Part shown: positions 1 through 64,000 of the stretch, piece after piece
How the letters are laid out: each line of letters opens with the position of its first letter
Position numbering within the stretch: position 1 is the first letter of the stretch
DNA from: an uncultured Alphaproteobacteria bacterium
GTDB lineage: Bacteria > Pseudomonadota > Alphaproteobacteria > Rs-D84
DNA: 64,000 nt
NCBI GenBank assembly: GCA_946188105.1
Contig: CAMHTQ010000004.1
Span: forward strand, 41,890-105,889
Direction: 5' to 3'
The notes under the pieces: model-generated
The model's database searches: none
Seen by the model: only the letters and a program-made list of their open reading frames with translations
What the model was told of the DNA's origin: nothing
Program-made: the position numbers and the translations under genes

Positions 1-1
1 C

Positions 2-1834
2 TCTATTGACGAGGCCGTCGCTGGTTTCGCCAAAAAAATCACTGTAAATTTAATAAATTCTAAAACAATTGAAATTACCGATGACGGTCGTGGAATTCCT
101 GTGGACGAACACCCAAAATATCCGGGTAAATCCGCACTAGAGGTTATTTTAACCACTCTGCACTCTGGCGGTAAATTTAATAATAATGTTTATAAAACAT
201 CTGGTGGTTTGCATGGTGTGGGTTCTGCGGTTGTGAACGCACTGTCATCTGAAATGATTGTAACTGTATCGCGTGACGGATATGAATGGCACCAAACATT
301 TTCACGTGGCAAGGTAACATCCCCAATCGAACGTGGTGTGGCTACAAAAAATCATGGGACAAAAATCCGTTTCACATTAGATGACGAAATTTTTGGTGAA
401 AATGCTGTATTCAAACCAATTAAAATTTATCGTATGGCACGTGCAAAATCATTTTTATCACGTGGCATAAAAATCGATTGGATTTGCAATCCTCAAATTT
501 TGACCGAGGATATGAACATCCCGGCACAAACAACATTCTATTATCCAAACGGTGTGTCTGATTTCTTGGCTGAAAAAACAGATTCCAAACCACGTATTTT
601 GCCACGCATGTTTTCTGGCTCTTTAGATTTCCCAGATGATTCTGGTCGTGTTGAATGGGCATTGACATTTTTAACTGATGAAAATGGTGCGGCATCTGAC
701 GATGGATTTTTCGCATCATATTGTAATACCATTGCAACCGTTGACGGTGGCACACATGAAAGTGGATTTAAATCTGCAATCACACGTGGAATCAAGGCAT
801 ATGGTGAAAAAACAAATAACAAAGCGGCCGCCACAATCGTCAGTGATGACGTTTTCGATTCGGTTGCCGCAATTGTTTCTGTATTTTACAAAACACCACA
901 ATTCTTGGGTCAGACCAAGGAAAAATTATCCAACCCTGAAATTGCACGTTATGTTGAAAATGTTTTACGCGACCCATGGGAAATGTTTTTGGCATCTGAT
1001 CCAAAAACATCAAATGCGTTATTGTCATTCATAATCAATTTGGCAAACGCACGTATTAAAACAAAACAGGTCAAAGATATCGCACGCAAAACACCTACGA
1101 AAAGAATTCGTATGCCTGCAAAATTGGCTGACTGTTCCAAGCATGGTGTCGAAGGAACCGAGTTATTTATTGTCGAGGGGGAATCTGCTGGTGGAACCGC
1201 AAAACAGGCACGCGATCGTGCAACCCAGGCAATTATGCCCTTGCGTGGTAAAGTGTTAAACGTGTTATCAAATTCAGATGAACGTTTCAGTGCGAATCGT
1301 GAATTAAATGATTTGATTGATATTATTGGTGCGGGCACTGCAAAAGATTGGAACGAAGACAAACTGCGTTATGAAAAAATTATTGTCATGACCGATGCTG
1401 ACGTCGACGGCAGTCATATCGCATCATTACTGATGGCATTTTTCTATCAGTATATGCCACAATTGATTTATGGCGGACATTTGTATTTATCATGCCCACC
1501 ATTGTATAAATTCACATGTGGCACAGAATCGTTCTATGTTGATTCTGATGAAGAATTAGAAGAATTAAAGAACGACAAATACAAAAATAAAAAAGTAGAA
1601 ATCTCACGATTCAAAGGTTTGGGTGAAATGATGCCGAATCAGTTAAAAGAAACTACGATGTCACCCAAGACACGTCGTTTAATCAGGATTGAATTACCAC
1701 CAAAAACAGACGAAGGTGCCGAGGATACAGAAAAAACACGCACAATCGTAACCGAATTGATGGGTAAAAAGCCCGAGTTCCGTTTCAAGTTTATTACCGA
1801 ACACGCCCAATTCGTAAAAGATTTATTTGTGTAA
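2..1834 (+). CDS. parE: DNA topoisomerase IV subunit B (ParE). GyrB is possible but the length favours ParE. 5' partial: the frame is open to the window start.
   Basis: The frame is open from nt 2 (..SIDEAVAGF..IEITDDGRGIPVDEHP..), which is the GyrB/ParE ATPase N-terminal motif. TOPRIM motifs EGDSAGG-like (EGESAGG) and a DxD..D-like stretch are present, and the protein ends near 640 aa. Confidence 0.85.
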   Translation, partial: SIDEAVAGFAKKITVNLINSKTIEITDDGRGIPVDEHPKYPGKSALEVILTTLHSGGKFNNNVYKTSGGLHGVGSAVVNALSSEMIVTVSRDGYEWHQTFSRGKVTSPIERGVATKNHGTKIRFTLDDEIFGENAVFKPIKIYRMARAKSFLSRGIKIDWICNPQILTEDMNIPAQTTFYYPNGVSDFLAEKTDSKPRILPRMFSGSLDFPDDSGRVEWALTFLTDENGAASDDGFFASYCNTIATVDGGTHESGFKSAITRGIKAYGEKTNNKAAATIVSDDVFDSVAAIVSVFYKTPQFLGQTKEKLSNPEIARYVENVLRDPWEMFLASDPKTSNALLSFIINLANARIKTKQVKDIARKTPTKRIRMPAKLADCSKHGVEGTELFIVEGESAGGTAKQARDRATQAIMPLRGKVLNVLSNSDERFSANRELNDLIDIIGAGTAKDWNEDKLRYEKIIVMTDADVDGSHIASLLMAFFYQYMPQLIYGGHLYLSCPPLYKFTCGTESFYVDSDEELEELKNDKYKNKKVEISRFKGLGEMMPNQLKETTMSPKTRRLIRIELPPKTDEGAEDTEKTRTIVTELMGKKPEFRFKFITEHAQFVKDLFV

Positions 1835-1851
1835 AAAATCTTTATAAAAAA

Positions 1852-1872
1852 ATGCCCATCGGGCATTTTTTT
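1852..1872. terminator. Rho-independent terminator, bidirectional between convergent parE and dnaA
   Basis: Hairpin atgcccatcgggcat followed by a T-run and preceded by an A-run. Confidence 0.6.
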
Positions 1873-1881
1873 CAACCTTGA

Positions 1882-3147
1882 TTATTTACATTCTGCAATC
1901 AATTGACTAATTTGTGCAGATAAAACCAAATCTGTTTCTTTTAATTTTTCAATTTGTTTAATTGAATACATAACTGTTGCATGATCACGATTGCCAACAT
2001 ATTGACCGATTTCTGACAAAGACAAACGTGTTGAATTTTTCAAAACAACCATAATGATTTGACGAGCCAACACCAATGCACGTGCACGACCACTGCCACA
2101 GATTGCATCGTATGCGACACCTAATTTTTCACAAATAGATTTTACCATTGCAATTGGTGTTTTGAATTTTTCCAATGTATCTGATAACAAATGTTCTGCT
2201 GTATCTAATGTGACATTGCAACCCATCAATTCTGTATATGTTTTGATTTTGTTTGCAACCCCAGCAACCATATGTCCATCACATGCAATACGATTCGCCA
2301 AAGCATCAGCAACATCAGATTTAACCCCAGCACGAATCAACATTGTACGTTTTACCATTGCATTTGGTGCTGTAATATCTGCGACCAAACCAGATGCCAA
2401 CAATGATTGAGCATGACGATCAAAACCTGTTAAATTATTTGGTGCCGCACTGGATGTCAAAACAATGTTTTTACCGGCATTACGTAATTCTATAACCAAC
2501 TGTAAAAATTCATCCATAACAACACGTTTACCTGCCAATGCCTGAACATCATCTAAAATAAATGTATCACAATTACGACAATAATCTTTGAAAGCGAAAA
2601 TGGTATGCTTTTGCAAATTACGAATCAATTCAGAAACAAATTGGCCACCTGTCATCATAACCACATTTTTCGATTCGGATTTAATGCAATTTGCCAACAA
2701 TGTTTTTCCACAACCCGCAGGACCATAGATAAACAATGGAGAAAAAGAAACGGCAGCCGAAGCAATCTTTTTCGCTGCCGATAAAACAAATGCATTTTCT
2801 TCAGATGGTATGAATGCATCAAATGCAACAGATTCACAAACATCATTTATTGCAGGTGCATATGATTGAACATTATTATCATTTGCAATAGATGTCACCG
2901 CATTACCACGAACTATTACTAATTCCAAACCGAATTCCGCAGCAACATCTTTTAACAATGTTCCATAAACACCAGAAATGTAATCCAAAGAAAATTGATT
3001 TTCAGCAGTTAATACTAATACTTTATCAGAAATTTCAAACTTTAATGGGGCAATCCAAGAAGTAAAGGCCGCACAATCCATCCGCTCTGCAATCATATCT
3101 TTGATTGTCGCGATGCTTGTGTTTTGTTTTACTGATACTGCCTGCAT
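1882..3147 (-). CDS. dnaA: Chromosomal replication initiator protein DnaA
   Basis: AAA+ Walker A GPAGCGKT, an ..FILDDVQ.. box, and a C-terminal DNA-binding domain (..LSEIGQYVGNRDHATVMYSIKQIE..) typical of DnaA. Confidence 0.85.
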   Translation of the reverse strand: MQAVSVKQNTSIATIKDMIAERMDCAAFTSWIAPLKFEISDKVLVLTAENQFSLDYISGVYGTLLKDVAAEFGLELVIVRGNAVTSIANDNNVQSYAPAINDVCESVAFDAFIPSEENAFVLSAAKKIASAAVSFSPLFIYGPAGCGKTLLANCIKSESKNVVMMTGGQFVSELIRNLQKHTIFAFKDYCRNCDTFILDDVQALAGKRVVMDEFLQLVIELRNAGKNIVLTSSAAPNNLTGFDRHAQSLLASGLVADITAPNAMVKRTMLIRAGVKSDVADALANRIACDGHMVAGVANKIKTYTELMGCNVTLDTAEHLLSDTLEKFKTPIAMVKSICEKLGVAYDAICGSGRARALVLARQIIMVVLKNSTRLSLSEIGQYVGNRDHATVMYSIKQIEKLKETDLVLSAQISQLIAECK

Positions 3148-3228
3148 GCCGTTTCTCCTTTCCTTCCTTCAAAAGAGTTTCCTGCCCGCCCGAGAGTATA
3201 AAAACCACCTGCATATACGCATTAAACA

Positions 3229-3237
3229 TTATCCACA
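3229..3237. promoter_or_regulatory. Perfect consensus DnaA box (TTATCCACA) 82 bp upstream of the dnaA start
   Basis: Exact 9-mer ttatccaca in the dnaA-dprA intergenic region. This position is typical of dnaA autoregulation. Confidence 0.6.
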
Positions 3238-3460
3238 TTTGCGAACAACATTTAACTTTTATGCCCACCTACTTTTTATATTTACTCTCTCGTCTTTGGT
3301 TTTTGTTTCTCTATCGTTTTTACACAACACAATTTAGAATATAAATTATGCTTTTCAACAAAATCTTAACAATTTTTTAATCTTTTATTTTTTGACAACG
3401 ATTCGGTTTTTACCCCAGATTTGTGCCTTGTGTATAGACACTGTATATACAAGATTTTAA

Positions 3461-4486
3461 TCACACACGCACATAACCATTATTTGTTTTTCGCACTAAA
3501 CCGCGTAATTCTAAAACAACCAAATCGCGTTTGATTTCCGAAATCGTTTTTTTGACAACCTGTGCCAATACAGATTCAGAAACCGGAACTGAACCCAATG
3601 CATCCAACAACAAATTTTCACTTTCAGTATTTTTATCTGTTGCCAATTTATTTTTTCCAGTGTTATCAACCACTTCAAAAAAATCCCCTGCCCCAGAACA
3701 TAATTTTGCAACACCTTTTGCGATTAAACTGTTTGGTCCAGCCGAACGTGCATCCGACGGATGACTGGGAATTGCCCACAATTCTCGGCTAAAATCCAAT
3801 GCAAATTGAGCCGTTCTCATACTGCCAGATTTTAAATCTGCCTCGCTTAAAATTATTTTTTGTGAAATTCCAGCAATCCAACGATTTCTTTGAACAAAAT
3901 TTGCAGCCCTGGGGATAAATCCGATTGGCATTTCGCTGACCACCGCACCACGTTCAATAATTTCCCAATATAACGATTCGTTTTCCACAGGCCATATATA
4001 ATCAACACCACCGCCCAACACCGCAATTGTTTGAACATTTCCATTTGCACGTAATGCACCTTTGTGTGCCGCAGTATCCGTTCCAATCGCCATTCCAGAT
4101 ACAACCGCCACAGAATGTTTTGCAAATGTTTCTGCGATATCACTGACTAATTTCATACCAACCGCGGTTGCATGACGCGTTCCAACAATTCCAACACAAG
4201 AATGTGATAACACATCTAAATTTCCACGAACAGATATAATTGGTGGATGCCCTTTGATATTTTTCAAACTGACTGGATATAAATCCGAATCATCACATAC
4301 AAAATGAATTCCTAATTTATTTGCCGTATCTATTTCACGCAACACAGAATCCATCAAAGAAACATCATGACGCAAACTATCTGCAGCAGATTCCACAGAA
4401 CCAAATTGCCGAATCAATTTTTCATAACCAACCGGCCCAACTCCAGGCGAACGCAAAATCAACAATTTATCAATCAATTCAGACAT
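3461..4486 (-). CDS. dprA: DNA processing protein DprA (Smf)
   Basis: Rossmann-like DprA core (..VGIVGTRHATAVG..VVSGMAIGTDTAAHKGAL..) and a C-terminal winged-helix region. Confidence 0.85.
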   Translation of the reverse strand: MSELIDKLLILRSPGVGPVGYEKLIRQFGSVESAADSLRHDVSLMDSVLREIDTANKLGIHFVCDDSDLYPVSLKNIKGHPPIISVRGNLDVLSHSCVGIVGTRHATAVGMKLVSDIAETFAKHSVAVVSGMAIGTDTAAHKGALRANGNVQTIAVLGGGVDYIWPVENESLYWEIIERGAVVSEMPIGFIPRAANFVQRNRWIAGISQKIILSEADLKSGSMRTAQFALDFSRELWAIPSHPSDARSAGPNSLIAKGVAKLCSGAGDFFEVVDNTGKNKLATDKNTESENLLLDALGSVPVSESVLAQVVKKTISEIKRDLVVLELRGLVRKTNNGYVRV

Positions 4487-4597
4487 CTTTTATCCATACT
4501 TTTATTTGCAAAATACAATACCTAAAAATTCTTTTCAACCATAAAAAAAGTCCCTAAAATTTAAGGGACTTTAAAAAACACATTTAACAAAATGCGA

Positions 4598-5407
4598 TTA
4601 AAATGCACTTATTAAATTTTTATATTTATCTTCGTTGCATTCTTGTGCATTTGTATTTTCACAAAACTTTTTCAAATCAGCAACATCCGCAACAAAAGCA
4701 TCATATTCTGTTTTATCTTTTTCTTTCAATTCGTTTCCTTTGGCTTGGTACCATTCAACAGAATATTCAGCATATTGTTTTTGTCCTTGCAAACCGCCCA
4801 AACCATCGATATTAGACAATGCCTTGTTACCAAACCATTCCATTGCACCAACACCAATTCCGGCACCACCAACCGCACCCGCTATTGTTCCTAATGTACG
4901 TGCAGTTTTTTTAGCCTCTAAAATACGTTTTTTCATTTTATCTTTATCAACCCAACTGCCACAAGTAATTGCCTGACCCCACTCAAAATATTGTTTTTGA
5001 ATATCAGACACATTTATACGATTATCATCAGAACGCATTTCAACCAACACAAAACAAACATTATTTTCAGGATGTTCGACATCTTCGATCATCGAAGCAT
5101 AATTTGATGTATTACTATCTTTGGCAGCCCAAACAAATGTATTATTCATACCAATATTATTACTTAAACAAGCTGTTTTTTCTTTATCACGATTTACCAA
5201 TGTCGCAGTATCAGGATTATCATCAACCACCGCAACTTTCGCAGCACCAGTTTTATTTACACCACCAACATTGCTTCTGGCCGACGTTGCACCAACATGT
5301 GTTGCAACGACACCGACTCTGGCAGCACCAGAATTTCCCATACGACCAGCACAAAAAGCAGGAAAAACAAATAAAGATACCACGAAAAAAATGAAAACTC
5401 TCTTCAT
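4598..5407 (-). CDS. Secreted hypothetical protein with a glycine-zipper segment
   Basis: N-terminal signal peptide (MKRVFIFFVVSLFVFPAFCA). Glycine-zipper GTIAGAVGGAGIGVGA. I recognise no family. Confidence 0.5.
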   Translation of the reverse strand: MKRVFIFFVVSLFVFPAFCAGRMGNSGAARVGVVATHVGATSARSNVGGVNKTGAAKVAVVDDNPDTATLVNRDKEKTACLSNNIGMNNTFVWAAKDSNTSNYASMIEDVEHPENNVCFVLVEMRSDDNRINVSDIQKQYFEWGQAITCGSWVDKDKMKKRILEAKKTARTLGTIAGAVGGAGIGVGAMEWFGNKALSNIDGLGGLQGQKQYAEYSVEWYQAKGNELKEKDKTEYDAFVADVADLKKFCENTNAQECNEDKYKNLISAF

Positions 5408-5495
5408 AATAACTCCACTATTTCATGCCTTGCATTATATCACAAAACGGGATAAAAACCAAGAGAATTCATACTCACCCATTAAAACAAACGGG

Positions 5496-6083
5496 CTATT
5501 TTTTCCATTTCCATTCGATTTTTGATTCTGTTCCATTTAATAAACGAACTATATTATCTTTGTGTCTGATGCAACATAATACAGATATTGCCAAAAATGC
5601 CAAACCAATATTCCACGACATAACGAACCCAAATATGGGCAGCAAACAAAATACAACAACCGCCCCCAAAGAAGATTTTCCAGATGTCAATGCAACAATT
5701 AACCATTCAATTCCACATACAACAAATAAAATAGGATTAACTGCTAATAAAACACCAAACAAAGATGAAATCCCTTTGCCCCCATGGAATTTTAACCATA
5801 CAGGGAAACAATGTCCCACAATCGCAAAAAATCCACACCAAGCACCAAATCCAATGCCAGCAATCCAACATCCCAGATACACCGCGATAATGGCCTTTAA
5901 CATATCCAATATCCAAACAATACCAGCCATACGCAATCCACCGACACGCATAACATTAGTCGCACCAATATTTCCACTGCCGACTTTACGCAAATCACCA
6001 CGTCCCATTAACTTGGTAAAAATCAATCCCATAGGGACACTTCCAAGCATATATGCAACCAAAACGATAAAAAAGTACAACAT
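5496..6083 (-). CDS. plsY: Glycerol-3-phosphate acyltransferase PlsY
   Basis: Multi-TM protein carrying the PlsY signature GSGNIGATNV and ..HCFPVWLKFHGGKG.. Confidence 0.9.
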   Translation of the reverse strand: MLYFFIVLVAYMLGSVPMGLIFTKLMGRGDLRKVGSGNIGATNVMRVGGLRMAGIVWILDMLKAIIAVYLGCWIAGIGFGAWCGFFAIVGHCFPVWLKFHGGKGISSLFGVLLAVNPILFVVCGIEWLIVALTSGKSSLGAVVVFCLLPIFGFVMSWNIGLAFLAISVLCCIRHKDNIVRLLNGTESKIEWKWKK

Positions 6084-6158
6084 TTTGAAATTTTCCTTGA
6101 TTTTCTATTTGTTTTATATAAAATAACATAAACACATAAAAAATAAAAGGAAAATAAA

Positions 6159-6419
6159 GTGGCAAATCATAAGTCATCTAAAAAAAGAATTTTGGTTACA
6201 ATCAAAAAGAATGCAATTAACACCGCTCGTCGCAGTGCTGTTAAAACAGAAACAAAAAAAGCATTGGCTGCTATCGCAACTGGTGACAAGGCCGTTGCAA
6301 CTGCTGCTGTACGTTCTGCTGAAAGCAAAATTATGAAAGCAGCTGGCAAAGTTATGCCAAAAAAACGTGCTGCCCGCAAGGTTTCACGTTTGGCAAAAAA
6401 AGCTGCCAAGATTGCTTAA
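6159..6419 (+). CDS. rpsT: 30S ribosomal protein S20
   Basis: MANHKSSKKR.. basic 86-aa protein, the classic S20 N-terminus. Confidence 0.9.
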   Translation: MANHKSSKKRILVTIKKNAINTARRSAVKTETKKALAAIATGDKAVATAAVRSAESKIMKAAGKVMPKKRAARKVSRLAKKAAKIA

Positions 6420-6440
6420 CCAAAACCAGATTAAAAAATT

Positions 6441-6469
6441 ACTCGCAATTTTTTGCGAGTATTTTTTTT
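6441..6469 (+). terminator. Rho-independent terminator after rpsT
   Basis: Hairpin actcgcaa-tttt-ttgcgagt followed by a T-run. Confidence 0.6.
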
Positions 6470-6530
6470 ATATATATACTCTTGAGGAATCCACCATTTT
6501 ATGCTATATAGATATCAAAGGATATAAACA

Positions 6531-7463
6531 ATGACGGATTTAGATGAAGAATTATTCTTTTGTGTTATAAAAAATCAACCAATCAAAATACTTCAAACAC
6601 TTTTAGACATGGGTGCAAATATTAATGCCCGCGATGAAAATAGTTGCACACCGCTATTTTATGCAGGATCTGCAAAAACCATAAAGTTTTTAATCGATAA
6701 TGGTGCTGATGCAAAAGTAAAAAACGAAGCAAACATGACACCATTATTCATAGCAAAATCCCCAGAATGTGCACAAATACTTATCGATAATGGTGCTGAT
6801 GTTAATGCTATTGCTAAAACTGGCGAATCCGCATTATTTTGGGCAACAAACACTGATGTTGCAAAAACACTGCTTGATAATGGTGCAAACATTAACATTA
6901 TCGATGAATATGGATCCACAGTATTACATAAAAAAGCAATACACGATGAAAATTACGATATTGTAAAATTACTGATTGAACATGGTGCAAATGTTAATGC
7001 CCAAGATACACCAGAAAGAAATACACCATTACATAACACAACATCACCCAGAATCGCCCAATTACTAATTGATAATGGTGCAAATGTTAATATAAAAAAT
7101 AAATTTAATGCAACACCATTATATTGGACATACAACCCCCAGGTTGCACAAATATTGATTAATAATGGTGCCAATGTAAATGAAAAAACAATTGGTGATG
7201 ACACACCATTACATCATGCCGATAAACAAATGGCAATGGTATTAATTAAAAATAAAGCTGATGTAAACGCAAAAAACAAACTAAAACAAACACCACTGCA
7301 TCATGCATGCATGGATGAAAATTTGGATGTTATAAAATTATTAGTAAAAAATGGTGCTGATATAAATGCCCAAGATAAAAATGGCATAACACCTTTTGGG
7401 TTTGCTAAAGAAACAGGAAACAAAAAAATAATTACATACCTGAAATCACTAGGTTCGAAATAA
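6531..7463 (+). CDS. Ankyrin-repeat protein, a candidate host-interaction effector
   Basis: At least eight tandem ~33-aa ANK repeats (..TPLH.A......V..LI.NGADVNA..). Confidence 0.85.
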   Translation: MTDLDEELFFCVIKNQPIKILQTLLDMGANINARDENSCTPLFYAGSAKTIKFLIDNGADAKVKNEANMTPLFIAKSPECAQILIDNGADVNAIAKTGESALFWATNTDVAKTLLDNGANINIIDEYGSTVLHKKAIHDENYDIVKLLIEHGANVNAQDTPERNTPLHNTTSPRIAQLLIDNGANVNIKNKFNATPLYWTYNPQVAQILINNGANVNEKTIGDDTPLHHADKQMAMVLIKNKADVNAKNKLKQTPLHHACMDENLDVIKLLVKNGADINAQDKNGITPFGFAKETGNKKIITYLKSLGSK

Positions 7464-7492
7464 AAAACTCGGGAACATTTCCCGAATTTTTT
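7462..7492. terminator. Bidirectional rho-independent terminator
   Basis: A-run, hairpin tcgggaa-cat-ttcccga, then T-run, lying between convergent genes. Confidence 0.55.
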
Positions 7493-7502
7493 ATTACTAC
7501 TT

Positions 7503-8081
7503 TTACTTACTTATACATTGTTGCTTATATTGTTTTATACAATTTTGACGCATTTCAACCTGAGCAAACAAATCTTGTCTGGATGCATGATTTAATCTGG
7601 ATACTTCACTTAAATCAGCTTCATTCAGGTTTGACATAAACAAACATTTACCTTCATCTACATTTTCAATATGAGCAACTGCAAATTTATTCAGTTTATG
7701 AAAATGCATATGATTTTGTGGGAACAATGTTAATACAGGTTCGCCAGTGGCTTTATCTAAATATTCAACGATTGTAGATCTTAACTTTTCACTCATAACT
7801 GGTTTCAATTTATCAAATGCATATACCATTTGTGTTGCCCCAGGATTAGGAAATGTTGTTCCACGCATCCAATCGCCCTCTTTTTGTTGTGGCGCACCAT
7901 TTAATGTTATAACAGATATCGGTGTACAAGGACACTCTGAAAACAAAGATAAATCTGCCATAATATTGTTTAACTTAACAACATATGTATTTTTCTTTTT
8001 ATGTGTTGGCCCAAATGTTCTTTTTGGTTGAACATTTTCAACAGCATTACCTTTAACATCTTTCTTAGCGAATAAACTCAT
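7503..8081 (-). CDS. Hypothetical protein with no signal peptide, encoded 121 bp downstream of the secretin gene
   Basis: 192-aa ORF on the same strand as the secretin. I recognise no family. Confidence 0.45.
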   Translation of the reverse strand: MSLFAKKDVKGNAVENVQPKRTFGPTHKKKNTYVVKLNNIMADLSLFSECPCTPISVITLNGAPQQKEGDWMRGTTFPNPGATQMVYAFDKLKPVMSEKLRSTIVEYLDKATGEPVLTLFPQNHMHFHKLNKFAVAHIENVDEGKCLFMSNLNEADLSEVSRLNHASRQDLFAQVEMRQNCIKQYKQQCISK

Positions 8082-8202
8082 ATCGGCCTCCTTGATTAAT
8101 TACACAATATATTATAGACAAATATTTTATATTGTCAATACTTATATTCCAATAAAAAAATCCGGGCATAACACCCGGATTCTCATTTTCCATAAAAACT
8201 GT

Positions 8203-9852
8203 TTAATTTAATGGAGCCCCCCAATTTTGTTGGATACTGCGTTCTGCATCCAATGGACTGATTAAAACTTGTGGTGTCAATATAACAACCAACACATCAC
8301 GTCCTGACGATGTTGAACGAGAACCTGACAATGCCATGAAATCAGGATCGCCTAAACCATAACGTGTGTCATTATTCTTTTGCTTTTCAAATCCAGACAC
8401 AACCAACATTTGACCAGATTCCATAATCACTTCTTGCATAAAGCTACGTTCTTCCACTTCGGGTAACTGTAATGTAACCTCGCCAATTGTCTGGGTTGAC
8501 ATCTTGATCAATTCACGAACAGACATTCTGAACAACAGCAAGATTTTGCCATTTTCCAAAACATTTGGTAACAACTGCATTGAAAAACCTGTCTGCAAAT
8601 CCGCCTGGTCAACGGTACTGGATTCCACAGTTGTAAAGTTACGTGATTCAAAACGTTTAATATATCCAGTTGATGTCATATTGCTAACTGGGGCAACACG
8701 ATTATTACGGGTTGTCACACCAACGTTTGTAACCAATGACACCTTACCCTGCTTTGCCAATGCCTCAATCAATCCAGCACTGCCAGCACCACGTGCCAAC
8801 GAGCCGTTCATAATTTGATCATTGGTATATGCACCATTAACCACACTGCCATTTTCTGTATGTGTCGCACCCGTTGTCGCAGACAATGCATTTGACAACA
8901 CCGCGATATTCATCGAACTGGCACCTGCCGCAGCCAAGTTATTCTTTGGATTTGCAACGATATTCAAACCCGATGTAGAATTAATAGCCGCAGCCAAATT
9001 CAAACCGAAAGCAGAATCATTAGATATAGAAACCTGCAACACCTTAACATCAATTGTTACCAATTGAGACAAACGTTTATTTTGCTTTTCTACATAATCA
9101 CTGATACGAGCCAACACAGATGGAGGTGCCGTTGCGGTAATTGTTCCCAAACTGCGAGAAACGGTAAATCCAGAATTTTCAGCCTTGCCTACGATTGCGG
9201 TCAATGCCTTTTCAACCTCGTCCCATTCCTTCATTGTGGATTCCAACACAACCTGGCCAGAGTTATCTGCCTGGACAGCTGTTTGATAAGAAATATCTGT
9301 TCCCAACGCATACAATGTAAATGTTCTTGTTTCTGTTTCATAGAACACAATGGCATTTTTATCATAATACCATAACAAATCTAAATCAGTCGCAACCTGA
9401 GACAACAAACCAGATAACTTGCCAGTATAGGCGACATTAATTGTTTTCTTTAACTTTTCACTATTAATTTGCTTATCAATTTTAACCGGAATTCTGGTTA
9501 CATTGTTTATGTTATTTGCCAAAACCTGCAAAGTTACAGGTTCATCCATTACAATTGTAATTCCAGTATCTGTTTCAAACTGGGCTGGCAAATTATTTTT
9601 ATGTTCCAAAGAGATTGATTTATTACCCAACCAAACACCCTCGGACATAGAAACCGTATCCCCACTTGCAACCTTGGCACGTGGATTTTTGGCCATTTCA
9701 AAAGCATCATATGCATTAACAAAATCCTGATCCACAGTCGATGCAACCTTTGCCGATTGTTCACGTGCACAGCCCGACACCAATGTACACAAACAGACAA
9801 TCATTAATATCTTTGTTAATAATCTCATATTCACTCTCCTAACTGTGGACAC
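8203..9852 (-). CDS. Lipoprotein secretin of the type IV pilus / type IVb family (PilN, TcpC, BfpB or MshL-like)
   Basis: Lipobox LVSGC after a signal peptide. The probable true start is the internal Met at 9828. The C-terminal secretin domain reads ..LQLPEVEERSF.QEV.MESGQMLVVSGF...GLGDPDFMALSG....RDVLVVILTPQVL. Confidence 0.75.
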   Translation of the reverse strand: MSTVRRVNMRLLTKILMIVCLCTLVSGCAREQSAKVASTVDQDFVNAYDAFEMAKNPRAKVASGDTVSMSEGVWLGNKSISLEHKNNLPAQFETDTGITIVMDEPVTLQVLANNINNVTRIPVKIDKQINSEKLKKTINVAYTGKLSGLLSQVATDLDLLWYYDKNAIVFYETETRTFTLYALGTDISYQTAVQADNSGQVVLESTMKEWDEVEKALTAIVGKAENSGFTVSRSLGTITATAPPSVLARISDYVEKQNKRLSQLVTIDVKVLQVSISNDSAFGLNLAAAINSTSGLNIVANPKNNLAAAGASSMNIAVLSNALSATTGATHTENGSVVNGAYTNDQIMNGSLARGAGSAGLIEALAKQGKVSLVTNVGVTTRNNRVAPVSNMTSTGYIKRFESRNFTTVESSTVDQADLQTGFSMQLLPNVLENGKILLLFRMSVRELIKMSTQTIGEVTLQLPEVEERSFMQEVIMESGQMLVVSGFEKQKNNDTRYGLGDPDFMALSGSRSTSSGRDVLVVILTPQVLISPLDAERSIQQNWGAPLN

Positions 9853-9859
9853 AGTTTAA

Positions 9860-10705
9860 TTATTCTTCATTAGTAGAAATCACCAAAACCAAATTTCCTT
9901 TATAGAACTTTGCATATGGCACAGGTGTTGCGCGTCCAAAATTACGAACCAGCGCAGATGCAACATCGGTAAAGCGACCTTTGAACACGGCACTTGCCTC
10001 GATTGGATATTCACGGGATGTTGCCCAAACCAAATCCCAACCTTCTTTATCACACCAACTTTGCAAAACCTCGCGCAGGGTTTGACCGTTTGCAACAACC
10101 CAAGAACGCACTTGATCTGTGGCGCCCTTTGGTGCCTCGGCATCAGAATCAGATTTCACAGCAATTTCAGCCATATCTTTTTCTGAATCCATTTCCATAA
10201 ATGCGGCATCCATGGCACCATTACGTTTTGTGCAATTTTTACGACCACTGCGAGAAACAGCCAAAACATTACCGCCATCATCTTCTAAAACCTCGCGACG
10301 TAACAAAGGCATTTCAGCACCATTTTCGCATTCATCATCAAATCCCATTGGAATTTGATTACCGTGCAACATATTGGCACCACCCGTCCATCCAGTTCCA
10401 TCAAAATCAAAACTGTTATCAACAATCATATCATCCCCGATTTTAGAAACGATACGGATTGAATCCCCGTTATTGACCTTGTCTTTGTCATCACATTTTA
10501 CGGTAACATCGGCATCAGAGCCCGCGATTGGCCACGCAGGAACATTAGCATAAGCCGCAGTTTCCACAGTAACCTGATCCTTGTTCTCTACCTGGGTTTG
10601 TTTAGTAAAAACCTCAGAAGTTGTAACCTGGGGTAAATATTCGCCGGCAAAACAATAGCCAGCAGCCGTTGCAAACATTGCAAAAATCAAAAACTTACGA
10701 AACAT
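9860..10705 (-). CDS. Secreted secretin-associated protein with a C-terminal TcpQ/STN-like domain (a PilL/TcpQ-like partner)
   Basis: Signal peptide. The C-terminal ..GQTLREVLQSWCDKEGWDLVW...YPIEASAVFKGRFTDVASALVRNF.. matches the secretin-associated STN/TcpQ pattern. It sits 8 bp upstream of the secretin gene. Confidence 0.5.
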   Translation of the reverse strand: MFRKFLIFAMFATAAGYCFAGEYLPQVTTSEVFTKQTQVENKDQVTVETAAYANVPAWPIAGSDADVTVKCDDKDKVNNGDSIRIVSKIGDDMIVDNSFDFDGTGWTGGANMLHGNQIPMGFDDECENGAEMPLLRREVLEDDGGNVLAVSRSGRKNCTKRNGAMDAAFMEMDSEKDMAEIAVKSDSDAEAPKGATDQVRSWVVANGQTLREVLQSWCDKEGWDLVWATSREYPIEASAVFKGRFTDVASALVRNFGRATPVPYAKFYKGNLVLVISTNEE

Positions 10706-10871
10706 TTAAATGTCCTTTCTTTCAATCTAGATACCTATATTATAACAATTTGACCGAATCTGTGCAAGACTAAAAAACACATATTTTATTGTTTTTATTT
10801 TCTTTCTATAAAAACATACGAATCGCAAAAATGTATGCTATACTTACATTGACAAACACAGGAGTTTTAAC

Positions 10872-11414
10872 ATGGAAACCATAATTATTTTATCTTTGAC
10901 CGCATTAATTTTCATAGTTGCCGTTGCAACATTTGTGATAATCCACAATCAAAACACAAAAATTGCAAATATCAGCAACACATTAACCTTTCAATACAAT
11001 ATGATTATGAAAATCCAATCTGTGTTAAAAAGTAAAGATGCCACAAACGCTGTTGCCGAACACGCAGAAATTGTCTATTCAGATTTATTGCAAAATTTGA
11101 TTCCAATTATGGCTGCGATTGACACTATGCCACGCAACACGACCGAGCATCCATTATGGCGTGCATTGGGTGGAATTATGGATGAATATGCCAAAAACCC
11201 ATTTACTTTGGAAAAACTCCGCCGCAGTATAAAACTGGATAACAACATTGCACAAAACGTCAATAATTACATCACACGTGCAAACAGATTATTACAGTAT
11301 TTAACAACCACAGAACCTGATGGAATATTGACATCGACATTTACAGACGGACTTTTGGGACAATCCTTAACATTTTTCAGTCAGGCACAACAATTAGCAG
11401 AAAACGGTGATTAA
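10872..11414 (+). CDS. Hypothetical membrane-anchored protein, translationally coupled to sufB
   Basis: One N-terminal TM helix. Its stop lies 2 nt before the sufB start. Confidence 0.45.
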   Translation: METIIILSLTALIFIVAVATFVIIHNQNTKIANISNTLTFQYNMIMKIQSVLKSKDATNAVAEHAEIVYSDLLQNLIPIMAAIDTMPRNTTEHPLWRALGGIMDEYAKNPFTLEKLRRSIKLDNNIAQNVNNYITRANRLLQYLTTTEPDGILTSTFTDGLLGQSLTFFSQAQQLAENGD

Positions 11415-11416
11415 AT

Positions 11417-12742
11417 TTGAAACTAAATCCCAAACTCATTCGTGAAATATCCGCCACCCGCCAAGAACCAAAATGGTTAACTGATTGGCGTCTGGCCGCA
11501 TTTAACGAATGGAAAAAAATGAAAGAACCACATTGGGCTGAAATAGATTATGAACCAATTGATTATGATTCTTTTGATTATTACGCATCTCAAAAAGAAA
11601 TTGATAATTCTGAACTGGCTGACACATACAAAAAAATGGGGTTGCCAGAACCCGAACAACGTGCACTGCTGGGCATGGCAACTGACACCGTCATAGACAG
11701 CAAATCTGTTCACACATCATATACTGACGAATTATCAAAACTGGGAATTATATTTTTACCATTTTCCCAGGCGGTTATCCAATATCCCGATTTGGTAAAA
11801 AAATATCTGGGAACGGTTGTACCAACAAACGACAACTTTTTCGCTGCATTAAATTCTGCGGTATTTTCAGACGGAACATTTGTGTATATTCCGAAAAACA
11901 CAAAATGTCCTATTGATTTGGCCAGCTATTTCAGAATAGAAACTGCAAAAATAGGACAATTTGAACGCACACTGATTATCGCAGATTGCGGTTCCGAATT
12001 ACAATATATGGAGGGATGCAGTGCACCCCGTCGTCCAAATCACCAATTACACAGTGGGGTTGTTGAAATTGTTGTATTGGATAATGCACATGTAAAATAT
12101 TCAACTGTGCAAAATTGGTATGCTGGGAAAACATCTGGTGACAAATCTGTGGGTGGCATTTTAAACTTTGTAACCAAACGTGGAAAATGTGAAAATAATG
12201 CGACACTTGATTGGACACAAATTGAAATTGGTTCTGCAAAAACATGGAAATACCCATCTACAATTTTAGCCGGAAACAATGCACATAGCGACTTTTACTC
12301 ATTAACAATAACACGTGGCGTTCAACAATCAGACACCGGTACAAAAATGATACACATTGGCAATAATACTGTATCAAATATTTTGTCATACGGTATTGCA
12401 TTGGGTAAATCAAATCAAACATTTCGCAGTATGGTAAATTTCACCGGTAAAAATTGTATTAACAATTCAAAGTGCGACACAACAATAATCGGCAAAACCG
12501 CATCGGCAAATACAATACCAACAATCATACATACAAACGATACAAACAAACAATCGCACGAGGCAAAAACAGGTGCCATAGATTCTGCCACCCTATTCTT
12601 TTTAGAACAATCTGGAATTGACACCGACCAAGCAATTGCATTAATCATCGGCGCAACAGCAAATCCAATTATATCTAGATTACCGATGGAATTCTTGGTA
12701 GAATCGAAACAACTGATTCAAATGGCAATAAACAAGGAATAA
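11417..12742 (+). CDS. sufB: Fe-S cluster assembly protein SufB
   Basis: ..RQEPKWLTDWRL.AFNEW..MKEPHW.. N-terminal region and the ..KYSTVQNWY.. motif of SufB. Confidence 0.85.
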   Translation: MKLNPKLIREISATRQEPKWLTDWRLAAFNEWKKMKEPHWAEIDYEPIDYDSFDYYASQKEIDNSELADTYKKMGLPEPEQRALLGMATDTVIDSKSVHTSYTDELSKLGIIFLPFSQAVIQYPDLVKKYLGTVVPTNDNFFAALNSAVFSDGTFVYIPKNTKCPIDLASYFRIETAKIGQFERTLIIADCGSELQYMEGCSAPRRPNHQLHSGVVEIVVLDNAHVKYSTVQNWYAGKTSGDKSVGGILNFVTKRGKCENNATLDWTQIEIGSAKTWKYPSTILAGNNAHSDFYSLTITRGVQQSDTGTKMIHIGNNTVSNILSYGIALGKSNQTFRSMVNFTGKNCINNSKCDTTIIGKTASANTIPTIIHTNDTNKQSHEAKTGAIDSATLFFLEQSGIDTDQAIALIIGATANPIISRLPMEFLVESKQLIQMAINKE

Positions 12743-12747
12743 TAAAA

Positions 12748-13422
12748 ATGCTGGAAATAAAAGATTTATCTGTATCAATCAATGACAAAATCTTGCTAGA
12801 CAATATCAGTTTATCTGTTAAACGCGGTGCGCGTCATTTATTATCAGGTCATAATGGTTCTGGCAAATCAACATTGGTTCAAACAATTGCAGGCAACCCA
12901 GAATACCAAGTAAAATCTGGTACAATTATTTTTGATAACAATGACATAACAAACGAATCCGTAACACGTCGTGCATTACTGGGAATATTTTTAGGTTCAC
13001 AAAATGTACCCGAAATTCCGGGTTTATCTGTTTTAAGTTTTTTGAAACATTCTATTGCTGCCCACACGCATTTTGATACAGGTCGTGAATTATCCATGGC
13101 AGAATTTTTAGAATCTTTAGAATCTGCACGAACAAATTTGAATATTCCAAAAGATTGGTTAAACCGCAGTATAAATGTCGGTTTTTCTGGTGGTGAACGC
13201 AAACGTTTAATGTTGTTGCAACTGGTTATGACTAAACCAAAACTTGCAATATTGGACGAACCAGATTCCGGTGCAGATGCACAAACACAACAACAAATTG
13301 CCGATACAATTAAACAGATGCGTGACACAACATTTATATTTATCAGCCACCAAAAAAAATTCACAGATTTGGTTAATCCAACATCTGTCACAACATTGGA
13401 TAAAGGTAAAATAACAGATTAA
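12748..13422 (+). CDS. sufC: Fe-S cluster assembly ATPase SufC
   Basis: ABC ATPase with Walker A GHNGSGKST, an LSGGERKR signature, and the SufC-like pattern. Confidence 0.85.
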   Translation: MLEIKDLSVSINDKILLDNISLSVKRGARHLLSGHNGSGKSTLVQTIAGNPEYQVKSGTIIFDNNDITNESVTRRALLGIFLGSQNVPEIPGLSVLSFLKHSIAAHTHFDTGRELSMAEFLESLESARTNLNIPKDWLNRSINVGFSGGERKRLMLLQLVMTKPKLAILDEPDSGADAQTQQQIADTIKQMRDTTFIFISHQKKFTDLVNPTSVTTLDKGKITD

Positions 13423-13469
13423 CAAAATCGTGCTATATGCATGAATACAAAGCACTAAGGAGAGAAACA

Positions 13470-14516
13470 ATGATGAACGGAATAATTGTTTTTACAGGAC
13501 TGGTCATACTGTTATGGTTTGGTCGTTCTATACTAATTCCATTATTAGTTGCAATATTTTTATGGTATTTAATAAATGCTATTGCTGCATATTTTCGTAA
13601 AATATTACCATTTAATTATTGTAAAAAAACATGCCCTGTATTTTGGCCTGGCTTTTTCAATGTAATATCTATATTACTTGCCACATCCAGTTTAACGTAT
13701 TTATTTTATGCATTTGCGACACAAATAAATCCTATGTTTTCAGAATTGGTTGGACGCATTCCAGAAATTCAAACCAAACTGATAAACATCAGTACCTATG
13801 CAATGCATCAACTAGGATTAACATTTGATATAAATATGTTCCCAGATTTGACCGACATTGTGAAAAAGGTTGGAACCTCCGCTGCTAACTTGGCAACGTC
13901 CCTGGGTATGATTTTGATATACATCTTATTCTTATTCGTAGAACAAAGTACATTCCATAAAAAGATGGATAATTTATTCGAGACAAAATCAAAAACTAAA
14001 AAATTCAAATTTATGTTGGACAGTTTCAACAAGAATATGAAAAAGTATCTGTTTGTTAAAACAGTTATCGCCGCTGCAACTGGAATCGGCGCATATATTT
14101 GGTTAAATATTATTGGATTAGAATTTGCTGGTGTATGGGCATTTTTGGTATTTATCATGAATTACATACCAACAATCGGTTCAATTGTCGCATGTGCATT
14201 ACCAATTCTATATGCATTGATTTCGGGTGATTCTTTGAATTTACCACTTTTGACAGCTGGCGGTTTAATTATTTTAGAAATCATATTTGGAAATATTTTA
14301 GATCCAAAATTAATGGGAAAAACATTAAACCTGTCAACATTAGCAATCTTAATAAACCTGGTATTCTGGGGATTATTGTGGGGAATCGCAGGTATGTTTT
14401 TCAGCGTACCAATTTTGGCGGCAATATTTATCATCACCGCACAATTTGATTCAACCCGTTGGATTGCAGTATTGCTTTCCGCTGATGGACAAATTCCAGA
14501 AAAAACCGAAGATTAA
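13470..14516 (+). CDS. AI-2E family transporter (PerM/UPF0118)
   Basis: Eight-TM profile ending in the ..FSVPILAAIFII.. C-terminal core. Start placed at the ATG after the GGAGAG RBS. The ORF track start at 13437 is the alternative. Confidence 0.7.
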   Translation: MMNGIIVFTGLVILLWFGRSILIPLLVAIFLWYLINAIAAYFRKILPFNYCKKTCPVFWPGFFNVISILLATSSLTYLFYAFATQINPMFSELVGRIPEIQTKLINISTYAMHQLGLTFDINMFPDLTDIVKKVGTSAANLATSLGMILIYILFLFVEQSTFHKKMDNLFETKSKTKKFKFMLDSFNKNMKKYLFVKTVIAAATGIGAYIWLNIIGLEFAGVWAFLVFIMNYIPTIGSIVACALPILYALISGDSLNLPLLTAGGLIILEIIFGNILDPKLMGKTLNLSTLAILINLVFWGLLWGIAGMFFSVPILAAIFIITAQFDSTRWIAVLLSADGQIPEKTED

Positions 14517-14535
14517 AAAATATTCTATATGCATT

Positions 14536-14563
14536 AAATCCGCCATTTTGGCGGATTTTTTAT
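14536..14563. terminator. Bidirectional rho-independent terminator
   Basis: Hairpin aaatccgcc-atttt-ggcggattt followed by a T-run, between convergent genes. Confidence 0.6.
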
Positions 14564-15006
14564 TGTCTTTTAATCATTGAAATTGCATTTTCTAAAATAA
14601 CACGTGCAGATTCAGAATCTAACTTTTGTTTAATATCATCCCTGCGAACACGTCCCATTGATTCTTGTGCAACAGTGGATGTTAAATATTCATCTAACAA
14701 ACAAACAGGAATATCAACAATATTTAATAATTCATCAACACAAGTTCTAACAAACGTTGCCGTCTCTGATTCTGTTCCATCACCATGCAATGGTATTCCA
14801 AACACCACCCCAACAACTTTTTCATTTTTAACCAAATCAGCAATTTGCTGAGGAATCGTTTTATTTTTCTCTGGATTTATAACCGGACGCACAAACACCA
14901 TTTGACGAGATTCATCAGTTATTGCAATTCCTGTACGTTTGGCACCCCAATCGACCCCTAAAACCCGTCCTTTTACGGGAAAATCCTTGAAATCAGGCAA
15001 AAGCAT
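14560..15006 (-). CDS. ruvX: Holliday-junction resolvase-like RNase RuvX (YqgF)
   Basis: ..GRVLGVDWGAKRTGIAI.. N-terminus, ~150 aa, RNase H-like YqgF. Confidence 0.85.
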   Translation of the reverse strand: MLLPDFKDFPVKGRVLGVDWGAKRTGIAITDESRQMVFVRPVINPEKNKTIPQQIADLVKNEKVVGVVFGIPLHGDGTESETATFVRTCVDELLNIVDIPVCLLDEYLTSTVAQESMGRVRRDDIKQKLDSESARVILENAISMIKRQ

Positions 15007-15075
15007 TGTATAATTCCTTTACTTTTTAAATGATATAATGCCAATTAACATTTAGCAAGTATAAAAGGACTAAAA

Positions 15076-15384
15076 ATGCAACACACAATCACACAACAAG
15101 TTTCAATTACGGCATGCAATACATGTATGGTTCCTGTGGATATTAACCACACATCCGAATACGTGGATTATCAAATAGAAATGTACCGTACAAGTAATGG
15201 CTTAGAGATTGGTGCATTAAATAAATACAATGGCAAATTTTCATATCAAATAGGAAGTTGTGTTAATATTATTCCCCACCTGGTTGCCGACCCCAGATAT
15301 ACAGCATCTCCTGTATTCAGAAATATCATCAATGATAAATTTTTACAAGAATATATTGCTCTGCAACGCAGACAACCCAGATAA
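15076..15384 (+). CDS. Hypothetical protein
   Basis: 102-aa ORF with a plausible RBS. I recognise no family. Confidence 0.4.
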   Translation: MQHTITQQVSITACNTCMVPVDINHTSEYVDYQIEMYRTSNGLEIGALNKYNGKFSYQIGSCVNIIPHLVADPRYTASPVFRNIINDKFLQEYIALQRRQPR

Positions 15385-15465
15385 AAGTTTTATTTTCAGG
15401 TAATTCCTTGAAATTAAACAAAATAATAGTATAATTCATCTGCTTGAAAAAACATAGGATTGAAA

Positions 15466-15762
15466 ATGGCATTTAGTAAACAACAATTACGAAAATTCGC
15501 AGATTTAATTAAAATTGAAATCTCTGACGAAAAACTGGAACAAATGAATATCGACTCTGTGGTTGATTGGTTGGACAAATTACAAAAAATTGATACCAAG
15601 GGTGTTGAACCATTATTAAATCCATCAGAACACGACTTACCAATGCGTGCCGATGTTGTAACAGATGGAAATATTCGTGATAAAATTTTAGCAAACTCAC
15701 CTGACAAGGCGGGTGTTTCACGTGGATACTTTGCGGTTCCCAAAGTTATGGATGGCGATTAA
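15466..15762 (+). CDS. gatC: Asp-tRNA(Asn)/Glu-tRNA(Gln) amidotransferase subunit C
   Basis: ~98 aa, ..DKLQKIDTKGVEPL.. GatC pattern. It precedes gatA and gatB. Confidence 0.85.
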   Translation: MAFSKQQLRKFADLIKIEISDEKLEQMNIDSVVDWLDKLQKIDTKGVEPLLNPSEHDLPMRADVVTDGNIRDKILANSPDKAGVSRGYFAVPKVMDGD

Positions 15763-15774
15763 AGGAACAACTCA

Positions 15775-16452
15775 ATGGTAAAGAAACACAAAATCCATGA
15801 TCCAATGAAGACAGTAAGTGATACTGTTATGTGTGGCGCTGTTACAAAAAAAAGAACACGCAAAGAAAAACGCACCAAACGTCTGTTGGATTTGAATACC
15901 AAATATTGCCAATTATCCGATAAAATGATTGCTGAATGGAATCAGATAAAACATGATTTTCCATCACGCAAAGACGGTGAACCTATATCGCCCGAGGAAG
16001 AAAAATTCAACAAGGAATTTCATCAGATATTTAATAAATATAAAAAGAAATTAAATGAATTGAATGCAGAATCCAACGCAATATTTTTGATTGAAAACAA
16101 TATTGCACGTCGTGGAAAACCTTTGCATGCTGATACTGCAATTAAAAAATTGGAAAAAATGCAAAAGCGTGGCAGTATAAAAGCCGCTGTGCTAAAATTC
16201 GAAATTGAACGCAGCGAATTTCAAGAAGATTTATCGTTTCCAGCACAGGCTGAACACAACCTGCACTATTATTTGTATATAAATTATGGTGTCACATTAT
16301 TGAATGCCAGCACATACAAATATTGCCAAAGCAAAATTACAACATACAAATCATTTGGTAAATATGGCAACCCAGAATTACGTCATTGGCAAAATTTTGC
16401 AAAGAAATTTCATGCTGCCATCATCAATGCTGCAAATGTAAAAGGAAAGTAA
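15775..16452 (+). CDS. Hypothetical basic protein inserted between gatC and gatA, with an NLS-like basic tract
   Basis: Starts 12 bp after gatC. N-terminal KKRTRKEKRTKR cluster and coiled-coil-like composition. I recognise no family. Confidence 0.5.
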   Translation: MVKKHKIHDPMKTVSDTVMCGAVTKKRTRKEKRTKRLLDLNTKYCQLSDKMIAEWNQIKHDFPSRKDGEPISPEEEKFNKEFHQIFNKYKKKLNELNAESNAIFLIENNIARRGKPLHADTAIKKLEKMQKRGSIKAAVLKFEIERSEFQEDLSFPAQAEHNLHYYLYINYGVTLLNASTYKYCQSKITTYKSFGKYGNPELRHWQNFAKKFHAAIINAANVKGK

Positions 16453-16453
16453 T

Positions 16454-16831
16454 ATGGCAAAAAAGTCGAATGTACACTTAAAAACAGTTGAACACATCTA
16501 TGGATTGTCTGGTGCGCAGCCATGTGGTCATTTATCTGCTGATGAAATGAATGATTTAATTGAACAAATCAAAAATGCAAAAATTCCATTTGAATCTTGC
16601 ATAATATCAATGTCTGTCGATTTGTCACAATATTTCTGCAATATGAAAATATTCAAACTGGCATCCAAATCAGAACATTTAACAATCAACCTTAACACAT
16701 GCAAAAAATGTGGGATACATAAACAAATACATTGTCCAAAACAAATTGCATCAGGTAAATGCCAAGAAGAAATTGTGATAGATTTAATTGGCAAAAAATT
16801 ATTCGCTGACAAATATAACCAAGGAAAATAG
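16454..16831 (+). CDS. Hypothetical Cys/His-rich small protein, possibly zinc-ribbon-like, inserted between gatC and gatA
   Basis: Starts 1 bp after the preceding ORF and ends 11 bp before gatA. Contains C..H, CKKC..HC..C motifs. Confidence 0.5.
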   Translation: MAKKSNVHLKTVEHIYGLSGAQPCGHLSADEMNDLIEQIKNAKIPFESCIISMSVDLSQYFCNMKIFKLASKSEHLTINLNTCKKCGIHKQIHCPKQIASGKCQEEIVIDLIGKKLFADKYNQGK

Positions 16832-16842
16832 GAAGAAAAAAA

Positions 16843-18312
16843 ATGATTGATTTAACAATAGTTGAAGCATTGAAAAAACTAAAAGCACGCGAAATATCCG
16901 CAACAGAATTGACACGTGCGCATCTTTCCCGTATTGAAAAATTCGGGTCTGAATTAAATTGCTATATTACAACAACACCTGAACGTGCATTATCCGATGC
17001 GGCGGCGGCGGATGCTCGTTATGCGTCTGGCGAAGCAAAAGTTTTAGACGGTATTCCAATTGCGATGAAGGATTTATTTGCGACATGTGGAATTCGCACA
17101 ACGGCTGCATCACGCATGCTGGAAAATTTTGTTCCAGAATATGAATCAACAATTTCACAAAAATATATTGATGCCGGAACAGTATTGTTGGGCAAGGCAA
17201 ACTTGGACGAATTTGCAATGGGCACGTTTTCTAAAACTTCCTATTTTGGTGCTCCTGTCAGTCCTTGGCAACGTGAACGTCGCTTGACCGCTGGTGGTTC
17301 ATCTGGCGGAACAACATCGGCTGTGGCGGGCGGTCTTGCAATGGGCGGAACCGGAACCGATACTGGTGGTTCGATTCGTTTTCCTGCATCCATTACTGGA
17401 TTAGTTGGTGTAAAACCAACATATGGTTTGTGTTCTCGTTGGGGTTGTGTTGCATTCGCATCCAGTTTAGATACCCCAGGTCCAATCGCACGTACTGTTG
17501 ATGATGCTGCATTGTTATTATCAATTATGGCGGGACATGATCCAAAAGATTCAACCAGCAGCCCAAATCAAAATTTCCACGTCGACGGCGAATTAGAACC
17601 AATTTTGGGTAATGGAAAAAAATTGCGTATTGGTATAATCAAAGAATTCAAAGATGTTGAAATCTCGGCTGATATGAAACGAATATTCGATGCACGTGTT
17701 AACGATTTAAAATCTGCTGGTGCTGAAATTGTTGAGGTTTCAATTCCAAATATCCTTGATGCATTGGCGGCATATTACATTATCGCTCCGGCCGAGGCAT
17801 CATCAAACCTGGCACGTTATGACGGTGTTCGTTATGGTTTGCGTGTCGAAGGCAACGATATTTATGACACATATAAAAAGACACGTGCAGCTGGCTTTGG
17901 CGAAGAAGTCCAACGTCGTATGATTATCGGAACCGCTGTGTTATCTTCATCCTCATACGATGTATATTTCATGCAGGCAGCACGCGTTCGTCGTTTAATC
18001 GCAGATGCATTCAACCAAGCATTCGAACAATGCGATTTGATTGTATGCCCTGCTGGTGCAGGAACCGCAATGCCATTAGATTCTGATCTGACGCCATTGG
18101 AATATTACGCATTGGATTTATTCACCGTTGCAATGAATTTGGCTGGTATCCCAGCGGTGAGTACCCCTGCAGGACTGGCTGAAAACAAATTACCATTGGG
18201 TATGCAAGTTGTAGGAAAACGTTTTGATGATTTACGTACATTACAACTGGCAAAACATATCCAACAATTCAGTGGTGTTGATAATCGTCCAACAATAATA
18301 ATGGGGAAATAA
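16843..18312 (+). CDS. gatA: Glutamyl-tRNA(Gln) amidotransferase subunit A
   Basis: Amidase signature ..GGSSGG..GTDTGGSIR... Confidence 0.9.
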   Translation: MIDLTIVEALKKLKAREISATELTRAHLSRIEKFGSELNCYITTTPERALSDAAAADARYASGEAKVLDGIPIAMKDLFATCGIRTTAASRMLENFVPEYESTISQKYIDAGTVLLGKANLDEFAMGTFSKTSYFGAPVSPWQRERRLTAGGSSGGTTSAVAGGLAMGGTGTDTGGSIRFPASITGLVGVKPTYGLCSRWGCVAFASSLDTPGPIARTVDDAALLLSIMAGHDPKDSTSSPNQNFHVDGELEPILGNGKKLRIGIIKEFKDVEISADMKRIFDARVNDLKSAGAEIVEVSIPNILDALAAYYIIAPAEASSNLARYDGVRYGLRVEGNDIYDTYKKTRAAGFGEEVQRRMIIGTAVLSSSSYDVYFMQAARVRRLIADAFNQAFEQCDLIVCPAGAGTAMPLDSDLTPLEYYALDLFTVAMNLAGIPAVSTPAGLAENKLPLGMQVVGKRFDDLRTLQLAKHIQQFSGVDNRPTIIMGK

Positions 18313-18326
18313 AGAGTATAAAAAAA

Positions 18327-18402
18327 TGGTGGCCAGAAGTGGAATCGAACCACTGACACAGGGATTTTCAGTCCCTTGCTCTACCAACTGAGCTATCTGG
18401 CC
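18327..18402 (-). tRNA. tRNA-Phe (GAA)
   Basis: 76-nt cloverleaf GGCCAGATAGCTCAGTTGGTAGAGCAAGGGACTGAAAATCCCTGTGTCAGTGGTTCGATTCCACTTCTGGCCACCA. Anticodon GAA, encoded CCA. Confidence 0.9.
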
Positions 18403-18515
18403 ATCCGTGAGAAGCATAATATAGTATAAAATTCTAAAAAGCAAGAAAAAATATATTTAATCTTGCAAAAGGTGTGTTAAAATAAGGTATAAACAAAAGT
18501 ATAAAGGGTAAAAAA

Positions 18516-20039
18516 ATGTACACGATAAAAGGCAAAACAGGTGATTGGGAAGTAGTGATTGGACTCGAAACGCATATCGAGGTTTTATCAAATAGCAAGA
18601 TTTTCAGCGGTGCATCTGCAAATTATAACCCATCGGTTGCCCCAAACACCCAGGTTTCCATGGTTGACGCGGCCATGCCTGGTATGTTACCTGTATTAAA
18701 TGAATACTGTGTTGACCAGGCAATTAAATTTGGTCTGGGTATCAATGCAGAAATTTCTCGTGTCAGTCGCTTTGCCCGTAAACAATATTTTTACCCTGAC
18801 CTGCCCCAAGGTTACCAAATTTCACAACCTGCCGAAGAACCACCTGTCGTTGGTCGCGGTTGGATTGAAATTTTAGGCGATGATGGCAACCCTAAAAAAA
18901 TTTTAATTGAACGCGCACACATGGAACAAGATGCTGCGAAAAACAAACACGATATGCACCCATCAAAATCTTTTGTTGATTTGAACCGTTCGGGTGTTAT
19001 GTTGCTGGAAATCGTAACATTTTTGGATACAAAAAATCCTGAAAACAATTCATACATCACATCTCCTGACGAGGCAGAAAGATACCTGCGTGCGATTCGT
19101 GAATTGGCACGTGCATTGGGTGTATCCAAGGCCAATATGGAGGAAGGTTCCATGCGCGCAGATGTCAATGTATCTGTGAAACGTGTTGGTTCAAATACAT
19201 TTGGCACACGTACAGAAACAAAAAACATGGTGTCTTTCAAATTCATTAAAACCGCTATTGAATACGAGGCACGTCGTCAAATAGAAATCTTGGAAAACGG
19301 TGGCACAGTATCCCAAGACACAATGCGTTATAACCAAGGTGATGGCACAACATCTGTATTGCGCAGCAAAGAAGATGCATTGGATTATCGTTATTTCCCA
19401 GATCCAGATTTATTACCATTGGTAATTACAGATGAACAAATTGAACGCGTTCGTCGTACTATGCCAGAATTACCTGCGGCCACACGTACACGTTATATCG
19501 AAAAATTTGGTTTACCAGAATACGATGCCGCTCGCTTAACTGAAACAGTTGATATTTCACGTTGGTTCGATACTGCGGTTGGAAACAAACCAGAACGTGC
19601 CAAGGCAATTGCAAACTGGATGATTTCTGAATTATTTGCACATCCTGAAAACTTTGATATCACAAACGAGGTACGTGAACGTCCTGCTGACGAACCACGT
19701 ATTATCACACCAGAAAACTTGGCTGAATTGGTTGATATGATATCTGCAAACGAAATCAACGGTAAACAAGCCAAAGAAATCTTTATCAAAATGTTGGATG
19801 GTGAAACCGGCACACCAAAAGAAATCGCTGATAAATTTGGTATGAAACAAATGACCGATGTGTCTGCAATTGAAAAGGTTATCGACGATGTTATCGCTGC
19901 AAATCCATCACAGGTTGAACAATATAAATCTGGCAAGGTTGGATTGTTTGGATTCTTTGTTGGTTCCGTGATGAAGGCAACCGGTGGCAAAGCAAACCCA
20001 GCTACAGTTAACGAGATATTGAAAAAGAAACTGGGTTAA
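18516..20039 (+). CDS. gatB: Aspartyl/glutamyl-tRNA amidotransferase subunit B
   Basis: ..WEVVIGLETHIEV.. N-terminus and a GatB/YqeY C-terminal domain. Confidence 0.9.
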   Translation: MYTIKGKTGDWEVVIGLETHIEVLSNSKIFSGASANYNPSVAPNTQVSMVDAAMPGMLPVLNEYCVDQAIKFGLGINAEISRVSRFARKQYFYPDLPQGYQISQPAEEPPVVGRGWIEILGDDGNPKKILIERAHMEQDAAKNKHDMHPSKSFVDLNRSGVMLLEIVTFLDTKNPENNSYITSPDEAERYLRAIRELARALGVSKANMEEGSMRADVNVSVKRVGSNTFGTRTETKNMVSFKFIKTAIEYEARRQIEILENGGTVSQDTMRYNQGDGTTSVLRSKEDALDYRYFPDPDLLPLVITDEQIERVRRTMPELPAATRTRYIEKFGLPEYDAARLTETVDISRWFDTAVGNKPERAKAIANWMISELFAHPENFDITNEVRERPADEPRIITPENLAELVDMISANEINGKQAKEIFIKMLDGETGTPKEIADKFGMKQMTDVSAIEKVIDDVIAANPSQVEQYKSGKVGLFGFFVGSVMKATGGKANPATVNEILKKKLG

Positions 20040-20042
20040 TTT

Positions 20043-20477
20043 ATGTCTGACATTATTGTTTTTATATCGCCAAAATTCAAAGATTGCGATTTACAAAAAA
20101 TCGCAGAATCAATGCGTATACACAAAATAACAACAACCGACGATATACGCAATGCAACCGTCGTTTTAGAACCTGTATTATACGACACACAATCAGAACC
20201 AAAAAATACGTCGATTATAATTGCCACAGAACCAAACAAACCAACCGCAACATTGGCTGATATCGCCGAAAAAATTGTGGATGAAACTCGGGGGCAAATT
20301 TTTAAATTAAAGGAAAATTTAATGTCTGATATACCAGAGGTCATTGCTGCATCAATGGTATTGCCAAAGAAATCTCATCACCGTAAAAATATGTATCCAA
20401 AACAATCGTTATACAATTTCAAAAGTATAAACAACATACGTAACAACAGAATTTTTAACAGAACAAACCATAAATAG
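20043..20477 (+). CDS. Hypothetical protein
   Basis: 144-aa ORF immediately after gatB. I recognise no family. Confidence 0.35.
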   Translation: MSDIIVFISPKFKDCDLQKIAESMRIHKITTTDDIRNATVVLEPVLYDTQSEPKNTSIIIATEPNKPTATLADIAEKIVDETRGQIFKLKENLMSDIPEVIAASMVLPKKSHHRKNMYPKQSLYNFKSINNIRNNRIFNRTNHK

Positions 20478-20493
20478 CTGAAAAGGAAAGGAA

Positions 20494-20664
20494 ATGAAAA
20501 TTGTTACTATTATCGAAAACAATCCAATAACTGGCGTTCGCTATGGAACCGTAGAAATTTCTGAATACAATAATAATATTCAAAGAAGATTAGATAGATA
20601 CTATAATGCTCGCAATAAAAGAAGATATCTTGCAGTTCGTGCACAAAATACAAAACACAAATAA
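20494..20664 (+). CDS. Small hypothetical protein of 56 aa
   Basis: Strong AGGAAAGGA RBS 5 nt upstream of the ATG. Below the ORF-track length cutoff. Confidence 0.3.
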   Translation: MKIVTIIENNPITGVRYGTVEISEYNNNIQRRLDRYYNARNKRRYLAVRAQNTKHK

Positions 20665-20673
20665 TAAATAAAA

Positions 20674-21969
20674 ATGAAAAAATTCTATATAAAAACTTTT
20701 GGTTGCCAAATGAATGTATATGATGGACAACGCATCGCTGCGATGCTGGAACATCATGGTTTTATACAAACAGATAATGTTGCCGATGCTGACATAATTC
20801 TGTTAAACACATGTGCAGTGCGTGCCAAGGCAACCGACAAAGTTTATTCTGCATTGGGACGTATTCGTCTTGCAAAAAAGCCCGATGCAATATATGGAAT
20901 TATTGGATGCGTTGCTCGTGAATCTGGCAGTGATGCATTTAGAAAAATCAAAGATTTAAATTTCGTACTGGGGCCACAAAGTTATCATAAATTACCAGAA
21001 ATATTATCAGATCCAGATAATAAATTATTAGATATAAATTTGGGCGGTATTGAAAAATTTGATGAATTACCACCTATATCAACATCGCCTTTGGTTGCAT
21101 ATATTCCTGTCCAAGAAGGTTGTAATCATTGTTGCACATATTGCATTGTTCCATATACACGTGGACCTGAAATATCACGTCCATTTTCTGATATAATGGC
21201 GGAAACAATGCATGCAGCCGACATTGGTGCAATTGAAATTTGTTTCCTGGGACAAAATGTAAATGGATATAAATTTACCGATGAATCTGGAAAAACATAT
21301 AAATTATCCGATGTAATCCAAGAAACCGCAAAAATTGATTCGGTAAAACGTATCAGATTTACATCCAGTTACCCAACCGAAATGACAGATGATTTAATCA
21401 ATTTATTTGGTCACGAGAAAAAATTATTGCCATTTTTGAATATGCCAATTCAAAGTGGTTCTGATAATATTTTAAAGAAAATGAATCGTCAATATAACAT
21501 TGATGAATATATGGCACTTATCAACAAATTCAAAACCGTTTGCCCAGACATTCAAATATCCAGTGATTTCATTGTTGGATTTCCTGGGGAATCAAACGAA
21601 GATTTTGAACAAACATGCGATATTGCAAAACGCGTTGGTTACATAAATTCATATTCATTTAAATATTCGCCACGTCCACATACGGCTGCGGCAATTATGC
21701 AAAATCAGATTCCAGAAAATATAAAAAGCGAACGTCTGATAAAACTGGATAGCATACTAAACGACAGACAACGTGAATTTAATTTATTTTGTGTGGATAA
21801 AACATTTGATTGTCTGTACGAAGGCCCCGATAAAACAGGCACCCATCAAATTTACCGTACTCCATATATGCAGCCATGTATTGTGACGTCCAACACCCCC
21901 AGTCCAATGGCACGTATCAAAATTACATCAGCAAACAAATCATGCTTGCACGGTAAAATTATTGATTAA
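20674..21969 (+). CDS. miaB: tRNA-2-methylthio-N6-dimethylallyladenosine synthase (MiaB family radical SAM methylthiotransferase)
   Basis: MTTase N-terminus (FGCQMN), radical-SAM CxxxCxxC (CTYCIVPYTRG) and a TRAM C-terminus. Confidence 0.85.
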   Translation: MKKFYIKTFGCQMNVYDGQRIAAMLEHHGFIQTDNVADADIILLNTCAVRAKATDKVYSALGRIRLAKKPDAIYGIIGCVARESGSDAFRKIKDLNFVLGPQSYHKLPEILSDPDNKLLDINLGGIEKFDELPPISTSPLVAYIPVQEGCNHCCTYCIVPYTRGPEISRPFSDIMAETMHAADIGAIEICFLGQNVNGYKFTDESGKTYKLSDVIQETAKIDSVKRIRFTSSYPTEMTDDLINLFGHEKKLLPFLNMPIQSGSDNILKKMNRQYNIDEYMALINKFKTVCPDIQISSDFIVGFPGESNEDFEQTCDIAKRVGYINSYSFKYSPRPHTAAAIMQNQIPENIKSERLIKLDSILNDRQREFNLFCVDKTFDCLYEGPDKTGTHQIYRTPYMQPCIVTSNTPSPMARIKITSANKSCLHGKIID

Positions 21970-23444
21970 AATCCCAACTTTATATTCGCAGAAACTTTAC
22001 CAGAAACGCCAAAATCTGTATTCAATATTCCAACAGATACCGTTCCACCTATTTTATCAGGAACCGCCCATGCACCCAATCCAATACTGGCATCAAAATC
22101 ACCATGTGAATTTATACCTGTATGCAAAACATAATTATATTTAACACCATCCATAAAATAACCGAATCCAACATCTGTTCCTAAATTCACAAAAGAATAA
22201 TTTTCATGTATATCAACAACAGATTCCGAATCGATTCCATACCCTATAAATGGTGATAAATATAATCCAGATTCAAATCCAAACCTGGCACCAAAATCTA
22301 ACTTGCCATATACACCAAACGCATCTGGGTCATTTTTTGTTGTATTACCTTTGACAACACCATCACATTCAATATCTGAAAAACTGAAACCACCAACACC
22401 ACGCACAAATAACAACTCATCCACATCATAATTAAACCGCAGATTTCCGCCATATACACCAGATTTAAAATTACTCACATCATTTTTGAATTCGGATTTA
22501 ATCATATATGCACTAACACCAACAGACAACCGTCCATCAATTTTAGTTCCAGAATTTAATTTTACACCTGTACCCTGCAAACCCTTAGCATTGTAATATT
22601 CTGGCACCACAGATACAAAAAATTCATCTGAAAATTCATAAAAATCTAATATTTCATGTCTGTTCACAATCATCATTGGCCGTAATAACATATCCGGATT
22701 TTTCTGCACAGAATATTTCAAAACCTTTTGTGCATGCAGTGCACTCTGGCGTGCAGCCAAATAAGAATCTGAATATCTTCTCTTTACGCAAACCCCTATT
22801 CCGTCCGAACAGGTTGCCCAATAATAATCATAATTACCAGATTCTGCTTCTTCACGAACATTAATTCCCATATAGTGTTCTATATTATCAAATCTTAATA
22901 TCTCATCAGAATTTATTGACACAGAATTCAAAAAATTATCTGTCAGTTTTATCTGGGTATTACTTTCCTTGATAATATGCCCTGTAAACCGACCATCAAA
23001 TCCCGTATCCGCAACCAATACTAAACCGGGGACAGAACCACCACCATACAGGTCAAAATTTATATCTATACTATTTGCATTTTGTGAAATCGTATCCAGA
23101 TCCGCCAACAAATAATCGCCACCATTATTTATCAAAATATCTAATGAAACATTTGTCCCAATCGGTATTAAATTCATTTGTGTTGGATTGCTGATTATTT
23201 GTAAAACTTTTGAACCAACGGCATTACCCGTAATATTATTTGATATGGTATTATTATTTGTGATTCTTAATGTACCACTATCAATTATTAAATTATCAGA
23301 TATAACACCATTATTTACCAAATAATCCCCATCATGAAACAAGAATCCACTTGGCAAACTTGTATCGGTATAATCTGTTGCAAAACAACATACCGGCCAC
23401 ACCAAGTTCAACATCAAACCAAAAGCTATCCTTGTTCTTTTCAT
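21966..23444 (-). CDS. Autotransporter outer-membrane protein
   Basis: Signal peptide from the internal Met (MKRTRIAFGLMLNLVWPVCCFA). The ORF track start at 23492 is the alternative. N/G/I-rich beta-helix-like passenger and a C-terminal beta-barrel ending ..IKLGF. Confidence 0.65.
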   Translation of the reverse strand: MKRTRIAFGLMLNLVWPVCCFATDYTDTSLPSGFLFHDGDYLVNNGVISDNLIIDSGTLRITNNNTISNNITGNAVGSKVLQIISNPTQMNLIPIGTNVSLDILINNGGDYLLADLDTISQNANSIDINFDLYGGGSVPGLVLVADTGFDGRFTGHIIKESNTQIKLTDNFLNSVSINSDEILRFDNIEHYMGINVREEAESGNYDYYWATCSDGIGVCVKRRYSDSYLAARQSALHAQKVLKYSVQKNPDMLLRPMMIVNRHEILDFYEFSDEFFVSVVPEYYNAKGLQGTGVKLNSGTKIDGRLSVGVSAYMIKSEFKNDVSNFKSGVYGGNLRFNYDVDELLFVRGVGGFSFSDIECDGVVKGNTTKNDPDAFGVYGKLDFGARFGFESGLYLSPFIGYGIDSESVVDIHENYSFVNLGTDVGFGYFMDGVKYNYVLHTGINSHGDFDASIGLGAWAVPDKIGGTVSVGILNTDFGVSGKVSANIKLGF

Positions 23445-23591
23445 ACCGAATATGGTAATAAACCGCACACAAAAATAAAAGAAAAAATTCACATTTTCCT
23501 AGGCATCCATACCTGTATAAAATCCGTCCCAGTTTTGATACCATATCAGTATCGGCACAAAGATAAACAAAAACTCAAAAAGGAGAAAAAA

Positions 23592-24200
23592 ATGAAAAAA
23601 CTTGCTATTTCTACACTTGCTGTATTAATTGCATGCCCTGCATTTGCAGGGAACCCTCGTGATGGCAGTTCCTGGCAAATTTGGGGATTGGATCCATACG
23701 TTGCATTACGTGGCGGTATTGCTTCATCAAACTTGAACTACAAGTTCCTGGGTCACAAAGAAACCATATCTGACGCAACACTCCAAGGTCGTGCAGCTAT
23801 GGGTTTACAAATGAACAAATGTTACCGTACTGAATTAGAATGGTCTATATACAGCAAGGCCAAAGATACATCCAGTTTCGGTTTAGCGAATGACATCAAA
23901 GTCGAAAGCAAAATGCAAACATTATTGATGAATGCATTTATGAACATCGGTTCATACAGCACGGTTCGTCCATTTTTGGGTGTTGGTGCCGGTGTCGGAT
24001 TCTCTGACGTTAAACGTTCCGGTGCAACAATTGAATCACATACCCAAAACAAAGCTGGATTTTCAGCCACAGGTATTATGGGTATGACATTCGATATGGA
24101 TCAATTTGCCGTCGATGTTGCAACCAGATACACCTATGTTGATGTTCATTCTGGAATGCATAACTTTGGTGCAGATGTTGGCATCAGATTTATGTTCTAA
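23592..24200 (+). CDS. Outer-membrane beta-barrel protein (OmpW/OMP_b-brl-like)
   Basis: AGGAG RBS, signal peptide, alternating amphipathic beta strands and a C-terminal aromatic (..GIRFMF). Confidence 0.65.
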   Translation: MKKLAISTLAVLIACPAFAGNPRDGSSWQIWGLDPYVALRGGIASSNLNYKFLGHKETISDATLQGRAAMGLQMNKCYRTELEWSIYSKAKDTSSFGLANDIKVESKMQTLLMNAFMNIGSYSTVRPFLGVGAGVGFSDVKRSGATIESHTQNKAGFSATGIMGMTFDMDQFAVDVATRYTYVDVHSGMHNFGADVGIRFMF

Positions 24201-24230
24201 ACATTACACATTAAACAAAAGCATACCACA

Positions 24231-24256
24231 AAAACCCCGTATAAACGGGGTTTTTA
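24231..24256 (+). terminator. Rho-independent terminator
   Basis: Hairpin ccccgt-ataa-acgggg followed by a T-run. Confidence 0.6.
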
Positions 24257-24274
24257 ATATTATGCGTTTCAATT

Positions 24275-24628
24275 TTATAATCTTGCTAATGCTAATTTAT
24301 TCAGTAACCCAGATTCAATATCGGTTAATAAAGATACCATACCTTGATTAACCTCTTCGTCTGCGACAACTCTTTCAATATATTCTATCAACTGCAAACA
24401 TTTTTTAACTATATCCAACTCAACAAATTTTGGATTTAAAATATTTGCCTTAAAAACACTTTTATCCCCTGTTGCCATAAAATGCCGTTCTGCAATTTTA
24501 TCAATCCAATCATCTATATCTTCCTCTAATCTATCAAACAGCAAATGACGAGAATAATCATCCGTAGACCAATGATTTATTTTACATGAATATTTTAAAG
24601 CAATTAAATGTTGTAATAATTCATACAT
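24275..24628 (-). CDS. Short ferritin-like / Dps-like protein
   Basis: ..KINHWSTDDYSRHLLFDRLEEDIDDWIDKIAERHF..G.. parallels the Dps helix A/B ferroxidase region (HW...H..F..EE...D.IAER). It is only 117 aa. Confidence 0.45.
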   Translation of the reverse strand: MYELLQHLIALKYSCKINHWSTDDYSRHLLFDRLEEDIDDWIDKIAERHFMATGDKSVFKANILNPKFVELDIVKKCLQLIEYIERVVADEEVNQGMVSLLTDIESGLLNKLALARL

Positions 24629-24811
24629 AATTTGACTCCTTTTGTTGTATGCATAAAAACAATAGTCGTTTCACACACACAAACCAACAAGATATTATTC
24701 TTTGTATATGCATAAAATCAGGCATTTTTTAGGCAATCATACTTAGCGAATTAAAAAATTTTTCATATACAATAAATATGCGTTTCATATAAAAACAAAA
24801 GGAGAAATAAT

Positions 24812-25324
24812 ATGAAAAACATCATTAAAATAATATCTGCATTGGCTGTCATTGCAACCGTATCAGGATGCACAACCACAACCGAATGTGACCAACACAA
24901 AAAATATCACGACAAAAATTACCAAGAAATGTCTCATAACAACCACAAAAAACACAGAAACAAATTACATTCTAAAATGTACACACGTAACAACCAAGGT
25001 AACGCCACAGAAATCGGTTATGTTAAATTTTATGATGTGGCCGACGGTGTAAAAATGGTTGTCAATGTTGATAAACTGCGTAACGATATAGATTACACAA
25101 CAAAAATTTATCAATGCACAGATGCCAAATGCATGAATCCTGATACATGTTGTATGGAAACAACAATGTCTTTGGAAATGCCTTTAACACGTAAAGATAA
25201 AAAGAATCCAATGTTGCAAGAAACATTCTTTATCCAAAACGTCAACACCAATCAATTACAAGGCGCGACCGTTTTCTTTGAACGTGGCAATGGATATCGT
25301 GCTGCATGGGGATTTTTGGATTAA
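24812..25324 (+). CDS. Lipoprotein, possibly a degenerate Cu,Zn-superoxide-dismutase-like domain protein
   Basis: Lipobox TVSGC and a His-rich stretch. ..KIYQCTDAKC.. and a C-terminal ..ERGNGYRAAWGFL resemble the SodC GFHIHENGSC and ..GGRLACGVI motifs, but most copper-ligand His are missing. Confidence 0.45.
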   Translation: MKNIIKIISALAVIATVSGCTTTTECDQHKKYHDKNYQEMSHNNHKKHRNKLHSKMYTRNNQGNATEIGYVKFYDVADGVKMVVNVDKLRNDIDYTTKIYQCTDAKCMNPDTCCMETTMSLEMPLTRKDKKNPMLQETFFIQNVNTNQLQGATVFFERGNGYRAAWGFLD

Positions 25325-25341
25325 AACAACCATCAAAAAAA

Positions 25342-25367
25342 CAGTCGCAAATTGCGACTGTTTTTTT
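25342..25367. terminator. Bidirectional rho-independent terminator
   Basis: A-run, hairpin cagtcgc-aaatt-gcgactg, then T7. Confidence 0.6.
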
Positions 25368-25369
25368 AT

Positions 25370-25669
25370 TTACGAATTCATATAAAACATAACATGTTTT
25401 CCCTTACTTTTTGCATATTCTAATTCCTCTCTGGTACTATCACCTATATAACCATCAATATTTGCAATAAACACAGCATCCGACATATCTATCCTTTTCA
25501 AATGTGCCCGTTTAAAATTTTCTATTGTATGCGCATCAACTCTTCTATTTGATACAGACCAAACAGGTGTTAAAACACACCACCCATCAACAGCTAAATT
25601 CTCTGCAATTTCCATCAGTTGTTTTTGATATTTTAAACTACCACACAATGTTATAATTTTCATTAGCAT
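25370..25669 (-). CDS. Nucleoside 2-deoxyribosyltransferase-like small Rossmann protein
   Basis: ..IITLCGSL.. start and ..SDAVFIANIDGYIGDSTREELEYAKSKGKHV.. match the NDT-like (PF05014-type) pattern. Confidence 0.4.
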   Translation of the reverse strand: MLMKIITLCGSLKYQKQLMEIAENLAVDGWCVLTPVWSVSNRRVDAHTIENFKRAHLKRIDMSDAVFIANIDGYIGDSTREELEYAKSKGKHVMFYMNS

Positions 25670-25672
25670 CCA

Positions 25673-28303
25673 TTACCTTGTAATCATCTTTCTTATCAAA
25701 TCAAGCGGTATGACTAAAAACGCCAACCCAAACAATACGCCCCATTGTTCATAAGACAATGGAACAACTTGGAACAAACTGCCACCAAAATTGACTATAC
25801 ATACCGTTCCTATAATAATTCCAAACGCAATCATCAAAAACATTGGATTTTTATCTATTTTGTACAATAACTTTAAATTATCCACACGCACATTAAATCC
25901 ATTAAATGCAGCAATCAGCATAATCAAAGCAAATCGAACAGTTAAATTAACCTCTGTACTGGTGCCAAATATATCCTTTACAGCCGGCACAAATAACAAC
26001 CCAAAAATAATTCCAAATTCGATACAGCCAGCAATTATTCTTGTCGACACACCGCCAGAAAACAATGATGCACCCTTTTTTTGTGGTGGAACTTGCATAT
26101 ATTCCTGATTTGCAGGTTCGCCACCAAAAGATAAAGAATTCAAACTATCCATCACTATATTAATAACCAAAATTTGAACGGCGACAAATGCAGGTACCGC
26201 AAAAGCAATCGGATAAAACAAACTGAACACAACCAACATTAAATTTATCGGCATTTGAAACATTAAAAATTTAGTTATGTTATGAGAAAACGTTCTGCCA
26301 AACAACACCGCATCCGCCAATGATACAAAGTTATCATCAGTAATAATTATATCGCCTACTTCTTTACAAACATCTGTACCACTGCCCATAGCAAACCCCA
26401 CATCCGCACGTTTTAATGCGGGTGCATCATTTGTTCCATCGCCACACATACCAATACATAAATTCATTTCTTGGGCGACCTTTACCAATCTTAATTTAGT
26501 TCTGGGAACTGCACGAGCAATCACCTTTATCTTGTACAATTTCTTTTTTATTTCTGCATCCGTCATCGCGTCTATTTCTTTGGCCGTCAAAATAATATCA
26601 TCCCTGTCCGAGATAATACCAGTTTCAACACCTATTGCGCGTGCCGTATCCATAATATCCCCTGTCATCATAATAACGTGAATACCGGCCTTTTTCATAC
26701 GTGCAACCGCCCCCGGCACTTCGCGTCTGATATCATCACGAATACTGACCAGTGACACCAATGTTAAATTATCTGGCATTTTGTTATTCAAAGTTTTTTG
26801 CACACCGTATGCCAAACCAACCAAACGTTTTGCCTGTTTTGCATTTTCACGTATAATTTCCATAATCTTAGATTTATTTATCTTGTGCGACACACCATTT
26901 ACATCAATATATTTGGTAATATGCTCTAACAAAACTTCAGGCGCCCCAGTATACAAAACGAATTGTTTTTCATCTGCCTTTCTGACCACACGCACCGCAG
27001 AAAATTTATTTGCACTATCAAATGGGATTTTATCCAAAACCTTTATTTCTCTGACCACACTGCGTACCAATTTGGATTTTGGATTCAATGCCGACAACAA
27101 CGCACGTTGTGTACTGGTTCCGCCTATAATCTTGCCAGATTCATCAAATGCCGCCCCCGTATTAAACAATATATCCGCAGCAATAAACCGCGCGACAGGT
27201 AAATCCGAATCAAATCCAACCTGACTGCCATCCCCCAAATAATTTGTAATAGGAATTAAATTTCCATATGTCAAAGTTCCCGTTTTATCAGTACATAAAA
27301 TTTGAATATTTCCCGCCTCGGGAATCTTGTGAGTATTTTTAGCCAACACATTATGCTTTATCATATTACGCGCATTCTGGGATATAATAATTGTAATGAT
27401 AAATGGCAAACCTTCGGGAACTGCTGCGACAACAATCGTCAAAGAAACAATCATTATCATCAAAATTTGATGTAATACATTACCTATGCCATTTGATAAA
27501 AACATATGTAATCCACCCGCATCCAACACAGCATTGGCAAGTAATACTATCGCAACAATGGTTCCACCGATATATCCAAACCAACCTATTTTGGTCGCCA
27601 GATTATCTAATTTCAGATCTAAATCAGTTTTAACCTCGTCTATATTTCTAACCGCCAACAAAGTTTTTGCACTTTCTGTGGTTACACCTATTTTTTCAAC
27701 CTTCATATAACATTCGCCACTTTGGACGGTGGTTCCACAAAACAACAAATTCTTACTTACATAATCTTCGCCAGTAAATTTCTTATCACGATTATATTTA
27801 AACCCCGATACAGGTTCTTTGACGCATTCCTCACTTTCGCCATTTAACACAGAATTATTTACGGTTATACGTCCATCCATAATATAACCATCCGCAGGTA
27901 CCGTTTCCCCAGATTGCAAGAAAATAACATCCCCGACAACAACATCTTGGGTTTTTATATGTTTAATTTTGTTATTACGCAGGACCATCACGAATCGAAT
28001 TGCGGTCCTGTTTTTCAAATCCATGGAATATTTTTGTGCTTTTAATTTAGTTACTGTTCCAATAGCCCCAACACACAGCAAAACCAGTCCTATACCGACC
28101 GCTTCGATATATCCACCAAAACCCAATATGGCCAGGACCAAGAAAAACACCAACATCAACAATAAAATCAGGTTAATTTTGTCCTGGAAAATTTCTAAAA
28201 AGAACTGCCATGCTGATTTCCGTTTAACCCCAGGAATAACATTTTTTCCAAATAATTTGATACTTTTCTTTACCTGCTGAGATGTCAAACCCACAATTTT
28301 CAT
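25673..28303 (-). CDS. P-type cation-transporting ATPase (P2-type, Ca2+/Mg2+-like)
   Basis: Phosphorylation motif CTDKTGTLT, hinge GDGTNDAPAL, TGES-like actuator, about ten TM helices, 876 aa. Confidence 0.85.
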   Translation of the reverse strand: MKIVGLTSQQVKKSIKLFGKNVIPGVKRKSAWQFFLEIFQDKINLILLLMLVFFLVLAILGFGGYIEAVGIGLVLLCVGAIGTVTKLKAQKYSMDLKNRTAIRFVMVLRNNKIKHIKTQDVVVGDVIFLQSGETVPADGYIMDGRITVNNSVLNGESEECVKEPVSGFKYNRDKKFTGEDYVSKNLLFCGTTVQSGECYMKVEKIGVTTESAKTLLAVRNIDEVKTDLDLKLDNLATKIGWFGYIGGTIVAIVLLANAVLDAGGLHMFLSNGIGNVLHQILMIMIVSLTIVVAAVPEGLPFIITIIISQNARNMIKHNVLAKNTHKIPEAGNIQILCTDKTGTLTYGNLIPITNYLGDGSQVGFDSDLPVARFIAADILFNTGAAFDESGKIIGGTSTQRALLSALNPKSKLVRSVVREIKVLDKIPFDSANKFSAVRVVRKADEKQFVLYTGAPEVLLEHITKYIDVNGVSHKINKSKIMEIIRENAKQAKRLVGLAYGVQKTLNNKMPDNLTLVSLVSIRDDIRREVPGAVARMKKAGIHVIMMTGDIMDTARAIGVETGIISDRDDIILTAKEIDAMTDAEIKKKLYKIKVIARAVPRTKLRLVKVAQEMNLCIGMCGDGTNDAPALKRADVGFAMGSGTDVCKEVGDIIITDDNFVSLADAVLFGRTFSHNITKFLMFQMPINLMLVVFSLFYPIAFAVPAFVAVQILVINIVMDSLNSLSFGGEPANQEYMQVPPQKKGASLFSGGVSTRIIAGCIEFGIIFGLLFVPAVKDIFGTSTEVNLTVRFALIMLIAAFNGFNVRVDNLKLLYKIDKNPMFLMIAFGIIIGTVCIVNFGGSLFQVVPLSYEQWGVLFGLAFLVIPLDLIRKMITR

Positions 28304-28440
28304 GATAAAACCCTTTATTTACAAACTATATTTTATCATAAAACACCGAAAAATTAAATCTAATCACAATAAAATTGTAAGAAAAAAGGCCGTAACAAAC
28401 ACGTTACGACCCATTATCTTTTCAAAACACAGGAACGACA

Positions 28441-28584
28441 TTAAATATCAGCACCAGTTAAATCAACCCCGCGAGAGCTGAATATTTCAACCAAATTAAC
28501 AGGTTGTTCTTCGGCACGTTTCATACGAACCCCCAAAGCACCCTGTGCAAACTTTAAATTCTTTTTATCAATACCATTTGTCAT
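28441..28584 (-). CDS. Small hypothetical protein of 47 aa
   Basis: ORF with an AAAGAGG RBS inside a 368-bp intergenic region. I recognise no family. Confidence 0.25.
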   Translation of the reverse strand: MTNGIDKKNLKFAQGALGVRMKRAEEQPVNLVEIFSSRGVDLTGADI

Positions 28585-28671
28585 ATCAATGCCTCTTTAA
28601 CATCTCTCTGGCAAACCCCAGTTTATACTAATAAATTCTTTTTGTCAAGTATTTATTATTCTGTCCCTGTT

Positions 28672-30249
28672 TTATTCTCCACACTCTAAACACTCTTCAT
28701 CCAAATCGTCAAAACCGGCGCCCTCTTCGGTTACCATGGCCACTGGAACCATTTTACCTGGTTCTGTATAATGTGTTTCTTTTACGACCCGAACACGACG
28801 ATTTTCGGCATTTGGCACACCATCAGCCGTTTTAACCTTTAAATCTTCCTCACCAGCAGAAACCGCAACGATTTGGCTTGCAGGGATACCATATTGTATC
28901 AACATTTTCTGCACTGCCTCGGCACGACGACCACCCAAAGCATAGTTATAACTGTTTGTGCCAGCTGTATCTGTATGACCAATCACAGAAACCTTGATAT
29001 TCTTGTTTTCCTGTGTTGCTGTTGCCAATTCACGAATTAAACCTGCATATTCTGGCTTAATAACCGCCTTGTTAAAGTCAAAGTGGACTTCGAATATTTC
29101 TTCCATAACATGCTGTGTTGGTTCCAAAGGAATCTGTTGAACCTTGATAACCGCCTTTTCTTCATTTGGTTTCAAAGCATCCAAACGGTCATTTATCGCC
29201 TTGATTTCGGCACGCATAGCCATCATCATATTGATAAATTCATCACGAGAAACCCCTTCTTCACCCAATGTTGGGATTTCTTCTTCACAAGGACATGCCT
29301 CTGGTTGATCTTGTCCTTCGACCTGAACCAACATTGGACGACCTGTTTGACAATCACATCTGGATCCGCCGCCATTTACAGCAACGGTATTTCCACTGTT
29401 TGAAACACTCTTGTCACCACCATAAATATTCTGATTGAAAATCATTGGTACAGGTTGTCCCATACGTGTTGTAACAAATCCTTGGGTTGTTGTAGTTTTA
29501 ACATCACCACCCTTTTCTTGTTGATATGCCTGTTCAACAGGGATTGTTTGAACCAAATTACCTGGAACACTCACGTTATTAACAATCACGATACCATCAC
29601 GTGGATATGATGTTCCGCCAACGGTTTTCAAAGAACGTGTATCTGGATAAAATCCGCCCGATTTTTCAATTTCAATAGATGCAGGTGCCGCAGATTTCTT
29701 TGCAACCTTGCAACCACCTTTTTTGCAATTACGCAACACATCCATAGCGGTTATGAAACGATCACGGCATTGCATTGCTGTTTCTTGTTGTCCCGTAGAT
29801 GTAGCAGACAACCAACAATCAAACTTTGCCTGTGCCTCGGCTGCAACATCAGGACGAGTTTCCGTAGCATCATTTTTGAATTCTTCGATCATATCAAAAT
29901 ATGCCATTTCCAGTTCGGCAGCCTCAGACTCATCATCCACAGCCCAATTACCAACGGTTTCTGGGAATGGTGTTTCACCAGAAAATGCGGTTACAGCCTT
30001 GCCTGCGAACAATTCACCCATTTCTGGGTATCCAGATGTTCTAGCATTATAAATTGCATAAGAACGATAATTCATTGCCAACTGATTCAAGAAAGAATCT
30101 TTATGTGGTGCAGAATAAACATCCAATTTTTCAACATAGTCAACTGTTGGTGTTGACATGTCCATATCACCACGATTTGAACCAGCGCAAGCCCCCAATG
30201 CAATCACCGAGGTTATCGCTAAAATATGTGAAAATAATCTGTTTTTCAT
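28672..30249 (-). CDS. OmpA-family peptidoglycan-binding lipoprotein
   Basis: Lipobox LGAC. C-terminal OmpA_C domain (..VIGHTDTAGTNSYNYALGGRRAEAV..). Confidence 0.75.
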   Translation of the reverse strand: MKNRLFSHILAITSVIALGACAGSNRGDMDMSTPTVDYVEKLDVYSAPHKDSFLNQLAMNYRSYAIYNARTSGYPEMGELFAGKAVTAFSGETPFPETVGNWAVDDESEAAELEMAYFDMIEEFKNDATETRPDVAAEAQAKFDCWLSATSTGQQETAMQCRDRFITAMDVLRNCKKGGCKVAKKSAAPASIEIEKSGGFYPDTRSLKTVGGTSYPRDGIVIVNNVSVPGNLVQTIPVEQAYQQEKGGDVKTTTTQGFVTTRMGQPVPMIFNQNIYGGDKSVSNSGNTVAVNGGGSRCDCQTGRPMLVQVEGQDQPEACPCEEEIPTLGEEGVSRDEFINMMMAMRAEIKAINDRLDALKPNEEKAVIKVQQIPLEPTQHVMEEIFEVHFDFNKAVIKPEYAGLIRELATATQENKNIKVSVIGHTDTAGTNSYNYALGGRRAEAVQKMLIQYGIPASQIVAVSAGEEDLKVKTADGVPNAENRRVRVVKETHYTEPGKMVPVAMVTEEGAGFDDLDEECLECGE

Positions 30250-30332
30250 TTATGTCGTCCTTTCTAAATAATTCTTTTTAATTATTATACTCTTTTTTTG
30301 TCTTTCAGTAAAGCGGAAAAAACAAGCACTTA

Positions 30333-31154
30333 TTACTGCAACAACTGTAATGCCGCACCACCAAAACTGCTTAATCCCTGGGCTCCACCACCTAATCCTT
30401 TGACAGCATCCATTATACCACCAACATTTGACTGCTGGCCACCCGGGGTAATCGATTGAGACAAACTGGATATTGTTCCTGTTACCAACGAAGAATATGC
30501 TTCTTTATTAGCCTTGGAAATATTTTCTGGCGAACACTTTTTTTGCTTTTCCAACAATTTAACATACATGCTTATTTCATCGGCTGTATAATCTGACTCG
30601 CTAAACTGAATTTTTCCAAAGATTTCATATATATTGGATACACTTTTCTTTTTCGCATCGGCACACAAATCGCCACCATCTGAACAATACTGTATCCACG
30701 CAGCCTTTGGATACCCCTGCCAAATTCTGCCATTATCCGTAGAACTGTTAAAGGTATCAACACATGGCTGTAAATTTGCCTCTAAACTGGCTGCGACATC
30801 GGCGGCATAACTGTTACCGGGACCACATGCATCCCATGATCCCATAAACTTTTCCACAGATTCAGGTCCAACCATAGCATATTCTTTAACCATTTTATTC
30901 ACCCAATCAATTTCAGACTGGGTTGGCTTACATTCGCCCTCTAACTGCTTTAACTGGTTTTTCATATTTGTAACATTGGATACTAATCCTATAACCCCAG
31001 GCAACAAAGAATTCGATGTAATCGCCTCTATGCCACTGGCCTGCTCTTGCTGTTTAACCGAAGATGCTTTTTTCACCACAGGCTTAGCAGCCATGGCAGC
31101 AAAACCGACCATGCAAACACAGGCACATAATAAAATTGCAAAATATTTCTTCAT
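30333..31154 (-). CDS. Secreted cysteine-rich hypothetical protein
   Basis: Signal peptide, about ten Cys, and a Gly-rich C-terminal tail. I recognise no family. Confidence 0.5.
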   Translation of the reverse strand: MKKYFAILLCACVCMVGFAAMAAKPVVKKASSVKQQEQASGIEAITSNSLLPGVIGLVSNVTNMKNQLKQLEGECKPTQSEIDWVNKMVKEYAMVGPESVEKFMGSWDACGPGNSYAADVAASLEANLQPCVDTFNSSTDNGRIWQGYPKAAWIQYCSDGGDLCADAKKKSVSNIYEIFGKIQFSESDYTADEISMYVKLLEKQKKCSPENISKANKEAYSSLVTGTISSLSQSITPGGQQSNVGGIMDAVKGLGGGAQGLSSFGGAALQLLQ

Positions 31155-31222
31155 CTCTCTGTGCTGACATTATATCATAAAAAACGCCACTAATAAATAT
31201 AAAAATTGCTTTTTGGTTTATC

Positions 31223-31720
31223 GTGTGCAAATATGGTTATATGTCATCGAACAACAGAAATTTTATTATTTTTCAAAAACACCGCCGTTTAACTCGGTTG
31301 TGGCAATTTTTATTTACTGGATGGGGATTGGTAATGGTTGCCGCATTGGTTGCTGGGGCCGTTTTTACCAAGCAGTTAATTTGGACACCAATATCTGCAA
31401 TAAATATGGTTGATGTTGCATCCAATCAGTTCAAGATGACAAACGCAAATTTTGCAGGCACAGACCGCCAAGGCGAACCTTTTTCTATTCATGCAAAAAT
31501 TGGTCGTCAAGAATACACAAATCCTGATATAATATATCTGGAAACTGTCCATGGGACCGTTGTTCGTAAAGAAAATGGCACAAAAATTACTGATGACATC
31601 CGTTCTAATACCGCAGAATTCAACCAAACAACCCGTATTTTGAAACTGCAAGGAAATGTACGTGTTGATTCCAGTAACGGTGACAAGGCAAGAACAAAAG
31701 AAATGGTGATAAAATTATGA
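31223..31720 (+). CDS. lptC: LptC-like LPS export protein
   Basis: N-terminal TM anchor followed by a beta-jellyroll-like periplasmic domain. Its stop overlaps the lptB start (ATGA). Confidence 0.55.
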   Translation: MCKYGYMSSNNRNFIIFQKHRRLTRLWQFLFTGWGLVMVAALVAGAVFTKQLIWTPISAINMVDVASNQFKMTNANFAGTDRQGEPFSIHAKIGRQEYTNPDIIYLETVHGTVVRKENGTKITDDIRSNTAEFNQTTRILKLQGNVRVDSSNGDKARTKEMVIKL

Positions 31721-32445
31721 AACAATCTGTATTACGCATAGAACATTTATCAAAAAATTATGGCAATCGCACAGTCATTCGTGATATTTCGATGATTGTC
31801 CGCCAGGGCGAATCGGTTGGATTGTTGGGACCAAATGGTGCTGGTAAAACAACTGCGTTTTATTGCATCACCGGTCAATTAAATGCCACATCGGGACAAA
31901 TTTTTCTTAATTCCCAAGATATAACTCATCTGCCATTTTATCAACGTGCCAGATTACACATCGGATATTTACCCCAAGAAAACAGTGTATTCCGCGGATT
32001 AACCGTTGAACAAAACATTATGGCAATCCTCGAGGTCGTAGAACCAGATAAAAAGAAAAGACAACAAAAATTAGAATCATTATTAGATGAATTTTCAATA
32101 ACCAGTTTACGCAACAGCCCAGCAACCGCATTATCTGGCGGTGAACGCAGACGTGTTGAAATTGCACGTGCATTGGCAAATGATCCAAAATTTATTTTAT
32201 TGGATGAACCATTTGCTGGAATTGACCCAATCGCAGTAAATGAAATTCGTTCATTGGTATCACAATTAAAAGATCGTGGATTGGGGGTTATTATCACAGA
32301 CCACAACGTCCGTGAAACACTGGGAATCACAGATCGCAGTTATGTTTTGCACGATGGGAAAATATTAAAAGAAGGTACCGCCAAAGAAATTACCGCCGAC
32401 AGTCGTGTTAAAAAAGTGTACCTGGGCGAAAATTTCAGTATGTAA
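31717..32445 (+). CDS. lptB: LPS export ABC transporter ATP-binding protein LptB
   Basis: Walker A GPNGAGKTT, LSGGERRR signature, LptB-type C-terminus. Confidence 0.85.
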   Translation: MKQSVLRIEHLSKNYGNRTVIRDISMIVRQGESVGLLGPNGAGKTTAFYCITGQLNATSGQIFLNSQDITHLPFYQRARLHIGYLPQENSVFRGLTVEQNIMAILEVVEPDKKKRQQKLESLLDEFSITSLRNSPATALSGGERRRVEIARALANDPKFILLDEPFAGIDPIAVNEIRSLVSQLKDRGLGVIITDHNVRETLGITDRSYVLHDGKILKEGTAKEITADSRVKKVYLGENFSM

Positions 32446-32451
32446 AAACAC

Positions 32452-33162
32452 TTAAATTAATTGGTTACAAAATTCATCTGGTATTTCTATTTTTGTTTGT
32501 TTATCTTGCCATAATACGAAATCAATTTTTTTAACATCAGAAATTTCTGCACAGAATTTATCATCAAATAGTTTTATAATTTTTTTACCATCTGGCGATT
32601 GCATATACCGATAAAAATTATCTATATATTTCAAATATAAATTCCACATCACATCTTTACGCATATTTAAATCACCCGTATTAATACGTTTAAATTTAAA
32701 ATGCTGGGTTGCAACAACACTATCCCAAATAGGAAAAGACGAATCCAAATGATGCAACATCTTTGATGCAAATGATATTTCGCAACGTCCTGTTATATCA
32801 CATATACCCAAAAACACACCTTTGGCTTTACAATTTTTATCATTTTTAAAACTTATATTTTCATGTTTGTTTTTTTCCATATTTTCGAAATATTTATCTT
32901 TATTCGAATCCGACAAGCCGCGACTCAGCCCATAAAACCCGATATATTTCTTTTTAAAAATCTCATTTTCCGTAATCGGTTTTGTATCACGATTATTCAA
33001 CAGATAGTTATAAATATTAACGCCATTTTTTAATTTTTTTTCTCTAATATTTGATTTACAACAAATTCCGAAATCATGACTACCCCCTTTTTGTTTTATA
33101 AACGAAGCATAAAAAATAAAATTCACAATACAACACAACCAAAGATGCGGCGCGATACTCAT
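32452..33162 (-). CDS. Hypothetical protein adjacent to tRNA-Lys
   Basis: 236-aa ORF. I recognise no family. Confidence 0.4.
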   Translation of the reverse strand: MSIAPHLWLCCIVNFIFYASFIKQKGGSHDFGICCKSNIREKKLKNGVNIYNYLLNNRDTKPITENEIFKKKYIGFYGLSRGLSDSNKDKYFENMEKNKHENISFKNDKNCKAKGVFLGICDITGRCEISFASKMLHHLDSSFPIWDSVVATQHFKFKRINTGDLNMRKDVMWNLYLKYIDNFYRYMQSPDGKKIIKLFDDKFCAEISDVKKIDFVLWQDKQTKIEIPDEFCNQLI

Positions 33163-33214
33163 TTTTTAAAACAAAAAATCGCCTACATAGCGATTTTTTA
33201 TTAACCAAAATTGG

Positions 33215-33290
33215 TGGTGGACGCGCAGGGACTCGAACCCTGGACCCACTGATTAAGAGTCAGTTGCTCTACCAACTGAGCTACGCATCC
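33215..33290 (-). tRNA. tRNA-Lys (CTT)
   Basis: 76-nt cloverleaf GGATGCGTAGCTCAGTTGGTAGAGCAACTGACTCTTAATCAGTGGGTCCAGGGTTCGAGTCCCTGCGCGTCCACCA. Anticodon CTT. Confidence 0.85.
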
Positions 33291-33342
33291 AAAACTAAAC
33301 AGCCCAAATTATATAATAAAATCTGATAAAATCAACCACAAT

Positions 33343-34947
33343 TTACTTTTTCAAATAATTTATTGGATTGTATGCTCGTGTACCCTTACGGATTTCAAAG
33401 TGCAACTGGGATTGATCCACCCTGCCCGATGAACCAACCGTTCCAATTTTTTGACCAACGACAACCGTGCTGCCACGTTTAACACACATAGAATCCATAT
33501 GGGCATACACCGTCATCCAACCGTCTGCATGTTGAATTATAACCAGATTACCCATTCCTTTTACTTCATTCCCTGCATATGCAACAATTCCATTTTCAGA
33601 TGCTGATACCACCGCACCCTTGGTTGTTTTTATGTTGATTCCGTCATTAAACAACCCATTTGGTTTTGAACCATACCCAGACAAAATCTTGCCACGCACC
33701 GGCCACGAGAATTTAGACGATGATCTGGCCGCCAATTGTTTAGCCGCACGTTTTTGTGGTGTTGCAGTTTTCTGCACAGATTTTTTAGTATCTTTTTTCT
33801 CTGTCTTTGGTTTTGTATCTGTCTTTTTCTGTTCAACTTTTTTCGCAGTATTTTGTTTTTGTTCCGCCTTTGGCTTTGCCTTAGGTTCTGTTTTTGCTTT
33901 TTGTTCAGCCTTTGGTTTGGTTGCTGATTTATCTGTCGCTTTTGGTTTTACCTGTGGTTTAGCATCGGTTTTTTTTGCATTCTTTACCGGCTCGACTTTT
34001 TTATTTTCAGCATTCGGTTTAACCTCGGCTTTCTTAACCTCTGGCTTTTTAGGTTCTGGTTTTACATCTTTTTTAACTTCTTTAACCTCGGCTTTTTTCT
34101 CAACCTTTTCTACCTTTGCAACCCCTTGTCTTTCAGATTTTTCTGCAACAGATTTTGCCTCTGCCACTTTTTCTATCTTTTTAGGTTCGGTTTTTACCGC
34201 GGCTCTGACCGTCGTATTTTGTGGCACAGATAAAACATCTGGGACTTTTAATTTCTGTCCAACCGCCAACGCAAATGGTGGTGTGATTTTATTCATCACC
34301 GCCAAATCATTAACTGGCACAGAATATTTACGCGACAAAGAATACAATGTATCGCCTTTTTCAACAGTTATTTCATTCAGCTGTGCACGCACTGGTTCTG
34401 GTGTTTTTTCGACTTTGGCTTCTGTTTTTTTAGGTTCTGTCGCTTTTTGTTTAACCTCGGCTGGTGCTTTTTCTACTTTATCTACAGCCTTTTCAACTGG
34501 CTTACCATTTACATAATCAGGAATTTTCAAATCATCCACAATCAAATCAGGTTCATTTTCTTGTTCCAAAGATTCTTCTTCATCCTCTTCTGCATTATCT
34601 TCTTCTGTTGTTTCTTCATCGACACTGGATTCTGTATTTTCTGTTGTATCAGACACATCTTCTTTTTCGTCTTGATCTGGCATTGTATAATCATCCGCAG
34701 GCGAATATAAAACATAATCTGCCTCTGTAATATCGCCATTACCATACACAGTTGGCGAAGCATATACACCATAATCCGCCACCGCGGTTTTATAAATCTC
34801 GCTATCTGGTTCTGCTAATAATGTTGGATATCGTTCAGAAATAAAATCACCCACACTATCGGGTATAGAAGAAATCTTGGGCTGTAAATCACATCCCCCA
34901 AACACGACAACAATACCCAAAACAAACACCCAAATAAAACTTCTCAT
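33343..34947 (-). CDS. nlpD: LysM-M23 murein hydrolase activator (NlpD-like lipoprotein) with a long Lys/Glu/Pro-rich low-complexity region
   Basis: Lipobox FGGC, LysM (..ITVEKGDTLYSLSRKYSV..), a KPKAEQK-type repeats region, and a C-terminal M23 (..NDGINIKT...HFEIR.). Confidence 0.8.
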   Translation of the reverse strand: MRSFIWVFVLGIVVVFGGCDLQPKISSIPDSVGDFISERYPTLLAEPDSEIYKTAVADYGVYASPTVYGNGDITEADYVLYSPADDYTMPDQDEKEDVSDTTENTESSVDEETTEEDNAEEDEEESLEQENEPDLIVDDLKIPDYVNGKPVEKAVDKVEKAPAEVKQKATEPKKTEAKVEKTPEPVRAQLNEITVEKGDTLYSLSRKYSVPVNDLAVMNKITPPFALAVGQKLKVPDVLSVPQNTTVRAAVKTEPKKIEKVAEAKSVAEKSERQGVAKVEKVEKKAEVKEVKKDVKPEPKKPEVKKAEVKPNAENKKVEPVKNAKKTDAKPQVKPKATDKSATKPKAEQKAKTEPKAKPKAEQKQNTAKKVEQKKTDTKPKTEKKDTKKSVQKTATPQKRAAKQLAARSSSKFSWPVRGKILSGYGSKPNGLFNDGINIKTTKGAVVSASENGIVAYAGNEVKGMGNLVIIQHADGWMTVYAHMDSMCVKRGSTVVVGQKIGTVGSSGRVDQSQLHFEIRKGTRAYNPINYLKK

Positions 34948-34996
34948 ACAAAAGATTATACCACATTTTTACCAACAAATAAATGGTTTGATTGGT

Positions 34997-35710
34997 TTAA
35001 TCGTCTTTACGCATAAATAAAACACTTAATTCAAACAATCCCCACATTGGCACAGCCAACAATAATTGGGACACCACATCAGGCGGTGTTAAAACCGCAG
35101 CAATAACAACAATGAAAACCAACGCATACCGCCTAAAACTAACAACCACAGAACGTTTTAACACACCTATTCTGTTCAAAAAAATCATGACAACGGGCAA
35201 TTGAAAAGCAATTCCAAAAACTTTTAACAACCTAATAGCAAATGTTAAATAATCACGCACAGCTGGTAAAATAACCGCTGGCACGGGGGATGCCTGATTT
35301 AACTCGATAAAAAATCCGAAAACAAACGGAAATAAAATATAAAAAGCAAACCCTGCACCAATCAAAAATAATACTGGTGACGCAATCAACATTGGCCAAA
35401 TAAAATTCTTTTCTTTTTGATGTAATCCTGGTGCAATAAATGCCCATATATGCCATAACACAACTGGCAAAGATATTAAAATCGCAACAGTAACCGCCAA
35501 AGACAACCGTATCATCAACCCATCTGTCAAACCATTATACAGCAAATGTCCGTGCCAAATTTTCAATAACGGTGCTGTTAAAAATTCCTGACACCATGGC
35601 GACACATACCATCCAAAAACAAATGCGCATAAAAATATAACAACGCACCACAAAAATCGCCTACGCAATTCAGCAAAATGTTCCATCAAAGTCATTTTTT
35701 TTGTCATCAT
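34997..35710 (-). CDS. tatC: Sec-independent protein translocase TatC
   Basis: ..LMEHFAELRRR.. N-terminus and six TM helices. Confidence 0.85.
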   Translation of the reverse strand: MMTKKMTLMEHFAELRRRFLWCVVIFLCAFVFGWYVSPWCQEFLTAPLLKIWHGHLLYNGLTDGLMIRLSLAVTVAILISLPVVLWHIWAFIAPGLHQKEKNFIWPMLIASPVLFLIGAGFAFYILFPFVFGFFIELNQASPVPAVILPAVRDYLTFAIRLLKVFGIAFQLPVVMIFLNRIGVLKRSVVVSFRRYALVFIVVIAAVLTPPDVVSQLLLAVPMWGLFELSVLFMRKDD

Positions 35711-35982
35711 TTTGCTTTACTCTTTTTGGATTTTTTTATTGGTTCAGAAAAATCATCTAACACATCATTGGTTGTTGTGCAAATAATATCATCAATTGGT
35801 TTTTCTAAATCTATTTGATCCTTTATTTTTTCAGATGCATCAGTAATTTTCCAAATCAATTTACGAATAAAATTCACAACACGTGCCAACCACCGTGCAA
35901 CATCAGGCCAATACTTAACCGGCACAACTAAAATTGCGACAATCAAAATTACTAAAAATTCAGCCCAACTAATACCAAACAT
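35707..35982 (-). CDS. tatB: Sec-independent translocase TatB/TatA-family subunit
   Basis: MFGISWAEFLVILIVAILVV.. N-terminal TM plus an amphipathic helix. Overlaps the tatC start. Confidence 0.75.
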   Translation of the reverse strand: MFGISWAEFLVILIVAILVVPVKYWPDVARWLARVVNFIRKLIWKITDASEKIKDQIDLEKPIDDIICTTTNDVLDDFSEPIKKSKKSKAK

Positions 35983-35984
35983 TT

Positions 35985-36599
35985 TTAATCATAGAAAGAA
36001 TCACCACTGGCATTGCTGACAGTTTTATGACGTTGAATCTGAAAGTAATTCTTATCAAAATCTGTTTTTGGTTTTAAATTACGAAAAACGACGTCTGTGC
36101 TGGTTCCTGTGGCATCCACAACCGTCCATGATTTTAATTTCACAGGATTTTTATCAAACACAACCGTCATGCGTCCCAACCCTTTGTTATCACGCATATA
36201 CATAGTCAAAGCAAACGTAGTTTTTGTATCAAAAGTATCCGACACAACAATATCTGCATTTTGCAAATCTATTTTTTTACGCACCAAAATTCCCGCAGGC
36301 GTACTGGATAATGGAACTGTTGTTATTTGATCCAATGATTTATCAAAGAAATACAAATCTTTACCATCAGAAATCAATTGAACCTTGGAATTTGTATAAT
36401 CCAATCTGACACGACCAGGACGCAACATTGCAAATAATCCTTTGGCCATTTTTCCATTAGATGTTTGAATAAAATCCCCAGCCAACCCAGTTACAGAATT
36501 CAAATATTTTTCAGCACTTTGAACATATTTTTTATCAACCTCGGCATTCGCAGAAACAGATATAAATACGGCCATTATTGCTATCAGAATTTTTTTCAT
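35985..36599 (-). CDS. lolA: Outer-membrane lipoprotein carrier protein LolA
   Basis: Signal peptide, ~200 aa, and the LolA-like ..GDFIQ...........RP..R..Y.. pattern. Confidence 0.65.
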   Translation of the reverse strand: MKKILIAIMAVFISVSANAEVDKKYVQSAEKYLNSVTGLAGDFIQTSNGKMAKGLFAMLRPGRVRLDYTNSKVQLISDGKDLYFFDKSLDQITTVPLSSTPAGILVRKKIDLQNADIVVSDTFDTKTTFALTMYMRDNKGLGRMTVVFDKNPVKLKSWTVVDATGTSTDVVFRNLKPKTDFDKNYFQIQRHKTVSNASGDSFYD

Positions 36600-36603
36600 C
36601 TCT

Positions 36604-37554
36604 TTATACCTCCTTGAAAATATCTATAATATTTTTCTTCACATTTTCCAAACTATCACGCACAACCGCCCCAGCAGCAAACATATGTCCGCCACCACCC
36701 AGTTGTTCAGCAATTTTATTAACAGGTAAATTCTTGCTGCGTAATGATACACCAATTTGATTTTTTTTCTGTTGTTTTAATAACGCAATATATTCAACAC
36801 CCTTGATCTGTCCCAATAAAGACAAGGCATTTTCACCACGACCATCCAAATTTTTATACGCATCAGAATCAACAATCGCAACCGCCAAACGATTTTTATA
36901 GAAAAATTCAGCATCGGCAACAACACGTGCCTCGGTTTGAATTGTTTTGCGTGGTTTGTTATTCAACAACTCTAACAACTTGTTTATTTCGATACCCTGC
37001 TCTACTAAATTTGCCATTATACGCAAAGGACGACCATCCCTGGCATATTTGAAATTACCCGTATCTGTCAGAATTCCCAATGCCAATACCTGTAAAACTT
37101 TGTCATCATATTTCCAACCGGCCTCGATCATTATGTCATACAACAAACAAGCCGTAGCAGATGCCGTATCATCATCCAAACACAAATGACCAATTTTGTT
37201 ATCATTTTTATGATGATCTATTTCAACCAAAAATTTCGCAGCATCCAATGCAGGACGTGTTCCACCAATATTATTTACAGTTCCGTAATCTAACAATATC
37301 GCCAAATCAAACGCATTTGATAAATCAACATGTTCAAAATAATGTGCGCGACCACGCAGAGCAACATAATGCAATGCCTCGGGCACATTACCATCATATA
37401 CACAAACACATTCTTTGCCATAATTCAAACAAATCAACTGATACAAAGCCAGCATTGTACACAATGCATCACCATCAGGATTTTTATGAACCGTTAACAA
37501 AATCGATTTTGCAGATTCAATTTTTTCTAAAAAAACTTTTATTTCTTGCTTCAT
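36604..37554 (-). CDS. nrnA: DHH/DHHA1 phosphoesterase (NrnA-like oligoribonuclease / pAp phosphatase)
   Basis: ..HKNPDGDALCT.. DHH motif and a GGGH DHHA1 motif. Confidence 0.75.
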   Translation of the reverse strand: MKQEIKVFLEKIESAKSILLTVHKNPDGDALCTMLALYQLICLNYGKECVCVYDGNVPEALHYVALRGRAHYFEHVDLSNAFDLAILLDYGTVNNIGGTRPALDAAKFLVEIDHHKNDNKIGHLCLDDDTASATACLLYDIMIEAGWKYDDKVLQVLALGILTDTGNFKYARDGRPLRIMANLVEQGIEINKLLELLNNKPRKTIQTEARVVADAEFFYKNRLAVAIVDSDAYKNLDGRGENALSLLGQIKGVEYIALLKQQKKNQIGVSLRSKNLPVNKIAEQLGGGGHMFAAGAVVRDSLENVKKNIIDIFKEV

Positions 37555-37556
37555 AT

Positions 37557-39320
37557 TTATCCAATTGCAATATCTTCGAGCATAAATTGAACACCCCTGT
37601 GTCCATTATACTCATTATCTTTTAACTTACCTAACATAGATATTGTAGTATTTGTATTAGCATCGTCCAGTAAAAAATCACCAACTGGTGTTCCGACCAA
37701 ATTAAACCCAACGAATTCGACCTGACCACCCAACGAAGTCATTATTCTGCCTTTTAAATGCGAACCATTACCCATTGTTACCGCATATTTCAACACAGCA
37801 CTATTTAACACTAATTCAGGTTCTGGATTCCCCTGTCCAAATGGGGCCAACACAGACAATTTATTTACTAAATTCATACTGGCACCACTGGCATCCATTT
37901 CGGCATCAACAATAATTTCTGGGACAATCGTGTTATTTCCCAACTGTTCTATCACAGACTTTTCAAGAAAATCTGCAAATTCTTGTTCTTTTTCTACTGG
38001 CAAAGAAAATCCTGCTGCCGCCGCATGTCCACCACCCTCGGACACGATACCTAATGATAACGCATTGTGAATTATTTTTCCTAAATCAACATTTGCCACA
38101 GATCGACCCGATCCATTTATAACACCGTCAATTTTAGTCGCAACACATGCGGGACGATTATATTTATCCTTTAACCGACCAGCAATAATTCCCATAACCC
38201 CGCCATGCCAATTATAGCCGCAAATAAACAAACTGCATTTACCATTTTTACAACACAGTTCCGCTTGCTCAGTCGCACCAAACATAATCGCATTTTGAAT
38301 ATCAATACGATCCTTGTTCATATCATTTAATTTTTCCGCCAATGCACGTGCAACCAATGGATTATCCGTCAACAACAAATCCAATGCTGGTTTTGCAGAA
38401 TCCAATCGCCCTGCAGCATTCAACCGTGGTCCCAACACAAATCCTTCAACATACACAGACGCGTGTTTAACCCCCGCGACATCCATTAACACACGCAATC
38501 CTAAATTTTTTCGTGAATCCAATACCTTTAATCCTGTTGTAACAAATGCACGATTCAGGCCCACCAATGGCATAGTATCACACACAGTTCCCAACGAAAC
38601 CAAATCTAAATAATCCATTAAATTTATTTTAGATTGTAATTCAGCCCTGTCCCCTTGCAAACATTGACGCAATTCCCTGTTCACAGCAACCAATGTCAAA
38701 AACGCAACACCAACACCGGCCAAATAATTCAACCCAGATTCATCATCACTGCGTTTTGGATTTACAACTGCATCCGCCTTGGGCAACACATTATCTGGGG
38801 AATGGTGATCAGTCACAACAACCGTCATACCATGCTGTTTAGCATACTCAACTTCTTTGACGCAACTGATACCACAATCAACGGTAATCAAAACTTGTGC
38901 ACCATTGGCCAAAATATCATCAATTGCCGCAATATTTAATCCATAACCTTCGCCATCACGTGTTGGAACATGCCACAAAACATCAACATTTAATGCCTGT
39001 AAATATTTTACCATCACAGCCGTAGATGTAATTCCATCCACATCATAATCGCCATACACAGCAATTTTTTTACCAGCACAAACCGCATCTGCAATAATTT
39101 TTGCAGCCACCTCCATATCCCGTAAAACGAACGGGTCAGGCATATATTCTTTGATTGTTGGGGATAAAAATTTATCTATATCTTGTTGTGTAACGAACCC
39201 GCGACCAGCCAAAATTTTTTTGACCAAATCATCACTAAAATCCGTTCCAGCACCAAAATCTATACTATCCGACAACACCCATGCTTGTCCAAGCAAGGAT
39301 TTTTCTACTAACCTTTTCAC
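37557..39320 (-). CDS. recJ: Single-stranded-DNA-specific exonuclease RecJ
   Basis: DHH motifs (..YGDYDVDGITS..DHH..), DHHA1 GGGHAAAAG and an OB-fold C-terminus. 587 aa. Confidence 0.85.
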   Translation of the reverse strand: MKRLVEKSLLGQAWVLSDSIDFGAGTDFSDDLVKKILAGRGFVTQQDIDKFLSPTIKEYMPDPFVLRDMEVAAKIIADAVCAGKKIAVYGDYDVDGITSTAVMVKYLQALNVDVLWHVPTRDGEGYGLNIAAIDDILANGAQVLITVDCGISCVKEVEYAKQHGMTVVVTDHHSPDNVLPKADAVVNPKRSDDESGLNYLAGVGVAFLTLVAVNRELRQCLQGDRAELQSKINLMDYLDLVSLGTVCDTMPLVGLNRAFVTTGLKVLDSRKNLGLRVLMDVAGVKHASVYVEGFVLGPRLNAAGRLDSAKPALDLLLTDNPLVARALAEKLNDMNKDRIDIQNAIMFGATEQAELCCKNGKCSLFICGYNWHGGVMGIIAGRLKDKYNRPACVATKIDGVINGSGRSVANVDLGKIIHNALSLGIVSEGGGHAAAAGFSLPVEKEQEFADFLEKSVIEQLGNNTIVPEIIVDAEMDASGASMNLVNKLSVLAPFGQGNPEPELVLNSAVLKYAVTMGNGSHLKGRIMTSLGGQVEFVGFNLVGTPVGDFLLDDANTNTTISMLGKLKDNEYNGHRGVQFMLEDIAIG

Positions 39321-39363
39321 ACTATACTCTTTTTTTTATTATCGAGTATATTATAACCGAAAT

Positions 39364-40998
39364 TTATTTAAATAGCAACGGAAGTATTCCATCAAGTATT
39401 TTTCTGGCTGTTGGCACAGAATTCAATGACGCAGTACGCCATCCATAAGATTCCGCAACAGCCTGGGGTTCGTCCAGATTTATCATAATGATATATTGTG
39501 GCGCTTCGGCTGGGAAAATTCCTACAAATGTTGTTACATTACGTTTTTTATCAATCATACCATGCACACGTTTTTCTGCGGTTCCGGTTTTACCACCAAT
39601 ACTTATTCCGTTAATTCTTGTCAATTTTCCACTGGTTTCTTCGACAACACGCACCATATTTTCACGCAACTTTGCAGAAATTTCTTCGCTTAACACACGT
39701 GTTCCCTGTATCCGACCTAAATCACGTTTTTTAATTGTTGGATTTATATAAATTCCACCATTTGTTACAGCATTAACACCCAATAACAAATGCATTGGTG
39801 TTACCGCAACCGTATGTCCAAAAGACACAGCCGCGACATCGGTTATTCCCCATTTTTTAGGGAATATAGGACTTTCTGTTTTTCCAAAATCCAAATCTAA
39901 TTTTTCATCCAAATGTAATTTATGGAAAAATTCTGGCTGGACCCCCGCAGGAAATTCCAAAGCGATTTGAACACTTCCGACATTACATGAATGCACCATA
40001 ATTTCATCAACATCCATCCATTGTTTTTCGAACTTGGTCACATCATGGAAAGTCGTAATATATTTTCCACTTCTGGTTCTTAACACATATGGTTTACCAA
40101 CAAAATATTTTTTATGAATATTATTTTCGTATGCCAGCGCAGTATTAAATATCTTGAATACCGATCCCATTTCCAACACATCACGTATCTGTTTGAATCT
40201 GCGATTTTCAACAGGATATGCAGACACATTTTCTGGATCATAATCAGGTAAAGATACCATCGCCACCATTTCACCAGTTCTGGAATTCATCAACATACCC
40301 ATCGCACTTTTTGCATGATATATCTGCATTGCTTCGGCCAATCTGTCATGGAATTGTTCTTGGATTCTGGTATCCAAAGACAAGCGTAACGGATCCGTAT
40401 TTTCACGCAAATACGAATCGAAAACTTTTTCTGCACCTTCTAATCCGACACCTTCTTTACCGACGAACCCAACCACATGTGCGAACAAATTATGTTTTGG
40501 ATAACGACGTCTTTGTTTCGGCACAATTTCCAATCCGCTTAATTCATCTTTATATTCTTTTTCCGCAGCCTTGATATTTTTAATTTCATCTTCGGTTGCA
40601 TCTTCCTTTAATACGAAATAAGAATGCTTTTTCATCAATTCGTGAACCTGATTCACAGAATATTTATATGGAAATACTTGGTGTATAACATTAGCAACCA
40701 AATCAGGATTTTTTACTGCCTTGGCTCTTAACTGTATTCTACCACTGGCAACATTTTGTGCTAACTTTACACCATTTCTATCTTCGATATCTGCACGAGT
40801 AACAACCCAATCTTTGTTATTCACACTTTTTCCAGATTGTCCTGTGCCCATAAAGCCGTAATATAAAGTTTTCAAGAAAAACACTAAAAACAGAACCAAG
40901 ATTATACCATGCACCCAGCGCAATCTGGATCTTTCCAAATCACGTTTTTTTGCAACTCTGCCACCTAATCTATAAATATCCTTTCCTATCTCGAACAT
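39364..40998 (-). CDS. ftsI: Peptidoglycan D,D-transpeptidase FtsI (PBP3)
   Basis: N-terminal TM. Transpeptidase motifs SxxK (SVFK), SxN and KTGT. Follows ftsL. Confidence 0.85.
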   Translation of the reverse strand: MFEIGKDIYRLGGRVAKKRDLERSRLRWVHGIILVLFLVFFLKTLYYGFMGTGQSGKSVNNKDWVVTRADIEDRNGVKLAQNVASGRIQLRAKAVKNPDLVANVIHQVFPYKYSVNQVHELMKKHSYFVLKEDATEDEIKNIKAAEKEYKDELSGLEIVPKQRRRYPKHNLFAHVVGFVGKEGVGLEGAEKVFDSYLRENTDPLRLSLDTRIQEQFHDRLAEAMQIYHAKSAMGMLMNSRTGEMVAMVSLPDYDPENVSAYPVENRRFKQIRDVLEMGSVFKIFNTALAYENNIHKKYFVGKPYVLRTRSGKYITTFHDVTKFEKQWMDVDEIMVHSCNVGSVQIALEFPAGVQPEFFHKLHLDEKLDLDFGKTESPIFPKKWGITDVAAVSFGHTVAVTPMHLLLGVNAVTNGGIYINPTIKKRDLGRIQGTRVLSEEISAKLRENMVRVVEETSGKLTRINGISIGGKTGTAEKRVHGMIDKKRNVTTFVGIFPAEAPQYIIMINLDEPQAVAESYGWRTASLNSVPTARKILDGILPLLFK

Positions 40999-41002
40999 AT
41001 AT

Positions 41003-41302
41003 TTATTTCCTTAATGGTAAATCTTCGATTGCTGTATATTTACGGAATCCGATAATTTCCACCTGGGGATTTATCATAGAAACTTTATCTCTTAAAAATT
41101 CAGAATTAGTCATGGATTCAAACTTGGCCTGTTCCACAGAATATTCTTTCTGGATTCTCACAATTTCTTCATGTGTCCATTTCAAAGATCTGCGTTGCAT
41201 TCTGTAACACACCTGTAATGTGACTACTAAAAACACAGTAATCCCCAACATCCACATGCTGATTCTAAACATCTTTTGTGCTTCATTCATATCCATCACC
41301 AT
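41003..41302 (-). CDS. ftsL: Cell division protein FtsL
   Basis: 99 aa, single TM plus a coiled coil, immediately upstream of ftsI. Confidence 0.65.
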   Translation of the reverse strand: MVMDMNEAQKMFRISMWMLGITVFLVVTLQVCYRMQRRSLKWTHEEIVRIQKEYSVEQAKFESMTNSEFLRDKVSMINPQVEIIGFRKYTAIEDLPLRK

Positions 41303-41324
41303 TATCTATCAAGATTATATTCTA

Positions 41325-41687
41325 TCATAAATTTTGTAAAAAACTAATCATAGAATTTAACCCAGATAATCTCCCTGCCCCTAATGCCAAATTCAAAGAA
41401 GCAAATTCCTTTCCTAAATCCATATTTTTTATCTGCTGTGGTGTTTTTCCATCAACCATAGCCAGCAATACCGCGACAATACCACGAACAATTCCAGAAT
41501 CTGCAACACCGTAAAATTTATTCCCAGATATACATATTTCAACATGCGACGCACACCCAGAAATTTCAGTGCATACAGCGTTTTCAGGAACCGGTGCCAA
41601 ATGTGCACCAAAATCCATCAGCATTTCTAATTTTTCAGCAGGATCATCAATCGCATTTAAAATATTTTTCATCTGTTCGTATTGCAT
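41325..41687 (-). CDS. sufE: Cysteine desulfuration protein SufE
   Basis: ..ISGCASHVEI.. is the SufE active-site Cys region. Confidence 0.75.
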   Translation of the reverse strand: MQYEQMKNILNAIDDPAEKLEMLMDFGAHLAPVPENAVCTEISGCASHVEICISGNKFYGVADSGIVRGIVAVLLAMVDGKTPQQIKNMDLGKEFASLNLALGAGRLSGLNSMISFLQNL

Positions 41688-41693
41688 AAAAAA

Positions 41694-42008
41694 CTACCAT
41701 CCCTGATTCGTTAAATCTAATTCTAATCTTGCAGCATCCGACATACGCGACAAATCCCATGCAGGTTCCCAAACTAATTTTACATCAACCGATTTAACAC
41801 CCTTGACTTTTGATACAACATCTTTAACTTGCTGTAACAATTCTTCCATCATGGGACACGTAGGACTGGTGAACGTCATTGTAATATCAACATGTTCACG
41901 CTTAATAACAATATCATAAATCAACCCCATATCCCAAATGTTTACTGGGATTTCAGGATCAAAAATTGTTTTTAATGCATTTATAATATCATCTTTGATT
42001 ATCGCCAT
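41694..42008 (-). CDS. sufT: Fe-S assembly protein SufT (DUF59/MIP18 family)
   Basis: ..DPEIPVNIWDMGLIYD...TSPTCP.. is the DUF59 signature. Confidence 0.75.
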   Translation of the reverse strand: MAIIKDDIINALKTIFDPEIPVNIWDMGLIYDIVIKREHVDITMTFTSPTCPMMEELLQQVKDVVSKVKGVKSVDVKLVWEPAWDLSRMSDAARLELDLTNQGW

Positions 42009-42009
42009 T

Positions 42010-43164
42010 TTATTTCACTATATTTTTTACCACAGATATAAATTGTTCAGCATCCAGCATACTATTCCATGGTCCCACAGATACCCTGATTGAACCATCA
42101 ATACCTAATAATTTATGAATCCACGATGCACACATATTTCCAACACGCAGACAAATTCCATTTGCCCCCGCCAACGTTCCAAAATCCAACACATGCATAC
42201 CATCAACAACAAACGATAATAATGCGGCATCACGCGATGTTAAAATTTTTATTTTTGGAATCTTGTTTAATTCATCATACATATATTTAACAAGATTCAA
42301 ATCAGGTCTATTTTTTTTCAACTCTTGAATTGCAATTCCAAAGCCACAAATTTGGGTCAATGGTAATGTCCCAGCCTCGAACTTTTCTGGTGCATTGTTC
42401 AACACCAAATCTGTATCTGAAACTTTCAATACCATACCACCACCAAATTTATCAGGCATATATTTTTCAGCATCACGAATATATAAAACACCAACACCCG
42501 TATCCGCACCAATTTTATGTCCAGAAAACACCATAAAATCGCAATCCCAAGATTTAACATCTATTTGTTCATGTACCACGTATTGCGATGCATCAACAAT
42601 AGTTATAACATCCGGATTTTTTTTGCGTGCCGCGGCAATTATTTTTTTTACATCCTGTGGCCGTCCAATAACATTAGACATCGCAGTTATTACCAAAACA
42701 TCTGTATTTGGAATCGAATCGATTTTGATATCAAAATTTTCATCCAATTCACATTTCAGCATTTCGCGAATTTTTCCAGCCTTTAATAATTCTTGCCATG
42801 GCAACCTTGCAGAATGATGTTCCAAATCAGACACAGCAAACGTTGACAAATTATTATACTGTGGTTGATTTATAATAATATTAACGATTCGATTTAATCC
42901 ATCCGTTGCCCCAGATGTAAAAACGACCTGGGAAACATCTGCATTTATAAAATCCGCCAACTGCACTCTGACCGCGTGAATCATGTCATCGACAGCCGTG
43001 GCACGACAACACACCCCACGCCCCGCATTAGCATAGCGATTAAGCAAAAAATCTGTTTCAGCATCAATTACGGACTGTGGTTTCAAAAAGCTTGCCGCCG
43101 CATCCATATATACGATTTCTTTCATATATAAAAACCCTTGCATTTCTTCTAGATTATAATACAC
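42010..43164 (-). CDS. sufS: Cysteine desulfurase (SufS-like class V aminotransferase)
   Basis: ..YMDAAASFLKPQSVIDA.. N-terminus. PLP lysine region ..FSGHKIGADTG... Alternative start at 43125. Confidence 0.8.
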   Translation of the reverse strand: MYYNLEEMQGFLYMKEIVYMDAAASFLKPQSVIDAETDFLLNRYANAGRGVCCRATAVDDMIHAVRVQLADFINADVSQVVFTSGATDGLNRIVNIIINQPQYNNLSTFAVSDLEHHSARLPWQELLKAGKIREMLKCELDENFDIKIDSIPNTDVLVITAMSNVIGRPQDVKKIIAAARKKNPDVITIVDASQYVVHEQIDVKSWDCDFMVFSGHKIGADTGVGVLYIRDAEKYMPDKFGGGMVLKVSDTDLVLNNAPEKFEAGTLPLTQICGFGIAIQELKKNRPDLNLVKYMYDELNKIPKIKILTSRDAALLSFVVDGMHVLDFGTLAGANGICLRVGNMCASWIHKLLGIDGSIRVSVGPWNSMLDAEQFISVVKNIVK

Positions 43165-43197
43165 TCAAACCAAATATCAACAATAAGGGAGAAAAAA

Positions 43198-43518
43198 ATG
43201 GCTTTACAACATGCAACAGATGACAACTTTCAAACTATGGTTCAGAATGGTTTAACCCTTGTAGATTTCTGGGCTGTATGGTGCGGACCATGTCGTATGT
43301 TCGGACCAATTTTTGAAACTGTATCTGAAAAGGTTCCTGACGTTAATTTTGTTAAATTCGAAATTGATGAAACAAATCGCGTAACGCCAACCAAATTTGG
43401 TATTCGCAGTATCCCCAGTGTTCTTGCATTTCGTGATGGCAATTTAATCGAGGCACGCACAGGACTGATGGACGAAGAAACCGTCATCGCATGGATTAAA
43501 GAATTACAATCCGCTTAA
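43198..43518 (+). CDS. trxA: Thioredoxin
   Basis: WCGPC active site, 106 aa. Confidence 0.9.
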   Translation: MALQHATDDNFQTMVQNGLTLVDFWAVWCGPCRMFGPIFETVSEKVPDVNFVKFEIDETNRVTPTKFGIRSIPSVLAFRDGNLIEARTGLMDEETVIAWIKELQSA

Positions 43519-43535
43519 ACCCTAAAGGAAAAGAC

Positions 43536-43967
43536 ATGGCAAAACAAAATTATAAAACTTTGGAATTACCAGCGAAATATGTTCCTAAAAAATCTGAACC
43601 ATATATGTGCATAGAACAAAAGGCATATTTCTATCAGATTTTAATGGCACAAAAACAAGAAATTACCCAGGGCAATTCAGATGTGTTGAAAACCGTTCGC
43701 AATGCGGATGCAAACGAAACAGCTGGTGTTGGTGATGATACAGACAACGCATCCCAAGAACAAGCTTTGACTTTGAATTTACGTATGTCTGAACGCGACA
43801 GCAATTTATTGAAAAAGGTTAATGCGGCATTGGAAAGATTAGAAAACGGCACATTTGGTTACAGTGTTATATCAAATGAAGAAATTGGCCTTTCACGCAT
43901 GTTGGCTCGTCCTTTGGCAACAATGACTGTCGAAGAACAAGAAGAATACGAGGCAAACAAGCAATAA
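43536..43967 (+). CDS. dksA: DksA/TraR-family RNA polymerase-binding transcription factor
   Basis: Coiled-coil N-terminus and ..ALERLENGTFGY.. DksA-like C-terminus. The Cys4 zinc finger appears absent. Confidence 0.6.
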   Translation: MAKQNYKTLELPAKYVPKKSEPYMCIEQKAYFYQILMAQKQEITQGNSDVLKTVRNADANETAGVGDDTDNASQEQALTLNLRMSERDSNLLKKVNAALERLENGTFGYSVISNEEIGLSRMLARPLATMTVEEQEEYEANKQ

Positions 43968-43984
43968 ATGAAAAACAAATAAAA

Positions 43985-44016
43985 AAACCGGGTTAAAAAA
44001 CCCGGTTTTTTTTAGA
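43985..44016. terminator. Bidirectional rho-independent terminator
   Basis: 10-bp perfect stem aaaccgggtt/aacccggttt flanked by an A-run and a T-run. Confidence 0.7.
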
Positions 44017-44022
44017 ATTTTT

Positions 44023-44355
44023 TTATTCAATCCATACATCCACCAATGTTGTTCCGTTTGCACCCCCAGAACGAACCTTGGATGTTCTGTTTGTATCAGC
44101 CCAACCAACCGTTGCAACCTCTTTATTAGTGCTTGCAGCAATTGCTGTTGTTGTAGGATTATTCTGCAAAGTAACGGTCTTATTAGTATCATTTCGAATT
44201 TCGACAGCACCATTGGTCTTTTTAATACTGCCATCAACATATGAAACAGATGCAATCGTTGTAGACTGCGTAGCAGCAGCAAAACACCCACTATTTACGA
44301 TAAAAAATGCACAAGAAACAAGCAAAAATCCAGAAATCCCTGCTCTCAATCTCAT
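44023..44355 (-). CDS. Small secreted Thr/Asn-rich hypothetical protein
   Basis: Signal peptide, 110 aa. I recognise no family. Confidence 0.4.
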   Translation of the reverse strand: MRLRAGISGFLLVSCAFFIVNSGCFAAATQSTTIASVSYVDGSIKKTNGAVEIRNDTNKTVTLQNNPTTTAIAASTNKEVATVGWADTNRTSKVRSGGANGTTLVDVWIE

Positions 44356-44421
44356 AATGTAACCTTCCTCTTTCCTATAATAGTACTAAATTTCCAAATT
44401 TAATGCAAGCACAATAAAGCA

Positions 44422-44667
44422 CTATTTCTTAACAACTTTTTTCTTTTTCTGACTTTTGCTGGTTTTCTTTACTTTTTTTGTTTCTGTTTTTTCTGCTTTA
44501 ACAGATTTTTCTTCTGATTCTTTGGATGATTTTTTCAGCTCACGTTTAAAAACGTTAACACCATTTGCCAAATTCTTCATCATTCCTGGGATTTTACTGT
44601 GACCAAACACGATCACCAACAAAATCAAAATGACCAGAATTTCAGTTGCACCCAATCTTCCAAACAT
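44422..44667 (-). CDS. tatA: Twin-arginine translocase subunit TatA
   Basis: MFGRLGATEILVILILLVIVFG..KIP.. TatA signature and a Lys-rich tail. Confidence 0.8.
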   Translation of the reverse strand: MFGRLGATEILVILILLVIVFGHSKIPGMMKNLANGVNVFKRELKKSSKESEEKSVKAEKTETKKVKKTSKSQKKKKVVKK

Positions 44668-44686
44668 TTCATACGCTCCTTACTTT

Positions 44687-45502
44687 TTATTTTGCGACAT
44701 AGCAATCTAAACCATCAGATTTTGCGTTACGACAAAAACCATTGGCATCATTCGAAGTGCTAAACGCAACACGCAATCTGTATGTTGTACGGCCATCTTT
44801 TAACACAGATGCCAAAACAACAAATTGTTTTCCTGCGAACAAACTACTGTGTTCTACACGCATCTTTTTACCAGCAGCATCTGCGGCATCTCTGGAACTA
44901 TATGAACCAAACTGAACATACCAACCTGCCCCAGATGTTGTTTGCACCTTTTTCACAGCAGGTTTTGCAGTCGCCTTTTGTGCTGTCTTTTTTGCTTCTG
45001 GCTTTGCTACAGGTTTAGATTCTGTTTTTGGTTTTGATTCTACTTTCATAACTGGCTGAGTTTCTTTAACAACCTTATTAGGATTAAACACAACCTCGCG
45101 TCTATCTTCTATGACACGAACATTATCGTTTTCAGTTGGCTGAGCCGCTGTTGTTGGTTGTGGTGCTGGCTGTTGTGGTTCAACCTTGACCTCGTTCACT
45201 GGAACCTGTAATGGCTGTGGATTTGCATCTGGCACCGGTTGAGGCATTGGTTGTGGAATTTCACCACCATCAACAACCACCTCTGGTTCAGCATCCAAAT
45301 CAATTTCTACTGACGAAGACGAATTACCGCCAACGGTCCGCACAATGATATATGTGGCCAACGCAATCACAATCAATGCGACACTCAACAACAACCAAGG
45401 TCTGCGTGGACGTGGGCTTGCAAAAGCGGCCTCTGGCAAAGAATCGGATGTATCATCATCCAAATCCAATAAATCCAAATTTGTATTGTCTTCTGTATTC
45501 AT
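44687..45502 (-). CDS. SPOR-domain cell-division/peptidoglycan-binding protein
   Basis: N-terminal TM, Pro/Gln-rich linker, and a C-terminal SPOR domain (..GWYVQFGSYSSRDAADAAGKKM...YRLRV..). Confidence 0.7.
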   Translation of the reverse strand: MNTEDNTNLDLLDLDDDTSDSLPEAAFASPRPRRPWLLLSVALIVIALATYIIVRTVGGNSSSSVEIDLDAEPEVVVDGGEIPQPMPQPVPDANPQPLQVPVNEVKVEPQQPAPQPTTAAQPTENDNVRVIEDRREVVFNPNKVVKETQPVMKVESKPKTESKPVAKPEAKKTAQKATAKPAVKKVQTTSGAGWYVQFGSYSSRDAADAAGKKMRVEHSSLFAGKQFVVLASVLKDGRTTYRLRVAFSTSNDANGFCRNAKSDGLDCYVAK

Positions 45503-45581
45503 AAGAAACTCCCTTAGATTTTCACTTATCTAGGGGATATTATATCATAAAAAAAGAACTAAAACAAATAAACCTTGATAT

Positions 45582-45720
45582 TATTTTGGCATTTGTCCGA
45601 AATGAGGTGGCACAATCAACTTTTGATTTTGTTCAACAATGGGTTCAACCTCGCAATTACAACAACCAGACAAACAACCCAATACAGCCACAAACAATCC
45701 GAATAAAACAAATTTCTTCA
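45582..45720 (-). CDS. Small lipoprotein of 46 aa
   Basis: MKKFVLFGLFVAVLGCLSGC.. signal with a lipobox. Below the ORF-track cutoff. Confidence 0.35.
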
Positions 45721-45776
45721 TCTTTTTTTCCTTTTAAACAAATTATGCCCCAATCAAACGACTGGGGCAAACAGTT

Positions 45777-47519
45777 TTATTTTGGCATTTTTACCGATTC
45801 TGTCATCTGGGCCAAAAATTCTGACAACGGCATAACATCTTGTTGTTCAACGCCTAAACGACGCAATGTAACCGTTTTATCAGCCTGTTCTTTTTCACCG
45901 ACGACTGCGATAATTGGTGTTTTTGCCAATGACAATTCACGAACCTTGTAATTCACTTTTTCATCACGCAAATCTGCACGAGCATAAACCCCATTGTCAC
46001 GCAAATCCGCAACAATGCTTTCCGCATATTCACGATATTTTTCAGACACAGGAACTACAACCACAGGTTCTGGTGATAACCACAATGGCAAATTACCACC
46101 CGTAGATTCTAATAACACACCAAAGAATCGTTCAATAGAACCCAATAATGCTCTGTGCAACATAATTGGACGATGTTTTTCACCATCTTCGCCAATATAA
46201 GACAAATCAAATCTTTCTGGCAAATTCATATCCAATTGCACTGTTCCACACTGCCATACGCGTCCCATAGAATCTTTCAGGTAATTATCAATCTTTGGGC
46301 CATAGAAAGCGGCATCATTTTCTGCAATTTCATATTCAATGCCATTGGCATCCAATGCATGCTTTAATGCACCTTCGGCCTTGTCCCAAACCTCATCTGA
46401 TCCGATACGGAATTCAGACAATGGACGAGTAGCCAATTTCATCATAATTTTGTCGAATCCGAATTTGTTGTAAATATCTTTGATGAAACGCAATACTTTT
46501 ACAACTTCTTCTTCTAACTGTTCTTCTGTGCAGAAAATGTGGGCATCGTCTTGGGTAAATTCACGCACACGCATCAACCCAGACAAACCACCTGCGGCCT
46601 CGTAACGACAAACCTTACCAAATTCAGCCAAATACATAGGCAAATCTTTATAAGATTTAATTCCTTGACCGAACACCAACATACCGCCCGGACAAGACAT
46701 TGGTTTTACACAGAACACTTTGCCATCTTGGGTTGTTCCAGAATAATTATGTGCACCATATTTTGCCCAGTGGCCACTGCGTTCCCACAAACATCTGTCC
46801 ATAATGGATGGTGTTGAAATTTCAAAATAACCAGCACGTTCTTGACGCATACGCAAATATTCAATCAAGCGACGATAAATTTTGAATCCCTTGTCATGCC
46901 AGAACACCGCACCTGGTGCATATTCAGGTTCAAAATGGAACAAATCCATCTCTTTGCCCAATTTACGATTATCGCGTTTTGCTGCTTCTTCTTGCATTTT
47001 CAAGAATTCATCCAATTCTTCTTTGCTGGCAAATGCATCAACATAGATACGTTGTAACATTTTGTTTTTGCTATCACCCTTCCAATATGCCCCAGCAACA
47101 GTTCTGATTTTAAAACCATCCCTTGGCAAATCTTTGGATGATTCAACGTGTGGGCCACGACACAAATCTGTGAAATCACGGAAAGAATAAATAGATAACT
47201 TTTCGCCTGCTGCATCGTATTCATTCAACCATTCCATTTTATATGGTTGATCAGCAAAGATTTGTTTTGCTTCTTCTAAACTAACAATTTTTTGTTCGAA
47301 TCGACCATTTGACTTAATCAGCTCGCGCATTTCTTTTTCTATCGCAGCAAAATCTTCCTCGGAAAATCTGTATTCTGTATCGAAATCGTAATAGAATCCA
47401 TTTTCAATAGCAGGACCACCTGCAAACTTTACATCAGGATGCAATTTCTTAACAGCTGCTGCCATAACATGTGCCAGCGAGTGACGAATCAATTCAATTG
47501 GATAAGACATAATAAACAC
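45777..47519 (-). CDS. thrS: Threonine--tRNA ligase lacking the N-terminal TGS domain
   Basis: Begins in the N2 editing domain (..IRHSLAHVMA..GPAIENGFYYDFD..). Class II motifs present, e.g. ..RDNRKLGKEMDLFHF... 580 aa. Confidence 0.9.
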   Translation of the reverse strand: MFIMSYPIELIRHSLAHVMAAAVKKLHPDVKFAGGPAIENGFYYDFDTEYRFSEEDFAAIEKEMRELIKSNGRFEQKIVSLEEAKQIFADQPYKMEWLNEYDAAGEKLSIYSFRDFTDLCRGPHVESSKDLPRDGFKIRTVAGAYWKGDSKNKMLQRIYVDAFASKEELDEFLKMQEEAAKRDNRKLGKEMDLFHFEPEYAPGAVFWHDKGFKIYRRLIEYLRMRQERAGYFEISTPSIMDRCLWERSGHWAKYGAHNYSGTTQDGKVFCVKPMSCPGGMLVFGQGIKSYKDLPMYLAEFGKVCRYEAAGGLSGLMRVREFTQDDAHIFCTEEQLEEEVVKVLRFIKDIYNKFGFDKIMMKLATRPLSEFRIGSDEVWDKAEGALKHALDANGIEYEIAENDAAFYGPKIDNYLKDSMGRVWQCGTVQLDMNLPERFDLSYIGEDGEKHRPIMLHRALLGSIERFFGVLLESTGGNLPLWLSPEPVVVVPVSEKYREYAESIVADLRDNGVYARADLRDEKVNYKVRELSLAKTPIIAVVGEKEQADKTVTLRRLGVEQQDVMPLSEFLAQMTESVKMPK

Positions 47520-47766
47520 CTTTATTTTTTATTCTTAAATTTAATTTGAAATTGTTTTGAATTATAATATGCACTTCATTTTTGTGCAAGCAATAAACAC
47601 CCTAGACCCCCGCGGGGGTTGTGCAAGTGGTAGTAGTAAAGATAAATTTCTTATAAAACATACTCTTATAATAAAACAATCCTGGGAAAAAGTCAAACCT
47701 TGAAATTTTTAATTTCAGAAATCCGCCAATATATGATAAAATATAGGGAATAAGAGAGGATGAAAA

Positions 47767-48804
47767 ATGAAAAAATTTCTGTTAATTATTCCTTTTATTT
47801 GCGGAATTGCCTTTATCAATACGGTTCGTGCCGATGATGTACAAATATGCACCGACCCAGAAACATGCATAACAACCCGTGATGACACAATGCCTTTATG
47901 CAAAGGTGACCTGGCACAAGTTAAATGCGACAGTAATTTTTTAGATCTTTGTAATGCAACCTGCGAACCTTACTATAAAAATTTTCAAAAATGTACTACC
48001 CATGGTTCAAAATCCAACTGTATAAATATAGGTAATTATTGCGATAACAATAAAGTATACATTTATGATACACAAACAAAAAAAACATACCTTATTCCCA
48101 AAGAAGGTGCATCTTGCACCACAACAGGAAGTGACGTTGCAGTTTGCCAATATAACACAACAAATAGTCATCCTGTCCTCAGCTGTACCGCAAAAAAATG
48201 CAAATCAAATTACCACATGTGGTTCTATGATAATAAAGGAACTGGCAAAAACTCTATGGGTGTATGTTATACAAAAACACAAGCAGAAAATTATTGCTTA
48301 AACTGGTGCACAGAAAAATACAAAGATAAAAAATGCACACCTGTATTGAATGGGAAACGCACCACCCAAAATAAATTTAACAACAAAACATACAATTTAA
48401 CTGATGCCTTTATCGGTTGTGAACACGAAACCAAGAAAGGTGAAACCGAAACACAACCTGATAAAACCCCTGAACAAAGTTCTTTCAATTCCGAGGTATT
48501 CTGCGATGCTGAATCCCACAAATGTTTCAGCTATTCTATTTTCGCAGATATAGATTTAAAACTGGATAAATATTTTGCCAAGGGTTCTTCCAGTGTATGG
48601 AAAAATGACGAGGGCAAATTCAATACCGCACGTTTGGCTTCCGACTCTATTGCTGGTGTGGTACTTGGAACTGTTGGCGGTGTTATCACCAGTAACATTA
48701 TTAAAAAGAACCAAATTGAAAATGGATTCGAAGATTTAAAATGCACTATTGGTGGCCAAACTGTCGCAACATTTGGTGATGAATTTAGTGTTGGTATCAG
48801 ATAA
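47767..48804 (+). CDS. Secreted cysteine-rich hypothetical protein
   Basis: Signal peptide and about 30 Cys in the first 230 aa. I recognise no family. Confidence 0.5.
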   Translation: MKKFLLIIPFICGIAFINTVRADDVQICTDPETCITTRDDTMPLCKGDLAQVKCDSNFLDLCNATCEPYYKNFQKCTTHGSKSNCINIGNYCDNNKVYIYDTQTKKTYLIPKEGASCTTTGSDVAVCQYNTTNSHPVLSCTAKKCKSNYHMWFYDNKGTGKNSMGVCYTKTQAENYCLNWCTEKYKDKKCTPVLNGKRTTQNKFNNKTYNLTDAFIGCEHETKKGETETQPDKTPEQSSFNSEVFCDAESHKCFSYSIFADIDLKLDKYFAKGSSSVWKNDEGKFNTARLASDSIAGVVLGTVGGVITSNIIKKNQIENGFEDLKCTIGGQTVATFGDEFSVGIR

Positions 48805-48835
48805 AAAAACGGGCATAATTGCCCGTTTTTTTTTA
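48803..48835 (+). terminator. Rho-independent terminator
   Basis: Hairpin acgggc-ataatt-gcccgt followed by T8. Confidence 0.65.
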
Positions 48836-49612
48836 TATCAAACATATCGGTTTTGGAAAATCGATTATACTGCCAAACAATACGGCAAAAAAGAAACATA
48901 CCGATCCACCAATCACAAATAAATGCCATAATGCATGTGAAAATTTCATGCGACGCCACAAATAAAATACCACACCAATTGAATATGACAATCCGCCAGC
49001 CAAAACAAACCACATTCCACGTGCAGAAATTGTTTCTATCATAGCGGGCAACACAAACAATAATGCCCAACCCATAATTAAATACAATGACACCACCCAT
49101 TTTGGTTGATTATGAGGATTCTTAAATTTCATTATTGCACCAAAAATAACAATCGCCCACATAATACCAAACATGGTCCACCCCAATCCCATATGATGAC
49201 AACGATTTAAATTCACCAGTAAAAATGGAGTGTATGTGCCGGCAATCAGGGCATATATGGCGATACTGTCCCACACTTCGAAAAAACATTCACTCTTTTC
49301 ACCAATCATTGCATGACACATTGTTGAACCAAAATATAAAAAGAACATTGTTGCGCCAAATATAGAACACGAAACAACAGCCCACACATTATGATATAAC
49401 ACTGCATACGCAACCAACATGGCCAATCCAGCAATCGCAAGTCCTATACCAATTCCATGTGTTAAAATGTTTAATACAGATTCCGAATGTGTAACTGGTC
49501 TTTCCCAACGAAAAAGTCCAGTTGCTTGTAACACGCGCAACAAACGTGATGCATGTTTATCTTGATGCACACGTTTTAATTTCGCACGAATTACGCGCTT
49601 TGATTTTGTCAT
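48833..49612 (-). CDS. Hemolysin III family (PAQR/YqfA) membrane protein
   Basis: Seven TM helices and conserved His positions typical of HlyIII. Confidence 0.65.
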   Translation of the reverse strand: MTKSKRVIRAKLKRVHQDKHASRLLRVLQATGLFRWERPVTHSESVLNILTHGIGIGLAIAGLAMLVAYAVLYHNVWAVVSCSIFGATMFFLYFGSTMCHAMIGEKSECFFEVWDSIAIYALIAGTYTPFLLVNLNRCHHMGLGWTMFGIMWAIVIFGAIMKFKNPHNQPKWVVSLYLIMGWALLFVLPAMIETISARGMWFVLAGGLSYSIGVVFYLWRRMKFSHALWHLFVIGGSVCFFFAVLFGSIIDFPKPICLI

Positions 49613-49626
49613 ACTACCCCCTACTC

Positions 49627-50319
49627 TTAATCTTTAAATTCACACAATTTTATCGGTTCTATTTTTATATCAGAAAAATCACCACGCATATTTTTAAACC
49701 GTGTTATATATTCGGGTTTACCCATCATATCTTCTAAAAACAACCGTTGAACTGTATAATGTCCAGAACCAAACATCACAAACACCGTATCATATTTGTT
49801 TAATGCTGTTGTAATATTTTCCACCATAAACTTATCACGTCTTAATTTCAAATATTCCCACATATCCCTGTATACACCGCCATTTGGATTAGGACCATTA
49901 CGCAAAGCTCTATGCACATCATCACTATCAATTTTTTTATCAGGAAACCCGCCCTGTACAATTTTAACCATTTCTTCTTCTGATAAATCAGCAAAAACAA
50001 TTGGAATATGTTTTTGTACTGCACGCACCGCAGCATATGCCAACGTATTTACCTGGAATCCACGTGCTCTGCATTTGTGTTCAAATCCAGCATTTTCCAT
50101 TTCTATTAAAAACACATCTGGCTTTATACCAAATTCATCACCCAAACAATGATCCAGCATATCAAATGATATATTTAAACCATGATCATCAGCCATATAA
50201 ACCAACGTTTTATTATTTGATTTAAACACAGCAACAAACGGAGAACTATCAACAAAATTCGCTATTTTTTCCGCTTTATCCCATGAACATAATAAATCAA
50301 AATTTGGTTTAAATTGCAT
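49627..50319 (-). CDS. Hypothetical protein, possibly TraB/GumN-like
   Basis: C-terminal ..VFVMFGSGHY.. resembles the TraB/GumN GxGH motif. The assignment is weak. Confidence 0.4.
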   Translation of the reverse strand: MQFKPNFDLLCSWDKAEKIANFVDSSPFVAVFKSNNKTLVYMADDHGLNISFDMLDHCLGDEFGIKPDVFLIEMENAGFEHKCRARGFQVNTLAYAAVRAVQKHIPIVFADLSEEEMVKIVQGGFPDKKIDSDDVHRALRNGPNPNGGVYRDMWEYLKLRRDKFMVENITTALNKYDTVFVMFGSGHYTVQRLFLEDMMGKPEYITRFKNMRGDFSDIKIEPIKLCEFKD

Positions 50320-51883
50320 TTTTAACTCTTTCTTTAACTCTTTGCTCCCCCATAACCTGCATTACAGAATATAAATCTGGGGTATTTGTACGACCGGTTA
50401 CCGCAACACGCAAATTCATTGCAACATCGCCATTTTTAATACCCAGTTTTGTTGCAACCGCAACAATTTTATTCCACCAAGTATCTTTATCATCGGCAAT
50501 ATCAAACGTTGCCAAGAATTCATTTAACGCATCTTTATTAAATTCAAATTCTTTATTTGGAACAAATAAATCATCCCAGAAATATGCAATCTCGGACAAG
50601 GTTTGTTTCCATGTAATAAAATCTTTTCTGATACGTTTTGGATTATCACGTTCAATAGACAATGCACCAGTCAAATAATCAATGTCACGGATTTGCTCTT
50701 TATGCACGGAATCCCCGTATTCATTCACCCAATCAACAATTTTTTGAACCAATTCAGATACAGGTAAAGTTGCGATATGTTCCTTGGCCCACCATTCCAA
50801 CTTTTTCATATCAAACAAGCCACCAGACATTGGAATCTTTTTAGGTTTCATTTCATATTCCCAAAAAGATTTAACCTGGCCTTTTAATTTTGCTTCTTCA
50901 TATCCAGATGCCAAAATATTTCCGATATATTCAATCAACGCAACCGTCGGCCACCCTGCTGCAAAGAAAAATTCAACGTTTAATTCTGGGTCTTTACGTT
51001 TAGACATCTTTCGCTGTTTTCCAGTTTCTTCATCAATTTTATCCAATGTAGCAGTATGGATATAAAGCGGCGGATTCCAGCCCATCATACGAAACAACTG
51101 ATAATGTAATGGTAACGAAGGCAACCATTCTTCACCACGAACAACGTGTGTAGTATGCATAAAATGGTCGTCACATAAATGTGCAAAATGATATGTTGGC
51201 AATCCATCATTTGATTTAATCAAAACCAAATCTTCATTATTTTCTGGAAAAGAAATTGAACCACGAACGGCGTCTTTACAGAAAATACGTTGTTCTGGAT
51301 TACAAGTTGAATACAAACGAATCGATGGAACCTCGCCATTATCCAAATGTTTAATTATTTCTTCTTCGCTAATATCACGATCACGTGCAAATTCACCATA
51401 AATACCTGTGGCAAAACCTGCTGCATTTTGTTTTGCACGGATTTCTTCCATCTCAGTCGCAGTTAAAAAGCAAGGATATGCCAAACCCTTGGCCAACAAA
51501 TCAGCCGCAACAGAACGATAAATATCTTTACGTTGCGATTGAAAATACGGGCCATATTTTTCATCATTATTATACTTAAAACCGAATCTGCGCATATTAT
51601 TCTTAACAATATCAACTGCACCTTCAACCTCGCGTTTAGTATCTGTATCTTCTATACGCAACATAAATACACCACCAGATTGAGAAGCCAATTTAAAATC
51701 AATCAATGCGCTATACAAATTACCAAGATGCATAAAGCCCGTTGGGCTTGGTGCGAATCGGGTAACATATGCACCCTCGGGCAAATTCCGTGCTGGGAAT
51801 TTTTCCTCTAATTCTGCAATCGTATATTTTGGTTTCGCGCCCAAGACGCGTTCAATCAAATCTGGCTTCAATCCATTACGCAT
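50309..51883 (-). CDS. gltX: Glutamate--tRNA ligase with an N-terminal extension
   Basis: HIGH-like ..SPTGFMHLGN.. and KMSKS (KMSKRK). Its 3' end overlaps the downstream ORF by 11 nt. Confidence 0.85.
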   Translation of the reverse strand: MRNGLKPDLIERVLGAKPKYTIAELEEKFPARNLPEGAYVTRFAPSPTGFMHLGNLYSALIDFKLASQSGGVFMLRIEDTDTKREVEGAVDIVKNNMRRFGFKYNNDEKYGPYFQSQRKDIYRSVAADLLAKGLAYPCFLTATEMEEIRAKQNAAGFATGIYGEFARDRDISEEEIIKHLDNGEVPSIRLYSTCNPEQRIFCKDAVRGSISFPENNEDLVLIKSNDGLPTYHFAHLCDDHFMHTTHVVRGEEWLPSLPLHYQLFRMMGWNPPLYIHTATLDKIDEETGKQRKMSKRKDPELNVEFFFAAGWPTVALIEYIGNILASGYEEAKLKGQVKSFWEYEMKPKKIPMSGGLFDMKKLEWWAKEHIATLPVSELVQKIVDWVNEYGDSVHKEQIRDIDYLTGALSIERDNPKRIRKDFITWKQTLSEIAYFWDDLFVPNKEFEFNKDALNEFLATFDIADDKDTWWNKIVAVATKLGIKNGDVAMNLRVAVTGRTNTPDLYSVMQVMGEQRVKERVKNAI

Positions 51884-51929
51884 TTTTGTTTTCCTTGTGT
51901 TTATAACTTTATGATTTTATACTAATTAT

Positions 51930-52568
51930 ATGGAAAAACAAGAAATAAGAACATTTGGTCGTCGTCATGGCAAAAAATTATCTGCCCGCAAACAATTTTT
52001 GTTGGACAATATTTTGCCGGCCTTTTTGCCAAAAAATATCAAAAACACCGGGAATTTAATTCTGGAAATTGGTTTTGGTAATGGTGAACATGTACGCGAT
52101 TTGGCAATACGTCACCCCGATTCGATAATTATCGGTGCAGAACCATTTATGAACGGTGTTGCCGCCTTACTTTCGGCTATAACAAGCGAATCGGATAATC
52201 AAATTTTACAAGAATACAAAAATATTCGTATTTGGCCGGACGATGTCCGTAAATTATTACACGATTCGGAATTAAAATTTTCTGAAATTTGGGTTCTGCA
52301 CCCTGACCCTTGGCCCAAGGCCAGACATGAAAAACGTCGGTTATTAAATTCTGATTTCTTGAAATTGCTGGGCACATTTCTGGATACAAACGGACAAATA
52401 ATTATCGGCACAGACCATTGGGAATATTTCGATTGGATTGTGAACGAGGTTAAAAAAACTTCTCTATATGCATCGTTTCCGCCACTTTCTGTTATTCACA
52501 CACGTTATGCTGAAAAAAATATGGCCGAAACGGACACCCCAAAATATTTGGTTTTAACCAATCAATAA
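51930..52568 (+). CDS. trmB: tRNA (guanine46-N7)-methyltransferase
   Basis: ..EIGFGNGEH...GAEP.. SAM-binding TrmB pattern. Confidence 0.8.
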   Translation: MEKQEIRTFGRRHGKKLSARKQFLLDNILPAFLPKNIKNTGNLILEIGFGNGEHVRDLAIRHPDSIIIGAEPFMNGVAALLSAITSESDNQILQEYKNIRIWPDDVRKLLHDSELKFSEIWVLHPDPWPKARHEKRRLLNSDFLKLLGTFLDTNGQIIIGTDHWEYFDWIVNEVKKTSLYASFPPLSVIHTRYAEKNMAETDTPKYLVLTNQ

Positions 52569-53230
52569 CTGACAAAACATTTTAGCTTTAAATCCGGACA
52601 CCCAGCACAAGCCAACCTGTACACCTGCTCTGCCCTAGTATAACTCTCATTTAACAAAACATGTAATTCCATATCTGGATTCGCATTCCATCCAGACAAT
52701 GCCGCATAAATGCGCCCAGTAAAATCAGATTTTTCTTTATCTTCATGGCTTAATATCAGTAACAATGCCGATGCCTGTATTTTCTTTAACGATTCGAAAA
52801 CCCGTTCCCAATCTAATGGCCAAACATCAAATATATCCAAACCTATACACAAATCTTTGTTAAAAAACAAATCCGCACGCACAGACACAAACGAATCGAC
52901 GAATCGTTCTAAATCAGACAATTTAACAATAATTTGTGCAGCATCAGCCCCATTTTTAAATGCTGTCTTTATATCAACCGCCAATTCCGACATAGTATGT
53001 TCATTGATATTTGCAACATTAAAACGGGTCATCAATTTTAAATTTAACTTTTCTAACCATGGCCAAACAACCTTTATCTCATTTGGTGCCACCGATACTG
53101 CAGGAATCTTCATATCGGTAATAAATTCGGCCGCCCCAGCCAAATCAGCCCCATCACTGCCATCTGGTACCCATAATGATATTGTTTTTACAACGTCCTC
53201 GTCATTAAAAATTTCTTTTATATCTATCAT
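52562..53230 (-). CDS. Hypothetical protein
   Basis: 222-aa ORF convergent with trmB, overlapping it by 7 nt. I recognise no family. Confidence 0.4.
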   Translation of the reverse strand: MIDIKEIFNDEDVVKTISLWVPDGSDGADLAGAAEFITDMKIPAVSVAPNEIKVVWPWLEKLNLKLMTRFNVANINEHTMSELAVDIKTAFKNGADAAQIIVKLSDLERFVDSFVSVRADLFFNKDLCIGLDIFDVWPLDWERVFESLKKIQASALLLILSHEDKEKSDFTGRIYAALSGWNANPDMELHVLLNESYTRAEQVYRLACAGCPDLKLKCFVSY

Positions 53231-53272
53231 AATACTTTCTAGTTTATCATAAATATGATATAATTAAAACAA

Positions 53273-54190
53273 ATGAAATTATCAGAACGTGTAAATCTTT
53301 TATTGCTTGGAACATTATGGACATTGGCCATAGTGCTGATATTGGATTTTTGGTTAAATACGGCATATAACTTTAACATTTTTTCCAGCGACCATTGGAA
53401 ATTCGTATCTAATTTACAGGCCACAAATCAACATATCGCTTCCGGATTTTATGTTGCAATTATATTGGCTGTGGTTGCTTGTATCACTGGTTTATATGTC
53501 CTATTTCGTCCTAAATTCAGGAAAATAGAATTAAACCAACCAACAAAACCAACATCTGTTCCACAACCAACACAACAACCAATTCAAAAACCGGAACCTG
53601 TTCAGCAACCAAATAACATTGCACCAGCACAACCGGTACAACCAAACATTCAAAAACCTGTGATGCAACGGCCACCACATTTACATATACAAATGCCACA
53701 AAACCCACCCAGACAACCGGTTACAAACACAAATCCACAACCATCTGTAACCACTAAACCAAAACACCCAGAATTGCTGTATGTGGATGAAATGCGGGCT
53801 GCATTTGACAAAAATGGGTACAAGGTATTATCACCCAAGATTATTTCTGGGACACCATTGTCTTTGATAGCATTGGGAACAAATGAAACATTATGGTTGG
53901 GGGCTGCAAATATTTCTCACGAACAAATGACAGATATCATTTTGTCATTTAAAAAGATTTTCCAAGAAACCCTAGAAGATATTGAAATTGATATAAATTC
54001 GTTTATTATAAACCCAACAGACACAGATTCTGTGGATGCAATTTTGGACCTTAAAACGATTGAAGAATTACCGTCTGCAATTGCAAATATTCCAAATGCC
54101 CCAGAGTCCGAGTTTGATAAAGAATCTGACAATATGAATGCTTTTGCTGGCTATATTGAAACAGTATTAACATATTTGGGAAATAAATAA
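53273..54190 (+). CDS. Hypothetical membrane protein with a Pro/Gln-rich linker and a C-terminal globular domain
   Basis: Two N-terminal TM helices, then a PQ-rich region, then ..NGYKVLSPKIISGTPLSLIALGTNETLWLG... First gene of a four-gene operon. Confidence 0.5.
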   Translation: MKLSERVNLLLLGTLWTLAIVLILDFWLNTAYNFNIFSSDHWKFVSNLQATNQHIASGFYVAIILAVVACITGLYVLFRPKFRKIELNQPTKPTSVPQPTQQPIQKPEPVQQPNNIAPAQPVQPNIQKPVMQRPPHLHIQMPQNPPRQPVTNTNPQPSVTTKPKHPELLYVDEMRAAFDKNGYKVLSPKIISGTPLSLIALGTNETLWLGAANISHEQMTDIILSFKKIFQETLEDIEIDINSFIINPTDTDSVDAILDLKTIEELPSAIANIPNAPESEFDKESDNMNAFAGYIETVLTYLGNK

Positions 54191-54693
54191 TGAAAATATC
54201 AGAAAGCACTGCAATCGCAAGAATATCTGATCTGGGTATGGATGATATGCCGGTGGTTGAATATACTCCAAAACCAACAAAACTGCCAGAAAATTGGTTC
54301 ACTAAATATCGTGAATTGTGCCATAAATTTATGGAATCTTTGACAGAATGTTCCACAGAAATCGCATTTATGAATTTATCACAAAATGAATTTATGGCGC
54401 TGATTACAGGTCGTGCCCTGCCACGCAACACATCAATCAGATGGCGGATTCCAATCACAATGGGTGGGGAAATGTCAATCGACAATATGTTTCTATGCCG
54501 CACTTTTCCACACTCACAAAATCTGGACAGATTTATTCTCGAACAGTCAGGCAACGAAACAATATGGTTACCCAATCCGGCCAAGGCAATATACGTTCCT
54601 TCACATACGGCCAGTGGCGGTGCCGGCGGTAACGCAACATCTGACCGTCTGTCACAAATGGCGGCACAATTATCTGGTAATACCCTGGAATAA
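54190..54693 (+). CDS. Hypothetical protein
   Basis: Start overlaps the upstream stop (TAATG). I recognise no family. Confidence 0.45.
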   Translation: MKISESTAIARISDLGMDDMPVVEYTPKPTKLPENWFTKYRELCHKFMESLTECSTEIAFMNLSQNEFMALITGRALPRNTSIRWRIPITMGGEMSIDNMFLCRTFPHSQNLDRFILEQSGNETIWLPNPAKAIYVPSHTASGGAGGNATSDRLSQMAAQLSGNTLE

Positions 54694-54712
54694 AAGCGAT
54701 AAAGGTGTACAA

Positions 54713-55147
54713 ATGAATTTGGATGAATTTTTATCTACTATAAAAACCAAAGGTGCACTTATTTGGGGGCCTTGCAATGTTCGTGCCATAGAATATGCAA
54801 ATTCACTGTTACAACAAAAGAAATGTGCAATGCTGCCAAAGTTTATGCTGGATTTATACACAAAAACGGCTGGCATCAACCTGGGTGTCGGTTATATTTT
54901 TGGACCATCTGAATTACCAAACGGGAAAAATTTTCCAATCCCAGATATTGTTAAAATAAACGATGAAATTCGTAATATTCCGTCCCTACACAATAAAACA
55001 TTATTTGCTAGAAACGATTTATTTTGGTTTGCATTTGATGTGTTTGGTAAATGTTATATGTTGAACAACACAACTGGTACAATATTACGTACATATGATG
55101 ATCCATACCGTGCATTGTACGATTGTTTAATGGGTGGAAAAATATAA
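54713..55147 (+). CDS. Hypothetical protein
   Basis: The ATG with a GGTG RBS, in-frame within the longer ORF-track ORF that begins at 54413. Confidence 0.4.
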   Translation: MNLDEFLSTIKTKGALIWGPCNVRAIEYANSLLQQKKCAMLPKFMLDLYTKTAGINLGVGYIFGPSELPNGKNFPIPDIVKINDEIRNIPSLHNKTLFARNDLFWFAFDVFGKCYMLNNTTGTILRTYDDPYRALYDCLMGGKI

Positions 55148-55148
55148 A

Positions 55149-55352
55149 ATGAAAAAAATATCTATATCTTTATCAGGACACCAAACCAGTATTTCACTGG
55201 AACCAGAATTTATCGCAGAATTACAACGCATAGCGCACGAAAACAAAAAATCTGTCGCATCCATTATTTCTGACATAGATTCATCACGCCCAGCACACTC
55301 TAACCTGTCATCCGCTATACGTGTATGGATATTGAATTCAGTTCGTAAATAA
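55149..55352 (+). CDS. Ribbon-helix-helix (RHH_4-like) small DNA-binding protein
   Basis: MKKISISLSGHQTSISLEPEF..LQRIA...SVASIIS.ID...NLSSAIRVWIL matches the alphaproteobacterial RHH family pattern. Confidence 0.55.
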   Translation: MKKISISLSGHQTSISLEPEFIAELQRIAHENKKSVASIISDIDSSRPAHSNLSSAIRVWILNSVRK

Positions 55353-55355
55353 AAA

Positions 55356-57299
55356 TTACTTCTTTTTTTCTATTCTATATGCAATAAATCCGCCAATTAC
55401 ACTAATCATCAAAATTATTAAAAACCATGCATCACGACCTAATAATCTGTATAATGTCATATGACTGCCACGAACTGTGCCATCTAAAATACCTGACTGC
55501 CCTATTGGTAAACTGGATATAATTTTACCATCCGCACCAATAAACGCACTAATACCAGAATAATTAGCCCTGATTACAGGCATTCCATATTCAATTGCCC
55601 CCCGACGTGCCATATCCATATGTTGATATGTTCCAGGTGTCGCACCAAACCAAGTATCATTTGACACATTTATAATTGCATCTGCAACCTCATCTTTAAT
55701 AACCGCATCTGAAAAAATAATTTCATAACATACAGCCGGTGCAAAAACGAATTTCTTGTCTTTATTTATCTGTAACGCAATTGTTCTGGCACCACCCCCA
55801 GATGTTAAATTAGCAGGTGTCGGCACAAACTTAATCGGGCCATATTCACCAAACGGAACCAAATGGGATTTACCATAAAATTCAATCATTTTTCCAGAAC
55901 TATCAGATATAGCCAATGCGTTATAAACCTTTCTGTCATAATCAACAACATTTGCACCAATTAAAACCGGTATTTTTAATTGCTTCGCAATCGGCATATA
56001 ATCATCAGGCATTAACGCAAATGGATAAGATGTTTCAGGATATAAAGCAACATCTACATTTGACACATCACCAGCCATTTTTACCAATTCTTCGACCCGA
56101 GCTTCTGCCCGATTTAATGCATCCGCACGCGATAAAGCAATCTTGGACTCTTGTGTTGTAACTGGTTGCACAATACGCACAACAATCGAATTTTCACCCA
56201 AATTTGATACAGATATATTGTTATACCCATATCCCATTCCAACACACAATAAAATAAAGAAAAATCCAAAAGAAACCCAATTTACTTTGTTTGCCCTGTT
56301 ATGTAAAATCTGTACAACCGACGCAATCATACCCATTATAACAAATGTCAGCCCCAATGCACCAAACAAAGACATAGAGTTAGAAATCACACCACTGGAC
56401 AATGTTATATTTGAAATTGGATTCCATGGAAATCCAGTTAAAAACCATTCACGCAACCATAAAACAAATGTACAACCAAATGCGAACACAAATGGCTTTA
56501 CGCCTGATTTAGTGTATATACATTGTGTAAATACATACGGAATAACAAAGAATATAATACCAAAAATTCCAATTCCGATTAACGCTGGCACGGTCCAAAC
56601 TGCAAATTGTTTTGTTATTTCTGGAACAACATAAATAGAATGCACAGTCCACCAAAACATAGAAATTGAATACATGGCACCAAACGGCATTGCCCGTAAC
56701 CAAGCCCGCCAAAAACCGATTTTTTCATTATCTAAACACAATAACCAATATGCACCTGCAATTGCTAAAACTGTTACCCACCACATATTAAATGGCGCAA
56801 ACCCTAATGACGCAACCCCACCAAACAATGCACATAAAAGATATTTCCACCATGCAAATTTTTTTGTATTTTCATCCATATATGGATTTTTTATTCTCAA
56901 TTTTTTCAATACAGCAATTTCTTTTGATTCCATCACTTTGGCCTGAGCATCCGTTAAATGATCATATCCCAACAAATGAAACATGCCATGCACAACCATA
57001 TGCGCAACATGATCTTCGACAGAAATTTTAGCATCTTTGGCCTCGTGAACAACAGTATCTAATGAAATATAAATATCACCCAACAATATATCATCACCTA
57101 ATTCAAAAGATAAAACATTCGTGGGCTTATCCATATCACGATACATTTTATTCAATGCATGAATTTCATCATCATCAACCAAAGTAATCGAAACTTCAGA
57201 TTTTTTATATTTTATTCCAACGACCGCATTTGCAATTTTTTCAAAATTGATATTATATTTTTTCCAACGCTTATCATTATAATTAACAAAAACCTTCAT
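55356..57299 (-). CDS. lnt: Apparent in-frame fusion of the rRNA maturation RNase YbeY (N-terminal ~140 aa) with apolipoprotein N-acyltransferase Lnt
   Basis: YbeY motif ..HMVVHGMFHLLGYDH.. in the first ~140 aa. From ..MDENTKKFAWWK.. onward there is the Lnt multi-TM region plus a CN-hydrolase domain. No stop separates them in the 647-aa ORF. Confidence 0.7.
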   Translation of the reverse strand: MKVFVNYNDKRWKKYNINFEKIANAVVGIKYKKSEVSITLVDDDEIHALNKMYRDMDKPTNVLSFELGDDILLGDIYISLDTVVHEAKDAKISVEDHVAHMVVHGMFHLLGYDHLTDAQAKVMESKEIAVLKKLRIKNPYMDENTKKFAWWKYLLCALFGGVASLGFAPFNMWWVTVLAIAGAYWLLCLDNEKIGFWRAWLRAMPFGAMYSISMFWWTVHSIYVVPEITKQFAVWTVPALIGIGIFGIIFFVIPYVFTQCIYTKSGVKPFVFAFGCTFVLWLREWFLTGFPWNPISNITLSSGVISNSMSLFGALGLTFVIMGMIASVVQILHNRANKVNWVSFGFFFILLCVGMGYGYNNISVSNLGENSIVVRIVQPVTTQESKIALSRADALNRAEARVEELVKMAGDVSNVDVALYPETSYPFALMPDDYMPIAKQLKIPVLIGANVVDYDRKVYNALAISDSSGKMIEFYGKSHLVPFGEYGPIKFVPTPANLTSGGGARTIALQINKDKKFVFAPAVCYEIIFSDAVIKDEVADAIINVSNDTWFGATPGTYQHMDMARRGAIEYGMPVIRANYSGISAFIGADGKIISSLPIGQSGILDGTVRGSHMTLYRLLGRDAWFLIILMISVIGGFIAYRIEKKK

Positions 57300-57334
57300 T
57301 CCGTCACCTCTATATGCATTGTTTCTGCGTTTTT

Positions 57335-57697
57335 TTATTTTTTACCCAGCCCTGTTTTTTTTGCAATTTTTGAACGTAACTTTGCATATCCAGGTGCAAC
57401 CACAGGATAATCATCTGGTAAATCCCATTTTGCTCGATATTGTTCTGGGGTCATATTATAACGTCTTTTTAAATATCTGCGTAACATAACATGCCAAGTT
57501 CCATCTTCCAGACATTGAATTTTATCATGCTGTACCGAATCGGCAATTTGTTGTGGTGTAACAGATGTTCCACGCAATGTGGCTCTGGCCGCATTTACCG
57601 CATCAGTCATAGACAAAGACGGATCGTGTGCCATAGCCGCAGCAGCCAAATTAGCAACAGCCAATGTAAACTCACTATTTTTTATATTATTTACCAT
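57335..57697 (-). CDS. mucR: MucR/Ros-family transcriptional regulator
   Basis: ..TPEQYRAKWDLPDDYPVVAPGYA..RS.IAKK.GLG is the Ros/MucR C-terminal signature. Confidence 0.75.
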   Translation of the reverse strand: MVNNIKNSEFTLAVANLAAAAMAHDPSLSMTDAVNAARATLRGTSVTPQQIADSVQHDKIQCLEDGTWHVMLRRYLKRRYNMTPEQYRAKWDLPDDYPVVAPGYAKLRSKIAKKTGLGKK

Positions 57698-57769
57698 TTG
57701 CCAAAAATCCTTTTATTTACTACAATTATACCACAAATAAACAACAAATAAACTGAAAGTCAAATTATA

Positions 57770-59050
57770 ATGGAAAAAGATACCAGACCACTTGCTGATT
57801 TAATGCGACCCTCGGACATTTCTGAAATTGTCGGCCAAACGAATTTACTGGGCGAAACTGGACTTATTCGTCGCATGGTAGAAAACCATAAATTATCAAA
57901 TTTGATACTATGGGGTCCCCCAGGATGTGGTAAAACAACAATCGCACGCGCTTTGGCACATACGGTTGATATGGACTTTGTTCCAATGTCTGCGGTATTT
58001 TCTGGCACCAGCGACATAAAAAAGGCAATGGATGCCGCACGAATGAATCGAGAAATTGGACGTAACACCCTTTTATTTATCGATGAAATTCATCGTTTTA
58101 ATAAAACACAGCAAGACACCTTGTTACCATATCTCGAAGATGGCACTGTGGTATTTATGGGTGCAACAACAGAAAACCCCAGTTTTAATTTAAATAACGC
58201 ATTATTATCACGTTGTCATATTGGTGTTTTAACATCACTGAGCACAGATGATTTAATGATTTTAATTGAACGCGCCGAGAAATTTTTAAATAAAAAATTA
58301 CCATTAACAATGGATGCAAAAATACACCTGGCCCAGATGGCTGATGGCGACGCAAGATTTTTATTAAACACCGTTGAATATTTAATCAATGCAAACTTTA
58401 AAAACGATTTAGATTCCGACGCATTGGATAATGCGATTCAAAAACGCGCACCGTTGAGTGATAAAGCCAGCGATGAACACTATAATTTAATATCTGCTGT
58501 TCATAAATCATTACGTGCCAGCGACACTGATGCCGCGTTATATTGGGTTGCCCGTATGATGACATCCGGCCAAGATGCACGTTATATATTCCGCAGATTA
58601 ACACGCTTTGCAATGGAAGATATCGGTCTGGCTGATCCAAACGCGGTACAAATGGCGATTGCCACATGGCAGGCATACGAAAGAATGGGCAGTCCCGAAG
58701 GCGACATCGCATTAACAGAATTGGTCGTATATTTGGGTACCGCACCAAAAAGTGCCGCATGCGAACGTGCATTACACGATTCATATAATACCGCAAAAAA
58801 AACTGGCAGCCTGCCCCCACCAAAAAACATTTTAAATGCACCAACAAAAATGATGAAAGACATGGGCTATGGCGCAGGATACATTTATGAACCCGATACC
58901 GCATCTGGCTTTTCTGGTCAAAATTGTTTCCCAGAAAAAATGTCCAGGACCAGATTATATACCCCAGTCGAACGCGGTTTTGAACGCGAGATAAAAAAAC
59001 GTATCGATTATTGGGACAATTTACGTGAAAAAATAAACGGAAAAAAATAA
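57770..59050 (+). CDS. rarA: Replication-associated recombination protein A (RarA/MgsA AAA+ ATPase)
   Basis: Walker A GPPGCGKTT, ..FIDEIHRFNK.., and a MgsA C-terminal domain. Confidence 0.85.
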   Translation: MEKDTRPLADLMRPSDISEIVGQTNLLGETGLIRRMVENHKLSNLILWGPPGCGKTTIARALAHTVDMDFVPMSAVFSGTSDIKKAMDAARMNREIGRNTLLFIDEIHRFNKTQQDTLLPYLEDGTVVFMGATTENPSFNLNNALLSRCHIGVLTSLSTDDLMILIERAEKFLNKKLPLTMDAKIHLAQMADGDARFLLNTVEYLINANFKNDLDSDALDNAIQKRAPLSDKASDEHYNLISAVHKSLRASDTDAALYWVARMMTSGQDARYIFRRLTRFAMEDIGLADPNAVQMAIATWQAYERMGSPEGDIALTELVVYLGTAPKSAACERALHDSYNTAKKTGSLPPPKNILNAPTKMMKDMGYGAGYIYEPDTASGFSGQNCFPEKMSRTRLYTPVERGFEREIKKRIDYWDNLREKINGKK

Positions 59051-59070
59051 TGCCAATTTGGCATTATTTT

Positions 59071-59799
59071 TTAGAATAAAATATTCACATACGCACCAAC
59101 CGCAGAATCTTCCCTTTCATATTCGTATGAATATACCGCGCCATATTGTGTTCTGCCAAATTGATGTATAACTTTTACCTTTAACCATTCTCTATCAAAT
59201 CCAGGATCTGTTGCAACACGGGCTGTTAAACCAAATCCCAAACGCCAACCATCAACCATACGGAAATATGCCTCAGGTATAAAATCCAAGAAAGCCATTC
59301 CATTTGCATTATCAAATATCCATGTTGACTTTACCGTTCCAGACAAAGACACACCCGCCCATTGACGTCCGAAACGCAATCCAGCAAAATATGTGGACTT
59401 TGCAAAGTCAGGCTCACGCACATTGCGATTTCCCGCAAACTTTGCACCAAATAAAACATCACTGGATACACCCGCAGAATTACTTTCCGCAGCCCCAGAA
59501 CGATAAACCCCAGACAATTCAATACTGGAAAACCCAGTTTCTTTACGGTCACGAACAAAGTCAAATTGATAATGAACATTGGCACCCATATTAAACCTGT
59601 CATTTGCACCATATGAAAATGCCTGGCCCAGACGCAAAATGTCATTACCATAATCAACAGATGTTGTTGATAACACATGTTCATTCGACAACATATACAA
59701 TGGATCAGACGTATCCACTGGTAACAATTCGTCATCCATTGAATACGCCGAGCCACATATAGCCAATATTCCTAAAAAACCGCAAATTAACTTTTTCAT
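59071..59799 (-). CDS. Outer-membrane beta-barrel protein
   Basis: Signal peptide, alternating beta strands, C-terminal ..YVNILF. Confidence 0.55.
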   Translation of the reverse strand: MKKLICGFLGILAICGSAYSMDDELLPVDTSDPLYMLSNEHVLSTTSVDYGNDILRLGQAFSYGANDRFNMGANVHYQFDFVRDRKETGFSSIELSGVYRSGAAESNSAGVSSDVLFGAKFAGNRNVREPDFAKSTYFAGLRFGRQWAGVSLSGTVKSTWIFDNANGMAFLDFIPEAYFRMVDGWRLGFGLTARVATDPGFDREWLKVKVIHQFGRTQYGAVYSYEYEREDSAVGAYVNILF

Positions 59800-59812
59800 A
59801 TTAATCGTTCTT

Positions 59813-61018
59813 CTAGAATTGGAACATTACTTGTAAACCAGCAGACCATTCTTGGTATTTAGACAGTTTTACTTCACCCATTAAACCACTGTTCCATGAT
59901 GCCTGTGTTAATGGCAAAGTTCCGCTGTGTACATACAATTTTTTGCCATTTGCTGTATCATACAAAGATGTTTTTACATACAAATTCAAAGCAAACAAAT
60001 CGTTTGGTTGCCAACCGAATGCACCCTTGATAGAGAATTGGTCATGCCAATCATACCAACCGTACATACCTTCGACATTCAATGTCCAATCTTCATCCAA
60101 TACGGTCCAAACACCAGCACCCAATTCTTTCATCAACAAAGAATTGCTGTTGTCACCATAAACCATCATACCCCATTCATTTGTATCATGATTTTCGATA
60201 TAATCACCGTACAAATCGCCTTCCATATTTATAATCCAACCACGTAACACACCATAGATTGTAGAGGTTGAAACCTTGTATCCGGCCTTGATATCAGCAA
60301 TATAATAATCGATACCATGTTTTTGGTGTTCATAATATCCAGATATTGTTGCAATCCATTCATTTGTATCAACAATACGACCTTGCAACCCGATACCATA
60401 AACATTCAAACCATCAGATTTATATTTATCTGTATCACCCAAAGAATTTTTCCATGTCAATTTATCATTATTATATTTTGCCATGGCCTGTACAGCGATA
60501 CGATCTGTAATACCGAAACTTAAATCTTCTTTGATTGATAATTCTGTTAATTTTCTTTTCACATCAACAAATTTATATGAACCTTCCATATATTCACCTG
60601 TTGTCACAGAACCAAATTGGAACTGCAAAGGTTGATAAAATGGATTTGCGATGAAATATTTACGTCTGGCTGTCTTTTTAGTATATGTTTCGCCATGTGT
60701 ATATGTACGTTTTGTTGCATATTCAGATTCTTGTGTAACAGATTGTTCCACAGGTTCCGCATTTTGTTGTACAGGTTCAACACGTTGATAACGATGTGTT
60801 GCCCCAGAATTTCTGCCCATATCACCATACATTCCAGAACGGCCCATACGATTACCATATTGACCCGCAGATATTCCGCGATTCACCCTAATCACATCAC
60901 CATTAGAGTTACGCATATCTATACTGGAATACATACTGCTGCGGCCTGTACCAGCACCAGCATCCATCATAGTAATACAGCCCAAAACAGCGGCCACACC
61001 TAACAATTTCATTTTCAT
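59813..61018 (-). CDS. Outer-membrane beta-barrel / porin-like protein
   Basis: Signal peptide, Gly/Tyr-rich beta strands, C-terminal ..LQVMFQF. Confidence 0.55.
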   Translation of the reverse strand: MKMKLLGVAAVLGCITMMDAGAGTGRSSMYSSIDMRNSNGDVIRVNRGISAGQYGNRMGRSGMYGDMGRNSGATHRYQRVEPVQQNAEPVEQSVTQESEYATKRTYTHGETYTKKTARRKYFIANPFYQPLQFQFGSVTTGEYMEGSYKFVDVKRKLTELSIKEDLSFGITDRIAVQAMAKYNNDKLTWKNSLGDTDKYKSDGLNVYGIGLQGRIVDTNEWIATISGYYEHQKHGIDYYIADIKAGYKVSTSTIYGVLRGWIINMEGDLYGDYIENHDTNEWGMMVYGDNSNSLLMKELGAGVWTVLDEDWTLNVEGMYGWYDWHDQFSIKGAFGWQPNDLFALNLYVKTSLYDTANGKKLYVHSGTLPLTQASWNSGLMGEVKLSKYQEWSAGLQVMFQF

Positions 61019-61077
61019 AATAAATTCTCCTTTCGTGGAAATTATATCACATTTTTTGCCTATAAAAAAGTTTTTAT

Positions 61078-63318
61078 TTATAATATGTGACGTTTATTAT
61101 TAGCGTCTGGCGGACTGACAATGCCCTCTTGTTCCATACGTTCCATAAAGCCGGCCGCCTTGTTATAACCGATACCTAACCTGCGTTGTAAATAAGAAAT
61201 CGTAGGTTTTTTATCTTTGATAACAATTTGTTTGGCACGTGTATACATATCGGCATCTTTGTCTTCCTTGGAACTAAATGTTTCACCAATCGAGAATCCA
61301 CCACTGGCATCATCACCACCGACTGCACCACCCTCGGCTACACCTTGGACATATTCAGGTTCGCCCTGTGAACGCAAGAAATCCCCAATCTTTTTTAATT
61401 CCTTGTCAGAAATGTATGCACCATGTATACGCACCAAATCATGTCCAGAATCACTGTACAACATATCACCACATGCCAATAATTGTTCTGCACCCTTTTC
61501 ACCCAAGGCAGTTATAGAGTCAACAATACTGCGTGCATGGAATGAAACACGGATTGGGAAATTCGATTTAATAACACCAGTAATAGTGTTCGTATCAGGA
61601 CGCTGGGTCGCCATAATCAAATGGATACCTGCTGCACGTGCCTTTTGTGCGATACGTTGTACACATGCCTCGACATCCTTGCGAGCCACCATCATCAAAT
61701 CGGCAACCTCGTCAATCACGATAACAATGTATGGCATATCAGACAAATCTACCTCTTGGGTTTCAAATATTAACTCACCAGTTTCTTCATCTGTTCCAAC
61801 TGCGACTTGCTTGGTTACAACCTCGCCTGCTTCACGTTTTGCAGAAACTATTTCGTTATAACTTTCTATATTTCTGGCATTAACAACTTGCAATCTTTTA
61901 TAACGATCTTCCATTTCACGCACAGCCCATTTTAATGCATTTACAGCCGGCACTGGATCCAATTTAACAATCGGGGTAATCAAATGTGGAATATCATCCC
62001 AGAATCCAAAATCAACCCCCTTGGGATCGATAATAATCAACTTACATTTATCAGGTGTAAAATGATAAACAATAGATGTAATAATTGACTGCACAAATAC
62101 AGATTTACCAGTTCCCGTATGTCCTGCAATCAACATATGTGGCATTTTTGCCAAATCGTAATACAATGGGTTACCACCAATATCCACACCCAATGCCAAC
62201 GGTATTTTAAATGGAGAATTCATAAACATATCATTTTCTATCAAACCACGAAACTTTACCATTTGTGGTTTTAAATTCGCCATTTCCACACCAATCAATT
62301 GTGTTGATGGAATTGGTGCAATACGCATATTTTTGGTTGCCATTGCACGAGTCATATCCTTGACCGTTTTGGTTACATCTGTCAATTTAGTTCCACTTTC
62401 TGGCAAGAAATCATACAACGTAACAATTGGTCCCGGATGAATTTCAGTAATATGTCCAAACACATTATATTCTGCAAAATGGGATTCCATTGCCTCTGCA
62501 TTTTTCTTTAATTCTGGTGTTACGACACCCTTACCAAATACAGACATTTCCAAAAACGCAGGATCTGGCAATTCGTATTCATATTCTTCGAGTTCTTCGG
62601 CCTCGACCTTTTTCTTGACGGTTCTTATTCTTTTTGGTTTTGGTTTTTCTTCTACTACTTCTTCAACTTCTTCTTCGGTCTCTTCTTCCTCTTCGTCCTC
62701 ATCCTCTATATCTTCACGCATTGGCAAAATACGGAATGCAGACAAAACCCAACGTATTGAATTCCAAACCAGATGAGCAACCTTGATAACATATTCTAAC
62801 TTTATATTTAATAAAACACCAGCCATCCAGAAAAAACCAACCAAAGATAAAATACCAACCAATATTTGCCAATTTCCCATAAACGAATAAAAATCAGATG
62901 ATGCAATAGCCCCCAGCATTCCACCAAACGATGCCCCCGGAATCAGCATACCAAATCCCATACAACCCAAACACAATGCAATAAAACCACGCAACACATT
63001 ATATTCTGGACTGGTTTCTTGTTCACGTCCACCAATCAAAGAAACCCCAGCACGCATTAAACATAAAAGCAAGAATATCATTGGAATAAATCCAAACACA
63101 TACCGCAAAAATCCAACAATATATCCGAATACACCATGACTGCCAAATGTACTGGAAACCGTCCAACCATCTAAATAAGAATTATGAAATATTGCCGCCA
63201 GTATAAATAAAGCACCCAGCACAAACATCACACCACCCAGCATCCGCCAGGCCAAACTCTTCAATGCCCCAGAAAGTTTTTCTGGTAAAAATCTAGATTT
63301 TCCTTCCATACCAGGCAT
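61078..63318 (-). CDS. ftsK: DNA translocase FtsK
   Basis: N-terminal multi-TM domain, acidic linker, motor domain (..GHTGTGKSV..), and a gamma winged-helix C-terminus. Confidence 0.9.
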   Translation of the reverse strand: MPGMEGKSRFLPEKLSGALKSLAWRMLGGVMFVLGALFILAAIFHNSYLDGWTVSSTFGSHGVFGYIVGFLRYVFGFIPMIFLLLCLMRAGVSLIGGREQETSPEYNVLRGFIALCLGCMGFGMLIPGASFGGMLGAIASSDFYSFMGNWQILVGILSLVGFFWMAGVLLNIKLEYVIKVAHLVWNSIRWVLSAFRILPMREDIEDEDEEEEETEEEVEEVVEEKPKPKRIRTVKKKVEAEELEEYEYELPDPAFLEMSVFGKGVVTPELKKNAEAMESHFAEYNVFGHITEIHPGPIVTLYDFLPESGTKLTDVTKTVKDMTRAMATKNMRIAPIPSTQLIGVEMANLKPQMVKFRGLIENDMFMNSPFKIPLALGVDIGGNPLYYDLAKMPHMLIAGHTGTGKSVFVQSIITSIVYHFTPDKCKLIIIDPKGVDFGFWDDIPHLITPIVKLDPVPAVNALKWAVREMEDRYKRLQVVNARNIESYNEIVSAKREAGEVVTKQVAVGTDEETGELIFETQEVDLSDMPYIVIVIDEVADLMMVARKDVEACVQRIAQKARAAGIHLIMATQRPDTNTITGVIKSNFPIRVSFHARSIVDSITALGEKGAEQLLACGDMLYSDSGHDLVRIHGAYISDKELKKIGDFLRSQGEPEYVQGVAEGGAVGGDDASGGFSIGETFSSKEDKDADMYTRAKQIVIKDKKPTISYLQRRLGIGYNKAAGFMERMEQEGIVSPPDANNKRHIL

Positions 63319-63363
63319 TATATCATAAAAAACGATCGATTAAAAGCCCATGGCATAAAAAAA

Positions 63364-63390
63364 CTGGGGCAGCCTGCCCCAATTTTTTTT
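63364..63390 (-). terminator. Rho-independent terminator between the PAP2 gene and ftsK
   Basis: Hairpin tggggcag/ctgcccca flanked by A/T runs. Confidence 0.5.
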
Positions 63391-64000
63391 ATTTTATCCG
63401 TCGAATTATTGCTAAAACAAAATCCGCGGACACCATACCAATAAACGCGCCCAGCAACACATCTGTTGGCCAATGCGCCCCAATAGCAACACGCGACACC
63501 GCAATAACAATCGCCAAACTCCATGTCAGCCATTTAAAACGTGGCATCAACATTCCTAACATGACCAATCCAGCAAACGACAATGCCGTATGTCCCGATG
63601 GCATAGAATTAAACCAATAATTTGTTGTAAATGGATAAAAACCATCCATACCCAACAAATCAAAAAATTTTGGACGCATACGACCAATAACGAATTTTAA
63701 TATCTCGACAATAACACCCGACATCACCAAAGAACATAAAACCAAAAATGCATTACTGTTTTTCAATTTAGCATATGCATCTTTGAACAAAAATTTAATA
63801 TTAAACCAATGCATTTGTGTTGTTGGGTCATTTCTTAATTCATATGTCTTTTTCAAATACATCAACACAGTCGCCAAAGCGAACACAACCACCCAAACTT
63901 TGCCATCAAAAATACGTGCAAACCAAGTCCATACTGGACAATTATATTTCTGTAAAAATTCATATACTGGGATATCGTATTTATAAACCCCAGCAAACAC
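63389..64000 (-). CDS. PAP2-family membrane phosphatase. The 5' end probably continues beyond the window.
   Basis: PAP2 motifs ..KFVIGRMRP.., ..PSGH.., ..SRVAIGAHWPTDV... Confidence 0.7.
   Translation of the reverse strand: MFAGVYKYDIPVYEFLQKYNCPVWTWFARIFDGKVWVVVFALATVLMYLKKTYELRNDPTTQMHWFNIKFLFKDAYAKLKNSNAFLVLCSLVMSGVIVEILKFVIGRMRPKFFDLLGMDGFYPFTTNYWFNSMPSGHTALSFAGLVMLGMLMPRFKWLTWSLAIVIAVSRVAIGAHWPTDVLLGAFIGMVSADFVLAIIRRIK

Follow-up and report, generated by a model that had tools for sequence, protein, structure and literature searches.

YbeY occurs almost universally, and what exactly it does at the molecular level is still a matter of debate. Lnt, the apolipoprotein N-acyltransferase, acts on the periplasmic side, where it attaches the third acyl chain of lipoproteins. 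In the 64-kb stretch of DNA from an uncultured alphaproteobacterium that we analyzed (hereafter, the window), both are encoded by a single reading frame, and the question raised by this locus is whether the frame produces one bifunctional protein or two separate ones. The initial annotation proposed three answers, i.e., a genuine bifunctional fusion; the loss of the ybeY stop, with Lnt initiating internally at MDENTKKF; and a sequencing or frameshift artefact. We favor, with a probability of about 0.85, an old and genuine gene fusion, in which one Shine-Dalgarno (SD) sequence and one ATG would give a single 647-aa polypeptide made of an intact YbeY and an intact Lnt.

Architecture of the reading frame

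The ORF listing and the sequence give a single uninterrupted ORF on the minus strand (55356..57299), which starts with ATG and ends, after 647 codons, with a TAA stop. On this protein, Pfam places YbeY (PF02130) at aa 15-134 (E 1.4e-34, 119 bits for a cut-off of 25), LNT_N (PF20154) at aa 160-322 (65.6 bits, cut-off 27.1), and CN_hydrolase (PF00795) at aa 434-611 (6.5e-21, 75.3 bits, cut-off 23.2). The NCBIfam equivalogs of both enzymes are also matched, i.e., YbeY (TIGR00043, 128 bits for a cut-off of 45, 2e-37) and lnt (TIGR00546, 216 bits for a cut-off of 133). With all these scores above their cut-offs, the description of a complete YbeY domain continued by a full Lnt in one 647-aa ORF holds, and the YbeY motif quoted in support of it is present, as HMVVHGMFHLLGYDH.

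The YbeY metallo-endoribonuclease domain covers aa 1-137 (56889..57299, minus strand), and is supported by PF02130, TIGR00043, and a structural match to 1XM5. It contains the zinc-binding H-x3-H-x5-H motif, with the codons of His104, His108, and His114 at 56958-56990 (minus strand), and the likewise conserved Arg54. In the AlphaFold model of the 647-aa protein (pLDDT 84.9, pTM 0.74), YbeY forms a fold of its own, the linker is flexible, and eight transmembrane (TM) helices are present. Structural matches to the YbeY part include E. coli YbeY 1XM5 (TM-score 0.81, rmsd 2.6 Å, 40% identity), 1OZ9, and 7Y7O, and a phmmer search against PDB sequences retrieves 1xm5 at 4e-25. The junction and linker follow at aa 138-149 (NPYMDENTKKFA, 56853..56888, minus strand). 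This segment contains a non-conserved methionine, Met141, and the pLDDT falls below 50 at aa 141-144.

The Lnt membrane domain occupies aa 150-372 (56184..56852, minus strand) and is supported by PF20154, by Foldseek, and by the predicted TM helices 1-7 (150-166, 173-188, 196-222, 226-251, 268-287, 309-333, and 338-365). The periplasmic nitrilase-like (CN-hydrolase) domain (PF00795) extends over aa 373-615 (55455..56183, minus strand); in the model, this alpha/beta domain is inserted between helices 7 and 8, as expected of an Lnt. By equivalence with E. coli, the Glu-Lys-Cys catalytic triad of Lnt, as defined in PMC5500888, corresponds to Glu422 (56034-56036), Lys477 (55869-55871), and Cys524 (55728-55730), all on the minus strand. 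The frame ends with TM helix 8 (predicted helix aa 622-646, the counterpart of E. coli Lnt H8), a cytoplasmic EKKK tail, and the stop (55356..55454, minus strand). With Foldseek, TM-scores are 0.71-0.79 against the E. coli Lnt structures and 0.70-0.79 when E. coli and P. aeruginosa Lnt are taken together.

Both termini of E. coli Lnt are cytoplasmic (PMC5500888). With the N-terminus of Lnt on this side, YbeY would therefore lie against the inner membrane in the cytoplasm, and both homology and the model suggest that the RNase is probably tethered at the inner face of the cell membrane. We propose that residues 1-137 constitute a YbeY that is catalytically intact, i.e., a zinc-dependent single-strand endoribonuclease and 30S maturation factor, which a linker of about 12 residues would connect directly to TM helix 1 of an Lnt with intact catalytic residues. 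In this position at the membrane, YbeY would still be able to reach ribosomal RNA and 30S subunits, and the two enzymes would be produced 1:1.

Conservation of the fusion and translation through its junction

The same architecture is found in at least 120 protein clusters (90% identity clustering) coming from independent assemblies, at 52-99% identity to the window protein. These homologues were drawn from four independent sources, i.e., the NCBI, ENA, JGI, and Logan assemblies. A recurrence in this many independent clusters puts the architecture far beyond chance. Among the matches listed, all 120 homologues are 640-681 aa long, carry PF02130, PF20154, and PF00795, and reach a query coverage of 96-100%. 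An exhaustive search at the 50% identity level gave about eight full-length fused representatives, down to 34% identity.

Catalytic residues were mapped from E. coli by pairwise alignment. YbeY R54/H104/H108/H114 (E. coli R59/H114/H118/H124) and Lnt E422/K477/C524 (E. coli E267/K335/C387) are invariant in 121/121 sequences, as are the Lnt residues equivalent to E. coli E343 (E485 here), W415, and F416. The YbeY domain is the better conserved of the two, with a median identity to the window of 71% versus 53% for the Lnt domain, and the divergences of both halves are correlated (r = 0.88). The recurrence in at least 120 clusters and the invariance of the catalytic residues of both halves argue in favor of the first answer proposed, a genuine bifunctional fusion. 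On these sequence comparisons, we conclude that the YbeY-Lnt fusion is real and conserved across an entire clade of Alphaproteobacteria, uncultured inhabitants of gut and rumen.

Within the fusion family, conservation is lowest in the linker. In the window's subclade, it counts about 12 residues and is variable after a conserved NPY, while in sister subclades it carries a Cys-rich insert and a basic amphipathic helix. Linker lengths differ by whole codons among family members and, in many lineages, the linker insert is conserved at the protein level; the junction is therefore translated in frame. These observations bear on the possibility that a sequencing, assembly, or frameshift error joined two neighboring genes. 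The unfused relative L017, whose ybeY and lnt genes lie 2 nt apart, illustrates that, in principle, one wrong base might be enough to imitate a fusion. Such an error would, however, have to recur in at least 120 clusters from the four sources, including P0001 (Logan source), which is 99% identical to the window protein and has an identical junction; it would also have to produce linkers that change by whole codons and inserts that are conserved as protein. We give practically no credence to an artefact, and this third answer is rejected.

Another way to explain the continuous frame is that the ybeY stop was lost while Lnt is still made separately, from Met141, so that the fusion would be formal only. 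The in-frame ATG of MDENTKKF is indeed well located, in the linker and close to the start of the Lnt part (56879-56877), where the initial annotation had placed it. However, a methionine stands at this position in only 4/121 family members, most linkers contain no methionine at all, and neither a conserved methionine nor any other conserved start was found in the linker across the 121 sequences. The fusion itself is preceded by the SD sequence GAGGTGA (57304..57310, minus strand), 4 nt 5' of the ATG at 57299, whose anti-SD duplex reaches -7.1 kcal/mol (quartiles of the window's 48 long ORFs, -7.0 and -3.7). The internal ribosome-binding site that was looked for upstream of Met141 gives -2.7 kcal/mol, a background value: in a set of 419 ordinary ATGs, internal and in frame, 43% score at least as well.

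Relatives give a similar picture. In L017, a TAA stop is kept between the two separate genes (NPYKD*-MKIKE), while fused relatives read through; the ybeY stop sought in relatives is thus found there. When this unfused junction is used for alignment, Met141 falls opposite the Lys of the YbeY tail NPYKD*, and not opposite the lnt ATG. We also scanned the junction for in-frame starts in the window and in L001-L004, four loci in which the reading frame stays open across it. In L001 and L002, the sole in-frame start codon sits inside TM1; the L003 linker contains one in-frame ATG, devoid of SD signal (+0.6 kcal/mol), and every in-frame candidate start of L003 and L004 with an SD-like score lies inside TM1. 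Finally, a promoter and terminator scan around the junction remained at background level, with 14 promoter-like sites found versus 13.6 expected. The rarity of Met141, its weak SD, and its alignment with the YbeY tail lead us to reject the second answer, and we hold a separate initiation of Lnt to be highly improbable.

One could also see in the YbeY module a cytoplasmic appendage of Lnt, either degenerate or repurposed, with a separate canonical ybeY encoded elsewhere doing the housekeeping. This reading benefits from the fact that the search for a second copy was confined to 64 kb of the genome. It is opposed by the zinc ligands and Arg54, invariant in 121/121 sequences, by the slower evolution of the YbeY half compared with the Lnt half, and by the deep lineages, which keep YbeY in its ancestral place directly after miaB. 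In addition, no full-length free-standing YbeY of the fused clade was found among the top matches, every YbeY-only match among the top 150 being a truncated fragment of the fusion. A repurposed appendage thus appears very unlikely, and a fusion with both activities retained in vivo, which would be the cell's only YbeY, agrees better with these sequences (second-copy search over 64 kb of the genome). Three proteins were considered as free-standing YbeY and set aside. P0147 stops within the linker and P0150 loses similarity just past it, so that both are truncated or corrupted fusions; P0180 counts 124 aa, too few for a whole YbeY domain.

Gene neighborhood and probable origin of the fusion

In the canonical cluster of E. 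coli and many Proteobacteria, the order is miaB-ybeZ(phoH)-ybeY-ybeX(corC)-lnt. The fusion presents the same enzymes in the same order and orientation, and miaB is also found upstream in relatives. It differs in that the canonical cluster consists of four or five separate genes, with corC in between, whereas here a single ybeY::lnt ORF is found, and phoH and corC are absent from both the locus and the 64-kb window. Using E. coli proteins in tblastn (E ≤ 1), we detected no corC/ybeX, no phoH/ybeZ, no second ybeY, and no second lnt in the window; the sole YbeZ match is a 14-residue chance match (E 0.30). The statement that no corC/tlyC separates ybeY from lnt is therefore confirmed. An Rfam scan of the 64-kb window gave two tRNAs and no rRNA.

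Instead of the ybeZYX-lnt layout, the neighbors of the fusion are a Ros/MucR-family regulator and a ribbon-helix-helix gene. The mucR gene (57335..57697, minus strand; PF05443, 1.1e-27) lies 35 nt upstream of the fusion. No terminator-like site was found in this 35-nt gap, and mucR is probably co-transcribed with the fusion. A MucR-family neighbor is also present at the fusion in L004 (54% identity). On the other side, the convergent RHH_4 gene (55134..55352, plus strand; PF13467, 4.3e-20) ends 3 nt from the fusion stop and is kept beside the fusion in L004, L005, L006, and L013. The window and L004 thus share the organization mucR-(TPR)-ybeY::lnt, with a conserved downstream RHH_4 block. By tblastn with L013 proteins, miaB was located at 20683..21960 on the plus strand, opposite to that of the fusion and 33 kb away from it, and gatA and gatB (16843-20036) come before miaB; the three genes show 59-64% identity to their L013 counterparts. 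In the deep fused lineages L012, L013, and L015, miaB directly abuts the fusion (miaB-ybeY::lnt).

The unfused L017 (protein P0152), from a related AT-rich lineage, presents an arrangement that is close to this one, miaB-ybeY-lnt, and there too phoH and corC are missing. Its two genes are 2 nt apart (NPYKD-TAA-AA-ATG), and the summed length of its YbeY tail and Lnt N-terminus equals that of the window's linker. Unlike in the window, a TAA stop and a frame offset separate ybeY from lnt; its YbeY is 45% and its Lnt 34% identical to the window protein, and the sister placement is weak. P0152/P0145 were considered as the sister group of the fused clade, as seen on the full tree, and were not retained: the bootstrap of the L017 Lnt placement is 22%, and the bootstrap run with P0152/P0145 raised a numerical warning that concerned the most distant pairs.

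These contexts were all observed, and they suggest a series, miaB-phoH-ybeY-corC-lnt to miaB-ybeY-lnt to miaB-ybeY::lnt to mucR-ybeY::lnt, whose order we infer. The fusion would go back to an ancestor of this clade of uncultured Alphaproteobacteria, which are host-associated and AT-rich. First, phoH and corC would have been lost from the miaB-phoH-ybeY-corC-lnt cluster, leaving ybeY and lnt 2 nt apart; then, a small indel would have deleted the ybeY stop and merged the two frames; lastly, in the window's lineage, a rearrangement would have moved miaB away and placed mucR upstream. Such a series illustrates how a compacted operon can give rise to a gene fusion.

In the Lnt-domain trees, all built by neighbor joining, the main fused clade receives 100% bootstrap, and its extension to the fused P0126, P0128, and P0135 receives 84-87%. 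P0138 joins the fused clade with 34-35% bootstrap only and may represent an independent fusion. Repeated independent fusions would be mechanistically easy, given that ybeY and lnt would have been 2 nt apart before fusing; a single origin would be the most parsimonious reading. Five unfused Lnt representatives are nested in the fused clade (98-100% bootstrap), and their upstream neighbor is not ybeY. The existence of these Lnt without an adjacent ybeY means that the fusion can be dispensed with or reversed, and any argument for a functional need of tethering is weakened accordingly. The upstream genes of the nearest unfused Lnt (L007-L010) were considered as possible diverged YbeY and discarded, as they encode unrelated proteins without Pfam match at E ≤ 0.1. 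Two of these proteins are Cys-rich, and two have a hydrophobic signal-like N-terminus.

Possible consequences of tying YbeY to a membrane enzyme

The linker could also be cut after translation, freeing a soluble YbeY, so that equal co-expression would be the sole consequence of the fusion. Of all segments of the protein, the linker has the lowest conservation and the lowest modeling confidence, and the unfused descendants within the clade indicate that free YbeY and free Lnt are viable, both of which are consistent with cleavage. On the other hand, the linker contains no recognizable conserved cleavage motif; in the window's subclade it is limited to its few residues, variable after NPY; and the Cys-rich insert and basic amphipathic helix of the sister subclades suggest a functional tether rather than a site of cleavage. 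We consider cleavage unlikely, and the fusion protein would stay uncleaved.

RNase Y has an N-terminal transmembrane helix, and RNase E has an amphipathic membrane-targeting helix. As in these two cases, the uncleaved fusion would hold an RNA-processing nuclease at the cytoplasmic membrane face, limiting the sites of RNA processing. The anchor here would be a complete second enzyme and not a dedicated one, in contrast to RNase Y and RNase E, and the nuclease families are unrelated. Fusions of YbeY to Era are known in Clostridia, Selenomonadales, and Thermoleophilum and are read as a sign of functional relationship (PMC10582724). In both fusions, YbeY is the N-terminal module, joined to a partner encoded nearby. 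Where those fusions have a C-terminal Era GTPase with a KH domain, the partner here is Lnt. Era is soluble and acts in ribosome assembly, so that what it shares with YbeY is obvious, whereas Lnt, an integral membrane enzyme, serves lipoprotein maturation and is not known to have any link to the ribosome.

A persistent linkage of ybeY and lnt was already known (bioRxiv 10.1101/2023.03.20.533420), and the meaning of YbeY's conserved neighborhood with metabolic enzymes is called "enigmatic" in reviews (PMC10582724). A YbeY covalently tied to an integral membrane enzyme constitutes a natural test of whether YbeY can work from the membrane and, by "Rosetta stone" logic, the fusion hints at a functional or regulatory tie of ribosome maturation with envelope biogenesis. 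It is nonetheless rather doubtful that a permanent tethering is functional and not a neutral by-product, with YbeY acting either in the final steps of 30S maturation and in ribosome quality control at the membrane surface, or in a membrane or envelope role coupled to lipoprotein maturation. If it were so, the long-standing puzzle of why ybeY is linked to lnt, corC, and other membrane or lipid genes would for the first time become mechanistically accessible, and the Cys-rich insert and amphipathic helix of the sister lineages would belong to the adaptation.

In our literature search, whose coverage did not extend to the main review on YbeY (Liao et al. 2021), no account of a YbeY-Lnt fusion was encountered. 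In the source annotations, the fusion proteins are called only "apolipoprotein N-acyltransferase"; an annotation based on product names would therefore show no YbeY in these genomes.

The YbeY-Lnt fusion and its recurrence

YbeY, a metallo-endoribonuclease, and Lnt, the apolipoprotein N-acyltransferase, are textbook enzyme families. In the window, both are encoded by a single ORF, ybeY::lnt (55356..57299, minus strand), which has an ATG start, 647 codons, and no internal stop. In Pfam, YbeY spans residues 15-134 (E 1.4e-34), followed by LNT_N (160-322) and CN_hydrolase (434-611), while the NCBIfam equivalog models TIGR00043 (YbeY) and TIGR00546 (Lnt) far exceed their curated cut-offs. ORF listing, Pfam, and NCBIfam agree on the uninterrupted ORF described in the initial annotation, and the YbeY motif quoted there, HMVVHGMFHLLGYDH, is found in the protein. 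The statement that no corC/tlyC intervenes also holds, E. coli YbeX giving no tblastn match in the window; using the proteins of the E. coli ybeZ-ybeY-ybeX-lnt region, we found no phoH/ybeZ, second ybeY, or second lnt in these 64 kb either (37% G+C, no rRNA gene).

The initial annotation had left open a genuine fusion, an internal Lnt start, and a sequencing or frameshift artefact. The last is excluded at the family level. Indeed, searching 5.8 billion proteins returned 1577 matches at E ≤ 1e-10, and the 120 matches listed among them (640-681 aa, query coverage 96-100%, identity 52-99%), which come from NCBI, ENA, JGI, and Logan assemblies, all carry the three Pfam domains; P0001, a Logan protein 99% identical to ours, has the identical junction. 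This recurrence across four assembly sources argues for a genuine fusion. An exhaustive search of 50%-identity representatives recovered P0121-P0124, P0126, P0128, P0135, and P0138 as full-length fusions, the most distant at 34% identity. Among its best 150 matches, each YbeY-containing protein runs on into Lnt or is a truncated fusion fragment. The deeper representatives are labelled "Rickettsiales bacterium" or "Alphaproteobacteria bacterium" in NCBI, and the genome-collection matches are the rumen MAGs RUG11963 and RUG14456 and one "Alphaproteobacteria bacterium" MAG.

Both halves appear intact. Pairwise alignment to the E. coli proteins maps the YbeY residues R59/H114/H118/H124 to R54/H104/H108/H114, the Lnt residues E267/K335/C387 to E422/K477/C524, and Lnt E343, W415, and F416 to E485, W550, and F551, all invariant in 121/121 sequences. 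Median identity to the window protein is 71% for the YbeY half versus 53% for the Lnt half; the two diverge in step (r = 0.88) and therefore share one common history. The AlphaFold2 model, for which 40 family sequences were aligned, has high confidence (pLDDT 84.9, pTM 0.74). A low-confidence linker (about 134-149) joins its compact YbeY fold (1-133) to seven transmembrane helices, after which come an alpha/beta domain (373-615) and helix eight (622-646). By Foldseek, its smaller part matches E. coli YbeY 1XM5 (TM 0.81, rmsd 2.6 Å, 40% identity) and its larger part the Lnt structures of E. coli and P. aeruginosa (TM 0.70-0.79), in agreement with a PDB sequence search. The protein thus shows every testable sequence and structure feature of YbeY and of Lnt; both halves conform to the known enzymes, from which only the fused architecture differs. 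We conclude that this is a real, conserved YbeY-Lnt fusion and probably a bifunctional one.

Linkage of ybeY and lnt within one operon is already known (bioRxiv 10.1101/2023.03.20.533420), and a YbeY-Era fusion has been described and taken as evidence of cooperation (PMC10582724). Our full-text literature searches, whose scope does not include the YbeY review of Liao et al. 2021, returned no mention of a YbeY-Lnt fusion. Such sequences are already public, but named Lnt only: where the source gives a product name, it is [quoted passage not shown]. This is a warning for annotation, YbeY being hidden under the Lnt name.

Junction, linker, and probable membrane anchoring

Initiation of Lnt at the internal MDENTKKF (Met141, codon at 56879-56877) was rejected. 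A Met occupies this position in 4/121 sequences, and the majority of linkers have no Met at all. The internal ribosome-binding site looked for there amounts to an anti-SD pairing of -2.7 kcal/mol, equalled or bettered by 43% of 419 ordinary internal in-frame ATGs of the window, versus -7.1 kcal/mol (GAGGTGA) at the annotated start; the quartiles for 48 long ORFs of the window are -7.0 and -3.7 kcal/mol. In the DNA of four relatives (L001-L004), the junction is read through in ORFs of 642-670 codons, and every in-frame ATG, GTG, or TTG falls inside transmembrane helix 1, save one linker ATG in L003, which no SD signal precedes. Promoter-like sites around the junction occur at background frequency.

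At least three Cys are present in the linker-TM1 segment of 64/121 family members and a CPG motif in 58/121, as a rule with a basic amphipathic helix after it. These features, shared by about half of the family, argue for translation of the junction and for selection on it at the protein level. Cutting of the whole translated fusion within the linker seems improbable, no conserved cleavage motif being apparent there.

The Cys-rich insert, located between NPY and TM1, is absent from the window protein and carried by P0039, P0042, P0045, P0087, P0112, and others, as well as at L003. It ranges from C-x4-5-CCPG to CxCGCGxKCNCKNCSCCxCPGDK, with at least eight Cys in 16 sequences, and is a possible metal-binding or membrane-surface element; TISFFKKLKIRENGFWQY exemplifies the helix that follows.

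The model has the same layout as E. coli Lnt, whose termini are both cytoplasmic (PMC5500888), and the linker holds four Lys/Arg, in keeping with the positive-inside rule. Together, topology and charge would place the YbeY domain in the cytoplasm, on the side of its RNA substrates, about 12-16 residues from the membrane. Hence, YbeY is most likely anchored through the fusion to the inner membrane, on its cytoplasmic face. The protein would be a membrane-anchored RNase, for which RNase Y and RNase E are analogues in principle, and it provides a natural experiment on the sites at which YbeY is able to act.

Gene neighbourhood and proposed origin of the fusion

The gene contexts form a plausible series, whose order we infer. 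It would start from the canonical miaB-ybeZ-ybeY-ybeX-lnt, as in E. coli. Loss of phoH and corC would then give the arrangement of L017, the locus of P0152 in an AT-rich related lineage, where miaB, ybeY, and lnt are separate genes. The ybeY stop sought in relatives is kept there: the junction reads …KKLNIKNPYKD-TAA-AA-ATG-AAG…, the two genes lying 2 nt apart in different frames. In the window, the 25 residues from NPY to GFAPF equal in length the free YbeY tail plus the free Lnt N-terminus of L017, which fits loss of the stop through a small indel within the A-rich spacer rather than through a deletion. In the alignment, Met141 falls opposite the Lys of NPYKD and is therefore part of the YbeY tail. 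Such an indel would have produced miaB-ybeY::lnt, as in the deep-branching fused P0135, P0128, and P0126, where miaB adjoins the fusion, preceded in two of them by gatCAB. Lastly, miaB would have moved off and a Ros/MucR gene come to lie upstream, as in the window and in L004 (54% identical, 886-kb contig); in L004, a TPR gene lies between Ros/MucR and the fusion. In the window, gatA, gatB, and miaB (16843-21960, plus strand) lie 33 kb from the fusion on the opposite strand; since they adjoin it in deeper lineages, a rearrangement, possibly an inversion, took place in the window's lineage.

The Ros/MucR-family gene (57335-57697, minus strand) lies 35 nt upstream of the fusion, with which it probably shares a transcript; a MgsA/RarA AAA+ ATPase gene (57770-59050, plus strand) is divergent from this regulator gene, and both neighbours are kept in L004 at 54% identity. 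Downstream, an RHH_4 gene (55134-55352, plus strand) converges on the fusion, the stops being 3 nt apart. Its block (52583-55352), with uncharacterised ORFs at 54190-54693, 53273-54190 (305 aa, with a long Pro/Gln-rich segment), and 52562-53230, is the same in the window, in L004, and at the P0128 locus. This convergent block accompanies the fusion throughout the clade, with identity as low as 38% (L013, L004); in L013, the RHH_4 gene and the fusion overlap by 56 nt.

Unfused relatives and phylogeny

In a neighbour-joining tree of 145 Lnt domains rooted on E. coli, the main fused clade (bootstrap 100%) groups with P0126, P0128, and P0135 (84-87% with P0128 and P0135 included). Five unfused Lnt (P0134, P0139, P0141, P0143, and P0149) are nested beside fused P0126 (98%), and the genes upstream of them encode unrelated proteins, not YbeY. 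The most parsimonious scenario is a single old fusion that was secondarily undone in some lineages; repeated independent fusion would also be mechanistically easy, the pre-fusion genes being 2 nt apart. P0138, a GC-richer YbeY-Lnt (L014 258-2231) flanked by an MlaD fragment upstream and by DksA and thioredoxin downstream, is not reliably placed with the main clade (34-35% bootstrap) and may represent a separate fusion event between ybeY and lnt. The position of P0152/P0145 as sister to the fused clade is not robust (22%).

Because unfused descendants exist, operon compaction may have yielded the fusion as an almost neutral outcome, and we therefore give a low probability to the functional reading, in which membrane tethering of YbeY matters. 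The fusion bears on why ybeY remains linked to membrane genes. In L016 (2807-4719), lnt (P0145) and a 135-aa ybeY are convergent neighbours, so linkage persists where orientation rules out co-transcription.

Directly upstream of lnt, in the unfused lineages nested within the fused clade, lie small-protein genes (L007 1102-1626, L008 1040-1537, L010 519-1016, and L009 3868-4404), whose products have no Pfam match at E ≤ 0.1. They are Cys-rich in L007 and L010 and have a hydrophobic signal-like N-terminus in L007 and L009. In two of these loci, L007 and L008, a Cas9 (990 aa)-Cas1-Cas2 locus lies a few kb downstream.
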